The notes under the pieces: generated by a model
The model's input: the letters and a program-made list of their open reading frames with translations, nothing else
Told to the model about the DNA's origin: nothing
The model's database searches: none
Source of the DNA: Mobula hypostoma
Taxonomy: Eukaryota
Length of the DNA: 64,000 bases
Direction: 5' to 3'
Assembly (NCBI RefSeq): GCF_963921235.1
Contig: NC_086108.1
Span: 48,114,001 to 48,178,000, forward strand
Program-made: the position numbers and the translations under genes
Part shown: one piece after another, positions 1 to 64,000 of the stretch
Position numbering within the stretch: position 1 is the first letter of the stretch
Layout of the letters: each line of letters opens with the position of its first letter

Positions 1-370
1 AGAAATATTGCCAGTAAAGGGTTGAGTTGGTTGGAAAACTTGGCTTGGGCACACTTGGAAAAGATGATGAGAATGAGGGGAGATTTAGTGAAAGAGTTTA
101 ACATTTGGGGTTTAGATTGGATAAGCAGGATCTTGGCTTTTATGGATTTTATGGTTTTAATGTAAGCGATAGGTGGTTAAGGTATGAATGAGAGTTTCTA
201 TGACCAGAGAGAGTGTGTGAAACTCACTGCCTGAAAGAAGGGAAAGGATAGGTGCTTCATAATAGTAAATGTATATTTGAAGTGTGGTAATTTTCAATGC
301 CAGAAACCTAGAGATGGGAAATGAAATGTACCAGAATAACTGTTCTGGAGAACTGTGCACATGATGGATG
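1..370 (+). mobile_element. Old, degenerate CR1 LINE 3' fragment
   Basis: Residual similarity to the CR1 3' ends elsewhere in the window (agaatgagggggagattta ... gtgtggaaactcactgcctgaaag). Confidence 0.55.
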
Positions 371-1404
371 AATAGTTTCCTTCCATGTAATAAATTTCAG
401 TTATCCTGTTGGTTGGAAATCTAAACTTAGAAACCACAAAGCTATCATTTGTGGGTCAGCAAACCTCTCAACAATTTTGCTGAATGGATATATTGTTCCT
501 GGAATCATTTGAGGTAATGATAAATGTCTGCTACATTGGTACTCAGTTTTAATTCATGTTAAGTTAATGATCATGTACTTCTTGGGAGGAATTAATAACA
601 TTCTGCAGTTCAAATGCAATATAAGCAATCTGATATGAAAACAGGATTAAAATAAGTGTACAAGTGCAAAACAGAGTGAACGCTGTAAACGAGTAATAAA
701 ATCTGAGTTTTGGAAATATTCAGCAAGTCACTCAATATTTAACTTCTCAGACTGATTTTTTTTTGAATTAGAAAATATCATTTAAAATTACTGTGTTGTC
801 CTCCAAATCTCCATACTTTTCAATACCTTGTGAAATATCAGTAAAGACACTTTGCCATGGTAACCTTATGGATAATGTAGATAAAGGAAAATCCTTCATT
901 TTCAATTTGCTATCTGAGAACTTTCAACTGCAAACGTCCAAATGTCCTGCTGAGTAACTGAAGGCTACCCCATTAAAATGTGTATGTTAGCACTCATTGT
1001 CTGAGGCCACATAACAATGCAAGGACCTGGAGTTTACTGAGATCTGGACCTTCCATATCATACACTCAGAGTTGTGTCACTGCTTTCTAGAAAGGGGTAC
1101 TAAAGGAAGAATGTTGTGAGTTGAAATTTTCTTTTCTCTTTCAGAGATTTTGTGACCATTGTAATTGTGGCAAATTTTCAGGCGTTGAAAGTATTTTGAA
1201 CATTTTAATGTCTCATTTCATTTTAATACCTGGTTCTACTTATGAAGGGATAAAATGGGAAACTGGAGGATGTTAAGTATAAAGAATCATCACTGACCTA
1301 TTCAGTTAGCTCTTTCAGTTGTCATACTAAATGGCCTGGAAGAAGTTTGGAATTAATGCAAAACAAGTCATGATTTAATTTAAGTTTACTATGCTTTGTT
1401 TTAG

Positions 1405-1527
1405 GTTGTATTTGTGCTCACTGGTGACTGTGATGATCGAAGCCATGTTGGTTATAAAGTCTATGAAGAGATTGCCTCCACGAGTTCTGGCCAGGTCTTC
1501 CATCTTGACAAGAAACAAGTGAACGAG
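1405..1527 (+). CDS. HMCN1: Hemicentin-1 internal coding exon (probably exon 4), VWA domain C-terminal part
   Basis: ttag|GTT...GAG|gtaaag; 123 bp, phase 0-0; translates [41 protein letters not shown], recognisable as HMCN1. Not in the ORF track. Confidence 0.95.
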
Positions 1528-1843
1528 GTAAAGTTAGAAATAAGCATGCTGTAGGCTGGCATGTTCACTTTGGTCAATAAAGGACCTTTTCTGAAATGGT
1601 GTTCTCTCAGAATCAATTCATTCAACCTGTGTTTATTTTAAGTTCATGATGCATTCTCAGGGGTAATTAGCAATGTGCAATTAATACTGGTTTATGAGTG
1701 GTGCCCATTTTTCAGAAAATGAAAGATCAGAAGACCTATTTTTACCTGCTGCACTGTTTAAAATTGAGGTTAACTGGAACATCAATGCTAACTTTTTCCT
1801 GGTGTCTCAAGTCCTTCTTCACTTGTTTGGAACAACTTGGAAG

Positions 1844-3745
1844 GCACAGGATAGGTACATTCCAACGAAGAGGAAGTATTCTAAAGGCAGGATGATGCAA
1901 CTGTGGCTGACAAGGGAAGTCAAAGCTAACATAAAAGCAAAAGAGGGCATATAATAGAGCAAAAATTTGTGGGAAGTTAGAGGATTAGGAAATTTTTAAA
2001 AGCCAACAGAAGGCAACGAGAAAAAAAACATAAGGGAGGACATTGCATCTGTGTTCACTGTGGGAGCCACTAACAGTATGCCAGAAGTTACTAGGGAGAA
2101 GATGCTTGGAAGACTAAAAGATCTGAAGATAGATAAGTAATCTGGATGATGTACTATATCCCAAGGTTCTATAAGAGGCAGTGAAGAGATTGTGAAGGCA
2201 TTAGTAATGATCGTTCAGGAATCACTAGATCCTGGAGTAGTTCTGGAGGATTGGAAAATTGCAAATGTTGCTCTACTTTTCATGGGAGGGAGGCAAAAGA
2301 AAGGACACTATTGGCCATTTAGCCCGATCTCTGTGGTTGGGAAGATGTTGGAGTCAATTGTTAAAGATGTTGTTTCAGGGTACTTGGAGGCACATGACAA
2401 AATAGGCCAAAGTCAGCATGGTTTCCTCAAGAGAAAATCTTGCCTGACAAATATTTTGGAATTCTTTGAAGAAAGAGCAAGCATGATAGACAGAGGAGAA
2501 TCAATCAGTGGATGTTGTGTACTTTGATTTTCAGAAGGCCTTTGGCAAGGTGCCACACATGATGCTGCAAAACATAAGAGCCCAGGGTATTACAGGAAAG
2601 ATACTAGCATGAATAAAGCATTGGCAGATTGGCAGGAGGCAAAGAGTGGGAATAAAGGGATCATTTTTGGATTGGCTGCTGGTAACTACTAGTTTTCCAC
2701 AGGGGTCTGTGCTGGGACTGTTTTTTTGTGTGTTGTATGTCAATGATAGGATGATAGATTTGAGCCAAGGTTGTAGACGTAGTTGAGTGGAGGGGCAGGT
2801 AGGTTTTAGGAAACAGAAAGGCTGCAGAAGGATTTGGACAGATTAGGTGAATGGGTAAAGAGAAAGCAGATGGAATATAGTGCCAGGAAGTGTATGGTCA
2901 TGCACTTTGTTAGAAGGAATAAAAGTATACTGTTTTCTAAATGGGGAGGGAATTCAAAAAATCTGAGGTGCAGGATTACCTAAAGGTTAATTTGTAGATT
3001 GAATTGGTGGTGAAAAAGGCAAATGCAATGTTAGCGTTCATTTCAAGAGGACTAGAATACAAAAGCATGGATGCAATGCTGAGGCTGTATAAGGCACTGG
3101 TGAGGCCTCACTTGGAGCATTGTGAGCAGTTTTGGGGCCCCTTATCTAAGACAGGATACAGGATGTGCTGACATTGGAGAGGATTCAGAGGAGGTTCGCG
3201 AGAATGATTCTGGGAATGCAGTGGTTATCGTGTGAGCAGCAATTGAAGGCACTGGGCCTGTACTTGCTGGAATTTAGAAGAATGAATGGGGATCTCATTG
3301 AAACCTACCAAATGTTGAAAGGCCTAGATTCCCAACTTTTTTTTATGCCGTGGACCAATACCATAATGCAAGGGCATGGACCCCAAGTTGGGATCCCCTG
3401 TCCCTGATAGAGTGGATGTGAAGAATGTATTTCCTTTTGGGGGAGTCTAGGACCAGAGGGCACAGCCTGAAGATGGAGGGATGTCTAAGAGCAAAGATGA
3501 GGAGGAATTTCTTTAGCCAGACAGTGGTCAATCTGTGGAATTCATTGCCACAGGTGGCTGTGGAGGCCAGGTCACTGAGTGCACTTAAGGTGGTTGATAG
3601 GTTCTTGACTAGTCAGGGAGCGAGAGGTTTGGGGAGAAAGCAGGAGAATGAAGTTGAGTGGGAAGTGGATTAGCCATAATGAAACGGTGGTGTAGACGCA
3701 ATGGGCTGAATGGTCTGGTTCTTCTGCTATGTCTTATTGTCTTAG
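1844..3745 (+). mobile_element. CR1 LINE, 5'-truncated and internally deleted, disrupted ORF2 plus 3' UTR
   Basis: RT peptides EDWKIANV, SQHGFLKRKSCLTNILEFFEE, LERIQRRFARMI, RRNFFSQTVVNLWNSLP; frameshifts; 3' tail gtcttattgtctta. Confidence 0.9.
3329..3400. mobile_element. ~80-bp hAT/Charlie-like MITE inserted in the CR1 (left TIR clipped)
   Basis: ttcccaac...gttgggatcccctg inverted ends; interrupts the CR1 at ggcctagat|agagtggatgtg; homologous to 63764-63843. Confidence 0.65.
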
Positions 3746-4714
3746 TTTTTCTTCTACAGCATGCAGACTTGGATTCTTTTGTAACTTGCTTTGCCTTCGC
3801 TTCAGATCTTATCAGAACAGGTAGCTTTTGGAGCCAGTCACCATTATAAAGTCAGCTTGAAAGTAGTGAAATCTTTACGTTACACAATGTTAGTTATAGG
3901 CATCCAGCCCCCAAATTTTGTTCTGCTCAATGTGATAGTTAATGAGGATAAACCCATCATTCTACAGATCTACCCGTGTACGGTATGTCGTGTTGGATTA
4001 GGATGTAGAGTTGTTATTTCTCTTATTTAACATTCCTATGCTTGCTTGTATATTTATATAATAACCTATATATAATCTAATTGTTCATTAAATTTTCCAG
4101 TAATTGAGCTATGGTTATTTCTATATTTTCCTAGAAGCTTCTTCATTTTCTTGTGTCACATCACTTGAATCTGGTTATTTTATAGGTTAATTGTTTATCA
4201 CTGGAATTTTGTTTATTTAGTCTGAGTATAAACTGATCATGACTTGTTTTTCTTTGTTTTTATTTATTTATTCTTTGTTCTTGTAACACTTGATAAAATG
4301 GCCATAAGCTACAAGTTTTATGGCCATTCTTGACTTCTGAAGAACCCTGGATTGCAAAAGTCCTAGGTACCAGCAGTAGGGAACCAAGATTCATGAACAA
4401 ATTTTCTTTGAGTCAACCATTTTAGGTCCTTATATTACTGCTTATTCTTGAACCTCTGATAGTTGTCTCCCTTCACTGCTACTTAACTAAATAACAATGA
4501 TCAGATGTGTCATACAATGAGCAATACTATGGGAGAGCAGGTAGTTTGTTCATAAAAGTAATGTATTATTCTAAAGTGCGCTATCATTAGTTTCCAAAGC
4601 ATCAAGCATACAAGTATGTTTTGTATTTTTATATGAATTAATCTGTTCATTAGTGTATGTATAAAGGAAGCAGTGTCTCTACCAATCTGAAAAAACAATT
4701 TTTTACCATAAATT

Positions 4715-5190
4715 TGTCATTTTATTTTCAAGCTGCCAGTGATGGTATTAATCCATGACTAACCTTCCTATCAAGGCACTTGATGAAATGCTTTCTGAAA
4801 ATCCATAAAAGCAATGTCCATTACAATTCCTTTATCTTCATTACTAAAAAGAAAATTAATGAAGTTTGTTACACATGAAATACCCTTAACAAATCATCCC
4901 TGGCTCTTTAGTAATTTGAACTCTTCCATTTTCCTTTATTTATGTCTGATTTTTTTTCTCTCTCTAACAGCTTCTCACTGCCGAAGTTAAACCTACCAAT
5001 CTATAGATGTTGTAAATCAAGATATTATTTTGGCCACTTTCCAGTTCTCTTCCAGCACTTCCCAAATATCTTGGGAACAGCTTGACGATTATGGCAATCT
5101 ATTCTGCAATCTCTTCCACTTCTCTCAGCCACCATGGACATGTATTTTCTGAATGAGATGACTTGTTTACTTTAAGCACAGATGACCCTT
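4715..5190 (-). mobile_element. Degenerate CR1 RT fragment
   Basis: Reverse complement resembles the VYMDFQKAF and HGF..G..CLTN regions of CR1 RT. Confidence 0.5.
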
Positions 5191-6279
5191 CCAGTGTCAC
5201 CCGCCTCGCTATTTTCTCCCATCCATTACCTATATTATGCCTATACTTGATTTTTAGCAGTGTCCTCCCCGTTCTGAAAATCTATGGGTTAAAGGGGCAA
5301 AGTTTGCCCATCCTGTTCCTGTTGCTGGGCAGCAGATGCTATTTGCCTGCTAACCGCCTCGTGTCAGAAGTTAAATAATGGAATTTCTAACTAACGGGAG
5401 TGCAGTTTATATGTTGGGTAATGAAGATTTCAGAGCTAGCCCCCTTCCCCCCTTCTCCATTCAAAGAACATTGCTATTTGTTGGACTCATGGTACCTATG
5501 ATCCATGGCTCTCTTTGTATGTACAAAAGAATCCTGCTGTTGCATTTTCTTTCCCCTTTCACTTATTGCATTTCATCGTCAGTACACATTAACAATCCAT
5601 CACTCTGGGGAATGCTTTGAATTATTGTCCAGATGTTTCTAATAAGCTCCATTGCATGTACATTGAGTACTTATTATCACATGAAGAATCCTTCACAGAA
5701 CCTGAAATGGTAATGGAAAAATTGCAAGAAAGAATCTTCGGGAACAGATGTTGATACAATCTTCAATCGAAGAAAGTCTTGAACAAATCCAAAGAAAGCA
5801 TTGCTCTCAATATTTGTGGTTTACTTTTAGGGACAAAGAATGTCATTTTGGTTAGTGTGGTAAAAATATTAAGCTGAGGTACGGAACTTACTTTATTAAA
5901 ATGCCCTGTAATGCAAGCATACTTTTTATCATGTTAAAAAACTTAATACTCTGTTGATTAATGCCATATTCTTTCTTCTGGCAAAATAAATGCAAATAGA
6001 AAAATAAATACAATCATAACAGGGAATTAATTAATATTTGATAATGAGCGAATGTTCAGGTATTTAATTGGCAACAGTGGGAAACAAACCTGTGTTGATT
6101 TAACAGTTAAGCAGTTCATAAACCAAGACAGCTAAGACTGAATGTTTTAAGAATGTTGTATCTACCTTGTGATTGAACTGAAATTAGTTGTATCCTTGTT
6201 CAAAATTATTATCACCCCTCTTGCCTGAATGACTTTTGGGGAGAGAGGAGTGGTAAAAAGAATATTATATCTTGGAGGG

Positions 6280-6902
6280 AGGAGAAGATGGTGGCGCGAC
6301 GCAGTGCCCACGGCCGTTCCGAATGATATCGATATGTGTTAACTATGGGGCCATGCACAATCCTGATTTGATGGAGACAGCCGAGAGAAGCACGGAGGAA
6401 CACCCGGAGAAACTTCTGAAATGCCCGCTTCGCTGCCGCTGCTACTGTGCGATCGACAATCTCTGAAGGGGAAGGCCCGAAATCCTCAGCTTTGCCTATT
6501 GCCTGTTGCTGGGGCCGGGGTCGAAGTGCTCGGCAGAGATGGTGCTTGGTGCTCAGTGTCGGAGAGCTGGTTGGAGGCTCGGAGTTTTTGGATTGACTTG
6601 GAGTAGGACTGTGGTCGGATGCTTCCAGTATGTTGCATCGGCAAGTTTGCAGCGCTGGAGGTTCACTGTCTGCGTGAGATGATGGGACTTTTACTGTACC
6701 CATGGTCTGTTCTTATCAAATTACGGTATTGCTTTGCACTGTTGTAACTATATGTTGTAATTATGTGGTTTTTGTCAGTTTTTAGGTCGGTTTGTTATGT
6801 GTTTCTGTGATATCATTCTGGAAAAACATTGTATCATTTCTTAATGCATGCATTACTAAATGACAATAAAAGAGGACTGCGTGTCCTCATAATCTAATCT
6901 AA
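6280..6902 (+). mobile_element. Non-autonomous LINE-derived (Rex1/L2-tailed) element
   Basis: CpG-rich head starting GAGAAGATGGTGGCGCG; 3' end aaatgacaataaaagagg followed by (taatc)n tail; no coherent ORF. Confidence 0.55.
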
Positions 6903-8427
6903 AGTCTGCTGAGGGTGATGGTGTGTTTTAAAAATCTAACACTAACCCACTAAACTCCACATTTATCTTGAGTGAAACAAGTTCACCTACCTAACTTACG
7001 CAAGAGGCATGTTGGCAAGTTCAACATGTCACTGAGTTTAATGTGAAGTGCTCAGGTTTTCTGAGTTCATGAAAATTCTGCAATAAATTGGCCTAACCCA
7101 GCAAGAAATGCTGCAGGCTCTCAATAACTTCTGAAAGGCTTTTTATTTGCAGAAGCTCTATTTTGCATACTGGAAACATTGGAGAATGTTTGATTGCAAT
7201 TTGGTTAACGTTGTGGATGTTGACATTCACTCCTGAACATCAGAACTGTCCATTTTCTAACTGGGCTTTCCAGCTCCCAATGGCACTGAGGTGATGTTCA
7301 TGCTGCCAGATTGTGGTGTACAGGTGTCCCCGGCTTTTTGAACGTTCGCTTTACGAAACCTCACTGTTACCAAAGACCTACATTAGTTACCTGTTTTTGC
7401 TAACAGAAGGTGCTTTCACTGTTACAAAAAAAAAGGCAGCGCGCTAAAAAAGGCAGAGCGTGCCCAGAGCAGCCACTCTCCCCAGATTCGGAACTGCATT
7501 CTCACCGGCATTGCTTAAACACGTGCCTGTGAGCAGCCATTAGCAAGATGAGCTCTAAGGTATCGGAAAAGCCTAAAAGAGCTCGTAAGGGTGTTACACT
7601 TAGCGTAAAACTAGACATAATTAAGCGTTTCGATCGCGGTGAACGAAGTAAGGACAAAGTGAGTTTGGCTTGTGGAAGTTGGCGAAGATGATGCTGAAGA
7701 GGTTTTGGCATCCCATGACCAAGAACTGATAGATGAAGAGCTGATGCAATTGGAAGAGGAGAGGATAACAATCAAAACTGAATGCAGTAGCGAACAAAGC
7801 AAACATGAAGCAACTACGTGAGATTTTTGCTGCAATGATTACAGAAAAAACTACAACTTTAATTTTGAAAGGGTATGTAGGTTTAGGGGCATATTTGCAA
7901 GATGGTTTGAGTGCTTACAAAGAACTGTTTGATAGAAAAATGCACAGGGCTAGGGGGTCAAGCATACTGTCGTTTTTCAAGCCTTCCACATCAGCCACAG
8001 CAGACGATGAACCTCAATCTTCAACATCGAGGCAGGCAGACATAGAAGAAGATGACCTGCCTGCCCTGATGGAAACAGACGACGATGAGATGACACCCCA
8101 GTGTCCCACCACCCCAACCCCCGATGCCGCGGACTGATACATTGCCGCAGAGAATGCAGCGGTAGCCGGGACGCACCCAGCACATCTTTAAGAAAAAAGC
8201 CGAAATAAACAAGCTAATTAATTAGGTGCCGCCCGGCACGTAAATGTCAGCCCAGATCAGAGGCGATTGTTGATGTCTCCTCTGATCTGGGTCAACATTG
8301 ACATGCTAGGTGGCACCTAATTAATTACAAAAACAACAGGAATTCTGCAGATGCTGGAAATTCAAGCAACACACATCAAAGTTGCTGGTGAATGCAGCAG
8401 GCCAAGCAGCATCTGTAGGAAGAGGTG

Positions 8428-8465
8428 CAGTCGACGTTTCGGGCCGAGACCCTTTGTCAGGACTA
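8428..8465 (-). ncRNA. Minimal hammerhead ribozyme motif in pLTR, core mutated (CUGACAA)
   Basis: Minus strand reads tagtc CTGACAA agggtctcggccc GAAAC GTC gactg; the G of CUGANGA is lost through a CpG-type change at 8455. Confidence 0.6.
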
Positions 8466-10090
8466 ACTGAAGGAAGAGTGAGTAAGGGATTTGAAAGTTG
8501 GAGGGGGAGGGGCAGATCCAAAATGATAGGAGAAGACAGGAGGGGGAGGGATAGAGCCAAGAGCTGGACAGGTGATAGGCAAAAGGGGATACGAGAGGAT
8601 CATGGGACAGGAGGTCCGGGAAGAAAGACGGGGGGGGGACCCAGAGGATGGGCAAGAGGTATATTCAGAGGGACAGAGGGAGAAAAAGGAGAGTGAGAGA
8701 AAGAATGTGTGCATAAAAATGAGTAACAGATGGGGTACGAGGGGGAGGTGGGGCCTTAGCGGAAGTTAGAGAAGTCGATGTTCATGCCATCAGGTTGGAG
8801 GCTACCCAGACAGAATATAAGGTGTTGTTCCTCCAACCTGAGTGTGGCTTCATCTTTACAGTAGAGGAGGCCATGGATAGACATGTCAGAATGGGAATGG
8901 GATGTGGAATTAAAATGTGTGGCCACTGGGAGATCCTGCTTTCTCTGGCGGACAGAGCGTAGATGTTCAGCAAAGCGGTCTCCCAGTCTGCGTCGGGTCT
9001 CGCCAATATATAAAAGGCCACATCGGGAGCACCGGACGCAGTATATCACCCCAGTCAACTCACAGGTGAAGTGTTGCCTCACCTGGAAGGACTGTTTGGG
9101 GCCCTGAATGGTGGTAAGGGAGGAAGTGTAAGGGCATGTGTAGCACTTGTTCCACTTACTCGGATAAGCGCCAGGAGGGAGATCAGTGGGGAGGGATGGA
9201 GGGGACGAATGGACAAGGGAGTTGTGTAGGGAGCAATCCCTGCGGAATGCAGAGAGAGGCGGGGAGGGAAAGATGTGCTTAGTGGTGGGATCCCGTTGGA
9301 GGTGGCGGAAGTTACGGAGAATAATATGTTGGACCCGGAGGCTGGTGGGGTGGTAGGTGAGGACCAGGGGAACCCTATTCCTAGTGGGGTGGCGGAAGGA
9401 TGGAGTGAGAGCAGATGTACGTGAAATGGGGGAGATGCGTTTAAGAGCAGAGTTGATAGTGGAGGAAGGGAAGCCCCTTTCTTTAAAAAAGGAAGACATC
9501 TCCCTCGTCCTAGAATGAAAAGCCTCATCCTGAGAGCAGATGTGGCGGAGACGGAGGAATTGACTGGGAGACTGCTTTGCTGAACATCTACGCTCTGTCC
9601 GCCAGAGAAAGCAGGATCTCCCAGTGGCCACACATTTTAATTCCACATCCCATTCCCATTCTGACATGTCTATCCACGGCCTCCTCTACTGTAAAGGTGA
9701 AGTCACACTCAGGTTGGAGGAACAACACCTTATATTCCGTCTGGGTAGCCTCCAACCTGATGGCATGAACATCGACTTCTCTAACTTCCGCTAAGGCCCC
9801 ACCTCCTCCTCGTACCCCATCTGTTACTTATTTTTATGAACACATTCTTTCTCTCACTCTCCTTTTTCTCCCTCTGTCCCTCTGAATATACCTCTTGCCC
9901 ATCCTCTGGGTCCCCCCCCCCCCACCGTCTTTCTTCCCGGACCTCCTGTCCCATGATCCTCTCGTATCCCCTTTTGCCTATCACCTGTCCAGCTCTCGGC
10001 TCTATCCCTCCCCCTCCTGTCTTCTCCTATCATTTTGCATCTCCCCCTCCCCCTCCAGCTTTCAAATCCCTTACTCACTCTTCCTTCAGT

Positions 10091-10128
10091 TAGTCCTGAC
10101 GAAGGGTCTCGGCCTGAAACGTCGACTG
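10091..10128 (+). ncRNA. Minimal type I hammerhead ribozyme motif in pLTR, intact core
   Basis: tagtc CTGACGA agggtctcggcct GAAAC GTC gactg: stem I agtc/gact, CUGANGA, short stem II, GAAA, GUC cleavage triplet, palindromic ACGT in place of stem III. Confidence 0.72.
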
Positions 10129-11249
10129 CACCTCTTCCTACAGATGCTGCTTGGCCTGCTGCGTTCACCAGCAACTTTGATGTGTGTTACCTAATTAATT
10201 AGCTTGTTTATTTCAGCTCTTTTCTTAAAGATGTGCTGGGTGCGTCCCGGCTACTGCTGTACCACTGCATTTTTTGCGGATCGGTATCGGTTCGCTGCCT
10301 GGAGATTGGGGACCACTGCACCACCCCACCCTCCGACGACTTAGCCTAACACACCATCATCAGTGTACTTGATGTCTTCCCGACTCCCGTAAGTGATACT
10401 ACACTGTACATACATTATTTCTATTTTATATAGGCTGTGTATTTTTATGTGTTATTTGGTATGATTTGGCAGCTTCATAGCTTAAAGGTTACTGGAGAGA
10501 GTATTTCTGCCGAGAGCACTTGCGTGAGATTTTTGCTACGGAGAACCGTGCGGCAATGATTGTAGGAAAGTATTTCTACTTTATACAGGCTGTGTATTTA
10601 TCATATCATTCCTGCTCTTACTATATGTTACTGTTATTTTAGGTTTTATGTGTTATTTGGCATGATTTGGTAGGTTATTTTTTGGGTCTGCGAACGCTCA
10701 CAAATTTTTCCTATATAAACAAATGGTAATTGCTTCTTCACTTTACAACATTCCAGTTTACGAACCATTTCATAGGAACGCTCTACCTTCGGAAGGTGAG
10801 GGAAACCTGTACAGCTGTAAGAGATTTGGGTTGTTTATAATCTGGGTGCATTGGTTCTGTGAAAAAGTCCAGCTTCTAAACAGCTGCGTCGTTGTCTTGG
10901 CTGTGTAGGTGGAGTGTGGGTTTCCTCCATTGAACAGCACTATCTGAGGAGGCTCACCATTTCCCGTCAGTGCTTGATACTTACACAGATTGGACCAAAA
11001 CCTGTGGCCTCTGTGCCCCGTGAGCATGCTCCACTTGTGTCTTCACTCACCTCCACTTCATTGCCGTGTAATCCTTCCAGGGGTTTCAGGTTCTCACAGT
11101 AGTCACAACAAGGCATCAGACAGGTGAATGATGCTTAGTTTACCTGAGAGCAGGTGTCTCATTTGCCACCGATGAGGCCTTTTGGAATAAGCAAGATAAT
11201 AACGAGGCAGGTTCCATAGTTAGCTTGAAGAACTCTCAATGATGTGCAG

Positions 11250-12120
11250 CATATTCCTCAGCAAATGGGGGGGCCTGTTTCAGTTTGGCAGCCTATAAGC
11301 AGTGGGCTACCACAGAGATTATTGGTGGAGTCATAAGTTTGTTTTTAATAGATTACAGGAATGACTTGTAGCAGGGAAACAAAAGTTTTGTAACCACATT
11401 TGCAAATGTTGCTAAAGTAGTGCAGAAAGCACGTTGTGAAGAGTACGTAAAGAATTTACAGAGATTGATATATTAAACACGGCAAAAAAATCGCAGATGG
11501 AATATAAAATAGGAAAAATAAAGACCACTTTGAATGGAAGAGTAATAAAATAGTTTATTTAAATTGAAACCTATTTCTTGTGAAGTTAATGTCTGCCACA
11601 GTCTGTACCTTTGTACAGATATATTGACACTCAAGAGTTAAACACCAGGTTTGGAGTTGGAGTAACACAGGAAAACATGAATCACAGGAAGGTAGCAAAC
11701 TGGTAGAACTGGTAATCAGGAAAACTAATAAATGCTCACTGTTATTACAAGCATATTGAAATAACAGAGTTGGGAAGTCCTAATACAATTGTGCAAGCCA
11801 TTACTGAGGCCTCATGAAGAGTACTGTGTACTTCTTTTGTAAGTAGTTGAAGGATGGATATTACTGGTCCTGAAAAGATTTACTTGGATGGTCTTGGGTA
11901 CTGAAGGATTGCCTTATGAACAAAGTCTGAACAGAGGTGAATGAGAGGTGACGTATGATTCCCATCTGATGAGATAAATGCTAGGAAGATGTTTTCCCCA
12001 TGAAGTGGTTTTGGACCAGAACGCATAACCTCAATAAAATGTGACCATTCAGGTGTGCAACAAGGAAGAAATTCAGTTCTTAAGAGGTTATGAGCATATG
12101 GAGTTGTTGGCATTCAAGTA
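11250..12120 (+). mobile_element. Old degenerate CR1 LINE ORF2 3' region
   Basis: Residual motifs (agtgggctaccacagagattattggtg, tttgcaaatgttgctaaagtag, gaggcctcatgaagagtactgtgtac) in CR1 order. Confidence 0.6.
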
Positions 12121-13089
12121 GGTATATGTCCCATATTAAAATGCACCACAATATTACAAGACAAAGTATTGTTTTGCGTCAAATGTATTCTGGTACCATT
12201 TAACAGTTTTATGCTAATAAAAGATTTAATTGTAGTAGCATGTTACAACCAATAAATATTTAGATATTTTGAGCAAACCTTGTGAGACCAACCACCACCC
12301 TCCTGAGATTTCCACACCACTGTGGCCGCCCTCTCCTTTTAAGATGCACTATGCAATGCGACTCAGTGCCACATGAAATATGGTGCTGGTCTGAGTGCAT
12401 TAAATAGGTTTGAAGTATCACACTAGGATGAGGACAGAAATGGTTTTTGCACAGGCTGATATATTCTTCTGCACCAGATTCCCCGAATGATGCAAATTAA
12501 TTAAATTATTGGGACTGCTTGAATACAAGATCTTATAAATAATTCACTGATATACTCTAAGTGATGGTGAGATAACTGGTTTAGCTTCAAAATAAGTATC
12601 CCCATCTTGGATAAGCTGTAATCTGCTTCAGGAATGTGTAATATAATGCAATGTTCTAGACCAATAATAAAGGTCAGCTGCTTAGCCCTTTTTGCCAAGT
12701 GTAATGTGTGTGATTATATGTATAATAATATTGTATTAGCTCCATTTCAGGAATGTTCCATTTACAAATACTTGTGGTTGTATTCTGGAACATTATGTTA
12801 TTATTATGAATAATTGTGAGTTTAAAATTTCATTCATTACCTCCAATTTGGATGAGGTACTTAATACTTATAAACAAAGTGCAAACATAACCTCATGGTG
12901 AGATTTTTAGGAGCATTCATTTCAATGTTGAAGCAATTGTGGTGATCATGCAAAATTAGCTGGACCTGAAGGAGATGAGAACCAGCTTTTTTGCCACGAG
13001 GATCTCATTTTGGCTCATGGTTGGTGTTCTTGTTTTAGTTTGCCTTTGCCAACTTCAAGAGTATGTTACCAAGATACCACCAGCACATT

Positions 13090-13350
13090 GCCTGTCCCAC
13101 CAGGACTATTGACCATTGCCACACACTCATTAGAGATACCTGCTGATCCATTCCCCCGTACGTATTTTTTGCAAGTCAATCAGCCAGGCTGTGCTCCTTC
13201 TCCCTGTAAACAGAAACTGAAGCAAGAGTATTCAATGCAGAAGGTGTACTGTGCTGGTCTGAAGAGGTAGCTTCTATGTGACTGTAGTGGCTCTGTAGAC
13301 TGGTTCATTTTCAAAAAGACTCAGCAGCCAATCGCAATAAGTATGTCAGC
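13090..13350 (+). mobile_element. Rex1/Babar-type LINE, left part (split by the Gypsy insertion)
   Basis: EN-RT linker motifs (QAVLLLP..KQKLKQE, CWSEE, VDW..FK) that resume at 16128 with tcatcagcaaatgtgaagaggactgtgtacc. Confidence 0.65.
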
Positions 13351-13585
13351 TGTTATGTTTTGTACACCAAAACATTAAAAACTAATTTCAATAAAAAGAC
13401 ATAGTCTAACTTTGTGTTTGTTTACTTTAAGTGAGGTGCACACATATCACATGGTTGTGTCATAATGAACGTATTTCACTTATTTTTAGATGTAACTTAT
13501 AATGAATTATTTAACCAAACAATGCTTAATAAACAACACATTTACAAGATTACTCAAGTATTACTGAAATATTAAATTCACAACA
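13351..13585 (-). repeat. 3' LTR of the Gypsy element
   Basis: TGTTATGTTTTGT...ATTAAATTCACAACA, adjacent to the PPT; homologous to 15888-16127. Confidence 0.85.
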
Positions 13586-13904
13586 CTCCTTCCTGCTTAG
13601 CTATGAACTCCAACTCAATATAGAAGACATCTCAACTATACACACAGTATACAATATAATACAACGACTGTACTGAAATCCACTGCACAGCAGATTTTAA
13701 ACTGCCCCATTCAGGCCTAAAGATTTATTTGCTGTGGAGGATTTTTTACTCTTGTGGGATAACGTGTTTCCTAACAAGGGAGGTCACCCTGCTTGGTAGG
13801 TGAGACTTGAGGCTATGAAAGCAGTCTCGGGGTCTGGAGCCTCCTCCGTGGTGGTTTTGGGAGTTGACTCTGAGACTGCAGGAAGTGGTTCTGACAGTTC
13901 CGAA

Positions 13905-14436
13905 TACCTTTCTTTTTCTCCTAGTTTGTGCATCTTGATCTTGGGAAGGTTCGTTCGTTCACTGGAGTACTATCTTATTAAACCTCCTATTGATTCCTTT
14001 ATGATCTGATCTCTCCTCTTGGTTTCCACAACATCATCCCCTGTTTTCATATCTCCATTGACCCCTTTCTTTTTGGCTTTCCATGCATCCAGCTGGGCTT
14101 TGGTCCTTTGCATCAACTTTTACAAGCAGCTTTTTGTCTCCCACCTGAAGTTCATGCAATAAACAGAATGTATACAGAGTAGATTCTGGTTCTTTATACT
14201 TAAAAAAAAAAAGCCAAATGCTTGCAACTTTCCTAAAGCTCATTGATTTCTCTTCCAACTTAAAACCAAGCCTCATTTCACAAGTAACTGCCTGATTAAC
14301 AAATCTGAAGCTTTCTCAGATACGTTGCCTACAAAAATTGTGGTAGTCAGACCACTGCTTTTGTCACTTTCATCTTCCTTTAAATAACATGTTCCTTCCT
14401 TGACCCAACCAGATGCAAAGAGGTTGGCACCAACAA
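13905..14436 (-). pseudogene. RBM25: Processed (intronless) RBM25 fragment covering the RRM, disabled
   Basis: Across frameshifts and stops: LVPT...SGLTTTIFVGNVSEKASDLLIRQLLVK*GLVLSWKRNQ*ALGKLQAFGF / YKEPESTL..LLHELQVGDKKLLVKVDAK / TKAQLDAWKAKKK...ETKRRDQIIKESIGGLIR*YSSE, matching the RBM25 N-terminal RRM as recalled. Confidence 0.88.
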
Positions 14437-15887
14437 ATGATTACCCTCTTGGGCAATGGTTCATGGTGTACAACATGGAGACAGTTGTGGCATCATCCAG
14501 TACCCTGCTTAATTTTCTTCCAGTTGGCCTTATTGCCAGCGATGTAGTATGCAAATAGTGGATGAATCTCTAATCATGTTGTGGTAGTCTCAGCCAGTCA
14601 CAGCCCTGCAATGCTGACTGTCCTGTTTTTACCACATACAAGCCCAATATGGTTTGTTGGTAGCTGTATTACACAGTTACAGATGTCATTCCTACAGGAA
14701 TTGTATTTTCTCCCATGTAAATTCTTAGTTAGATACAGTATCAGCAGGCTGCAGTTTAGTATCTTTGAGATGCCAATGGAATTAATTTTGTGGATTAACT
14801 GATACAGCCGTACCAGAGTCCAATTCTATTCTGATTAATTTGCAGTTCACTTCTGGTGTAAGTCATATTGCTTGTCTATTATTAATTTTCACACTGTAAA
14901 TCTCGTGGCTACACAGTCCCATGTCCCTCTCATCATTATCAGATTTTTCATCAACAGCATGCAGATTAGTGCACTTTTTTGAAATTGCAACTTAAAAAAA
15001 TATTTTTTCCTTATATAGTCCATTTATTTTTGTCTGCCTGACATGCTCTTTGTATATGTCCTACTACTTTTTGAATTTTCTGCAAGTTTTGCCTTTTAAT
15101 CTGAATTAATCTGGTGTGCATTGTCATCTGCCACAACGGTAAAACAATTTGTTCAGCCAGGCCGGTTTCCTGTTTCGATGTTGCAATTTTGTTCATGCTC
15201 ACTTTCATTCCTGACTGCAACACAATTGCAGTTTCCATTGATAGTTATTTCAACTGCTTTTTTAACTCTAAATTGTGCTATAGTTAGGAGGATGTTTTCT
15301 TGTAAGATTCCACAAACTATGTGATCTCTCGGTGCACTATTAAGTCCATCATTGAACTGACAATACTCAGGCAATCTAGTCAATTCAGGCATGTATGTTG
15401 GAGTGGACCCCCCTCCTTTTGATTCCACATATGAAATCTAAGTGTTCTGCAATCAACAATGCCTTTGGATTTAAATGTTCCTGCATTACCTTCAAGATAT
15501 CATTTCAGCTGGTTTCATTGGAACAGTTAAATTTTGAAGTAAACTGTATGCCTTTAATTCCAATGCACTCAGTAAAATTTGCATTTGTTTCTCATCGGTG
15601 ATTTCAAATGCTTCAAAATACTGCTCAATTTGCTCAGTATACAAAATGTTGTGGAATCAAATGTGTCAATCTTTTCAATAAAGCCAGCCTTTTCTGCTCT
15701 TTTATTTATTTATGATTATTATCACCCAGTGCTCACTGTTAATGAACCTGTGAATTCTTCCATTTTCTTCCGTTCCTGTCTCTGCATGTACTACACTGTT
15801 TTTCTTTTACTGCACTTTAAAAGAAAACACTCAAATGTTTTGCTGTGCTTCACCTTGGGTTCATTTTAAAAACTACATTGTCGCCAC

Positions 15888-16127
15888 TGTTATGTTTTAT
15901 AAACCCAAAACTCTGAACTATTTAAAAGAAAGACGGGGACCAGGGATGCAAGTCAAACTTGGCGTGTTTTTATTTTAAACAAGGTGCATATATCACATGG
16001 TAGTGTCATGATGTATGCAGTTCACTTAGTTTTACAGATAGCACGTAATGAATTAGTTGAACAAAGAATGCTTAACAACATATTTACCAGATTACTCAAA
16101 TATTATTGAAATATTAAATACACTACA
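15888..16127 (-). repeat. 5' LTR of the Gypsy element
   Basis: TGTTATGTTTTAT...ATTAAATACACTACA, adjacent to the PBS; homologous to 13351-13585. Confidence 0.85.
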
Positions 16128-17915
16128 TCATCAGCAAATGTGAAGAGGACTGTGTACCAAAGAGATCAATCCAGATTCCAGATTACCAGATACCATGGAT
16201 CAACCAAGAGATCCAATCCTTACTGCAGTCCATGTCTGCAACATTCATATTCAGTGACATTGACCTATGTAAAACTATTGGGAATGCCAAGAGACAATGT
16301 TAGTCCAAAATAGAGTTCAGACCAGTCATCAGTTGTGGTGGGGCTTACATCTTACAATGAGCTACTAAATGAAGTCCTGGAGAGTGAACTGTGGATAGAA
16401 TCTGACCCATACCTTGTCCTTTAGATCCCACACAGATCAGTTTGTGGAGGCATTTGCAGACATTTTAAACCTATTCCTACTTCAGTCTGAGGTTCCCACC
16501 TTTAAGAAGACAACTATCATATTGGTGTCAAAGAAAAATAAGGTAACATGTTTTGAAGACTACAGTCCAGTAGCTCTTCCATCTGCTATCATAAAGTGCT
16601 TTGCAAGACTAGTCATGGTACACATCAACTCCAACCTCCCAGGCAGTCTCAAACTACTGCTGAATTAGGTCTATGGTCAACAGCATCTGCCTGGGTTTAC
16701 ACTCATCTCTGGAGCATCTGGATAATAAAGATATCCAAGTCGACTATTATTTATCGATTGCAGCTCTGCCCTCAATGCTATAGAAGTGATAGGATGCTAC
16801 AGCACAGAAGCGTACATTTTGGCCCATTTACTGTATGCTGAATTCCAAGTAAACTCGTCTCCAAACTCCTAGACCCGGGACTCAACACTTCCCTGTGCAA
16901 CTGGATACTCGACTTCCTGACCAACAGATTGATATCAGTAAGGATAGGCATTAACACTTCCCACCACAATTATACTCGGACTGGTGCCCCTGGGGGATGT
17001 GTCCTCAGCCCCCTACTCTACTCCCTATACACTCACCACAGTATGGCCAGGTTCTGCTGCGGCTCCATCTGCAGGATTGCAGATGACACTACTGTAGTTG
17101 GATGAAACTCAGTACAGGAAGGAGAAAGAGAGCCCAGTGGCATGGTGTCTCAACAATAGCCTTTCCTTCAATAGCAGTTTAAAAAAAACAAGAGCTAGTC
17201 ATTGATTCAGTAAGTGAGATGAAGCACATGCCCCTGTTTGATTGATGGTTCCAATGTAGAAACCTTAGCTCGTCCTGGTCCAACCACGTAGATGCTGTGG
17301 CCAAGAAAGTTCTCCAGTGCCTGTACTTCAGAAGGCTAGGGAAATTCAACATGTCCCCATGGACCCTTAGCAATCTTTATCAATGTAGCACAGAAAGCAT
17401 CCTGTCTGGATGCTTCATGGCTTGGTATAGCAACTGCACTGCCCCAGACAGTGGGAATCTGCAGAGTTGTGCATTACAGAATCCAGCCCCCCTCCATGGG
17501 CTCTGCCTACACTTGCTGCTGTCTTGGAAGAGCAGCCAACATAATCAAAGATCCCTTCCACCCTGGATATTCTTTCCTTTCCACCTTCCATCACAATGAA
17601 AATTCAAAAACTTGAAAGTACATGCAACGAGGATGAAGGATAGCTTCCATTCCCACTATTGTAAGAATTTTGAATGGACCTCTTATACAGCATCATGCAC
17701 TCTTGACCTCACAATCTACATGAGCATGGCCTTGCATCTTACTGTCTCTCCGCACAGCACTTTCTGTAATTGTAGCATTATATTCTGCATTCTGTTACTG
17801 GTTTTACCTTGTCCCTCAAAGCACTGTTGTAATAAACTAATCTGTATGAACAGTATGCAAGACAAGTTTTTAACTGTACTTCGGTACATGAGACAATGTG
17901 ACAACTAATTTACCA
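16128..17915 (+). mobile_element. Rex1/Babar-type LINE, right part (decayed RT and 3' UTR)
   Basis: [63 protein letters not shown]; 3' tail ttttaactgtacttcggtacatgagacaat. Confidence 0.8.
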
Positions 17916-18282
17916 ATGTTCAATTCTCACTTCAATTGCAAGGTTAGACCATCATACTGACATTATGAAATGCTTGGTATAATGGCAGGCAAAACAAAGA
18001 TTTCACTGTACTTTGGTACAGATGAAAATAATAAACTAATTATTAATTGTTTTTTAATGTCTGATAGGATAGTGGCATGCTCAGATGTACTGTCTACTTG
18101 AGATTCAACTAAAGGTGCATTTGTTTGTCTTGTAGGTCTGTTTTACAATTGCAGGTCACTGCTGGATTTGAAAAACATCAAGTACAGCAGGACCAGCCCA
18201 TCAGCAAGTTGCTAGATAGTAACTGAGCTGGACTTGCTGCAAATTATTTTCCTGATGTTGCCTAGACATTTTGCATACAGTT

Positions 18283-18839
18283 GTGCCAAGATGGTGCATG
18301 ATCTAACCAATACAGCGATTGAATATTTTGGACGTTTTTATTGGGATTGCAAGATCCTGTTGGACATTGGTAATGTAGACTACTGCAAGTCTGTTCATTG
18401 GCGAGACCAAGTGGGGGAGCTGCGTTGCCTTAGTTGTGGCGAAGACTGGGCCTTGGCCATGGAGTCGCTTTGGACAAAGCAACCTGTTGCAGCTGCCCAG
18501 GGGGGAGAGCAGGATCTTCTGCTGGGTGCACTGGAATTGTGCTGAGTTGGGAACTGGCCTCTCTTGCCAGTGCTGCCCTCTGGTGTTTGCTCGGTGCTGT
18601 CCTCCAGTGTTTGCATAGTGGAAGAACAGGATGGACCAGGACAATCTGCAGTCATGCCACTCAGGGACTTGGGCTATATTATTATTTTTTCTTTGTGACT
18701 GTATGTTTTCCTGAAATCATAGCCATATGTGTAATTTGCTGTGTGCTGGTGGTGATGTGTTTTGCACTTGGACCCAGAGGAATGCAGTTTCACTTGGCTA
18801 TATTCATGTATGGTTGAATGATGATTGAATTTGAACTTG
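18283..18839 (+). mobile_element. Non-autonomous LINE-derived element
   Basis: Head gccAAGATGGtgc; tail tggttgaatgatgattgaatttgaacttg; tail shared with the 24600-25340 element. Confidence 0.5.
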
Positions 18840-18869
18840 CACTTAAGATCACATTCAATAGACACATAT

Positions 18870-20010
18870 CACATTTCAAAGTTGGTCCTTGACTTCCTGA
18901 CCAACAGATCGCAATTAGAAAGGATAGGCAGCAACACACCTGCCACGATTATCCTCAACACTGGTGCCTTAAAAATGAGGCTGTGTTTTCAGACCCTTAC
19001 TTTGTTCCATATACACTGACGATTATGTGACCCCATTCTGCTCTAAATCTTGTTTAAGATGGCATTGCTGAGGGCAAGCGACCACTTACTGGTGGTTTCC
19101 AAGACAAGGAATACAACTGAATACTTCATTAATAACACTGTAAAAAAATTATGGTAAACAATCATCGCAAACAATGAAGAGGCGAGCGAAGACGAGGCTG
19201 AGTCAGGGGTCAAAGCGTACAGGTGTGAGGCAAAGTCGGAGTAAGGTTGAGGTATGTTCGAAATGAAGTTGGGGTGAACAATGCAGAGAAAAGTCGGAGT
19301 GAAGGATTGGCAGATTTGGGGCCCATCTACCTAAACTGAGAGTGAAGTTTAATCGATCTAAGCGCCGGGCCGATTTGGAAAGGTCAGGTACGGGCCGAAA
19401 CGTGGTGGCAGGGTCCAGGCCCAGAGCGTATTGATGCGAAAGGGCCTGTGTCTTAGAGCGAGAAACGACCCGATGTTTGGCTGATTTAAACGCTGGGCCA
19501 GGTGGATTGAAAAGGCAGGGTGTCAGGACCAAAGACGAGGGTCGGGCCAGTTCTGCTCGTTGCTCTGCGACGCTTTCTCTGCTATGTACTGAACTGAGGC
19601 CGAAAGATCTGGGCCTGCTCCAGGTCTTGTGTCTGAGGACTCACTTTGCTTACCCTTATTGTTTGCACAATTTGTTTTTTTTCTCTCTCTGCACGTTGGG
19701 TGTTTGTCAGTCTTCCTTTTTTTTAATGGGTTCTTTTGGGTTTCTTGTTTTGTGGCTGCCTGTAAGACAACGAAACTCAAGAATGTATGTTGTATACGTA
19801 CTTTGATAATAAGTATACTTTGAACTTTGAACTCCATCTACACTGATACTGCTGGTTTCAAATAATGAGGTGGAATGAAGGATGGAGATAGAGAGCCTAG
19901 TGGCATGGTGTCATGACAACAACCTTTTCCTCAATGTCAGTAAAACAAAAAACCTGTTCAATTTACTTCAGGAAGCAGGGCAGAGCACTTGTCCCCATAT
20001 ACAGCAGTGG
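18870..20010 (+). mobile_element. Rex1-type RT fragment, split by the 19055-19832 element
   Basis: LDFLTNRSQLERIGSNTPATIILNTGA on the left; EIESLVAWCHDNNLFLNVSKTK on the right. Confidence 0.7.
19055..19832 (+). mobile_element. Non-autonomous LINE-derived element nested in a Rex1 fragment
   Basis: Head tAAGATGGCattgc, CpG-rich body, tail gataataagtatactttgaactttgaac. Confidence 0.6.
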
Positions 20011-20394
20011 TGTTGCCTCTCTTTTGCTTTCTCATCCTCCTCTCTTGTCCTCTCTCTGCTCTGGTGTCCTTTGTGCCCACTCTCTGCATTTATGTTATAG
20101 ATTTTATCTCCAATATTCTTAATTTATCTCTTCTCATCACTTTGCCCATATTCTGCTCCATGCTTGCATCTTGGAGTTTCTTCCCTCTCTCCTCTGCTCT
20201 ATGACTTTCTTGTGCTGTCACATGATCTCCTTCCCTTCCATGCTCTGCAGATGCCAGACTACGTTCTCTCCCATGCTCCCAGCTTTATCTCCTGATCCTG
20301 GCTGTATGCCTAGCTCCATTCCTAGCCATGAAACGGCCAAGTACCAGCATTCAGTGTAGATAGGAGCTACCATTGGCTGTGACCTTGCAAGGAT

Positions 20395-20680
20395 TGTAGA
20401 GAATTGAGGCAATGGTAGTATTGTTAGAGATTCTGGCTTTTGGATAAGATGTTAAACCAGTGAGATGTAAGCATAGCACGATGTTGTAGAGAGAAGGATG
20501 CTTTTGATCAGTAATTCTCTCTCGCTCATTACATCATCAAAAATTAATACTGTGCCTGTTGATTCGTTTGCTGTGACCTTGCTTTTTAAAATATGGCCAC
20601 TGTATCTGGTTACATAAAATTGATTTGCGCAGGATCTTGAAGTATTTTGTGATGGTTAGGCATTAAATAAGTGTATGTTC
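20395..20680 (+). mobile_element. Degenerate Deu-domain SINE (SacSINE1/AmnSINE1-like)
   Basis: ttttggataagatgttaaacc ... gtttgctgtgaccttgct ... aaatatggccactg resembles the Deu core as recalled. Confidence 0.5.
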
Positions 20681-21584
20681 ATTTTTAAAAGAATATGAAA
20701 AATTCAGAATTGGTAGTAGTAATAGTTGCTCAATACTTATAATGTCTAAGGAAGATATTTTTTAAGGTGGATTGCTTCAGAATCACATTTTGCACCCAGA
20801 ATTAAGTCAGCACATTTTGAATTTTGTGATTCAATGCAAGTCTATGACTTTCGAACCATAAATCCAGCACTTTAAGATGAAACATGTGTGCTGAGCTTCA
20901 CTGCCAGTGGGTCAACATGGTCTGTACATGTGGCCTGTTACTTGTTCTAGTCCGCACTTTACTCAAAACAGAATTCCTTTTATATACGACAAGTGATTTA
21001 GTTTGCTGAAAATTATGGCCTATTTGAATGTCTTATAAGGTTAGTTAAGGCAATTTTCTGAGGACCACGGGCGTTTCATTGACATATTTGATGAATGATT
21101 TCACAGTTTCAGCAATTGTGGCAATTCATCACTCTGAGCACTTCGTTATAAATTCTCTTTTGACTACTGCAAGACTGAATGAACAGAAATTTATCAGCAA
21201 GCTAGGAATGGACAAATTTAAGAGAATAATCAAAAACCAGCCAATAATCATAAGATAAGAAATTTTTGGTTTAATTGCATTATTTTAATAATCTGTACAT
21301 GCCTCATCGTTACTTCCTTGGAAGGAAAATGTGTCATCCAAATTGTTTGAAATAAAATATACATAAAATCAATGTAAATGATGGGTCCATTGAAGCCTAT
21401 TTCCCAAAATCTGGTAAACTTGCATTTAAAGGAAGCTGTATTTTTTGCTGTGAAAATGCCCTGATATAGTTGAAAATGGAAATATTGCTAAATCATCCTC
21501 TTCCTTTACTGTTACCTGTTTCATTGATTGCTAATTCTGCTGACTAGCAGTACTGCAGAGCTCTATCAGATCCATTGGTGGTGG

Positions 21585-22990
21585 CATTGCAAATGGTCTC
21601 AGCCCTAAACGTTGACTATCAATTTCTTTCCAGAGATGCTGCCTAACCTACTGAGTTCCTTCAGCATTTTATGTGTGTTACTCAAGATTTTCACCATCTG
21701 CATAATCTGTTATGTCCCCTGCTACTTGTAATGCTTAGCAAATGTAATCTTGTAGCAGTTGAATTCTAGCAGGAGTGGGCCATTCATTCCCTCAGGCTCA
21801 TTACTGAAGACATTAGTAGCAGAATAGTTGGGGTACAAAGATGATAAAACAGAAAGTGCTGTTAATTTTCAGCAGGTGAAGAAGCTACATCTGTGGGAAA
21901 AGTGAGGACTCTTTGTCAGAGTTGGTTCATTCTTTGGAGAGCTTAAAATTCAGAATTAGATAGGTTTGAGTGAGAGGAGAGAATGGAAATGTCAAAATAG
22001 TTAATGTCATGCCGGCAGTTAGATCTTGAATAGGTAAATAGGCAGAGTGTGTACATTTATGGAAAATGATTGAAAGAGTCCACAGATGGGTTGAAAGATC
22101 CTGGCTGAAACAAATGGATGTATAGGTGGCATAAGAAGCATTTATTGTTTTGGGCTCTAAATTGGTTGAGATATGCATTTGGCAGGGTGGGGGGGGGGCA
22201 AAGCTGAGGTTCTGCTGAGACCGATCATTCAGGATCACAGAGCAGAAGATCAAAAGAGAAGGTGTAAACACGTAAAATGCATTGGGTATGTGACTGGTGG
22301 TGAGGAGGGAACATGATGGAGGGTGAATTGTGAGAAAGTAACAGAAGATATTGGTGTGTATGATCTTTGACGTCCGATTGAAGGGAGTAGAATCTTCTAT
22401 TGCAGCACCGAATGCAGCAAAAAAAGAGTTTGTGGACCACAACAACTTTGATACAGAGTAAGTCAACATTGTTGCAGAGAGAGGTCAAGAGTATTGATGA
22501 GCTGATACATAGCGTTGAGTGTGAATCTGAGGTTGTGAAAAGCACAGTGTGTCGATACCTTGGATAGCATCCATCCAGACCTTACCCTTGATCTTGGGAG
22601 AGTCTGAATGGTGAAGGCCATCATTACAGTTGGAATCCACTTGGAACAAGTTACAGATGGTGGCTTTTGCTGAGGAAAGTGATATATCTGCGGAAGCAGG
22701 TTTTGATCAATACTGTATCAATGATAAGAAAGATGAATAAGGAAAGAGAGACAGAAGCCTTATCAGAGAGCAGAGAAGGACTCCTTTGGGTTAGGCATTC
22801 CTGTAAGAGAAGGCACAGTGGATTCAACAGATAAAAATATTTAAAAAAAACTGTAGATGCTAAATTCTAAAATAAAAAATAAATGCTGGAAATACTCAGC
22901 AGGTCAGGCTATATCTGTGAGGAGAGAAACTGCTAATGTTTTAGGTCAAAGACCTTCTTCAGAACAGGGAAGGAGTCAAAGTAGGATTGT
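21585..22990. mobile_element. Cluster of degenerate Penelope pLTR and ORF fragments
   Basis: pLTR motifs gatgctgcctaacctactgagttccttcagcattt (21635) and aaatgctggaaatactcagcaggtcagg (22881) homologous to 8340-8470. Confidence 0.6.
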
Positions 22991-23094
22991 AAAGCTGCAG
23001 GGACCAACGGATAGGGGAATATCTGTGAGAGCACATTTGAATGATCACAGGGATAGGCTATAACACAAGATTAGAGTCATACAGCACAGAAACG

Positions 23095-23597
23095 TTACAT
23101 ACTTCTGTACAGGGATGTCCAGGGAGGGTAGCACCTTTGCTGAAGGGGCATATTGTGTCCATTCCAGGGCAGCTCAGTCACCTTTGGTCTCCACTGGACA
23201 CTCAACTCTCACCTGTGGCTCCAAGTAGCTGTACACCCCGGTACACCCCTTCGATAGGTAAGGGTAGCCGGTGGGCCTTGTACCCCAATAAGATAGGGAC
23301 ATACCTGTGCTAGCTCTGGCAGACTGGGCAGACGAGATGTACAGGTGAGATCCAATGGGCAGGAAGGCGGTACTGTAGTGCCCCATGGAGATCGAAGGGT
23401 ATGGCGAGGCACAGAAGACGTCATGGTCATCCACTACAACCAAGGAAAACTCCAGTCTGTGATGATTGTTTGTACCATTGGACCTGGTCTTCTGAATTTG
23501 AGAGAGTGGAACTTCCCCAGTGCAATGGCTTTTCCACTGTAAAAACCCCCCTGCACGGGTTTCCTATCATTGTCAGACGTGACAGACAACCACCATC
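23095..23597 (+). mobile_element. Unclassified GC-richer interspersed repeat, possibly an RTE/RTE-X 5' derivative
   Basis: Sharp compositional island; aaggaaaactcc motif; family call is only a recollection. Confidence 0.3.
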
Positions 23598-24599
23598 TAC
23601 TCCAACAAATAATCTGCTGGAAAATCTGAGTCAAGCAACATCTGTGGGAGGAAAGGATCTGTTGGTATTTTGGGTTAAAGCCCTGCAAGGTGGGGAGATG
23701 CACCAGTAAGCACGCTACGAAGAGTGGAGCAGTGTCAGTGTTACATTTTGCTAATAGGATGGAAGCGAAGTGGCCCTAACTTCTGGTTGAGGCCAGTGAG
23801 TGTACATAATGCATGCTCTCTCACCATCCGGTGATCAGAGTTGCTCCTAATATTTTTAAATGAGCTCCTGCATAAGATTGAAAATAAGTTTGTAAAACAG
23901 TTAATCTGAAATTTAGAGAGAAACTAATTTTTGCCATTGCTCCTACATTCAGAGATCATCAGATGCCACAGTGTCCATCATTATTCTCATTGTTCAATCC
24001 TGTTCTCACCCCTAGAATATATAAGATGTGAATAAAGAAACATAAGTATTTATTTCTTCAAAGCCTGTTCCCATCACTTACTAATTCCCCCATTATAGCA
24101 GCCAGTTGTATCCACAACTATTTTGTATGGTGCAGGGTTACAGAATTACTGAGTTTCTACCACCTTCAGTTGAGTAAAGTCCTGCTAAATAGCTCAATTA
24201 CTGAGTTAGCAGCTGGTGACCCTATGTGCTTCATTGTAAATGTTACAAAAGTCCCATCAGACATTGTGTAATTGTTTGTGTGGCTGGGTGTCATTTGCAG
24301 TATGATTTTCTCACTTTGCCTGAAGTAAATCAACTCTTGACACCTGGTGAAGTGGGAATAAAGTAGCAGATGATGATGATGGAATGGCCATTTACATCAA
24401 TTTAAGTTGCCCTGGCTCACTTGAATAAATTAAATTAATAGTCCCACTGGATAATGCATGTTTTTGTAAGAAAGGGAGCCTTGCACTTCGATGCGGGTTC
24501 TGGTTACTGCTGCATTTACTAGCGCAGTTAGCTCTGCTTAATTATTGAGAGAGAGGATGTTGAAAGATCTGTGAGCAATTCCTAGAGAAAGGAAAACAA

Positions 24600-25340
24600 A
24601 ATCAAATGAAATCAAGTTCACGTTTAATTATCATCAACTATATATGAATACAGCTGAACGAAACAGTGTTCCTCTGAGGCCAGGTACAAAACATACACAG
24701 CACATTCAAAATAGCAACCACTCACTCAATATTGAAAAAAAACATATACAGCCCAAGTCCTTGAGCAACATGTCCCACAAATTGCTGGTGTAGTTCTCGG
24801 CAGTATGCAAACATACGCATGCAATCCAACCTGTCATTTCACCAATCGAACACTGATGGGAGAGGCCAGTTCCCAAGCGAGCACAGATGCCAAGCTACAA
24901 CACCTATGGGATCTCCTCTCCTGGTCTGTAACAGCAGGCAAGCCCGTGGCTTGAAGTCCAGTCCTCGCTATGAGTGAGACCATGCAGCTCCCTTGCCATC
25001 TGTCACACCACTAAACAAGGGAGACCATGGTATCTTACATTATCAATGTCCCAGGGTCTTGCGATAGCAAGAGAAATGTTCAGGACAATCACCCATGGTT
25101 ACACCGCATGCCACCTCGTGCACTAACTCTGATGCCTTTAATGCCTTTCCTGTAGCAGTCAGCAACATGGTCTGTACCCAGTCCAGCACCTCTGCTAATG
25201 AGCAGCTCACTGATGGGGTAGGTCTGTGGTCTCCGGTCTCCGAACTCCTTGGAGTCCAGCATTGTCTTGCTATTGTAAAAAAGACATTTAACAAAGGAAA
25301 AAACACGTTTGGTTGGCCCTCAAGAGGTTGCTCCGTTTTA
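24600..25340 (-). mobile_element. Non-autonomous LINE-derived element
   Basis: Reverse complement of 24600-24690 matches the 3' tail of 18283-18839. Confidence 0.5.
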
Positions 25341-26593
25341 CCGCAAGTATGGGGCTTGATGTTTCTGAGATGCTAAAGTACTGTAATATTTGTTGAGTTA
25401 TTTAAGAATCAAAGTAAACGTGATGTTTTGGAGTTGAAGAAGATTCTGTGATGATGGTCAACTGTGGCAGTGACATGGATTATTGATGTTGATTTTCAAT
25501 TCATTGAGCAGTTATTAATACTTGAGTAATATCTGCATTGAGTTGAAATGTCTCTCAGCGACCATTAATGGGATCTTCAAAGTGCTCAGCTAGATCTGGC
25601 ATACAGCCTGTATTAAATCATCCTTACGGGAGGAAACTGCTTTTTAAACGTTGACCAAATTGAGGTGTGTTCATAGATTTTAGCAGGTATAGGGTGGGCT
25701 GGTGTTGGAAGTCTTTGTCAAACTCTCTTTGAAATTTAGAAACAAATTATTCTGATTAGTGCAGAAGGTGATATTCCATGGATCAGGATCAGGTGAGGCA
25801 TCGGGTGCCTTTTGCTGTTGACCAAGTTGGTGTAAGTGGAGTTGGGAGGTAAGCAGGCAGTTGTTATGCAACAGGCAGATTGAAGTCACGTCTTTGGATT
25901 CCACTGTCTGGGGAAGCTGACTCCATGACAAGTTGAAGTGCTGTGTCTGCTGTATGTTCCACTGACCTATTTGTGATCACACCTCAGTTTGGTTGGATGG
26001 AGTTTGTTAATAGGATGGGCTCCAGTGGTATCTGCCAGCATGGTTAACATAGCAATTCAGGGAGAAGTCAGCCTAGTATCTGAAAGAATAGGGATAATTT
26101 TAAGAGGCAGAATTGCTTCCACATGATGTTTTGTGTTGGATTGAACGAAGGTAAGATTTTATGATTTAAAGAAAATGAGGTCTACCCAATTCTATGCTCT
26201 TGCTGACCAAAAGCAGGACTTTGATCAATTGCCCCAAAGAAAGTCTCCGTCAGTCTGAAGTTACTAACATTTCCTGGATTAATTGGAGTAATGAAGGGTC
26301 GGTTATCCAAAATTGTTAAATTTAATATTAAATTCCAAAAGTTGTAAAGTTGCTAGGTCAGAAGAAGTGATGTTATTTCTTAAACTTGTGTTGCGATCTG
26401 GAAAAGGGGAAAAAATGTGTTGTGTCTCCTGAGTTGCCTTAGCAGCTATGATGAGAAGAAGGTATGGAAGAATGAACTAAAATATTGCAGAGGGAGTAGT
26501 CCCTTTGATATGCTGAAAGCGGAGGAGACGGTGTATCTGATGACGTTATTATGTTGAATCTCTTGAGCGACTATGAAGAGAAATCCTTGTTCT

Positions 26594-26790
26594 GAAACAC
26601 AAAAGATTCTGCAGATACTGGGAATCTTGAGCAACACACACACAAAATGCTGGAGGTACTCAGCAGACCAGGCAGCATCTTTGGAAGGAAAGGAATAGTC
26701 AATGTTTCAGAGATCCTTCAGTTGATTGTGACTGTTCATGTCCCTTCATAGATCCTGTTTGATCCACTGAATGCCTCTGGTATTTTGTGT
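26594..26790. mobile_element. Penelope pLTR pair in inverted orientation (degenerate)
   Basis: cacaaaatgctggaggtactcagcagaccaggcagcatc ... gatcctgtttgatccactgaatgcctctggtattttgtg form imperfect inverted arms. Confidence 0.6.
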
Positions 26791-27017
26791 CTGTTGTCCT
26801 TGTTGTGGATGGGAGATGCCTGGATATTAAGCCAAAGTGTAGGGAATGTTTGCGAGCTCTGTCAATTCCACTGGGGGGGGGGAGAAAAACACTGTGGAAG
26901 AAGCAACATCACACAAGAAGCCAATATATTGAATTTGTTACTGTTGTTCCTTCTCCTTAAATCATGCATTCCACTGTCTGTAGGATTTTGTTTACATTTC
27001 CTCTTTTTTTGTTGCAG

Positions 27018-27189
27018 GTTCTAAAATGGGTAAAAGAAGCAGTTCAAGCATCCAAAGTTCACCTGCTATCCACAGACCATGCCATCCAAGCTGTAAACAC
27101 CTGGCAAATCCCCTTCGATCCCAGTCTGAAACAGGTGACCGTGTCTCTCAGTGGTCCTGCTCCTTTTATTGAGATCAGAGATCCCTCAG
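27018..27189 (+). CDS. HMCN1: Hemicentin-1 internal coding exon (probably exon 5)
   Basis: Polypyrimidine tract, gcag|GTT...CAG|gtatgg; 172 bp, phase 0-1; [57 protein letters not shown] continues the previous exon in frame. Confidence 0.95.
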
Positions 27190-27667
27190 GTATGGTTCTT
27201 GAGTATTAAAGAGATTATTGAACACAATGAGTGTCTGTGAATAAACTTGGGCAATTATCAGAAGCATTCATTTTGTCAACTTACAATGTAGTGTTATGCC
27301 TTTATGAGCATTATTGCTTTTCAAAGAAACATGCCATGGTGAATACACAATGAAGTTTGGTACTGATTTGGCAATTTATTTCTCTTTTTGTTCTTCTGGT
27401 TTTTTATCTTAAAGTGACTGCAATCCACATGGGTGTTTTAAAAGAATAGTTAACTATGCTCTCAAGGGTTGTGCTGTTTCAGGCCAGGATTTGACAGGCA
27501 ATAACAGGCACTTTCAATATAGTGAACTTTACAGCAACTGATTAAAGATAGCTGGAATGCCATGTTGTGACATATACTGTATTTCAATTTCATGAAAGAA
27601 AATCAAAAATTTATTTATTCAACAGCAGTTAATAATTAGGAATGCACAAAGGGATCAGTTTAACAAG

Positions 27668-29315
27668 CTGCCTGTGTTCATTAGAATTCAGAAGAATGTG
27701 GAGTGACCTCACTGAAACCTATCGCATGGTGAAAGACCTTGGTAGAGTGGATGTGGAGAGGATGTTTCCTATGGTGAGGGAGTTTAATACCAGAGCGGAG
27801 AGTGTCAGAATAGAAGGGTGTCCTTTAAGAATGGAGATGAGGAGGAATTTCTTTAGCCAGAGAGCAGTGAATCTGTGGAATTCTGTGACCCAAGCAGTTG
27901 TGGAGGCCAAGTCTTCATATATATTTAAGGCAGAGGTTGATAGATTGAATTTTTTGAGATGTAACTAAACACATTGATGAGGGTAGAGCCGTAGATGTAG
28001 TGTATATGGATTTCAGTAAGGCATTTGATAAGGTACCCCATGCAAGGCTTATTGAGAAAATAAGGAGGCATGGGATCCAAGGGGACATTGCTTTGTGGAT
28101 CCAGAACTGGCTTGCCCACAGAAGGCACACAGTGGTTGTAGACGGGTCATATTCTGCATGGAGATCAGTGACAGTGGAGTGCCTCAGGGATGTTTTCTGG
28201 GACCCTTACTTTTTGTGATTTTTATAAATGACCTGGATGAGGAAGTGGAGGGATGGGTTAGTAAATTTGCTGATGACACAAAAGTTGGAGGTGTTGTGGA
28301 TAGTGTGGAGGGCTGTCAGAGGTTACAGTGCGATATTGATAGGATGCAGAACTGGGCTGAGAAGTGGCAGATGGAGTTCAATCCAGATAAGTGTGAAGTG
28401 GTTCATTTTGGTAGGTCAAATATGATGGCAGAATATAGTATTAATGGTAAGACTCTTGGCAGTGTCGAAGATCAGAGGGATCTTGGGGTCCATAGGACAC
28501 TCAAAGCTGCTACACAGGTTGACTCTGTGGTTAAGAAGGCATACGATGCATTAGCCTTCAGCAATCATGGGATTGAGTTTAAAAGCTGAGAGGTAATGTT
28601 GCAGCTATATAGGACCCTGGTCAGACTCCACTTGGAGTACCTTGCTCAGTTCTGGTTGCCTCAGTACAGGAAGGATGTGGAAACCATAGAAAGGGTGCAG
28701 AGGAGATTTACAAGGATGTTGCCTGGATTGGGGAGCATGCCTTATGAGAATAGGCTGAGTGAACTCGGCCTTTTCTCCTTGGAGTGACAGAGGATGAGAG
28801 GTGACCTGATAGAGGTGTACAAGATAATGAGAGGTATTGATTGTGTGGATAGTCAGAGGCTTTTTCCCATGGCTGAAATGGCTAGCACATGAGGGCATAG
28901 TTTTAAGGTGCTTGGAAGCAGGAACAGAGGAAATGTCAGGGGTAAGTTTTTTACGCAGAGTGGTGAGTGTGTGGAATGGGCTGCCGGCGATGGTGGAGGC
29001 AGAAACAATAGGGTCTTTTAAGAGACTCCTGGATGGATACACGGAGCTTAGAAAAATAGAGGGCTATGGGTAATCCTAGGTAGTTCTAAGGTACGGACAG
29101 GTTTGGTACAGCTTTGTGGACCAAAGGGCCTGTATTGTGCTGTAGGTTTTCTATGTTTCTCGATTCTTGATTGGTCAGGGCATGAAGGGTTACAGGGAGA
29201 AGGGAGCAGGTTAGGCCTGAGAGAAAAATTGGATCAGCCATGATGAAATGGGAGAGCAAACTTGATGGTTGAAATGGCCTAATTCTGCTCCTGTATCTTA
29301 TGGTCCTATGATCTT
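27668..29315 (+). mobile_element. Older CR1 3' end (27668-27946 and 29161-29315) split by a younger CR1
   Basis: gcagaggttgatagatt (27946) resumes as gattcttgattggtcaggg (29162); tail atcttatggtcctatgatctta. Confidence 0.85.
27944..29160 (+). mobile_element. Younger 5'-truncated CR1 LINE (RT to 3' UTR)
   Basis: YMDFSKAFDKVPH, SGVPQGCFLGPLLF, FADDTK, W..EFNPDKC; tail ttttctatgtttct. Confidence 0.92.
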
Positions 29316-30138
29316 AATTAATGGGGAAATCAATGGCTAAACTCTCTCAGTAATTTGCTAACCACCTTTTTTGTTGTCCTTTTTAATATGTCATTTAAGG
29401 ATTTTAATGTGATGTTAGTCTCTTATGTGGGAAGATTTCTGTGTTAATGATAATCACATTTCTCTTGAATGTGTCATGCAACCGTGTCTTTGCAGATCTT
29501 AGTTATGTCTTCAGCTAGTTTCAGGTTCCTGGAACTAGCTAATGAGCCATGTGCTGTTTTGGGATAAAACCCAGATGCAATTTATTTTAAAATAACAGTC
29601 TTGCATTGTGAGAAAATAAGTTTTTCATATTTCTGACTTGAGATGATAGATCTCCAAGCTATAACCATGGAAACCGTTTGGTGGTTTTAAACCTCACTGA
29701 TGCTTCTCTGCACTTGGCATGTAATAAGGATGCTTATCCCAAAGGAAATGATCTTCTAATATTATCTACAAAAGTAGTCTAACAGTTCTATGAAGGACAG
29801 GAAAGCAAACACCAGATCTGTGCGTTAGTTAACCATCAATTTCTTAACCCCTTGGTGACCTAAATAGTCTTCGATTTTGACATGCTGAATAATGTGGTCT
29901 AGCTTATATCAGTGGTGGTTGTCCAGGTATATATATGTACTAATCAAACCAGCTTTCCTCAGACAGTAAGCTCAACCTGCTGAACATTAAAAATATATTA
30001 ATACATGTTTAAAAATTTCATTAACATTTCAACTGAAAACTCATTTTTTGCTTTGGGAAAATGTTATTCTCAGTTTTAGTACAGTTGTTAACAAGAATAC
30101 AAAATTTATATTGATTAAGCTTTTCTTTCGGCCTGCAG

Positions 30139-30245
30139 GAAAAATTATCAGGAAAGGATCTGGTCTTAATGAGCTTTTACATATTGCAAACTCTGCCAGG
30201 GTGGTAAACATCAAGAATCCACAACCAGGACTCTGGACCATTAAG
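30139..30245 (+). CDS. HMCN1: Hemicentin-1 internal coding exon (probably exon 6)
   Basis: gcag|GA...AAG|gtaagt; 107 bp, phase 1-0; (G)KIIRKGSGLNELLHIANSARVVNIKNPQPGLWTIK. Confidence 0.95.
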
Positions 30246-30633
30246 GTAAGTCTTTATGGTAATGGCATGTGTAAAAACCTTTGATATCTTCCTCGGGACC
30301 TCAGCCCTAATTTATTATGAACGCCATCACTTTCACACCATAATTTCAGCAGGAAGTCAGTGGAACCTTGAGGGAAGTTTGGGAAACACAAAGCAATCTT
30401 CTGTTACTCATGGTGCTGCATGAATCAATACATTCCCACATCATGAAATTATCATCCCTGACCCATAGTGTATTATTAATGTTCAGTCCACCTCCTCATA
30501 GCTTGGAATCCAAGTTATCCATTTCTTTGATTTGTGCCACTACCCAGTGTCATTAGAGAACATTAGAAGGTATGTTTCTATTGTGTTATTGTTTTGTTAT
30601 TATGGGAGAAGGAGGAAATTCCATTTAAACATA

Positions 30634-31112
30634 CATTCAGTGGCCACTTTATAAGGTACAGAAGTGGAACCCATTGTGGCCTTCAGCTGCTGTAGCCCAT
30701 CCTCTTCAAGGTTTGATGTGTTGTTGATTCAGAGTTGCCCTTATGCATATGCATGGTTATTTGAGTTACTGTTATTTTCCTGTCAGTTCGAACAGAACTG
30801 CCACTGAAAGTTTTTTTTTTGTTTTTCGCGCTATTCACTGTAAACTCTAGACACTGTACTTGAAAATCCCTGGAGATCAGCAGTTTCTGAGATACTTAAA
30901 CCACCCCGTCTGGCGCCAACAATCATTCCACCATCAAAGTCACTTAGATCACATTTCTTCCCCATTGTGGTGTCTGGCCTGAACAACAGCTGAGCATCTT
31001 GACCATGTCAGCATGCTTTTATGCATTGAGTTGCTGTCATATGATTGGCTGATTAGGTATTTGCATTAACAAGTAGATGTACAGGTATATCTCATAAAGT
31101 GGTTACTAAGTA
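30634..31112. mobile_element. Tc1/mariner non-autonomous element (MITE)
   Basis: TA|CATTCAGTGGCCACTTTATAAGGTAC ... CATAAAGTGGTTACTAAGTA|TA imperfect TIRs with TA TSD. Confidence 0.75.
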
Positions 31113-31560
31113 TACAGCATCATCACAGCTTGATTTTTGCAGACGTCATTGTTAGTTGCTGGAAACTCAAACAATATGGACCAAACCAAGCTTGTTTGTA
31201 TTTGAAAACATCATCTTCTATATGTACAGGCAAAGTCATGAGGATTTTCTTGTATACCCTTCCTCCTATGTCGTATGGCATTGCTTGTTCTTGATGGTAC
31301 ATTCTGGACAATTTTTTGGAGTTGAGTGAGAAGTTGCATGGTGATTGCAGGATTTGGTTTCCTCATTAGCTGTGGTTAAAAATCGGGCTTCCACTGCGAG
31401 TAGCATTTGTGCTAGGATCATCAATGGCCAGAAAATCCTGGGTCCCTTGGAATCCTATGTGATGCTAGATCCAGAAATTTACCAGGAGTAGTGCTTGATT
31501 TTGGAAATGCTGTGCGGGAAGCTGGAGAACGGAGGATTGTTGGATTTTGGAATGCTGTGA

Positions 31561-32345
31561 TTCAGATTCAGATCCGAATTAGATTTAGATTCATTTATTC
31601 ATCACACAAACATCAAGATATACAGTGAAATGTGTTGTTTCCATTAATGAACAGCACAACCTCAGGATGTGGTACCAACATGGCATGTCCACAAGCAACA
31701 GCAACAACAACACAACAGCAGCAACAAAACAAACCCTTTCCTCCCTCCCACCTACGCACTCACTGACACATGCAGAGAGGCCTCCAACCCCCAGGACAGG
31801 CTGCTGTCGGGCCTCGACTACTGGACTCGCCAACTTGTGTTTTCAGCCTTAAGGCTTTGACTTCCAGTACTGACCCCAGGACTCACTGATCGTGGACTTT
31901 GAACTGCAGGTCTCTCTCAGACTCTGGACTCACGTGGACCTGGTGGGGGGTGAGGGGTTGTCACCAGCCCTCATGCTTCTTGTCCACCTGGACTACGATC
32001 CCCGGACCTGCCGACGTGAGGGCAGGGCCGGGATCACTATCCCATGTCCAAGAGGCCTGCTGACCTTGGTCGTTGACCATGGGGATCGCAGGTTTTTATC
32101 TTCAGCACCGGCTGACCTGACATCTTTCCATGGAGATCGCTGGCCTTCTTCCACGGAACACTCTGACCTGGTCTCGAGCTTCTGCCCCAGCTTTTCATTT
32201 ACTGCTTCTGACCTCTGAGCCTAAACCCAAATCTGTCCCCTAATTTCCCACGCTGCCCCAAAACCATCCCTACGAATGTAAAAGCAACTACATCTGAGCC
32301 ACTGCCTCCACAGATGTCACAGCCTGCTGCCACCTTGACCCGGTA
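31561..32345 (-). mobile_element. Non-autonomous LINE-derived element
   Basis: Minus-strand head gtcAAGGTGGCagcag; tail aataaatgaatctaaatct...(tctgaa)n. Confidence 0.55.
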
Positions 32346-32490
32346 AATGTGCCTGAGCATATCATGACTCCGGGATGGTTGCAAGTTCAAGGCATAAAAC
32401 TGTATGCAGCCATTTAGCAGTACGATGGGGGTGGTGAGTAGGGGAGGTTATGGTTAATCTCTACCTCATAAAATCACACCTGCTAACACT

Positions 32491-32972
32491 CACAGTGCTA
32501 TCATGTTTGCTGTTGTGTGCTGGGGCAGCAGGCTGAGGGTAGCAGACACCAACAGAATCAACAAACTCATTCGGAAGGCCAGTGATGTTGTGGGGATGGA
32601 ACTGGACTCTCTCACGGTGGTGTCTGAAAAGAGGATGCTGTCTAAGTTGCATGCCATCTTGGCCAATGTCTCCCATCCACTACATAATGTACTGGGTGGG
32701 CACAGGAGTACATTCAGCCAGAGTCTCATTCCACCGAGATGCAGCACTGAACGTCATAGGAAGTCATTCCTGCCTGTGGCCATCAAACTTTACAACTCCT
32801 CCCTTGGAGGGTCAAACACCCTGAGCCAATAGGCTGGTCCTGGAATTATTTCCTGGCATAATTTACATATTACTATTTAATTATTTATGGTTTTATTACT
32901 ATTTAATTATTTATGGTGCAGCTGTAACGAAAACCAATTTCCCTCGGGATCAATGAAGTATGACTATGACTG
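32491..32972 (+). mobile_element. Rex1/L2-type LINE 3' end, relatively young
   Basis: Open C-terminal frame VCWGSRL...INKLIRKAS...HPLH...TERHRKSFLPVAIKLYNS; 3' UTR aatttccctcgggatcaatgaagtatgactatgac. Confidence 0.8.
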
Positions 32973-34959
32973 TGTCTAATCTGTGAAAAATTCTATGTGA
33001 GCAAAGTGATTCATGTAAAAGTTGTGTCTGTGAGTAGTTTAGGCTTGTAATTTGACTGCTGGTCATCTTACTGCTACAACAGGGATGCAGATGATCACAA
33101 TACAGTGTCTGGCAAAGGTACCATGTTATAAATCAATTATCATGCTTGAAAAATTATTTCTTATGTCAGAATTTATACATTTATTTGTCATATGATTTGT
33201 TGGTAAGCAGATCATTCTAATTACAATAAGATTTACTCAATAGAGAGTTTTGTTACTTGCATTCCGGTCTTTGTGAAAAATAGAACACATCATTTCCTGA
33301 AACAAAGTCACTCACAGTGTGGTGCTAATTCATTATTGAAAACAGAACCCGGAGCTCTTTTTGTATTACTCTAGTGCTTTTGGTTTCCAACTCAAATGTC
33401 ATGCAGACATTTAGAAAAATCTACATAAAACTTGGCAGATATATGAAAGAAGATTACAAACAATAGCTCTTTTTGACTTGGTTACCCCAGCTGATAGTCT
33501 TTCCAAAATGGGCCTTATTTGGTGAGCAAGAAGTGCATACTGGGAAATAAGCTCCAACTTTGAACAGGTATGGGTTTCATTTGTAGAGGCCTATAGATGG
33601 TATTGTTCTTACTGCAGTGTTTGTTTTTCCACTCTGGGTCACAAGGGGTAGCAATGGCTACTTGCCATTCTATACCAATGGCACATTAAAGGTTACCCTT
33701 AACTCTTGAGATCCCTGGCTGAAAATATTGACCTCAGTAATGCATTAGGGATAATTAGACAGGGTGTATAATTTTGATTTGTATTCACCAGACTGCTGAA
33801 AACCTTCAGCTTTTGAAATTTCCTTCTAGTTTAATTGGGATGACAAAAATCAGATGAAATTGGTTAAATTTAAGTTTCAATGTAGTTGTAAGTGGGCTAT
33901 TTCAGCTTCATCCAAATCAAATTCTTTTACATGGAAACTATGCTCTGTTCTTCCTGTGTGGATTTTAAAGATCCCTTCGCCAAGGGAATTGAACTAATAT
34001 GGCCTAATACAGTTTTCAAAAGATTTTTTTACAGCAGTACAGAAGAGTAGGTGGTTTTGTTGTCAAAGGTTATTTACCTTTGTTGCCTTCCCCTGTAACC
34101 TCCTTGAAGTTTGAAAATAATTGCTGTTTGAGGTTGGTCAAATAACACGACACAAGTAATTAGGTACATTATGAATGTGGGGAGATAAAAAGGATCTCTG
34201 GTAAGGGCAGAGGAAGATGACCTTACTGATAAGACATGATGAAATATTTATGCTGCGAAGCAAGTATTTCTCACACCTCTGCTCCACTTGCCAGGCTGGT
34301 GATGGTGAAAAGGTTGGGACTGCATGTTTTCTGGAGCTGATTTCATTGTTTCCTTTCTGCCAGGATAGGTTAAGTGTTGGTATCTTGTAATAATTTTGGA
34401 TCAAACTCACTGGACTCTAAATGTTCTTTAAAAATGATCCTAAGCTTTCAGTTCAAAATAGTGGCACTCTAGAATGGTCAAGACCTCTAAATGTTTAGGT
34501 AGATTAATGAGAAGAAATTAATAAAGATTACCAAAGTGAAGAAAAAGCCTACTTAGAGAACAGGGCTTTAAAAAGCATGACACCTCTATTTTAAAAAAAG
34601 CAATGGTCCAGGAGTTTAATCATGTAATTTATTTGATGAAACAGAACCCTATCCAATTGCAAACCTTGACTATGGCAGTACCATGTACTATTAACAGATT
34701 TGAATTTTGTGGCTGTTGTGTAGAAATGCTTGAAATATTTAGAGTTTGTAGCACTGATATTAATTCTTGTGTGAAAATTTATTTTAAGGTATCCTTCTCC
34801 CATTGGGCCAGTCAATGGGAAAAGTATGCAAGCTAGAATACTGGATCATCATCTCGACACCGGTGCCTGATTTATTGCTTTTAGTTGGTAATCTGTAGTG
34901 GCCCTTTAGTGAAGATTGTCCAGTGTCATTTGAGCTACAAGGTATTGGTAGAAACCATA

Positions 34960-36515
34960 TGTAGATTCATAGGACAGTACAGCACCAAATCAAGCCCTTC
35001 AGCTCATCTAGTCTGTGCCAAACGACTAATCTGCCTAGTCCCATCAACGTTCACCCAAACCATAGCCATCCGCACCCCTCCCATCCATGTACCTGTGCAA
35101 ATATCTCTTAAATGGTGAAATTGATCCCACTTCCACCACTTGCGCTGGCAGCTCGTTCCACACTCTCACCATGCTCTGAGTTAACAAGTTGCCCCTCATG
35201 TTCCCCTTAAACATTTCACTTTTCACCCTTAACCCTTGACCTCTATTTTTAGTGTCACATAACCTCAGTGGGGATAAAAAAAAGCTTGCTTACATTTATC
35301 TTATCTATGTCCCTCATAATTTTGTATACCTTTATCAAATCTCTCCTCAATCTTCTACGTTCTGACCTACACAATCTACTCAACCTTTCCCTATAACTCA
35401 GGTCCTCAAGTCCCGGCAACATCCTTGTAATTTTTTTTCTATATTCTTTCAATCTTATTTACATCTTTCGTGTAGGTAGGTACCCAAAACTGCACACAAT
35501 ACTCCAGGTTAGGCCTCACTAACATCTTATCCAACTTCAATATATCATCCCAACTCCTGCACTCAGTACATTGATTTACGAAGGCCAAAGTGCCAAAAGC
35601 TTTCTTTATGACCCTATCAACCCTAATGCCACTTTCAAGGAATTATGGATCTGTATTGCCAGATCCCTCTGTTTTACCACACTCCTCAGGGTCCTGCGAC
35701 TCACTGTGTAAGAACTACCCTGGTTGGTCCTCCCAAAGTGGACTACCTCACACTCGTCTACATTAAGTTTCATCTGCCATTTTTCAGCTTATTTGTCCAG
35801 CTGATCCAAATCCTGCTGCAAGCTTTGATACTATTCCTTCCTGTTCACTACGCCCTCAATCTTGCTGTCATTTGCTAATTTGCTGATGTAGTTTACAAAT
35901 TATCATCCAGATCATTGATATTGTGGAAAAACAATAGCAGACCCAACACTGACGTCTGTGGCTCACAACTAGTCACAGGCCTCCAGTTAGAGAAGCAACC
36001 ATCTACAGACACACTCTGGCTCCTTCCACAAAGTCAGTATCTAATCCAATTTCCAACCTCATCTTGAATAAACAGCTGAATCTCTTTGACTACCCTCCTA
36101 TGTGGGACTTTGTCAAAGGCCTTGCTGAAGTCCATGCAGCCAACATCCACTGCATTGCCTTCACCAGCTTTCCTGGTAACTTCCTCAAAAAACTCTCTTA
36201 AGATTGGTTAGACATGACTTACTACACACAAGGCCATGTTGACTATTTCTAATCAGTCCAGGTCTATCCAGATATTTGTATAACCAGTCCCTTAGATTAC
36301 CTTCCAATAACTTTCCCACTGCTGTTGTCATGCTCACCAGCCTAAAATTTCTTAAAGCCTTTCTTAAACCATGGAACAACTTTACCTCTCCCCTGGCTCC
36401 TCACCCATGCCTAAGGATGTTTTAAATATCTCTGCTCGGCCCCTACAATTTCTGCACTAGCCTCGAAGAGAGTCTGAGGAAGCACATTGTCAGGCCCTGG
36501 GGATTTATGATCTTG
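34960..36515 (-). mobile_element. CR1 LINE, 5'-truncated, decayed
   Basis: Minus-strand peptides NSQHGLVCSKSCLTNL, TRMLPGLEDLSYRERL, RVWNELPAQVVE. Confidence 0.88.
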
Positions 36516-36579
36516 ATTTCTTATTTCAGCAATCAGTGAAATAAAATAAAATGTAAAGAATAGTCTGTATTGCTTCTTA

Positions 36580-36720
36580 TGTAGTCCTGAAGAAGGGCCT
36601 TGGCCCGAAACACCAACTGGTTATTTTATTCCATAGATGCCGTCTGATCTGCTGAGTTTTTCCAGCATTTTACATGAGTTGCTTTGGATTTCTAGCATCT
36701 GCAGACTTCCTCATGTTCAC
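36580..36720 (+). mobile_element. Solo Penelope pLTR fragment with decayed hammerhead motif
   Basis: tagtc CTGAAGA agggccttggccc GAAAC accaactg ... ctgctgagttttccagcattt. Confidence 0.7.
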
Positions 36721-36994
36721 ATTGTCCTTTGTTGGTTAATTTATATTTGCAACACAGCATGGCAACACTTCTTCTTTCAGTATTATCTGAGAATCAAGAC
36801 CCAACAATATACAGCAAACATACATCCTAATGTACCATTTATTTCCATTTATTCCCTCACAACACCTTGAAAGTTCTTGGAGCTAAGAGTCATAGCCATT
36901 TTAGACAGCAACAACAATGATGCCAAATGATCATTTGTCAAGAACAAGAATTACAGTGGAAAGGACATTGGGTGAAACTACAAACAAAAACACG

Positions 36995-39548
36995 TGTATT
37001 ATGACCACCTAATGGGGACCGAGAACTGAAGGAGCAAATTTGTAAGGAGCTAGCAGATATTTGTAGTAAGCACAAGGTTGTGATTGTGGGAGATTTTAAT
37101 TTTCTACACATAGACTGGGAAGCCCATTCTGTAAAAGGGCTGGATGGCTTGGAGTTTGTCAAATGTGTGCAAGATAATTTTTTGCAGCAATACATAGAGG
37201 TGCCAACTAGAGAAGGGGCAGTGTTGGATCTCCTGTTAGGGAATGAGATAGGTCAGGTGATGAAGGTTTGTGTTGGGGAGCATTTCGGGTCCAGTGATCA
37301 CAATGCCATTAGTTTCAATATAATTATGGAGAAGGAAAGGACTGGACCCAGGGTTGAGATTTTTGATTGGGGAAAGGCTAACTTTGAGGAGATGCGAAAG
37401 GATTTAGAAGGAGTGGATTGGGGCAATTTGTTTTATGGGAAGGATGTAATAGAGAAATGGAGGTCATTTAAAGGTGAAATTTTGAGGGTACAGGATCTTT
37501 ATGTTTGTGTTAGGTTGAAAGGAAAGGTTAAAAGTTTGAGAGAGCCATGGTTTTCAAGGGATATTGGAAACTTGGTTTGGAAAAAGAGAGGGATCTACAA
37601 TAAATATAGGCAGCTTGGAGTTAATGAGGTGCTTGAGGAATATAAAGAATGTAAAAAGAATCTTGAGAAAGAAATTAGAAAAGCTAAAAAAAGATACGAG
37701 GCTGCTCTGGCAAGTAAAGTGAAAATAAATCCCAAGGGTTTCTACAGTTATATTAATAACAAAAAGATAGTGAGAGATAAAATTGGTCCCTTAGAGAATC
37801 AGAGTGGATGGCTATGTGCAGAGCCAAAAGAGATGGGGGAGATTTTGAACAATTTCTTTTCTTCGGTATTCACTAAGGAGAAGGATATTGAATTGTGTAA
37901 GGTAAAGGAAACAAGAAGAGTATTTATGGAAAATATGATGATTAAAACAGAGGAAGTACTGGCGCTTTTAAGGAATATAAAAGTGGATGAGTCTCCGGGT
38001 CCGGACAAGATATTCCCTAGGACCTTGAGGGAAGTTAGTGGAAATAACAGGGGCTCTGACAGAAATATTTCAAATGTCATTAGAAATGGGGATGGTGCTG
38101 GAGGATTGGCATATTGCTGATGTGGTTCTATTGTTTAAAGAGGGTTCTAAGAGTAAATCTAGCATTTATTGGCCTGTGAGTTTGACGCCAGTGGTGGGTA
38201 AATTGATGGAAAGTATTCTTAGAGATAGTATATATAATTATCTGGATAGACAGGGTCTGATTAGGAACAGGATTTGTGCGTGGCAGGTCATGTTTGACAA
38301 ACCTTATTGAATTTTTTGAAGAGGTTACTAGGAAAGTTGACGAGGGTAAAGCAGTGGATGTTGTCTATATGGACTTCAGTAAGGCCTTTGACAAGATTCC
38401 ACATGGAAGGTTAGTTCGGAAGGTTCAATCATTAGGCATTAATATTGAAGTAGTAAAATGGATTCAGCAGTGGCTGGATGGGAGACGCCAGAGAGTAGTG
38501 GTGGATAACTGTGTGTCAGATTGGAGGACGGCGTCTAGCGGTGTGCCTCAGGGATCTGTACTGGGTCCAATGTTGTTTGTCATATATATTAATGATCTGG
38601 ATGATGGGGTGGTAAATTGGATTAGTAAGTATGCAGATGATACTAAGATAGGTGGCGTTGTGGATAATGAAGTAGGTTTTCAAAGCTTGCAGAGAGATTT
38701 AGACCACTTAGAAGAGTGGGCTGAAAGGTAGCAGATAGAGTTTAATGCTGAAAAATGTGAAGTGCTACATTTTGGTAGGACTAATCAAAATAGGACATAC
38801 ATGGTAAATGGTAGGGCATTGAAGAATGCATTAGAACAGAGGGATCTAGGAATAATGGTGCATAGTTCCCTGAAGGTGGAATCTCATGTGGATAGGGTGG
38901 TGAAGAAAGCTTTTGGTATGCTGACCTTTACCAATCAGAGCATTGAGTATAGGAGTTGGGATGTAATGTTGAAATGGTACAAGGCATTGGTGAGGCCAAA
39001 TTTGGAGTATTGTGTACAGTTCTGGTCACCGAATTATAGGAAAGATGTCAATAAAATTGAGAGAGTACAGAGGAGATTTACTAAAATGTTGCCTGGGTTT
39101 CATCTCCTAAGTTACAGAGAAAGGTTGAACAAGTTAGGTCTTTATTCTTTGGAGCATAGAAGGTTGAGGGGGGAATTGATAGAGGTATTTAAAATTATGA
39201 GGGGGTTAGAGAGAGTTGATATGGATAGGCTTTTTCCATTGAGAGTAGGGGAGATTCAAATAAGAGGGCATGAGTTGAGAGTTAAAGGGCAAAAGTTTAA
39301 GGGTAACATGAGGGGGAACTTTTTTACTCAGAGAGTGGTAGCTGTTTGGAACGAGCTTCCAGCAGAAGCAGTTGAGGCAGGTTCGATGTTGTCATTTAAA
39401 GTTAAATTGGATAGCTATATGGACAGGAAAGGAATGGAGGGTTATGGGCTGAGTGCAGGTCGGTGGGACTAGGATAGGGTAAGAGTTCGGCACGGACTAG
39501 AAGGGCTGAGGTGGCCTGTTTCCATGCTGTAATTGTTATATATGGTTA
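36995..39548 (+). mobile_element. CR1 LINE, young-looking, 5'-truncated ORF2 (partial APE endonuclease plus RT) and 3' UTR
   Basis: IVGDFN, LDLLL, GSSDHNAI (EN); YMDFSKAFDK, SGVPQGSVLGP, YADDTK (RT); long frames 37080-38120, 38276-38731 and 38762-39472 broken by few lesions. Confidence 0.95.
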
Positions 39549-40699
39549 AAATCAAATGAGTTCAAATGTAAGCTTAACACCAAAGGTGAATGGCATTCTA
39601 TTTTATCTCTTGTTAATGCTAAACGCAACACAGTGAACACAGATTAGGAAAATGATGAAATGTTATAAACCTGCAGATCACTCACTGTAATGTGTGCTAC
39701 AGTATGGATCAGCCCACACCGAAGAACATGCCAACATGGTTTGATTCTCCTTGGCTGCACTGAAAAACTGGTTACTGTGAAACATTTTCAGCTTCAAACA
39801 GTGCTGTGTGCGGCTACCTCCTTGTAATAACCGTTAACAGTCTGGACAATTAGATACAGTAGAGCTAACATTACTGGCAACTGTCCATTACACCATCAAG
39901 GAAATACCAAATATGGTTCACAGATGTATATCAGCTTGTAAATCTACTGCGAGCCATGGATTGCCACAAAGGTAAATCGGCATTGATTGAAAATCAGTCC
40001 AATTACTGCTAAAATAACGTCATATTCTATGTGAACTTTATTATAGTTTGAAATTACTGATTTCATTAACTTTTAGCAGATATATAGTTGCAACAAGTTG
40101 GTTTCTATTAAATCAGCTGCATAATTTGTCCCAAGTCATATCAGGAAGATTGTTCTGGATGTCACAGATTATAGGTCATACTTTGAAAGTACTTGCCTTG
40201 AACATGTTTTACGACATAACCACACATGAAATCGCGGCTTTTGTAATAATTGAGAGGAATTTATTAAAAGCTTTACCTTCCCTCTGTATATAGAAACTGA
40301 AAGTCTAATACTAAGTATTGTAGATTCTTAAGAAACAATTTGCTTGATTAACCCTATAGCATTTGTTGTCAAAGGAATAGTAGAACAAGTAATGATAAAT
40401 TCAAGGTTTTCAGAAGGCTTTGTAAGGTACCCTACAATAGACTAACACATCATGTCAGAGCACATGGAATCAGGAGACACGGTGGTGAAATGTATTGCAA
40501 GCTAGCTTCAGAACAGAAAGCAGAATAGAATAAAGGCTAGCTTTTCACAGTGAAGCAGAGTGAGTGGTGATGCTTTGCAAGAATTATTGTCATTCACTAT
40601 TTACATTAATGATTTAGAATTTGAGCTGCAGAGTCAGTGGCTGCAACTGGAGATGAAGTTCATGATTCCACAATCTCTAAGACTGCACAAAAATAGAAT

Positions 40700-41700
40700 T
40701 TATGGAAGAGTGGCAGGGAAGAAGCCCTGGCTAAAATAAAAAGCAATGCTTGCCCGTAAGACTTTGCAAAGAGTCAGTTAGAAGATACTGTAAAGATGTG
40801 GAAGAATGTCTTGGAGTCAGATACAACTAAAGTGGAACTTTTTGGCTTCAACACTGAGATGTGTGTGAGGTATAAATCTAATACTGTACATCAGCCAGAT
40901 AACACCATCCCTACTATAAAGCAGAGTGGAGGTAGCATCATGCTATGGTGATGCTTTTCAGCAGCAGGGACTGGAAAGCTGGTCAGGATTGATGGGAAGA
41001 TGAACGCTGCTAAATACAGAGAGATCCTGAATAAAAACCTGTTAACCCCTGCCAGAAAGTTTAAACTGGGGAGGAAGTTTGTCTTTCAGCAGGACAATGA
41101 CCCAAAGCACACTGCCAGAGCAACTATGGAGTGGCTTCAAATGAAGAAAATTGATGTCCTTGAGTGGCCCAGTCAGTGTCCTGACCTTAACCCGATCAAA
41201 CATCTTTATACTTTATACTTTTTTGTCGCCAAACAATTGATTCTAGAACATACAATCATCACAGCGATATTTGATTCTGTGCTTCGCAGAATATATATAT
41301 TTAATGCAGATTCTTGATTGGTCAGGGCATGAAGGGATGCTGGGAGAAGGTAGGACTTTGAGGCTGAGAGGAAAATTGGATCAGCCATGATGAAATGGTG
41401 GAGCAGATGCATTGGGCTAAATGGCCTAATTCTGCTCCGTTATCTTATGGTCTTACCTTTGGCAGGACCTCAAGATTGCTGTCCATCACTGCTCCTCAAC
41501 TAGCCTGGTTCAGCTTGTGCAATTTTTCAAAGAGGAATAGGCAAATCCTGTTACATCAAGTTGTGCAAAGCTAATAGAGACTTATCCAAAACTACTGCAG
41601 GCTATAAAAGCTGCAAGAGCTGGTTCAACTAAGTACTGAGCAAAGGGGGATGAATACTTTTGACATTCCAGTTTTTGTATTTTTAGTTGTTCATGCTTTA
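40700..41700 (+). mobile_element. Tc1 transposase remnant (DD34E family), interrupted at 41205-41455
   Basis: [47 protein letters not shown], resuming WQDLKIAVH after the insert; catalytic E appears as K. Confidence 0.88.
41205..41455. mobile_element. Composite insert: minus-strand LINE tail plus plus-strand CR1 3' UTR
   Basis: ctttatactttatac...(reverse tail) to ~41287, then gattcttgattggtcaggg...tcttatggtctta matching 29162-29315. Confidence 0.65.
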
Positions 41701-42579
41701 CAATTTTCCCTTTTTTTGGGCATGTGTGTCAAGGAGCCATTGGGTCTTATCCGGCGTGTCTGGAGTGAGCCATGTCTCCATGGAACACAGAATGCAGCAT
41801 TTCCTCATTTCCCTCCAATACAACAATCTTCAGTCTGCAGTCTTGTTCTCCAGTGACTGTACATTTGCTAACAAACTGCTGGATAGAGAGAGTTTCACTC
41901 CACAGCGATCCGGTCTGGCTTGGAGTCCTACCCTCCTCCCTCTCTCACAGCCATGGTGATGTACCTTCATCCACTTAAAGGTGCCTTACCTGTGTTCTTG
42001 AGAGTTCAGTCCTCCAGAAGATCGTGAAATTGCTAGGTCATTAAGATGGTTCAAAAGTACATTGCTTAAAGGGTAATTATAGGCTGCAGATTGGAGTAAG
42101 AGTAATTCAAAAGTATTTTGAGAGGTGTTGTCAACAGCCCACAACATGTTGCTGTGGTTTACCAGTGCCACATTGATTTCTTTTGAGTTGAAACAGACTA
42201 TTCACCTTCCATATCCGTACTCTCTGAAACAAACTTGGCAACTTGTTTGGCAGGATCTCGGATCTTTTTACTTTTTTTACCCTTTTTTAAATCTGTTAAC
42301 TCCTTTAGACCTACAACATTCCAAGATCATGCTTTGCTTCACTCCAGATCCCAGTATAAATTCCCCAAACTCAGCGTTACTTTATTCCTTTTGGATGACT
42401 AGATATTAATCTCTGGAATTCCACCTTTATATCGCTCACCCTGCTTTCCCTAACTACTTCATTGATACTGAAATTTGGTTCCATCGAGAACGTTGGGTAG
42501 TTCTTAAGTATTGCCAATTCATTAAGTCCTTTATATTGTCATAGCTGGGATGGGGAGGGGGGAAGTACTAGCATAGATA

Positions 42580-43110
42580 AACTCTGACTGCTTATTAAAT
42601 GCTCCCAAAGGCAGGTGCCTCAATTAACCTCTGACGACCAGGTCCAGATCCTGGCCTTCATGTGTGGTTTAGCTATTAAACCTGGCAGAACCGTATACTG
42701 ATAGGAGAAGGGCAAAGGTCGGTGACTGACACCTTAAAACCAGCTGCTTTAGGCAGATGAGGCTCGTCTGCCATGGCTGGTAGCTCATACAGGAAAAGAA
42801 AAATTCTGATCTCAAGACTTCCACTGCCTTGTGCTATGCCCACTCATGGGGATGGCTTTGGGAGAAAACTCTGAGGAACAATCCAAAGCTGTAGTAACTA
42901 AGGCTGTCCTACATTGAGTTCAATGCTGACTGGCAACTCCCGCAATGCCACTGGTGCCAAATGGTATCGGTTTGCCATTCCTTTGCATTTCTCAGCTGTG
43001 TGGAGAGTAGGAGCCTGCTGAACAGTCAACAGCTTGTTCTCTATATTGTACAACCCTGGCTTGCATATCAAACTTAGAAAGCTAGGAACACCCTTGACCA
43101 ATGGAGGGCC
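42580..43110 (+). mobile_element. Unclassified interspersed repeat, possibly an RTE 5' UTR derivative
   Basis: Hairpin ggcagatgaggctcgtctgcc followed by caggaaaagaaaaattctgatctcaagac; family call tentative. Confidence 0.35.
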
Positions 43111-43121
43111 TAATTCATTAA

Positions 43122-43350
43122 CATGAGATTCTGCAGATGCTGGAAATTTACAGCAACACAGAAAATGCTGGAGGAACTCAGCAAATCAGTCAGCATCTGA
43201 GGAAATGAATGAGCAATCAATGTTTTGGGCTGAGTTGCTTCTTCAGCACTGGAAAGGAAGTGGCAAGATGCCAGATTGAAAAGGTGGTTGGAGGGGCAGG
43301 GCGACTAGCTGAAAGTGATAGGTGGGCAAGGTAAAGGGCTGGAGAAGAAG
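43122..43350 (-). mobile_element. Penelope pLTR fragment
   Basis: ttctgcagatgctggaaat ... aaatgctggaggaactcagc homologous to 8343-8420. Confidence 0.75.
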
Positions 43351-44639
43351 TCCTAATTCATTATTTCAGGCACAGTGGTATTTTCAAGATCTCATCAAAA
43401 ATTAAGGCAGGGGAACCTTAAAGCAATATAATGTGTATGTTTTTTTGCTCTCTTGGTGACTGGTCCATCCCACCATCAGTAATTTTAAAATTTGCTTTAA
43501 CTTGTGTATTACATATTCCTATGATATAACAGCTTACCAATTATGTAGCATTCTCTGGAATGACACATTTCAAAGTGTGCTTTTTTGTAATGCTGACAAT
43601 GGCTCATTAATTATGAAGAGGGTTTGGTATTCTCATATTTTCTGTTTGGTGGGATTTTATGTATTTATTTATTAAGATACAGTGTGGAATAGACCCTTCC
43701 AGCCCTTGATCTCTTATCTTATTAATTTATGTCTTCAAGCTGTAACCTGAGACTATTAAAGTGGAATGTAAAATTTATTTCCTTACTTGGAACCATTCCA
43801 ATTCTAAGCTCTTTCTGTGGAAAAAGTTCTACCTGTGTTCCCCCCACCCCAAACTCCTTGATGTACATGTTGATGTTGAGTCTCTATGGATGGAGGGATT
43901 TGAATGGTTTGGTAGGTACAGCATTGGAATATTAGTTTCTCATTGCTGACATTCCCATGTAAATACTGTCTGTGGCTTTAATAAGCTTGTTATAATTGGG
44001 TGCTATAAATCTGCACAGGGTAACATAGCTGTGTTCCACCTTTGATCTGCACTCATTTAATATGACCTCTTGGCTCCTTGCTCTTTGCTTGTATTTGTGA
44101 AATCATGCAAAAAATGACATCTCTGCCAATGTGGCAGAAATATTTTGACCTAGAGAGTTAGCTTAGTGATCTGAAGCCAATGATATATTTCCACAGCAAC
44201 AGCACTTAAATAAATTTAATAAAATAAATCTGGAACTACAAGGTCATTATGGTAGCAGTGAAAGTACTAAATTTTGATTTTTAAAAAAATCACGATTTAG
44301 GCAGGCAATCTGTCATTTTTATCCAGTCTGTCCTCCATATGATTTCATAATCATCCTTTCAAATAGCCTGTGAGGCATTCCATTTTATCAATCAGTTAAA
44401 AGTAAGATTGATGCAGACTGGGCTAAGCATTAACCCAGGCACTAGAAGTCTAATAGCCTCCAGTTGTCCAGCTGACCTCCACAATGACCTCACACTGTTT
44501 GGCATCTGTGAGATTGCAGGTGTCTTGCATACCAGTGAATGAACAACTGACTCCTAGAAACATTTCAGCTAAGTATATTCACTATATTTTCTATTGACAA
44601 TGTAAGCTCATCAAGTCTGCACCAGCTCACAATGCAGTC

Positions 44640-44800
44640 CTATTCCCCCAGTAATTTCCCCACCTCCTGCCAGATACCACCATCAACCTATACATGTGGG
44701 TTGCAGTTAAGTTACCAACCGGCATGTCTTTGGAATTTGGGAGGAAACAGATACCCAGAGGGAATCCATATATTTACGAGGAGACTTTTGTTACTGGAAA
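44640..44800 (-). mobile_element. Degenerate V-SINE/HE1-like fragment
   Basis: gcatgtctttggaatttgggaggaaacagatacccagagggaatcca resembles the reverse of the V-SINE core as recalled. Confidence 0.5.
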
Positions 44801-44809
44801 GATACTGGC

Positions 44810-45888
44810 ACAGATAGTGGAATGGCTGACAGGCAGGAGGCAGTGAACAACGGAGACCTTTTCTGGTTGGCTGCCGGTGACTAGTGGTGTTCCTCAGGGG
44901 TCAGTATTGTGACCATTACTTTTCACATTGTTTGTCAATGATTTGGGTAATGGAATTGATGGCTTTGTGACAAAGTTTGTGGGTGATACAAAGATAGGTG
45001 TGGAGAGGTAGGTAGTGCTGAGGAAGCAATGTAATTGCAGCAACACTTAGGTCAATTGGAAGAATGGGCAAAAAAGTGGCAGATGGAAGACAGGGTTGGG
45101 AAATGTATGATAATGCATTTTAGTAAAAAGAACAATAGTGCAGACTGTTGTCTAAATGGAGAGAATGTTCAAACATCAGAGGTGCAGAGTGTCTTAAGAG
45201 TCTTCTTGCAAGACTTCCAGAAGGTAAATTTACATTTTGAGTCTGTGATAAAGGAAACAAATGCAATGTTGGCTTTTATTTCAAGGAGAATAGAATATAA
45301 AAGGAAGGAGATAATTCTGAGCCACTAGTCAGGCTGCATTTTGAGTATTGTCAACAGTTTTGGGCCCCATTCCTCAGAAAGGATGTGTTGTCATTGGAGA
45401 GGGTCCAGCAAAGGTTCACGAGGATGAATCCGGGAGTGAAGGGATTAACATATGAGGAGCATTTGGCAGCTTTGGGCCTGTACTCACTGAAGTTTAGAAG
45501 AATGTGGGGGATCTCATTGAAACCTACTGAATGTTGAAAGGACTAGACAGAGTAAATGTGGAGAGGATGTTTCCTATGGTAGGGGTATCCAGAACGAGAG
45601 GACACAGCCTCAAAATTGAAGGGTGATCTTTTGGAACAGAGGGAAGGAGGAATTTTTTTTAGCCAGAGAGTGGGAATGCTGTGCCACAGACTGCGGTGGA
45701 GGCCAAGTCTGTGCATATATTTAAAGTGGAAGTTGATCGTTTCTTAATCGGTCAGGGCATCAAAGGATATGATGAGAAGGCAGGTGTAGAGGGTTGAGTG
45801 GGATCCGTGATCAGCCATGATATAATGGTGGAGCAGACTGGATGGGCTGAATGGTTGAATTCTGTTGCTATGTCTTATGGTCTTATGG
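44810..45888 (+). mobile_element. CR1 LINE 3' part
   Basis: SGVPQGSV, LEEWAKKWQM, AMLAFISRRIEYK; tail gtcttatggtcttatgg. Confidence 0.9.
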
Positions 45889-46099
45889 ACGCCAAACTTC
45901 GCGGGCAGCACTAGAGTTCACAATTGAACACAGATCACTGCAGTTTGACTACATATGCAACTGTGAATTCTCATGATATTTGCTTCCGCACACCCAGAGA
46001 AATAGTGCTGGTAGAGGGTCAGGAGGGAGGACGTCTAGAATCCTTGGCATTGGGCAAGTGATTAAATTTTATTTACCACATTTGACCTGATACCATGGG

Positions 46100-49000
46100 T
46101 AATTATAATCTTCCCGGCCTTTGGTGATGAATTGGTAAGTGCAACCTGCTGTAGGCCCATGTTGGGGAACTGGAGTTGTTATTGCATGACCTTTGCATCA
46201 TTTAGGAGGGTGAGGAGTAGATAGACAGGAGTCGCGTAGAGCCAGTAACACCCAAGTTACAGGAGACAAGTAGCTGGGTGACTGTCAGGAGAGGGAAGGA
46301 GAATAGGCAGTCAGTGTAGACCACCCATTTGGCTGTTTCCTTCAATAACAGGAACATTATTTTAGATAGTGTGTATGGTGGGGGTTAATGACATATCAGT
46401 GAAAAGCCCAAGTGGGCAGATCCTGGGTATTGAGTCTGGCTCTTTGGCACAAAAGAAAAGGAGTGAGAAGAGGTGGACAATAATGATAGGGGATTCATTG
46501 GCTAAGGGAGCAGGCAGGAGGTTCTGTGGATGAGAATGAGACTCTTGGATAGTATGTAGCCTCTCAGGTGCCAGGGTCAGGGATGTCTTGGATCGAGTCT
46601 ATCGCATTCTTAAGGGGGAGGGTGAGTAGCAAGAGGTTATGGTACACATTAGCACCAGGGACATCGGCAGGAGAAGTAATGAGAAGTTAAAAGACAGGGC
46701 CTCCAGGGAGGTGATCTCAGGATTATGACGTGCCACATGCTAATAAGACAAGAAATAGGAAGATAATGCGATCTAACACCTGGCTAAGCACATGGTGCAG
46801 GAGGGAGAGCTTCAGGTTTTTGGACCATTGGGCTCTCTTCCAGGATAGGTGGGATCTGTACAAATGGGATGGTTTGCACCTGAACTGGAAGGGACCAATA
46901 TCCTTGCAGACAGGTTTGCTATTGCTGCTTAGGGGGTTTTAAACTAGAGTTGTTGGGGGGGGCGGGAGGGGGAACTGGAGTGGCAAGACAATAAATGGAG
47001 TGGCTGTGGTGAAAGTAGATGTTAAGATAATTAGCAAAAATAGAAACAAAAAGATTGAGCATGGTGGTATTAATATCTTGAGGTGCATCTATTTCAGTGC
47101 AAGGAGTACTGTAGGTTAGACAGATGAACTTAGAACATGGATCCGTACACAGAATTATGATATTGAAGTTATTACTGTCATTTGGTTCAGGACTGAGCCA
47201 GGGCTGGCAGCAAAATGTTCTGGCGTTCTGCTATTTCAGACATGATAGAGGTGGAGATATTAAAGGGAAAATGTCACAGCAATGCTCAGAGAGGATATAC
47301 TGAAGGGCTTATACACTGAGGTAATATGGGTGGAACTGAGGAACGAAAAAGGGACGGCAATATTGTCATCGTACCTTTCCATGCTCTGTGGTGCATGAGG
47401 CAGCAACCTTGCAGTTTCTTTCGCATTTGTCTGCTTTTACCAGGCCGAGTTGCTCGCTCGATGCTCAGCCCAGCACAGATGGAAAGTGTGCAAGGAGCCG
47501 TCCGGATTTGAGGTCGGGACCACTTGCCCCTGAGTCCAGTGCGGATGCCATTTCACCACCTGCCAGCTTGATGACAGTGTTAATGGGACGGTATTATAGG
47601 CTCCCAATGGTATGTGAGATTTAGAGGAGCAAGTTTGTAGAGAGGTAGCAGACAGTTGCAGGAAATATAAAGCTGTGGTAGTAGGTGATTTTAACTTCCC
47701 CTTATTAACTGGGACTCCCATACTGTAAAAGGACTGGTTGGGAACGAGGTTGTCAAATGTGTTCAGGAACGTTTCCTTAATCAATATATAGGTGGCCCAG
47801 CAAGCGAGAATGCGATATTTGATCTACTCTTACAGATACAGATAATGATACAGGATAGGTGACAGAAAGTAGTGTATGGGAACATTTTGGATCCATTGAT
47901 TATAATTCCATTACTTTCAAGATGATTATGGAGAAAAATAGGAATGATCCTCAGGTTAAGATTATAAATTGGAGAAAGGCCATTTTTGATAGCATCAGAA
48001 ATGATCTGGCAGGCGTGAATTAGGATAGGTTATTTTCCAGCAAATGGATGCTTGGAAAGTGGATGGCTGGCCTTCAAAAGTGAATGTTGAGAGTACAGAA
48101 TTTGTATGTTTCTGTTAGAATAAAAGACAAGGCCAACAGGTTTATGGAACTTTGGTTATCGAGGCATATTGAGGTCCTATATAAAAAAAAGGAGGTGCAT
48201 CTCAGCGGTAGGCAGTTAGGATAAAATGAGGCACTTGAGTGTAAGAAATGCCAGGGAACACTGAAGAGAGAAATCAGGAGGACATGAGGTTGCCCTGATA
48301 GACAAGGTGAAAGAATTCCAAAAGCTTCTGTGGATATATTAAGGAGCAAAGGATAGCTAGGGACAAAATTGGTCCTTTTTAAGATCAGCGTGGTCATCTA
48401 TGAAGGAGCTGAAAGAGGTAGAGAGATGTTAAATGATGTTTTTTTACTTGGAAGACAGACACAGTGTCTATAGAATTGAGAAAAAGGGAGTGGTGTGGTC
48501 TGGACCATCTCCAGATTACAGAAGAGGATGTACTCATTGTCTTGAGGCTAATTAGGGTGGATAAATCCCCAAGATCAACAAACGGTCCCTTTGGACCTTG
48601 TGGGAGGCTAATGCAGAAATTGTAGTAGCCCTGACAGAGGTATTTAAAGCATGGTTCACCATGGATGAGGTGCTGGAGAACTGGAGGTGAGCAAGTAACC
48701 TTGTTCAAGAAAGTTTGTAAGAATAGGCCAGCAAATTATAAACTGGTGCACATGATGTCAAGAGTGAGTTATAGGGCCTGATTATTAATAGTCACCATGG
48801 TCTTGTGCTTGGCAGGTCATGTCTAAGCAAACTTTTCAAGAAAGTTACCAGGAAAGTTGATGAAGGGAAGGCAGTGGACATTGTCTACAGGGTCTTGACC
48901 AAGTCCTTTCACAAGGACCTGCTTGGAAGGCTGCTCCAGAAGGTTAAGTTACATGGCATTTGTGATGAAGTAGTAAATTGGATTCAACACTGGCTGAGCA

Positions 49001-49740
49001 GGAGAAGCCAGAGAGTGGTAGTAGGTGGTTGTCTCTCTGATTGGAGGCCAATAGCCAGTGGTGTGTCACAGGGATTGGTGTTGGGTCTATTGCTGTTTAT
49101 CATCTATATTAATGATTTAGATAAGAATGTGGTAAACTATATCAGCAAATATGTGGATAACTCCAAGATGCGGGGCGGCGGGGGGGGGGGGGAGGTGCAT
49201 AGTGGACAGTGAAGAAGGCTATCTAAGGTTACTGCAGGATGTGGACCAGCTGGAAATGGACTGAAAAATGGTAGGTGGAACGTAATGCTGACAAGAATGA
49301 GGAGTGGCAGTTTGGGAGGACACAGCAGGGTAAAACCTACACAGTGAGTGGTAGGGCATGGAAGTTTGTGGTAGAACAAAGGGACCTCAGAATATAGATG
49401 CATAATTCCTTGAACGTGGCATCACAGATAGATAGGTTTGTAAAGAAAGTTTTTGGCATATTGGCCTTCTTAAATCAGGGCATTGAGTTTAATATGTTTT
49501 GTTGAAGTTGTATAAGATGTTGGTGAGGCAAAACAAAGAGAATTGTGTGTAGCTCTGGTCACCTACCCACAGGAAAGATATCAATAAGAGTGCAGAGCAA
49601 ATTTACATAGATGTTGTTGTAACCTGAGAACTTGATTTGTGGGGATAGGTTGAATAGGTTTGGACTTTTATTTCCTGGAACACAGGAGAATGAGGGGAGA
49701 TCTTGTCAAAGTATCCAAAATTATGAGGGATCTAGATAAA
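46100..49740 (+). mobile_element. Long decayed CR1 LINE with ORF1 SGNH esterase, EN and RT remnants
   Basis: IGDSL..G..RRFCG; WCRRESFRFLDHW..DLYKWDGLHLNWKG (ORF1); VVGDFNFP (EN); SGVSQGLVLG (RT). Confidence 0.85.
47366..47570 (-). mobile_element. tRNA-derived SINE inserted in the CR1 EN region
   Basis: Minus strand GCTGGCAGG TGGTGAAATGG (A box) ... GACCTCAAATCC (B-box-like); flanks acggcaatattg / atgacagtgtta differ only by transitions (aged TSD). Confidence 0.65.
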
Positions 49741-50250
49741 AACATGAGAAAATCCACAGATGCTGGAAATCCAAGCAACATGCACAAAATGCTGGAGGAA
49801 CTCAGCAAGTCAGGCATCGGCTATGGAAAAAAGTAAACAGTCGATGTTTCAGGCTGAGACCCTTCATCAGGACTGGAAATAAAAGATGAGGTCAGAGCAA
49901 GAAGGGAGGGGAGGAGGAAATAGAAGGTGATAAGTGATGGGTGAAACCAGGAAGGAGGGGTGAAGTAAAGAGCTGGCAAGTTGATTAGTGAAAGAGATAA
50001 AGGGCTGGAGGAGGGGAAATCTGATAGGAGAGGGTAGAAGGCCATGGAAGAAGAGAAAGAACACCAGAAGTAGGCGATCAGCAGGTAAGGAGATGAGGTG
50101 AAAGAGGGAAACAGGAATGGAGCAATGGTGAAGGAGGGAGGTTGTAATTACCAGAAGTTCAAGAAATCGATATTCGTGCCATCAGGTTGGAGGTTACCAA
50201 GAGGACATCTCATTAGCTCTGGAATGAAAAGCCTCATCCTGACAGCAGGT
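49740..50250 (-). mobile_element. Penelope pLTR plus internally deleted ORF end
   Basis: Collinear with 8340-8810, then jumps to gacatctc...gaatgaaaagcctcatcctga (cf. 9495-9532). Confidence 0.8.
49838..49875 (-). ncRNA. Minimal hammerhead ribozyme motif in pLTR, core intact
   Basis: Minus strand cagtc CTGATGA agggtctcagcct GAAAC ATC gactg; AUC triplet. Confidence 0.6.
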
Positions 50251-51019
50251 ACATTACATTAAGGCTAGCTAAAATTCTTTAAAGTGTAAGTAGGTTAACT
50301 TTTGGAAGATGGGTGATACAAAGTTCACAGGGATCCAGTACAGAGAATGGTTTGAGTCCTGTGGTAAAATAGTTGTAGTCATATTGAAAAGTGGAGTGGC
50401 ATGCAAATACTACTGCTATTTTCTTGTCTTTGGCTGGGATGATGATGAATAAGGATTTTGTGATAGGGATGCTCTTGAATGCCAAGGGGAGTGGCTGGGC
50501 AGTCTTTTATCAGAGATGGTCTCTGCCATTACTTGAAGGCAGTGTTATTTGCCAGTTAGAACTCACTTGGCTATTGTCTCAGTCTTGCGGTATATTGGGA
50601 TGAAACTTTAGATTTTCTGAGGAATTGCAATGGAATTGAGCATTGTTCAAATATCAGTGATCTGTTATGATGGAAATAAAGTTGCTGATGAAGCAGTTGA
50701 ATTTGTTTACACCAAGACACTACCTGAGGAGTGCTGCAATGATGTCCGAGAGCTGATCACAGTTATACCATCCAACCTGTGCTGTGTGACGGAGTTGAGC
50801 ATTATCCATACAACATTTTTTTCCATATGACCAGCGGCCAATCCGGACATTGGAAGTTTGGAGAGAGGGAACTTCAATCAGGTCCACTGCCCGAGGATAA
50901 AATACAGCACTGGGTCATGGCAGCGAGAAAGATGTTTGACCAGTGTGTAAACTGGATATCAGAAGTTTGGAGAAAGGGGACTTCAATCAGGTCCACTGCT
51001 CAAGGATAATCAGTGTTTG

Positions 51020-54000
51020 AGATTGATTAGTAAGAGCAAATTTAAGGAAGGCAGGGGCAAGTGCAGCAGCCATCATCGCAGCGGCCATCGTCTGAGTGGT
51101 GATCTTGAGGCTTTAGAACTTCGAACCTTCAGCGAAGAGAGGCTTCACTCAGAGAAAGCAAAGGAAAGAAAAGCTCAAGTTTTTTTCTTTCTTCTCTTTA
51201 TATCTGCTCAGCTAAGACAGTAGCAATGCTAGGCAGGATAATTGAATGCTCTTCTTACAGGATGTGGGAAGGCAGCGAAACCTCCTGTGGCCCTGACCAC
51301 TAGAGCTACAAAAAGTGCATCCAGCTGCAGCTTCTAACAAACCACATTAAGGAGTTGGAGCTGGAAATGGATGAAATCAAGGTCATTTAGGAGGCTGAAG
51401 GGGTGATAGATAGGACGTATGGAGAGGTAGTTACACCCAAGGTGCAGGACACAGGAAACTGGGTGACAGTCAGGAAGGGGAACGGGGTTAAGGAGCCAGT
51501 ACAGAGTACCCCTGTGGCCATCCCACTCAACAACAGGTATATCACTTTGGGCACTGTTGGGGACAATGACCTGTAGAGGAAAGTCACAGTGGTCGGGTCT
51601 CTGGCATTGATTTTGCCTCCGTGACTCAAAAGGGAAAGGGGGTAAAAAGGTACGCTGTGGTGACAGGGATTTTGTTAGGGGGATGGACCGGAAGCTCTGT
51701 TGGCGAGAACAAGCTTCCCGGATGGGATCCTGCCTCCCAGGTGGCAGGGTCCAGGATATCTCAGGTCAAGTCCTCAGCTTTCTCAAGTGGGAAGGTGATC
51801 GGCCAGAAGTCATGGTCCGTGTAGATACCAATAACATTGGTTGGATGAGCGACGAGGTTCTGCATAGGGAGTTCAGAGAGTTAGGTGCTAAGTTAAAAGG
51901 CAGGACCTCCAGGGTTGTGATCTCAGGATTACCACCTGTGCCACGTGCCAGTGAGGCTGGAAGTAGGAAGATTATACAGTTTAATATGTGGCCAAGGAGC
52001 TGGTGTAGGAGGGAGGGTATAATAGTTTTGAATCATTGGGCTCTATTCCAGTGGAAGGTGGGCCCTGTACAGAAGGGACAGTTTGCACCTGAACTGGAAG
52101 GAGACTAATATCCTAGCAGGAAGATTTGTTCATACTGCACAGTGGGATTTAAACTAGAGTTGCAGGCTAGGGGGAGTGGTGGGAACCAGAGTGGCAGAAC
52201 AGTTAGTGGAGAAGTTGTGGAGGCAGATGTTGGTAAGATCTCAGACAAAGTTAGGAATCAGAAGGTTGGGAATGGTGTGACTGGTGTCCTGAGCTGCCTG
52301 TATTTCAGTATAAGAGTATCATAGGAAAGGCGGATGATAGTGCTGAAGATGGGGTAGCTCATTTACAAATAGAGGCAATGTGTAGTGAGGAGAGGCTGTT
52401 GATAGGGCAAAATTGCAATCAACAGGATGATTTGCAAAGTAAAAGGCAGGCAAAATGGAAAAGGGTGAATACAGGACTGAAGGTGTTGTATTTGAATGCA
52501 TGCAGTATATGGAATAAGGTAGATGAGCTTGCAGCACAGTTGAAGATTGACAGGTGTGATGCAGTAGGCATCACTGAATCATGGATGAAAGATTATAGCT
52601 GAGAGCTTAATGTCCAAGGATGCACATTGTATCAAAAGGACAGGCAGGAAGGCAGAGAGGTGGCATAACTCTGTCAGTTAAAAATGAAATCAAATCATGA
52701 GGAAGAAATGACATAGAGTCGGAAGACGTTGAATCATTGTGGATAGAGCTAAGGAACTGCAAGGCTAAAAAGACCCTAATGGGAGTTTTGTACAGACCCC
52801 CAAACAGTAGTAAGGATGTGGCCTGAAAATTAAAGTGGGAGATAGAAAATGCATGCGAAAAGGACAGTGTTACAATAGTCATGGGGATTTCAATATGCAG
52901 GTAGATTGGGAAAATCAGGTTGGTGCTGGATTATACGAGGGGAATTTCTAGATTGCCTATGAGATGGCCTTTTAGGGCAGCTCGTGGTTGAGCCCACGAG
53001 AGGATCAGCTATTCTGGATTGGGTGTTGTGCAATGAGCCAGAATTGTTTAGAGAGCTTAAAAAAAAGGAACCCTCAGAGGCAAGTACTCATAAATATGAT
53101 CAAATTCATCCTGAAATTTGAGAAGAAGTTGAAGTCAGATATATCAGTATTACAGTAGAGTAAAGGGAATTATAGAGCCAAGAAAGAGGAGTTGGCCAGA
53201 ATTGATTGGAAAAATTCACTGGCAGGGATGATGGCAGAGCAGCAATGGCTGGAATTTCTTTGAGCAATTCGGAAGGCTTAGGATATATTACATCCCAAAG
53301 AGGAAGAAGTATTCTCAAGGAAAGATGACATAACCGTGGCTAACAAGAGAAGTCAAAACCAATTATCAACCAACTAGGTTCTGGAATGGTTCCAGAAGAC
53401 TGGATAATTACAAATGTCACTCCACTCTTCAGGGAGGGAGAGAGTCAGAAGAAAGGAAACTGTAGGCCAGTTAGTCTGACCTCAGTGGTTGGGAAGAAAT
53501 GGGAGTCGATTGTTAAGGATGAGGTCTCAGGGTACTTGAAGGCACATGATAAAATAGACTGTAGTCAGCATGGTTTCCTCAAGGGAAAATCTTGCCTGAC
53601 AAATCTGTTGGAATTTTTTGAAGAAATAACAAGCAGGATAGACAAAGGAGAATTCGTTGATGTTGTGTATTTGGATTTTCAGAAGGTCTTTGACAAGGAG
53701 CGACACTTAAGGCTGCTTAGCAAGCTATGAGCCCGTGGTATTACAGGAAAGAATCTTGCACAAATAAAGCAATGGCTGATCGGCAGGAAGCAGAATGGGA
53801 ATAAAGGGAGCCTTTTCTGACTGGCTGCCAGTGACTAGTGGTGTTCCACAGGGGTCTGTGCTGGGACTGATTCTTTTTTATGTTATACGTCAATGATGGA
53901 ATTGATGGCTTTGTTGCAATGTTTGCAGACGATATGAAGATTGTTTGAGAGGCAGATAGTTCTGAGGAAGTAGAGAGGCAGCAGAAGGACTGAGACAAAT

Positions 54001-54740
54001 TAGGAGAATGGGCAAAGGAATGAAGGATAGAATACAGTGTCAGGAAGTGTATAGTCATACACTAATAGAAGAAATGAAAGGGTTGACTATTTTCTAAATG
54101 GAGAGAAAACACAAAAAAGCAAGGAACAAAAGGATTTTGAAGTCCTTGTGCAGGATTCCCTAAAGGTTAATTTGCAGGTTGAGTCTGTGGTGAGGAAGGC
54201 AAATGCAATATTTGCATTCATTTCAAGAGGACTAGAATATAAAAGCAAGGACATGATGCTGAAACTTTATAAAACACTTGTGAGGCCTTACATGGAGTAT
54301 TGTGAGCAGGTTTAAGTGCCTTATCTTAGAAAAGATGTGCTGAAGTTGGAGAGGATTCAAAGGAGGTTCACGAAAATATTTCCATGATTGAATACTTGTC
54401 ATATAAAGAGCATTTGATGGCTCTGGGCCTGTATTCACTGGAAATGAGAAGAATGAGAGGTGATCTCATTGAAACCTATCAAATGGTGAAAGGCCTTGAT
54501 AGAGTAGATGTGGAGAATATGTTTCCTATGATGGGAGAGTCTAAGACCAGAGGACACAGCCTCAGAATAGAGAAGTGTCCATTTGGAATGGAGATGTGGA
54601 GGAATTTCTTTAGCCAGAGAATGGTGAATCTGTGGAATTCTTTGTCACAGGCAGCTGTGGAGGCCAAGCCTTTATGTATATTTAAGGCAAAGGTTGATAG
54701 ATTCTTGATTGGATACATGAAAAAGGCGGGAGATTGAGTC
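51020..54740 (+). mobile_element. Composite CR1: 5' UTR and ORF1 esterase of one subfamily joined at ~52337 to EN-RT-3' end of another
   Basis: ORF1 CLPGGRVQD, RVVISGLPPVP, GQFAPE; two EN N-termini (52285 and 52477); RT SQHGFLKGKSCLTNLLEFFEE; internal deletion near 53360. Confidence 0.85.
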
Positions 54741-55089
54741 AGTATAATGGAATGTGAATCTGATAAAGGAATGATAAAATAGCTAAATTAGTTTGGTTAG
54801 ATAATAGAATGGGGCAAGGAGGTAAGACTGGAGATGGGGAATGTCTGACAAACACAACTCAAGTCTTGTAGCCTTGCATTTGTGGCCCAGATGTCACTTC
54901 CACAGAGCTGGGTGGCAAAGTGCTCAAATAATGCAATTTCTACAATGAGGAAACAGTGATTTATCCTCCTGTCTGGTGATGCTGACATCCATTCAATGCC
55001 TTGCCTCTCTCCTGTGGTTAGCTAACTCAGAGCTTAGTACGAATTGAAACCAGGATTTTACTGGTCTTTCAGGTGCTAAGATTCCATGA

Positions 55090-57100
55090 GAGCATAAGAC
55101 AATAAGACATAGGATCAGAATTAAGCCATTCAGCCCATCGAGTCTGCTCTGCCATTTCATCATGGCTGATCTATTTCGAACTCCAACCCCTTCTCCTGCC
55201 TTGTCCTTGCAAAGTTTCACACCCTGACAAATCAATAACTAATCAACCTCCACCTGAAATACACCCAATGACCTGCCTACCATAACTGTCCCCTTCCAAT
55301 CAATGTTGGCCAGCTCCTCTCTCATGCCCCTGCAATTCCCTTTACTCCACTGTAATATCGATACATGTAACTTTAGCTTTCTCCCTCTCAAATTGCAGGG
55401 TGAATTGTATCATGTTATGATCACTACTCCCTAATCAAATCCAGTTCATTACACGACACCCAATCCAGAATAGCTGATCCTCTAGTGGGCTCTAAAAAGC
55501 CATCTCATGGCCATTGTACAAATTCCCTCTATCAGGATCCAACTCCAACCTGATTTTCCCATGTACCTGCATATTGAAATCCCTCATGATCATCGTAACA
55601 TTGTCCTTTTGACATGTCTTTTCTATCTCCCATTATAATTTGTAAACCACATACTGGCTACTATTTGGAGGCCTTTATACAACTCCCATCGGGGTCTCTT
55701 TTTACCCTTACAGTTTCTTAACTCTACTCACAAAGTTCTATACTTTCCGATCCTATCTCACTTCTTTTTGATTTCATTTTTTACCAGCAGAGCCTCGCCG
55801 TCTCCTTTGCCTACCTGCCTGTGCTTTAAATGCAATGTGCATCCTTGGTTATTAAGCTTCCAACTATAATCTTCTTTGAACGATAACGTCATACGTGCTA
55901 ATCTCAAACTGCACTGCAAGATCATCTACCTTATTCCGTATTGTGCGTGCATTCAATACAACACCCTCAGTCCTGTATTCATCATCCTTTTTGAATTTGC
56001 TCTCATGTTACACTGCAACTCATCCCACTGATTGGAATTTTGCCTGATCATCTGCCTGTCCTTCCTAATAGTCTCGCTACACACTGCCTGTGCTTGTATA
56101 ACTGGCCCATTCTCATTCCTACTACTCAGTTTCTCGTCCCCATGCCAAATTAGTTTACAACAGTTTTAGCAAACCTGCCTGCAAGGATTTGGGCCCCTCC
56201 CTCGAGTTCAGATGTAATCCATCCCTTTTGTGCAGGTCATAACTTCCCAGAAAAGATCCCAATGATGCAGAAATCTGAAATCTGAAACCCTGTCCCCAGC
56301 ACCAGTTCCTCAGCCACACATTCATCTGCCACATCATCCTATTCTTACCCTCGCTGGCACATGGCCCAGGCAGCAATCCAAAGATTACTACCCTGGAGGT
56401 TCTGCTTTTCAGCTTCCTACCTAGCTCCCTACGTTCTCTCTTCAGAACCTCCTCAATGTCATTATGTACCCAGATTTCTGGCTGCCCGCCCTTCCCCTTT
56501 AGAATGGCATGGACCTGATCCGCGGTGTTCCTAACTCTGGCATCTGGAAGGAAACGTACCAGCCAGGTGTCTCTATTGTGTCCACAGAATCTCATGTCAG
56601 CTGTGGAATCCCCCATCACTCCTGCAGTCCTCTTCTCCCCCCTTCCCTCCTGAGGCATGGTGCCAGATGCCGTGCCGGAGACCTGGTTGCTGTGGCTCCC
56701 CCGATAGGTCATCCCCCTCAACAGTATCCAAAATGGTATAGTTATTATTGAAGGGAACGGCCACAGGGCTGACTGCCCATTTCCTTTCCCTCTCTTAAGG
56801 CACTCAGGTACCTGCTTCCTGCAACTTAGGGGTGACTAGCTCCCCGTGGTTTCCATCTATCATATCCACAGTTTCCTGTATGAGCTGAAGGTCATCGAGC
56901 TCTCAGTCCAGATCCTTAACACGTTCTCTAAGGAACTAGGGCTTGGTGTGCCTGGTGCAGATATGGTTATCTGGGAGGTTTGGGGTCTCCCAGAATTCTC
57001 AAATCCCACACAAAGAGCACAACACGGCCCTGGAGCCATTCTCACTACTCTAACTGTGCACTAACAGATGACGAATGAAGCAACTTATCAGATACTTACC
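55090..57100 (-). mobile_element. CR1 with ORF1 esterase, EN and 3' UTR but RT deleted
   Basis: Minus-strand VMGDST..RFCG, RVVIFGLLP, RDGLHLN; EN region 55290-56050 is the inverse of 52400-53220; 3' UTR at 55090-55285. Confidence 0.8.
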
Positions 57101-57399
57101 TTGCCCAAGCCTGTATTCGCCAAAACCTCCCTACTGTAACACTGGTCCACTCACCCAATGGCTACTCCAACAATGGCCTGTCTTACTTCTATTTGCTCTT
57201 GCTAATGAATAGCAATTTGATTATCCTGCCAGAAAAAAGCCGACAGCCCGTGAACACTCCTTATAAAATCTCTCTCCCCAGTCTGTGACTTGCCTCCTCT
57301 GCCACTCCTGATTTGATTGGACTACCGGAAAAACATCAAAAGCCCACTAACTCTCCTTTCCTAAAATCTCTCTTCCTGACCCGCGAGTTCCAAACTGAT

Positions 57400-57965
57400 G
57401 AATATTGTAAACAGTTTTGGGCCTCTCATCTTAGAAAAGATGTGCTGGCAATTGGAGAGGGTCCAGAGGAGGTTCACAAGGATGATTCCAGGAATGGAAG
57501 GGTTACTATACGAGGAACGTTTGATGGCTCTGGGTTTGTACTCACTCACTGGAATTTAGAAGGATGAGGGGGGGATCTCATTGAAACCTTTTGAATTTTG
57601 AAAGGCCTAGACAGAGTAGATGTGGAAAGGATGTTTCCCATGGTGGGAGAGTCTAGGGCAAGTGGGCACAGCCTCAGGATAGAGGGACGTCCTTTCAAAA
57701 CAGAGAGGCAGAGAATTTTTTTAGCCAGTGGGTTGTGAATTTGTGGAATTTGTTGCCCCATGCAGCTGTGGAGGCCAGGTCATTGGGCGTATTTAAGGCT
57801 GTGATCGATGGATACTTGATTGGACATGGCATCAAAGGTTACAGGGAGATGGCCGGGAAATGGGGCAGAGGGGGAGAAAAAACGAGTCAGCCATGATTGA
57901 ATGGTAGAGCAGACTCGATGGGCCAAATGGCCTAATTCTGCTCCTATGTCTTACGGTCTTGTGGA
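57400..57965 (+). mobile_element. CR1 LINE 3' end
   Basis: gagagggtccagaggaggttcacaaggatgattccagg ... tail gtcttacggtcttgtgg. Confidence 0.88.
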
Positions 57966-58574
57966 TAGATTATTGAATAAAAGACCTATGAATTTAAAAA
58001 TTAGTTACATTGGTAACAAAGGTCTAATGGAAATGCTTGGTCCTATCTAGATGCTGACAGTAGTAATGATTTAATTAACCATGTAAGATAATTTAATATG
58101 ACACCCATGTTGAATCAATTTCTCAATAACATTGGCAAGTTTTGTGCAAATTTGCGAAAATGCTTGTTTCTCCTCTCTTTTGCGTTCTTAAGAGTTGAGT
58201 GGTCTGAATTAAGTTTGGCATAGTTTCACACCATTCCCTTCACCAACAATGAGTTTTAATGGCAATGTACTCAGAATGAACTTTATAGCTGTCAGTATTT
58301 ATAATGATGAAGATACATAACAACTACTGGGGCACTGCAGCACAGGCAAACATTATTTGTTTTACTTAACACAAATCTTATGCCAGATGCAACCAGATGT
58401 AATGAACAGATAGATATTAGGACGAATGACATTTAAAAACAGCCTTGAAAATGCCAGTTACTGAAAAATTAACAGCAAATGATTTGCTAAACAGTGCAGA
58501 TGCAGAGAGAAAGCTATGTGTGGCATGTTACTACTGTTATATCACTTCATAAAATAAAATATAGAACAATGTTC

Positions 58575-59978
58575 CATTATTCAAGAAGTGATACAGGGAT
58601 AATCCTGGAATCTATAGACCAGTGAGTCTCACATCCATAGAAGCGAAGTTCTGGAGAGAATTCTTAGGGATGGGATTTATTAGCATTTGAGAAAACATTG
58701 CCTAATTAGGGAGAGCCAGCATGGCTTTGTAGGAGGAAGGAGTGACTTACTAACTTGATTGAGTTTTTTGATGAGTTGACAAGGATGATTGATGAAGATA
58801 GAGCTTGTGGATTTTATGAAGATTGGTGGTGTTGCGGATAGAATAGAAGACAGGCAAAGAATACAATCGGATATAGATCAGCTGCAGAGAATGAAGCCGC
58901 TATGGGCGGAGAATGAAGTTGCTACAGGCAAAGAAATGGAAGAAGGTGTTGAACTGGCCATATGAGAAGTGGCTACACAGGTTGATAGGATCGTTAAGAA
59001 AGCATATGGCATATTTGGCTTTAATAGTTGAGGCATTGAGTACAAATCAATTAGTTCGTAACATTGAAAAATAATAATTTTTATATTAAAAAAATCTAAC
59101 CCACTACCAAGACCGAAGCTGATTAATAGAAAAAAAAGAAAAAAGATTGTTGGTCATCATCTGTGCTTTAACAGCAAATCAAAGGTTTTGAAAATAATTC
59201 AGAAAGGGTCCCCACAATATTTGAAAATCTTGATTAGATTCAAAGATTGAACATAGAATCTTCTCTAAATTTAAACATGATATCACATCATGTAACCATT
59301 GGGCGTGAATTGGAGGGGCCACATCTTTCCATTTAAGCAAAGACGTCTTTCTGGCCACAAGAGACATAAAAGCCAAAATGTGCAAAATGCTGCAGCTTTT
59401 TAAAACTCTAGTCAGGCCACATCCGGAGTATTGCATACAGTTCTGATCACCGCACTAGAGGAAGGATGTCGAGGTTTAGGAGAGGATGCAGGAAAGATTT
59501 ACCAGGATATTGCCTGGATTAGAGGGCATGTACTATAATGAGAGGTTGGGGTGAACTTGGGTTGTTTTCTCTGGAGCAGCAGAGGCTGAAGGGAGATCTG
59601 AAAGAGGTTTACAATATTATGAGAGGCACAGAGAGAGTAGACAGTGTTTTTTTCCAAGAGTTGAAATGTCTAATATCGAAGGGGTTAATCTCAAATGAGA
59701 TGTGAGGGGCAAGTTTTTTCACACAAAGAGTGGTGGGTGCCTGGAATGCACAGCCTGGGGAATCTGCTGCCTGGGGTGATGGTAAGAACAGAAACTTTAA
59801 ACACTTTCAAGAGACGTTTAGATAGTAGGCATATGAATGTGAGGAAAATGGAAGGATGTGGACATTGTGTAGACAGAAGAGATTAGTTTAGTTGGCCATT
59901 TGATTACCAATTTAATTAGTTCAGCACAACATTGTGAGCTGAAGGACCCGTTCCTGTGCTGTGTTGTTCTATGTTCTA
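58575..59978 (+). mobile_element. CR1 LINE, deleted and decayed, containing an L1/Tx1 insert
   Basis: SQHGFVGGRS*LTNLIEFF; 3' tail gtgttgttctatgttcta. Confidence 0.8.
59047..59385 (-). mobile_element. L1/Tx1-clade LINE 3' end
   Basis: Minus frame ARKTSLLKWKDVAPPIHAQWLHDVISCLNLEKI...WGPFLNYF* is typical of fish L1 ORF2 C-termini, followed by a T-rich UTR. Confidence 0.7.
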
Positions 59979-60712
59979 GAAAACCCCCGCGCTTAAGGCT
60001 CTTTCAATTGAATCCAACTGTCACTTTCAAAGATGTCCTGATATGACAGTGGTGTCGAATGAAACACAAAGTTAATTTGTGTAGTGATTCAATTCTGCTG
60101 CAAGTTATGTTCGTTAGATGAATGATTGTAATCTGGCAGTACATCATCTGCAATTACGCCTGTTGTAGAGTGGCGTGCAAGGGGCAAGTACTGAGCCAGG
60201 CTAAAAGAAGACGTACAAGCAGCAACAGCAAAGCAGATTTTCCTTCCCCTCTTTTTGATATCTTGATACCTGTGTAGTGTTAATGGAAATAGTTTCACAC
60301 CAACTATCTCTCCTTTAGAATATTATGCGAGGCACAGAGAGAGTAGACAGTGTAGTCTACTAATATTGTAGTTGGCCTTTTGGGGTAATAACCCAACCCA
60401 ACCAGTGGGATACTGTTAGAATCGAGTTGGCTGATTATTTATGAAGACTAATGGAACTGCAGAGAGTGCTGCTAAATTTGTGCTTCATAGGGAGTTCAAT
60501 ACGGCTGCTTGCGTTTTGCAACTACTGGTAACCAAAACTGGTGGGGGCAGTGACAGTAACACAACCTTAAACAAATCCAAACACTGTTACTCTGCAAAAC
60601 CAAGGGCTTTGGTTTAGGGTACAATTCTTTGTCTTATCAGACATGCAGTATAGTGGTATTTGGTCTTGTTTATTGCCAGATGTAGATATCCTGTGTTTTC
60701 TTTTCTCTGCAG

Positions 60713-60833
60713 ACTGCAAGTGCTGGGAGACATTCAGTTCGAATCACAGGCCTCAGTACCATTGACTTTCGAGCTGGATTTTCACAAAAACGAACAATGA
60801 ACTTTAAGAAAATTGGCAACAGACCTGTGCAAG
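60713..60833 (+). CDS. HMCN1: Hemicentin-1 internal coding exon (probably exon 7)
   Basis: ttttctctgcag|ACT...AAG|gtcagt; 121 bp, phase 0-1; TASAGRHSVRITGLSTIDFRAGFSQKRTMNFKKIGNRPVQ. Confidence 0.95.
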
Positions 60834-61145
60834 GTCAGTCTTCCCTGAAGTTGTTTTGAACCACTGAGGGCGCGTTCATGACTGGACTTAATAATGGCAC
60901 AGGCAATGCACATAATTGGAAGTTAGAGCATGAAGTGACCATTTACAACCTCACGTGTTCTGAGCCGTGATGTTTGGCAGTGCTTTATCCAAGTCTGATT
61001 CAGTATTTAGTATGTATCCCACCTTTGAAGCAGATGATGAGACGATGCTTTTTCAGATTATTTCATATGGTAGTATTTTGCTATTATGTTATACCTCTGA
61101 ACTATTTCATCTTGATTATGCATCCCATATTTTTTATACTCACAG

Positions 61146-61409
61146 GTATCCCAACATACTTACTACTGAATACAAGTGGACTCGCCCCTCCTGCTAGAGT
61201 AGATCGTGTGGAACTCCTCGGCACCTCAGGTGTTTCGTTGAAGACTCTTCCGATCAGGTATTACCCTGATCGAAAGCCTTACAGCATCCTGAATGTCACC
61301 GAATTTATTCCGCCCGACGAAGCTTTTTTCTTGAAAATTACTGGATACGACAGCAAAGAGTACCTCTTCCAGCGAGTATCCAGTGTGTCATATTCCAACA
61401 TTGTTCCAG
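61146..61409 (+). CDS. HMCN1: Hemicentin-1 internal coding exon (probably exon 8)
   Basis: cacag|GT...CAG|gtgaga; 264 bp, phase 1-1; (G)IPTYLLLNTSGLAPPARVDRVELLGTSGVSLKTLPIRYYPDRKPYSILNVTEFIPPDEAFFLKITGYDSKEYLFQRVSSVSYSNIVP. Confidence 0.95.
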
Positions 61410-63763
61410 GTGAGACCTAAAGTCCTGAATCATCAGGTAGTTTTTACAATAATCCTGCTACTGTATTAGTAATGAACATACTACCATTTCCATATAAAAT
61501 TATTTTCTTGTGCTTAACATGGATTGCTTAACAGTAGAAAAATGGTTTAATTAACATAAGCATCTTCATTTTACATTCATTTTACAGGTGCCATAGCAAC
61601 AGACACTGCTGATGTAATATTTCTTATAAAAACATCAGTAGTATATCTGTGCTCGGTCCTATTCAGAAGAGAACGGCTGTTGGATGCTAAACAGGATTTG
61701 CAATGTAACCTTGCCAGCTTTCTCCCTTAGTTTACTCATGCCTCCCTATTGATGATGAAAGCTCTCTATGCAAAGTGGGATTTGGCGGAAATCACCAAAG
61801 ATTTTTATCAACTGAGCCATTCGAGAACCTGCATTTCACATTCCTCCTTAAAATAGGTTTCTGCATCAGTTAAATCAATGCTAAACTCTGGCTCTTTGAA
61901 GTATGCTGGAAGTAATCTTTGCTGAAATACTTACATGTCAGATTGAGCGAATATCTCATGTACAAATAATCATTTCCACTTTAATTTCATCACATTATGT
62001 GCTTATTTACTGAAAAGGGGGGAAATACTCCAACTGTTACAGCATTTTTGAGCAAAGGAAATTCCAGGTGATTAATGTAGTGTGGCGACCTCATCAGAGC
62101 CAGTGATGGACCACTGCAAGTAATCTTTCAGGAAACATAAAATTCCATAGCATTGTACCACTGCGAACACATTGCTACTCCATGGATGTAGTCGTGATAA
62201 CAGCTATATGCCTTTTAATCAAAAAGGTTTAGGTAGATTTGTTGGATGAAATTACCATTGTGTTCTCAGATTACCTGTAATCACTTGGAGCAATCTTGAG
62301 ACCTGCTGCCTGGGAGAACCAGGGTAGTTGTTGATTATCAGCAGCATTTAAATCAGATTTTCTGCAACAAGGGACACCTTACACACGCTGTAGAGATTGA
62401 GCCTGGTGCTTACATGCTCTAGTATTCCCACCCTGTCATTTTACAATTACAAATGATGCTTACATTTCACTGGAAAGGTTCTGTACTATTGATACTTCTA
62501 GCAGTGTTAAGTTTAACAGCATCCACAAGGATCACAGTATACATTACACTTAAAAGGAGTTGTCAAATAAAATGAAATGGCTTCATCAGCTTCAGGAAAA
62601 CAACAATTACTTTTGGAGTCAAGCTGACGTATTGGAGGATAGACTCTCTCAAGCTGAGTTAATAATTGGCCAATGAGGCTTTCTCATCTCGATCAAAACT
62701 GTCCTTAGAAAGAGTTCCTGATTGAAAACTTAAGCTTTAGGTATTTCTATTATTTTCTCGTCATTTCAAACATTTTATTTTTTATATGTTATATGTGCAC
62801 AGTTGATAATCTTTCAACTTATAACCTCCTTGATTTAGAAAATAAGGGAATTCGGAAGTATTTTGAACAGTGGTTGCAATAGTGCTTCATGTGAGGGGAC
62901 CTTTACTTTCATTACTGGGAAATTGAAGTTAGGACGAACCTGTCCACAAAGTAACGGACAGAACAGAAACGCACATATCAGAAATTCTCAGTGAACCATA
63001 TTAACTGCAAACTTTGGCAGTGAATTAGCATCCTTTTAAAACTCCAATAAATACCCAGTCTCATCCTCCATGTACTGTCCTGCATTGTTATTATTTAATG
63101 CGCGCTGGTTGTGTAGATACTTAAATTTACAGGCATTAGTGAGTGTTTTGAGTTTGTTCACATGGGTTGGAATGCAGATGTTTCTTGATGAATCCAGACC
63201 CAATGTTTACAGTTGGAAAAACAACTATACAGTAGATGTAAGAATGTTCAGGTGTTGTTTATCAACTTTATTTGCTGGCTGTTGACATAAGGGCTGTGCT
63301 GGCCAACAATGCAACACTTTAATTGTGGCAGATCTTTCATTGGCCAAAGATCTCTGGCTTAGACCACTGAGCCATTACGTTTCCTCCAGCATTCCCCCGC
63401 AATATTTTAAAAAGTATTTAATAAATACGCTCTCAGATAGTTACAGACGTGCTCAAAGGCACAGTTGAGAAATCTGTGGAAGTTCATGGTACCCCATTGG
63501 ACTCAATTTGGAGTCCACTAGTTTCACACTTGACAGCCAGTAACACAGCTACCAAGGCAGGAGTGCTGCTCCTGGAAAATCTCCACATATACAGTTTACA
63601 GTTTGCTCATCTGAAATATGCGGTCACTTGTGCTTGCTATTGGCGCTATTTTGCAGCTGGCAGCTGGGTTGGAATATTGTGAGGCAAAGGCAAATACACC
63701 AGCTTTGTTTTACCTCTACCAAACAGTATTGTAGTTGCTTTTATGAAACAAATTAGGCTAACC

Positions 63764-63843
63764 CAGGAGTTCCTAACCATTTTTATGCCATGGACGCCTA
63801 CCATTAACTGAAGAGTCCATGGACCCCAGGTTGGTTACCCCTG
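63764..63843. mobile_element. 80-bp hAT/Charlie-like MITE
   Basis: CAGGAGTTCCTAACC ... GGTTGGTTACCCCTG TIRs; internal ccatggac/gtccatgg inverted pair; homologous to 3329-3400. Confidence 0.7.
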
Positions 63844-64000
63844 GTTTACACCAAATTATGCTGCTTTGTCACAAGTGGTATCACAGTAAAAGATTTTCCG
63901 TGAAACATGACTTGAGCTTTATGATTTAATTTGGTGCCAAATATGTACTGACTCCCTCCATAGATTTAACTAGAAAAATTACAGAGCTTGTCATATTTCC

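What the first reader, a model, noticed from the sequence alone, without database searches (positions are those of the whole stretch)
13351..16127. Gypsy LTR retrotransposon whose pol core is replaced by a spliced RBM25 (splicing factor RRM) cDNA
Seen, in minus-strand order: 5' LTR, PBS, gag, protease (DSG), ~530 bp of RBM25 coding sequence in the same orientation, integrase C-terminal tail, PPT, 3' LTR. RT, RNase H and the integrase core are missing, and the RBM25 piece has no poly(A) tail or obvious TSD of its own. Established: this RRM region spans several exons in vertebrate RBM25, and LTR elements can capture host mRNA by template switching, as in retroviral oncogene transduction. Inference: a non-autonomous Gypsy family that captured and possibly amplified an RNA-binding domain downstream of gag-protease. 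This copy is dead (stops, frameshifts). It is the best candidate for an undescribed system in the window.
Basis: partly seen in the sequence, partly recalled or inferred. Interest (0 to 1): 0.85.

Follow-up and report, generated by a model that had tools for sequence, protein, structure and literature searches.

The report
Jumping-gene family carrying spliced RBM25
An old, now dead jumping gene of a cartilaginous fish has its copying enzymes replaced by a spliced piece of the host splicing-factor gene RBM25 and is found at about a thousand or more places in the genome, likely by borrowing enzymes from intact relatives, with the host piece likely riding along as an unused passenger.

Summary
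Confirmed. The element (16127-13351, minus strand) reads LTR-PBS-gag-protease-RBM25 cDNA-pol tail-PPT-LTR. The insert joins six exons of the host RBM25 gene (found on C1) without introns. It replaces about 3.1 kb of RT-RNase H-integrase that sibling elements still carry. Both crossovers lie in microhomologies shared by host mRNA and pol (7 and 10 nt), and the 5' one is in frame with Gag-protease. The same 5' junction occurs at 994 places against 2,095 for a pol-type junction; corrected estimate 2,400-3,200 copies. Copies form nested Long, intermediate and Short subfamilies (this copy is Short; the founder reached exon J), so the chimera itself kept replicating, likely in trans. No selection on RBM25 was detected: copies decay neutrally, and 8 of 8 testable fixed differences arose in the host lineage. 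A derived gag type was probably swapped in from helpers. The mechanism is known (Tan 2016); the scale exceeds the cases I read about. The scan has reported this family six times before from other copies in this genome.

The parts
15888..16127 (-). 5' LTR (240 bp, TG..CA)
   Evidence: shared with pol-bearing siblings
16128..16132 (-). left copy of 5-bp target-site duplication (GATGA)
   Evidence: 5-bp duplications also in L109 (exact), L114 and L105 (4 of 5)
15876..15886 (-). primer-binding site, TGG-led, one base after the LTR (tRNA-Ser(GCU) type is recalled, not tested)
14493..15690 (-). decayed gag (with CCHC knuckle), aspartic protease (DSG at 14820-14812) and linker; one reading frame in the family
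   Evidence: zf-CCHC E 0.01, L002; stop frequency 1-2% in one frame over the last 1,260 columns; gag-asp_proteas E 0.016, weak
14486..14492 (-). 5' crossover: TGCCACA shared by the element linker and the end of host RBM25 exon B; in frame
13906..14492 (-). spliced RBM25 cDNA: end of exon B (14492-14483), C (14482-14437), D (14436-14279), E (14278-14221), F (14220-14054), most of G (14053 to about 13920); RRM in D-F; Short subfamily, exons H-J largely deleted
13717..13914 (-). C-terminal tail of the pol frame after the integrase core; begins in the purine stretch shared with host exon J (3' crossover)
13586..13598 (-). polypurine tract
13351..13585 (-). 3' LTR (235 bp)
13346..13350 (-). right copy of target-site duplication (GCTGA)

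Best explanation
This is one dead copy of a high-copy Gypsy LTR-retrotransposon family whose RT-RNase H-integrase core is replaced by spliced host RBM25 mRNA, likely through two microhomology-guided template switches in a virus-like particle, and which then likely spread in trans on enzymes of pol-bearing siblings with the RBM25 piece as a likely neutral passenger. Shown: intronless exons B-J, shared junctions with 7- and 10-nt microhomology, pol-bearing siblings with the same LTR and gag, about 1,000 or more junction copies, nested deletion subfamilies, neutral decay of copies. Inferred: co-packaging of RBM25 mRNA and RT switching; a single capture event; trans-mobilisation; shortening by RT slippage between purine-rich repeats of the RE/RD-coding region; uptake of newer gag-protease haplotypes by recombination with co-packaged helper RNA. 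The founder would have encoded a Gag-protease-RBM25(RRM + RE-rich) polyprotein, but no use of it is detected.
For: Host gene on C1 with GT-AG exons; the insert skips 5 introns (about 19 kb) here and 8 (about 29 kb) in Long copies. Joints C-D, D-E and E-F appear in contigs of runs X1, X13 and X16. Pol-type siblings match the window up to 14486 and again from 13914; RT, RNase H and integrase lie between in Gypsy order. Microhomology chance 7e-4 and 2.5e-5. Junction 24-mer: 994 hits, pol-type 24-mer 2,095, controls 0; 11 of 29 gag-selected loci are chimeric. Nested Long, derived-Long, intermediate and Short forms. Among-copy 0-fold/4-fold divergence 1.02-1.18 in 83 copies. 20 of 21 fixed host-copy differences are synonymous. 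At 8 of the 8 shown in the table, organism I's contig has the element's base, and Heptranchias has the element's residue at the one replacement. Derived gag type: 35 diagnostic changes in 1,260 nt against at most 2 in 582 nt of RBM25 (p about 1e-4), and that gag type also occurs with pol in 5 loci.
Against: Trans-mobilisation and template switching are not observed directly. The founder frame is intact: in-frame 5' join, and Long-form modal indels of -3 and -138 against the host. The modal Short and intermediate deletions end in the same tail frame. Few changes accumulated on the masters' RBM25 part, so the selection test has low power; 13 of 21 fixed sites could not be polarised. Chimeras make up 20 of 25 resolved loci with the derived gag type against about 32% overall, which suggests some replication advantage that passenger status does not explain by itself. 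15 of 36 fetched windows there were unresolved.
Confidence: 0.78

Rival explanations
1. The captured RNA gave a cis advantage to the element's RNA rather than a protein function, for example purine-rich enhancer-like sequence aiding export or packaging, or simply a shorter genome. This would explain why chimeras outnumber pol-bearing copies in the derived lineage.
For: 20 of 25 resolved derived-gag loci are chimeric against 994:2,095 overall (Fisher p 1e-6); exons C-G are kept in all subfamilies.
Against: The most purine-rich part (exons H-J) is what was deleted. Plain pol-deletion derivatives also multiplied, with junction-to-tail distances of 0.9-1.9 kb, so shortness alone may suffice. The sample was chosen with a chimeric query.
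Confidence: 0.1
2. The Gag-protease-RBM25 fusion was translated and selected while the family was active: the RRM, released by the element's protease, bound element RNA or altered host splicing.
For: In-frame 5' join inside one open Gag-PR frame; Long-form modal indels in frame; only 1 fixed replacement between host and copies; no shared stop among 35 derived gag-PR changes.
Against: Fixed synonymous differences are host-lineage changes where testable (8 of 8). The clearest shared non-CpG changes in the insert are replacements, Y>N and G>D. Intermediate and Short forms read the exon I remnant out of the host frame. An in-frame join has a 1-in-3 prior.
Confidence: 0.09
3. A LINE-made RBM25 retrocopy inserted into, or recombined at DNA level with, one Gypsy copy, and later deletion removed pol, the poly(A) tail and the target duplication; amplification followed.
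For: LINEs are abundant in the window (ORF list); DNA repair can also use microhomology.
Against: Both ends are precise replacements at microhomologies shared by mRNA and pol. The insert is an internal, sense-strand part of the coding sequence with no 3' UTR, poly(A) or own duplication, matching the template-switch signature in PMC5131818.
Confidence: 0.03

Closest known systems
LTR-mediated retrocopies in animals (Tan et al. 2016, PMC5131818; passages and section 10 read)
   Same: Partial mRNA replacing part of the internal ORFs between two LTRs; microsimilarity at both fusion points; no poly(A) or own TSD; can retranspose as a non-autonomous element.
   Different: The secondary spread described there is small (two fly retrocopies at more than one site). 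Here at least 994 junction copies, about a third of the family's junction-bearing copies, with nested subfamilies and gag exchange.
Maize Bs1 (as summarised in PMC5131818 section 10)
   Same: LTR element with captured host exons; all copies share switch points.
   Different: 1-5 copies per Zea species and three parent genes; here one parent gene, a vertebrate, thousands of copies estimated.
Retroduplicated NLR genes in pepper (Kim et al. 2017, PMC5664825; abstract only)
   Same: Host gene copies multiplied by LTR-retrotransposon retroduplication.
   Different: Plant; yields functional genes per the abstract; here a decayed fragment with no sign of function.
Acutely transforming retroviruses with gag-onc fusions (recalled)
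   Same: Replication-defective genome, host cDNA in frame with gag in place of pol, helper-dependent.
   Different: Gypsy retrotransposon with no env-sized region between pol tail and LTR; germ-line amplification; no selection on the captured gene detected.
Ty3/Gypsy (Metaviridae) elements of the single-ORF 'K02A2.6-like'/Mag type (clade name recalled)
   Same: Gag and pol in one frame, PR-RT-RH-IN order in siblings, 5-bp TSD, short LTRs.
   Different: Clade placement not tested by an RT tree; the chimera lacks RT, RH and IN core.

Membership tests
Ty3/Gypsy LTR retrotransposon | two direct LTRs with TG..CA ends, PBS, PPT, short TSD | tested here: met
Ty3/Gypsy LTR retrotransposon | pol order PR-RT-RNase H-IN (in the pol-bearing siblings) | tested here: met
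   RVT_1, RT_RNaseH_2, Integrase_H2C2/rve in order in L194; rve in L184
Ty3/Gypsy LTR retrotransposon | clade placement by RT phylogeny; primer tRNA identity | not tested
   clade name and tRNA type recalled only
Autonomous element | own RT, RNase H and integrase core | tested here: not met
   about 3.1 kb replaced
LTR-mediated retrocopy (Tan 2016) | intronless partial mRNA replacing internal ORF, sense orientation | tested here: met
LTR-mediated retrocopy (Tan 2016) | microsimilarity at both switch points beyond chance | tested here: met
   7 and 10 nt; P 7e-4 and 2.5e-5
LTR-mediated retrocopy (Tan 2016) | secondary retroposition with shared switch points | tested here: met
   994 junction hits on many contigs, different flanks and TSDs
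LTR-mediated retrocopy (Tan 2016) | transcription from the LTR promoter | tested here: inconclusive
   runs are only guessed to be RNA and were laid on the host gene, not the element
LINE-made processed pseudogene | poly(A) tail, 3' end of mRNA, own TSD | tested here: not met
   insert ends inside coding exon J at a microhomology
Functional transduced gene / retrogene | purifying selection or intact expressed copy | tested here: not met
   0-fold/4-fold 1.02-1.18; mean 1.8 stops per copy in 83 copies. Not all of the 2,400-3,200 estimated copies were seen, so a single domesticated copy is not excluded

The most novel reading that the evidence does not exclude
A natural germ-line 'transducing' Gypsy whose in-frame Gag-protease-RBM25 (RRM) fusion, or the captured RNA itself, boosted its replication, letting it outnumber its own helpers about 4 to 1 in a later lineage: a retrotransposon that co-opted a host splicing-factor domain.
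Probability: 0.12. Interest if true: 0.85.

Novelty: new variant of a known kind. Interest (0 to 1): 0.5.

Why it matters
It shows that a helper-dependent LTR element carrying a host mRNA can become a major repeat family in a vertebrate germ line. In the cases I read about, such spread stops at a few copies. The family is a fossil record of the whole process: one capture with readable microhomologies, stepwise deletion of the captured piece, and exchange of gag with evolving helpers. It preserves the ancestral state of host RBM25 at synonymous sites. Practically, thousands of RRM-bearing fragments can inflate 'RBM25-like' gene counts and confuse read mapping in such genomes. If a replication advantage from the captured piece were shown, it would be a case of a retrotransposon using a host splicing-factor domain.

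Tried and rejected
Pfam on the window's own fragments: nothing relevant. PWI family search found two other genes, recognised from recall as SRRM1-like and PRPF3-like, and missed RBM25; a protein search with the RBM25 C-terminus found it. RT_RNaseH search returned other, younger Gypsy families unrelated to this LTR/gag. Protein search with a fused frame found no annotated fusion protein among the 120 listed of 130 hits, lengths 134-427 only, so it is no evidence of absence. No RNA holder was listed as RNA; expression was not tested. Absence of diverged RBM25-like contigs in the rows shown for organism I is not evidence of absence. Excess of fixed 4-fold differences over private divergence (11 of 78 against 0.088) is not significant, p 0.08, and was explained by host-lineage change where testable. 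Third-position excess among derived gag changes (16 of 35) p 0.09: weak. The gag-PR tree is star-like and chimeras do not form one clade; no test of monophyly was made. Literature searches: RBM25 + retrotransposon (20 of 29 listings seen, none on this); RBM25 with shark/skate terms (15 listings, RBM25 count 0 in all); (0 papers); a ray-genome preprint has 0 mentions of RBM25 or retrocopies in its main text (its supplements are closed). Repbase and Dfam could not be searched, so the family may already be in a repeat library unannotated.

Full report
Observation. The window is C50:48,114,001-48,178,000 of a 3.48-Gb genome. On the minus strand, 16127-13351 is a 2,777-bp element with LTRs of 240 and 235 bp (20% apart, K2P 0.236), a TGG-led primer site, a purine tract and a 5-bp target duplication with one mismatch. 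Gag, a CCHC-like stretch and a DSG protease are present but broken. The window's own fragments give no useful Pfam hit; sibling copies give RRM_1 (E 5e-8) in a frame that runs on from the protease linker. A sibling frame hits RBM25 proteins. The closest protein to a fused frame is RBM25-like of the shark Heptranchias, 78%, so the host is a cartilaginous fish.

Parent gene. A search with the RBM25 C-terminus found the host gene on C1. Ten consecutive exons (A-J) were mapped, with AG and GT at all internal boundaries, and they translate without stops. The window insert is the last 10 nt of exon B, then C, D, E, F and most of G, joined without five introns (about 19 kb), 80.7% identical to the host. 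Contigs from three public runs, one matching the host introns exactly, show the joints C-D, D-E and E-F (the runs are only guessed to be RNA).

What was replaced. Of 29 loci picked by gag-protease likeness alone, 11 carry RBM25. Fourteen continue into reverse transcriptase, and four are deleted or interrupted. Pol-type copies match the window from the LTR to 14486 and again from 13914. Between lie RT, RNase H and integrase in Gypsy order, 3.0-3.2 kb in the fullest copies. At the 5' crossover element and host exon B share 7 nt; at the 3' crossover pol tail and host exon J share 10 nt. Random junction pairs reach these lengths with P 7e-4 and 2.5e-5. The 5' join is in frame with a single Gag-protease-linker frame (stop frequency 1-2% against 4-22% in most windows of the other frames). 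The 3' join enters another frame of the pol tail. No poly(A), 3' UTR or own duplication is present.

Amplification. The 24-nt 5' junction occurs 994 times within two mismatches, and a pol-type junction 2,095 times; reversed controls give 0. Only 28 of 68 independently found chimeras match that pattern, which gives 2,400-3,200 copies; the first DNA search had 2,929 candidates, 40 scored. Copies fall into Long (exons B-J, modal indels -3 and -138 against the host), intermediate and Short forms. Among the 30 junction-selected loci I count 11 Short, 7 intermediate, 5 Long and 7 unresolved. Seven Long copies carry a derived motif that nearly all shorter copies share, so the forms are nested: the chimera went through successive masters. 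LTR pairs are equally old in chimeric (K2P 0.22-0.32, 5 copies) and pol-type (0.20-0.26, 4 copies) elements. Private divergence is about 9% at non-CpG sites. No young copy was seen. Diverged RBM25-like contigs in runs of organisms G and H hint that the family is shared with relatives, but the gag junction was not tested there.

Selection. Over 582 nt in 83 copies, divergence among copies at 0-fold and 4-fold sites is equal (ratio 1.02-1.18), with 1.8 stops per copy. Twenty-one sites differ between host and most copies, 20 of them synonymous. Eight of the 21 appear in the table (272 rows hidden), and at all eight organism I's contig has the element's base. Heptranchias has the element's residue at the single replacement. 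These are host changes since capture, not selection on the element. The clearest shared non-CpG changes in the insert are replacements. The test has little power, because few changes accumulated on the masters' insert.

Gag exchange. The gag-protease tree is star-like, with one supported derived clade of mostly Short and intermediate copies. Its innermost group of 10 differs from 52 pol-type copies at 35 sites in 1,260 nt (about 13 synonymous, no stop), but at no more than 2 sites in the insert (p about 1e-4). That gag type was rare in my pol samples (1 clear case). A search with it gave 40 hits: 36 fetched windows held 16 chimeric junctions (one read by eye), 5 pol-type and 15 unresolved, and 4 more hits were already known chimeras. 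So helpers with the derived gag exist, and the simplest reading is that the RBM25 cassette took up their 5' halves by recombination. Chimeras are then 20 of 25 in that lineage against about 32% overall; the query was chimeric, so this share may be biased upward.

Mechanism. Shown: spliced insert, shared microhomologous junctions, siblings with pol, high copy number, nested deletions, neutral decay. Inferred: co-packaging and double template switch, one capture, spread in trans, slippage deletions in purine-rich repeats, gag exchange with helpers. Confidence 0.78. Rivals: cis advantage of the captured RNA (0.10), selected fusion protein (0.09), LINE retrocopy plus deletion (0.03).

Comparison. 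The structure meets the definition of LTR-mediated retrocopies in Tan et al. 2016 (PMC5131818; passages and section 10 read). There, secondary spread is a few sites, and maize Bs1 has 1-5 copies. Pepper NLR retroduplication is a plant case of larger expansion (PMC5664825, abstract only). Eight literature searches and a ray-genome preprint's main text showed no description of this family; repeat libraries could not be searched. The scan's own notes hold six earlier reports of the same family from other copies in this genome (consulted after my reading was formed). Verdict: real, a new variant of a known kind, notable for scale and a readable history, with no function detected. Interest 0.5.

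Noticed in passing
G000:C1:99832633-99832586 (L039): Host RBM25 has a 48-nt exon with its own ATG, absent from bony-fish proteins P0006 and P0008 but present at the start of the Heptranchias protein P0122; spliced to exon D in contigs of X1, X13 and X16.
   Followed up: partly
L179-L218, L100, L110: The pol-type family also has plain internal-deletion derivatives: 14 of 40 copies have junction-to-tail distances of 0.9-1.9 kb, clustering near 1.0 and 1.7 kb. Two others end at the same purine motif used by the RBM25 crossover, a likely recombination hot spot.
   Followed up: partly
window 13906-13930 and L002 (C50:49.91 Mb): The window copy and L002, 1.8 Mb away on the same contig, share an extra small deletion at the 3' junction that shifts the tail frame, though they are only about 80% alike.
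   Followed up: no
L051, L052, L055-L060, L065: A different, much younger Gypsy family with open frames up to 1,580 aa and integrase-like sequence upstream of RT in the same frame.
   Followed up: no
G000:C1:99876650 and 99906403: Two LTRs of this family lie 36-66 kb upstream of the first mapped RBM25 coding exon.
   Followed up: no
window 12930-13270 (+): Decayed frames that resemble a PIF/Harbinger transposase fragment (recalled resemblance, untested) just beyond the 3' LTR.
   Followed up: no
window 16130-17100, 37005-39469, 48775-54734: Decayed LINE reverse-transcriptase and endonuclease pieces of CR1/Rex type (recalled) make up the longer ORFs of the window.
   Followed up: no
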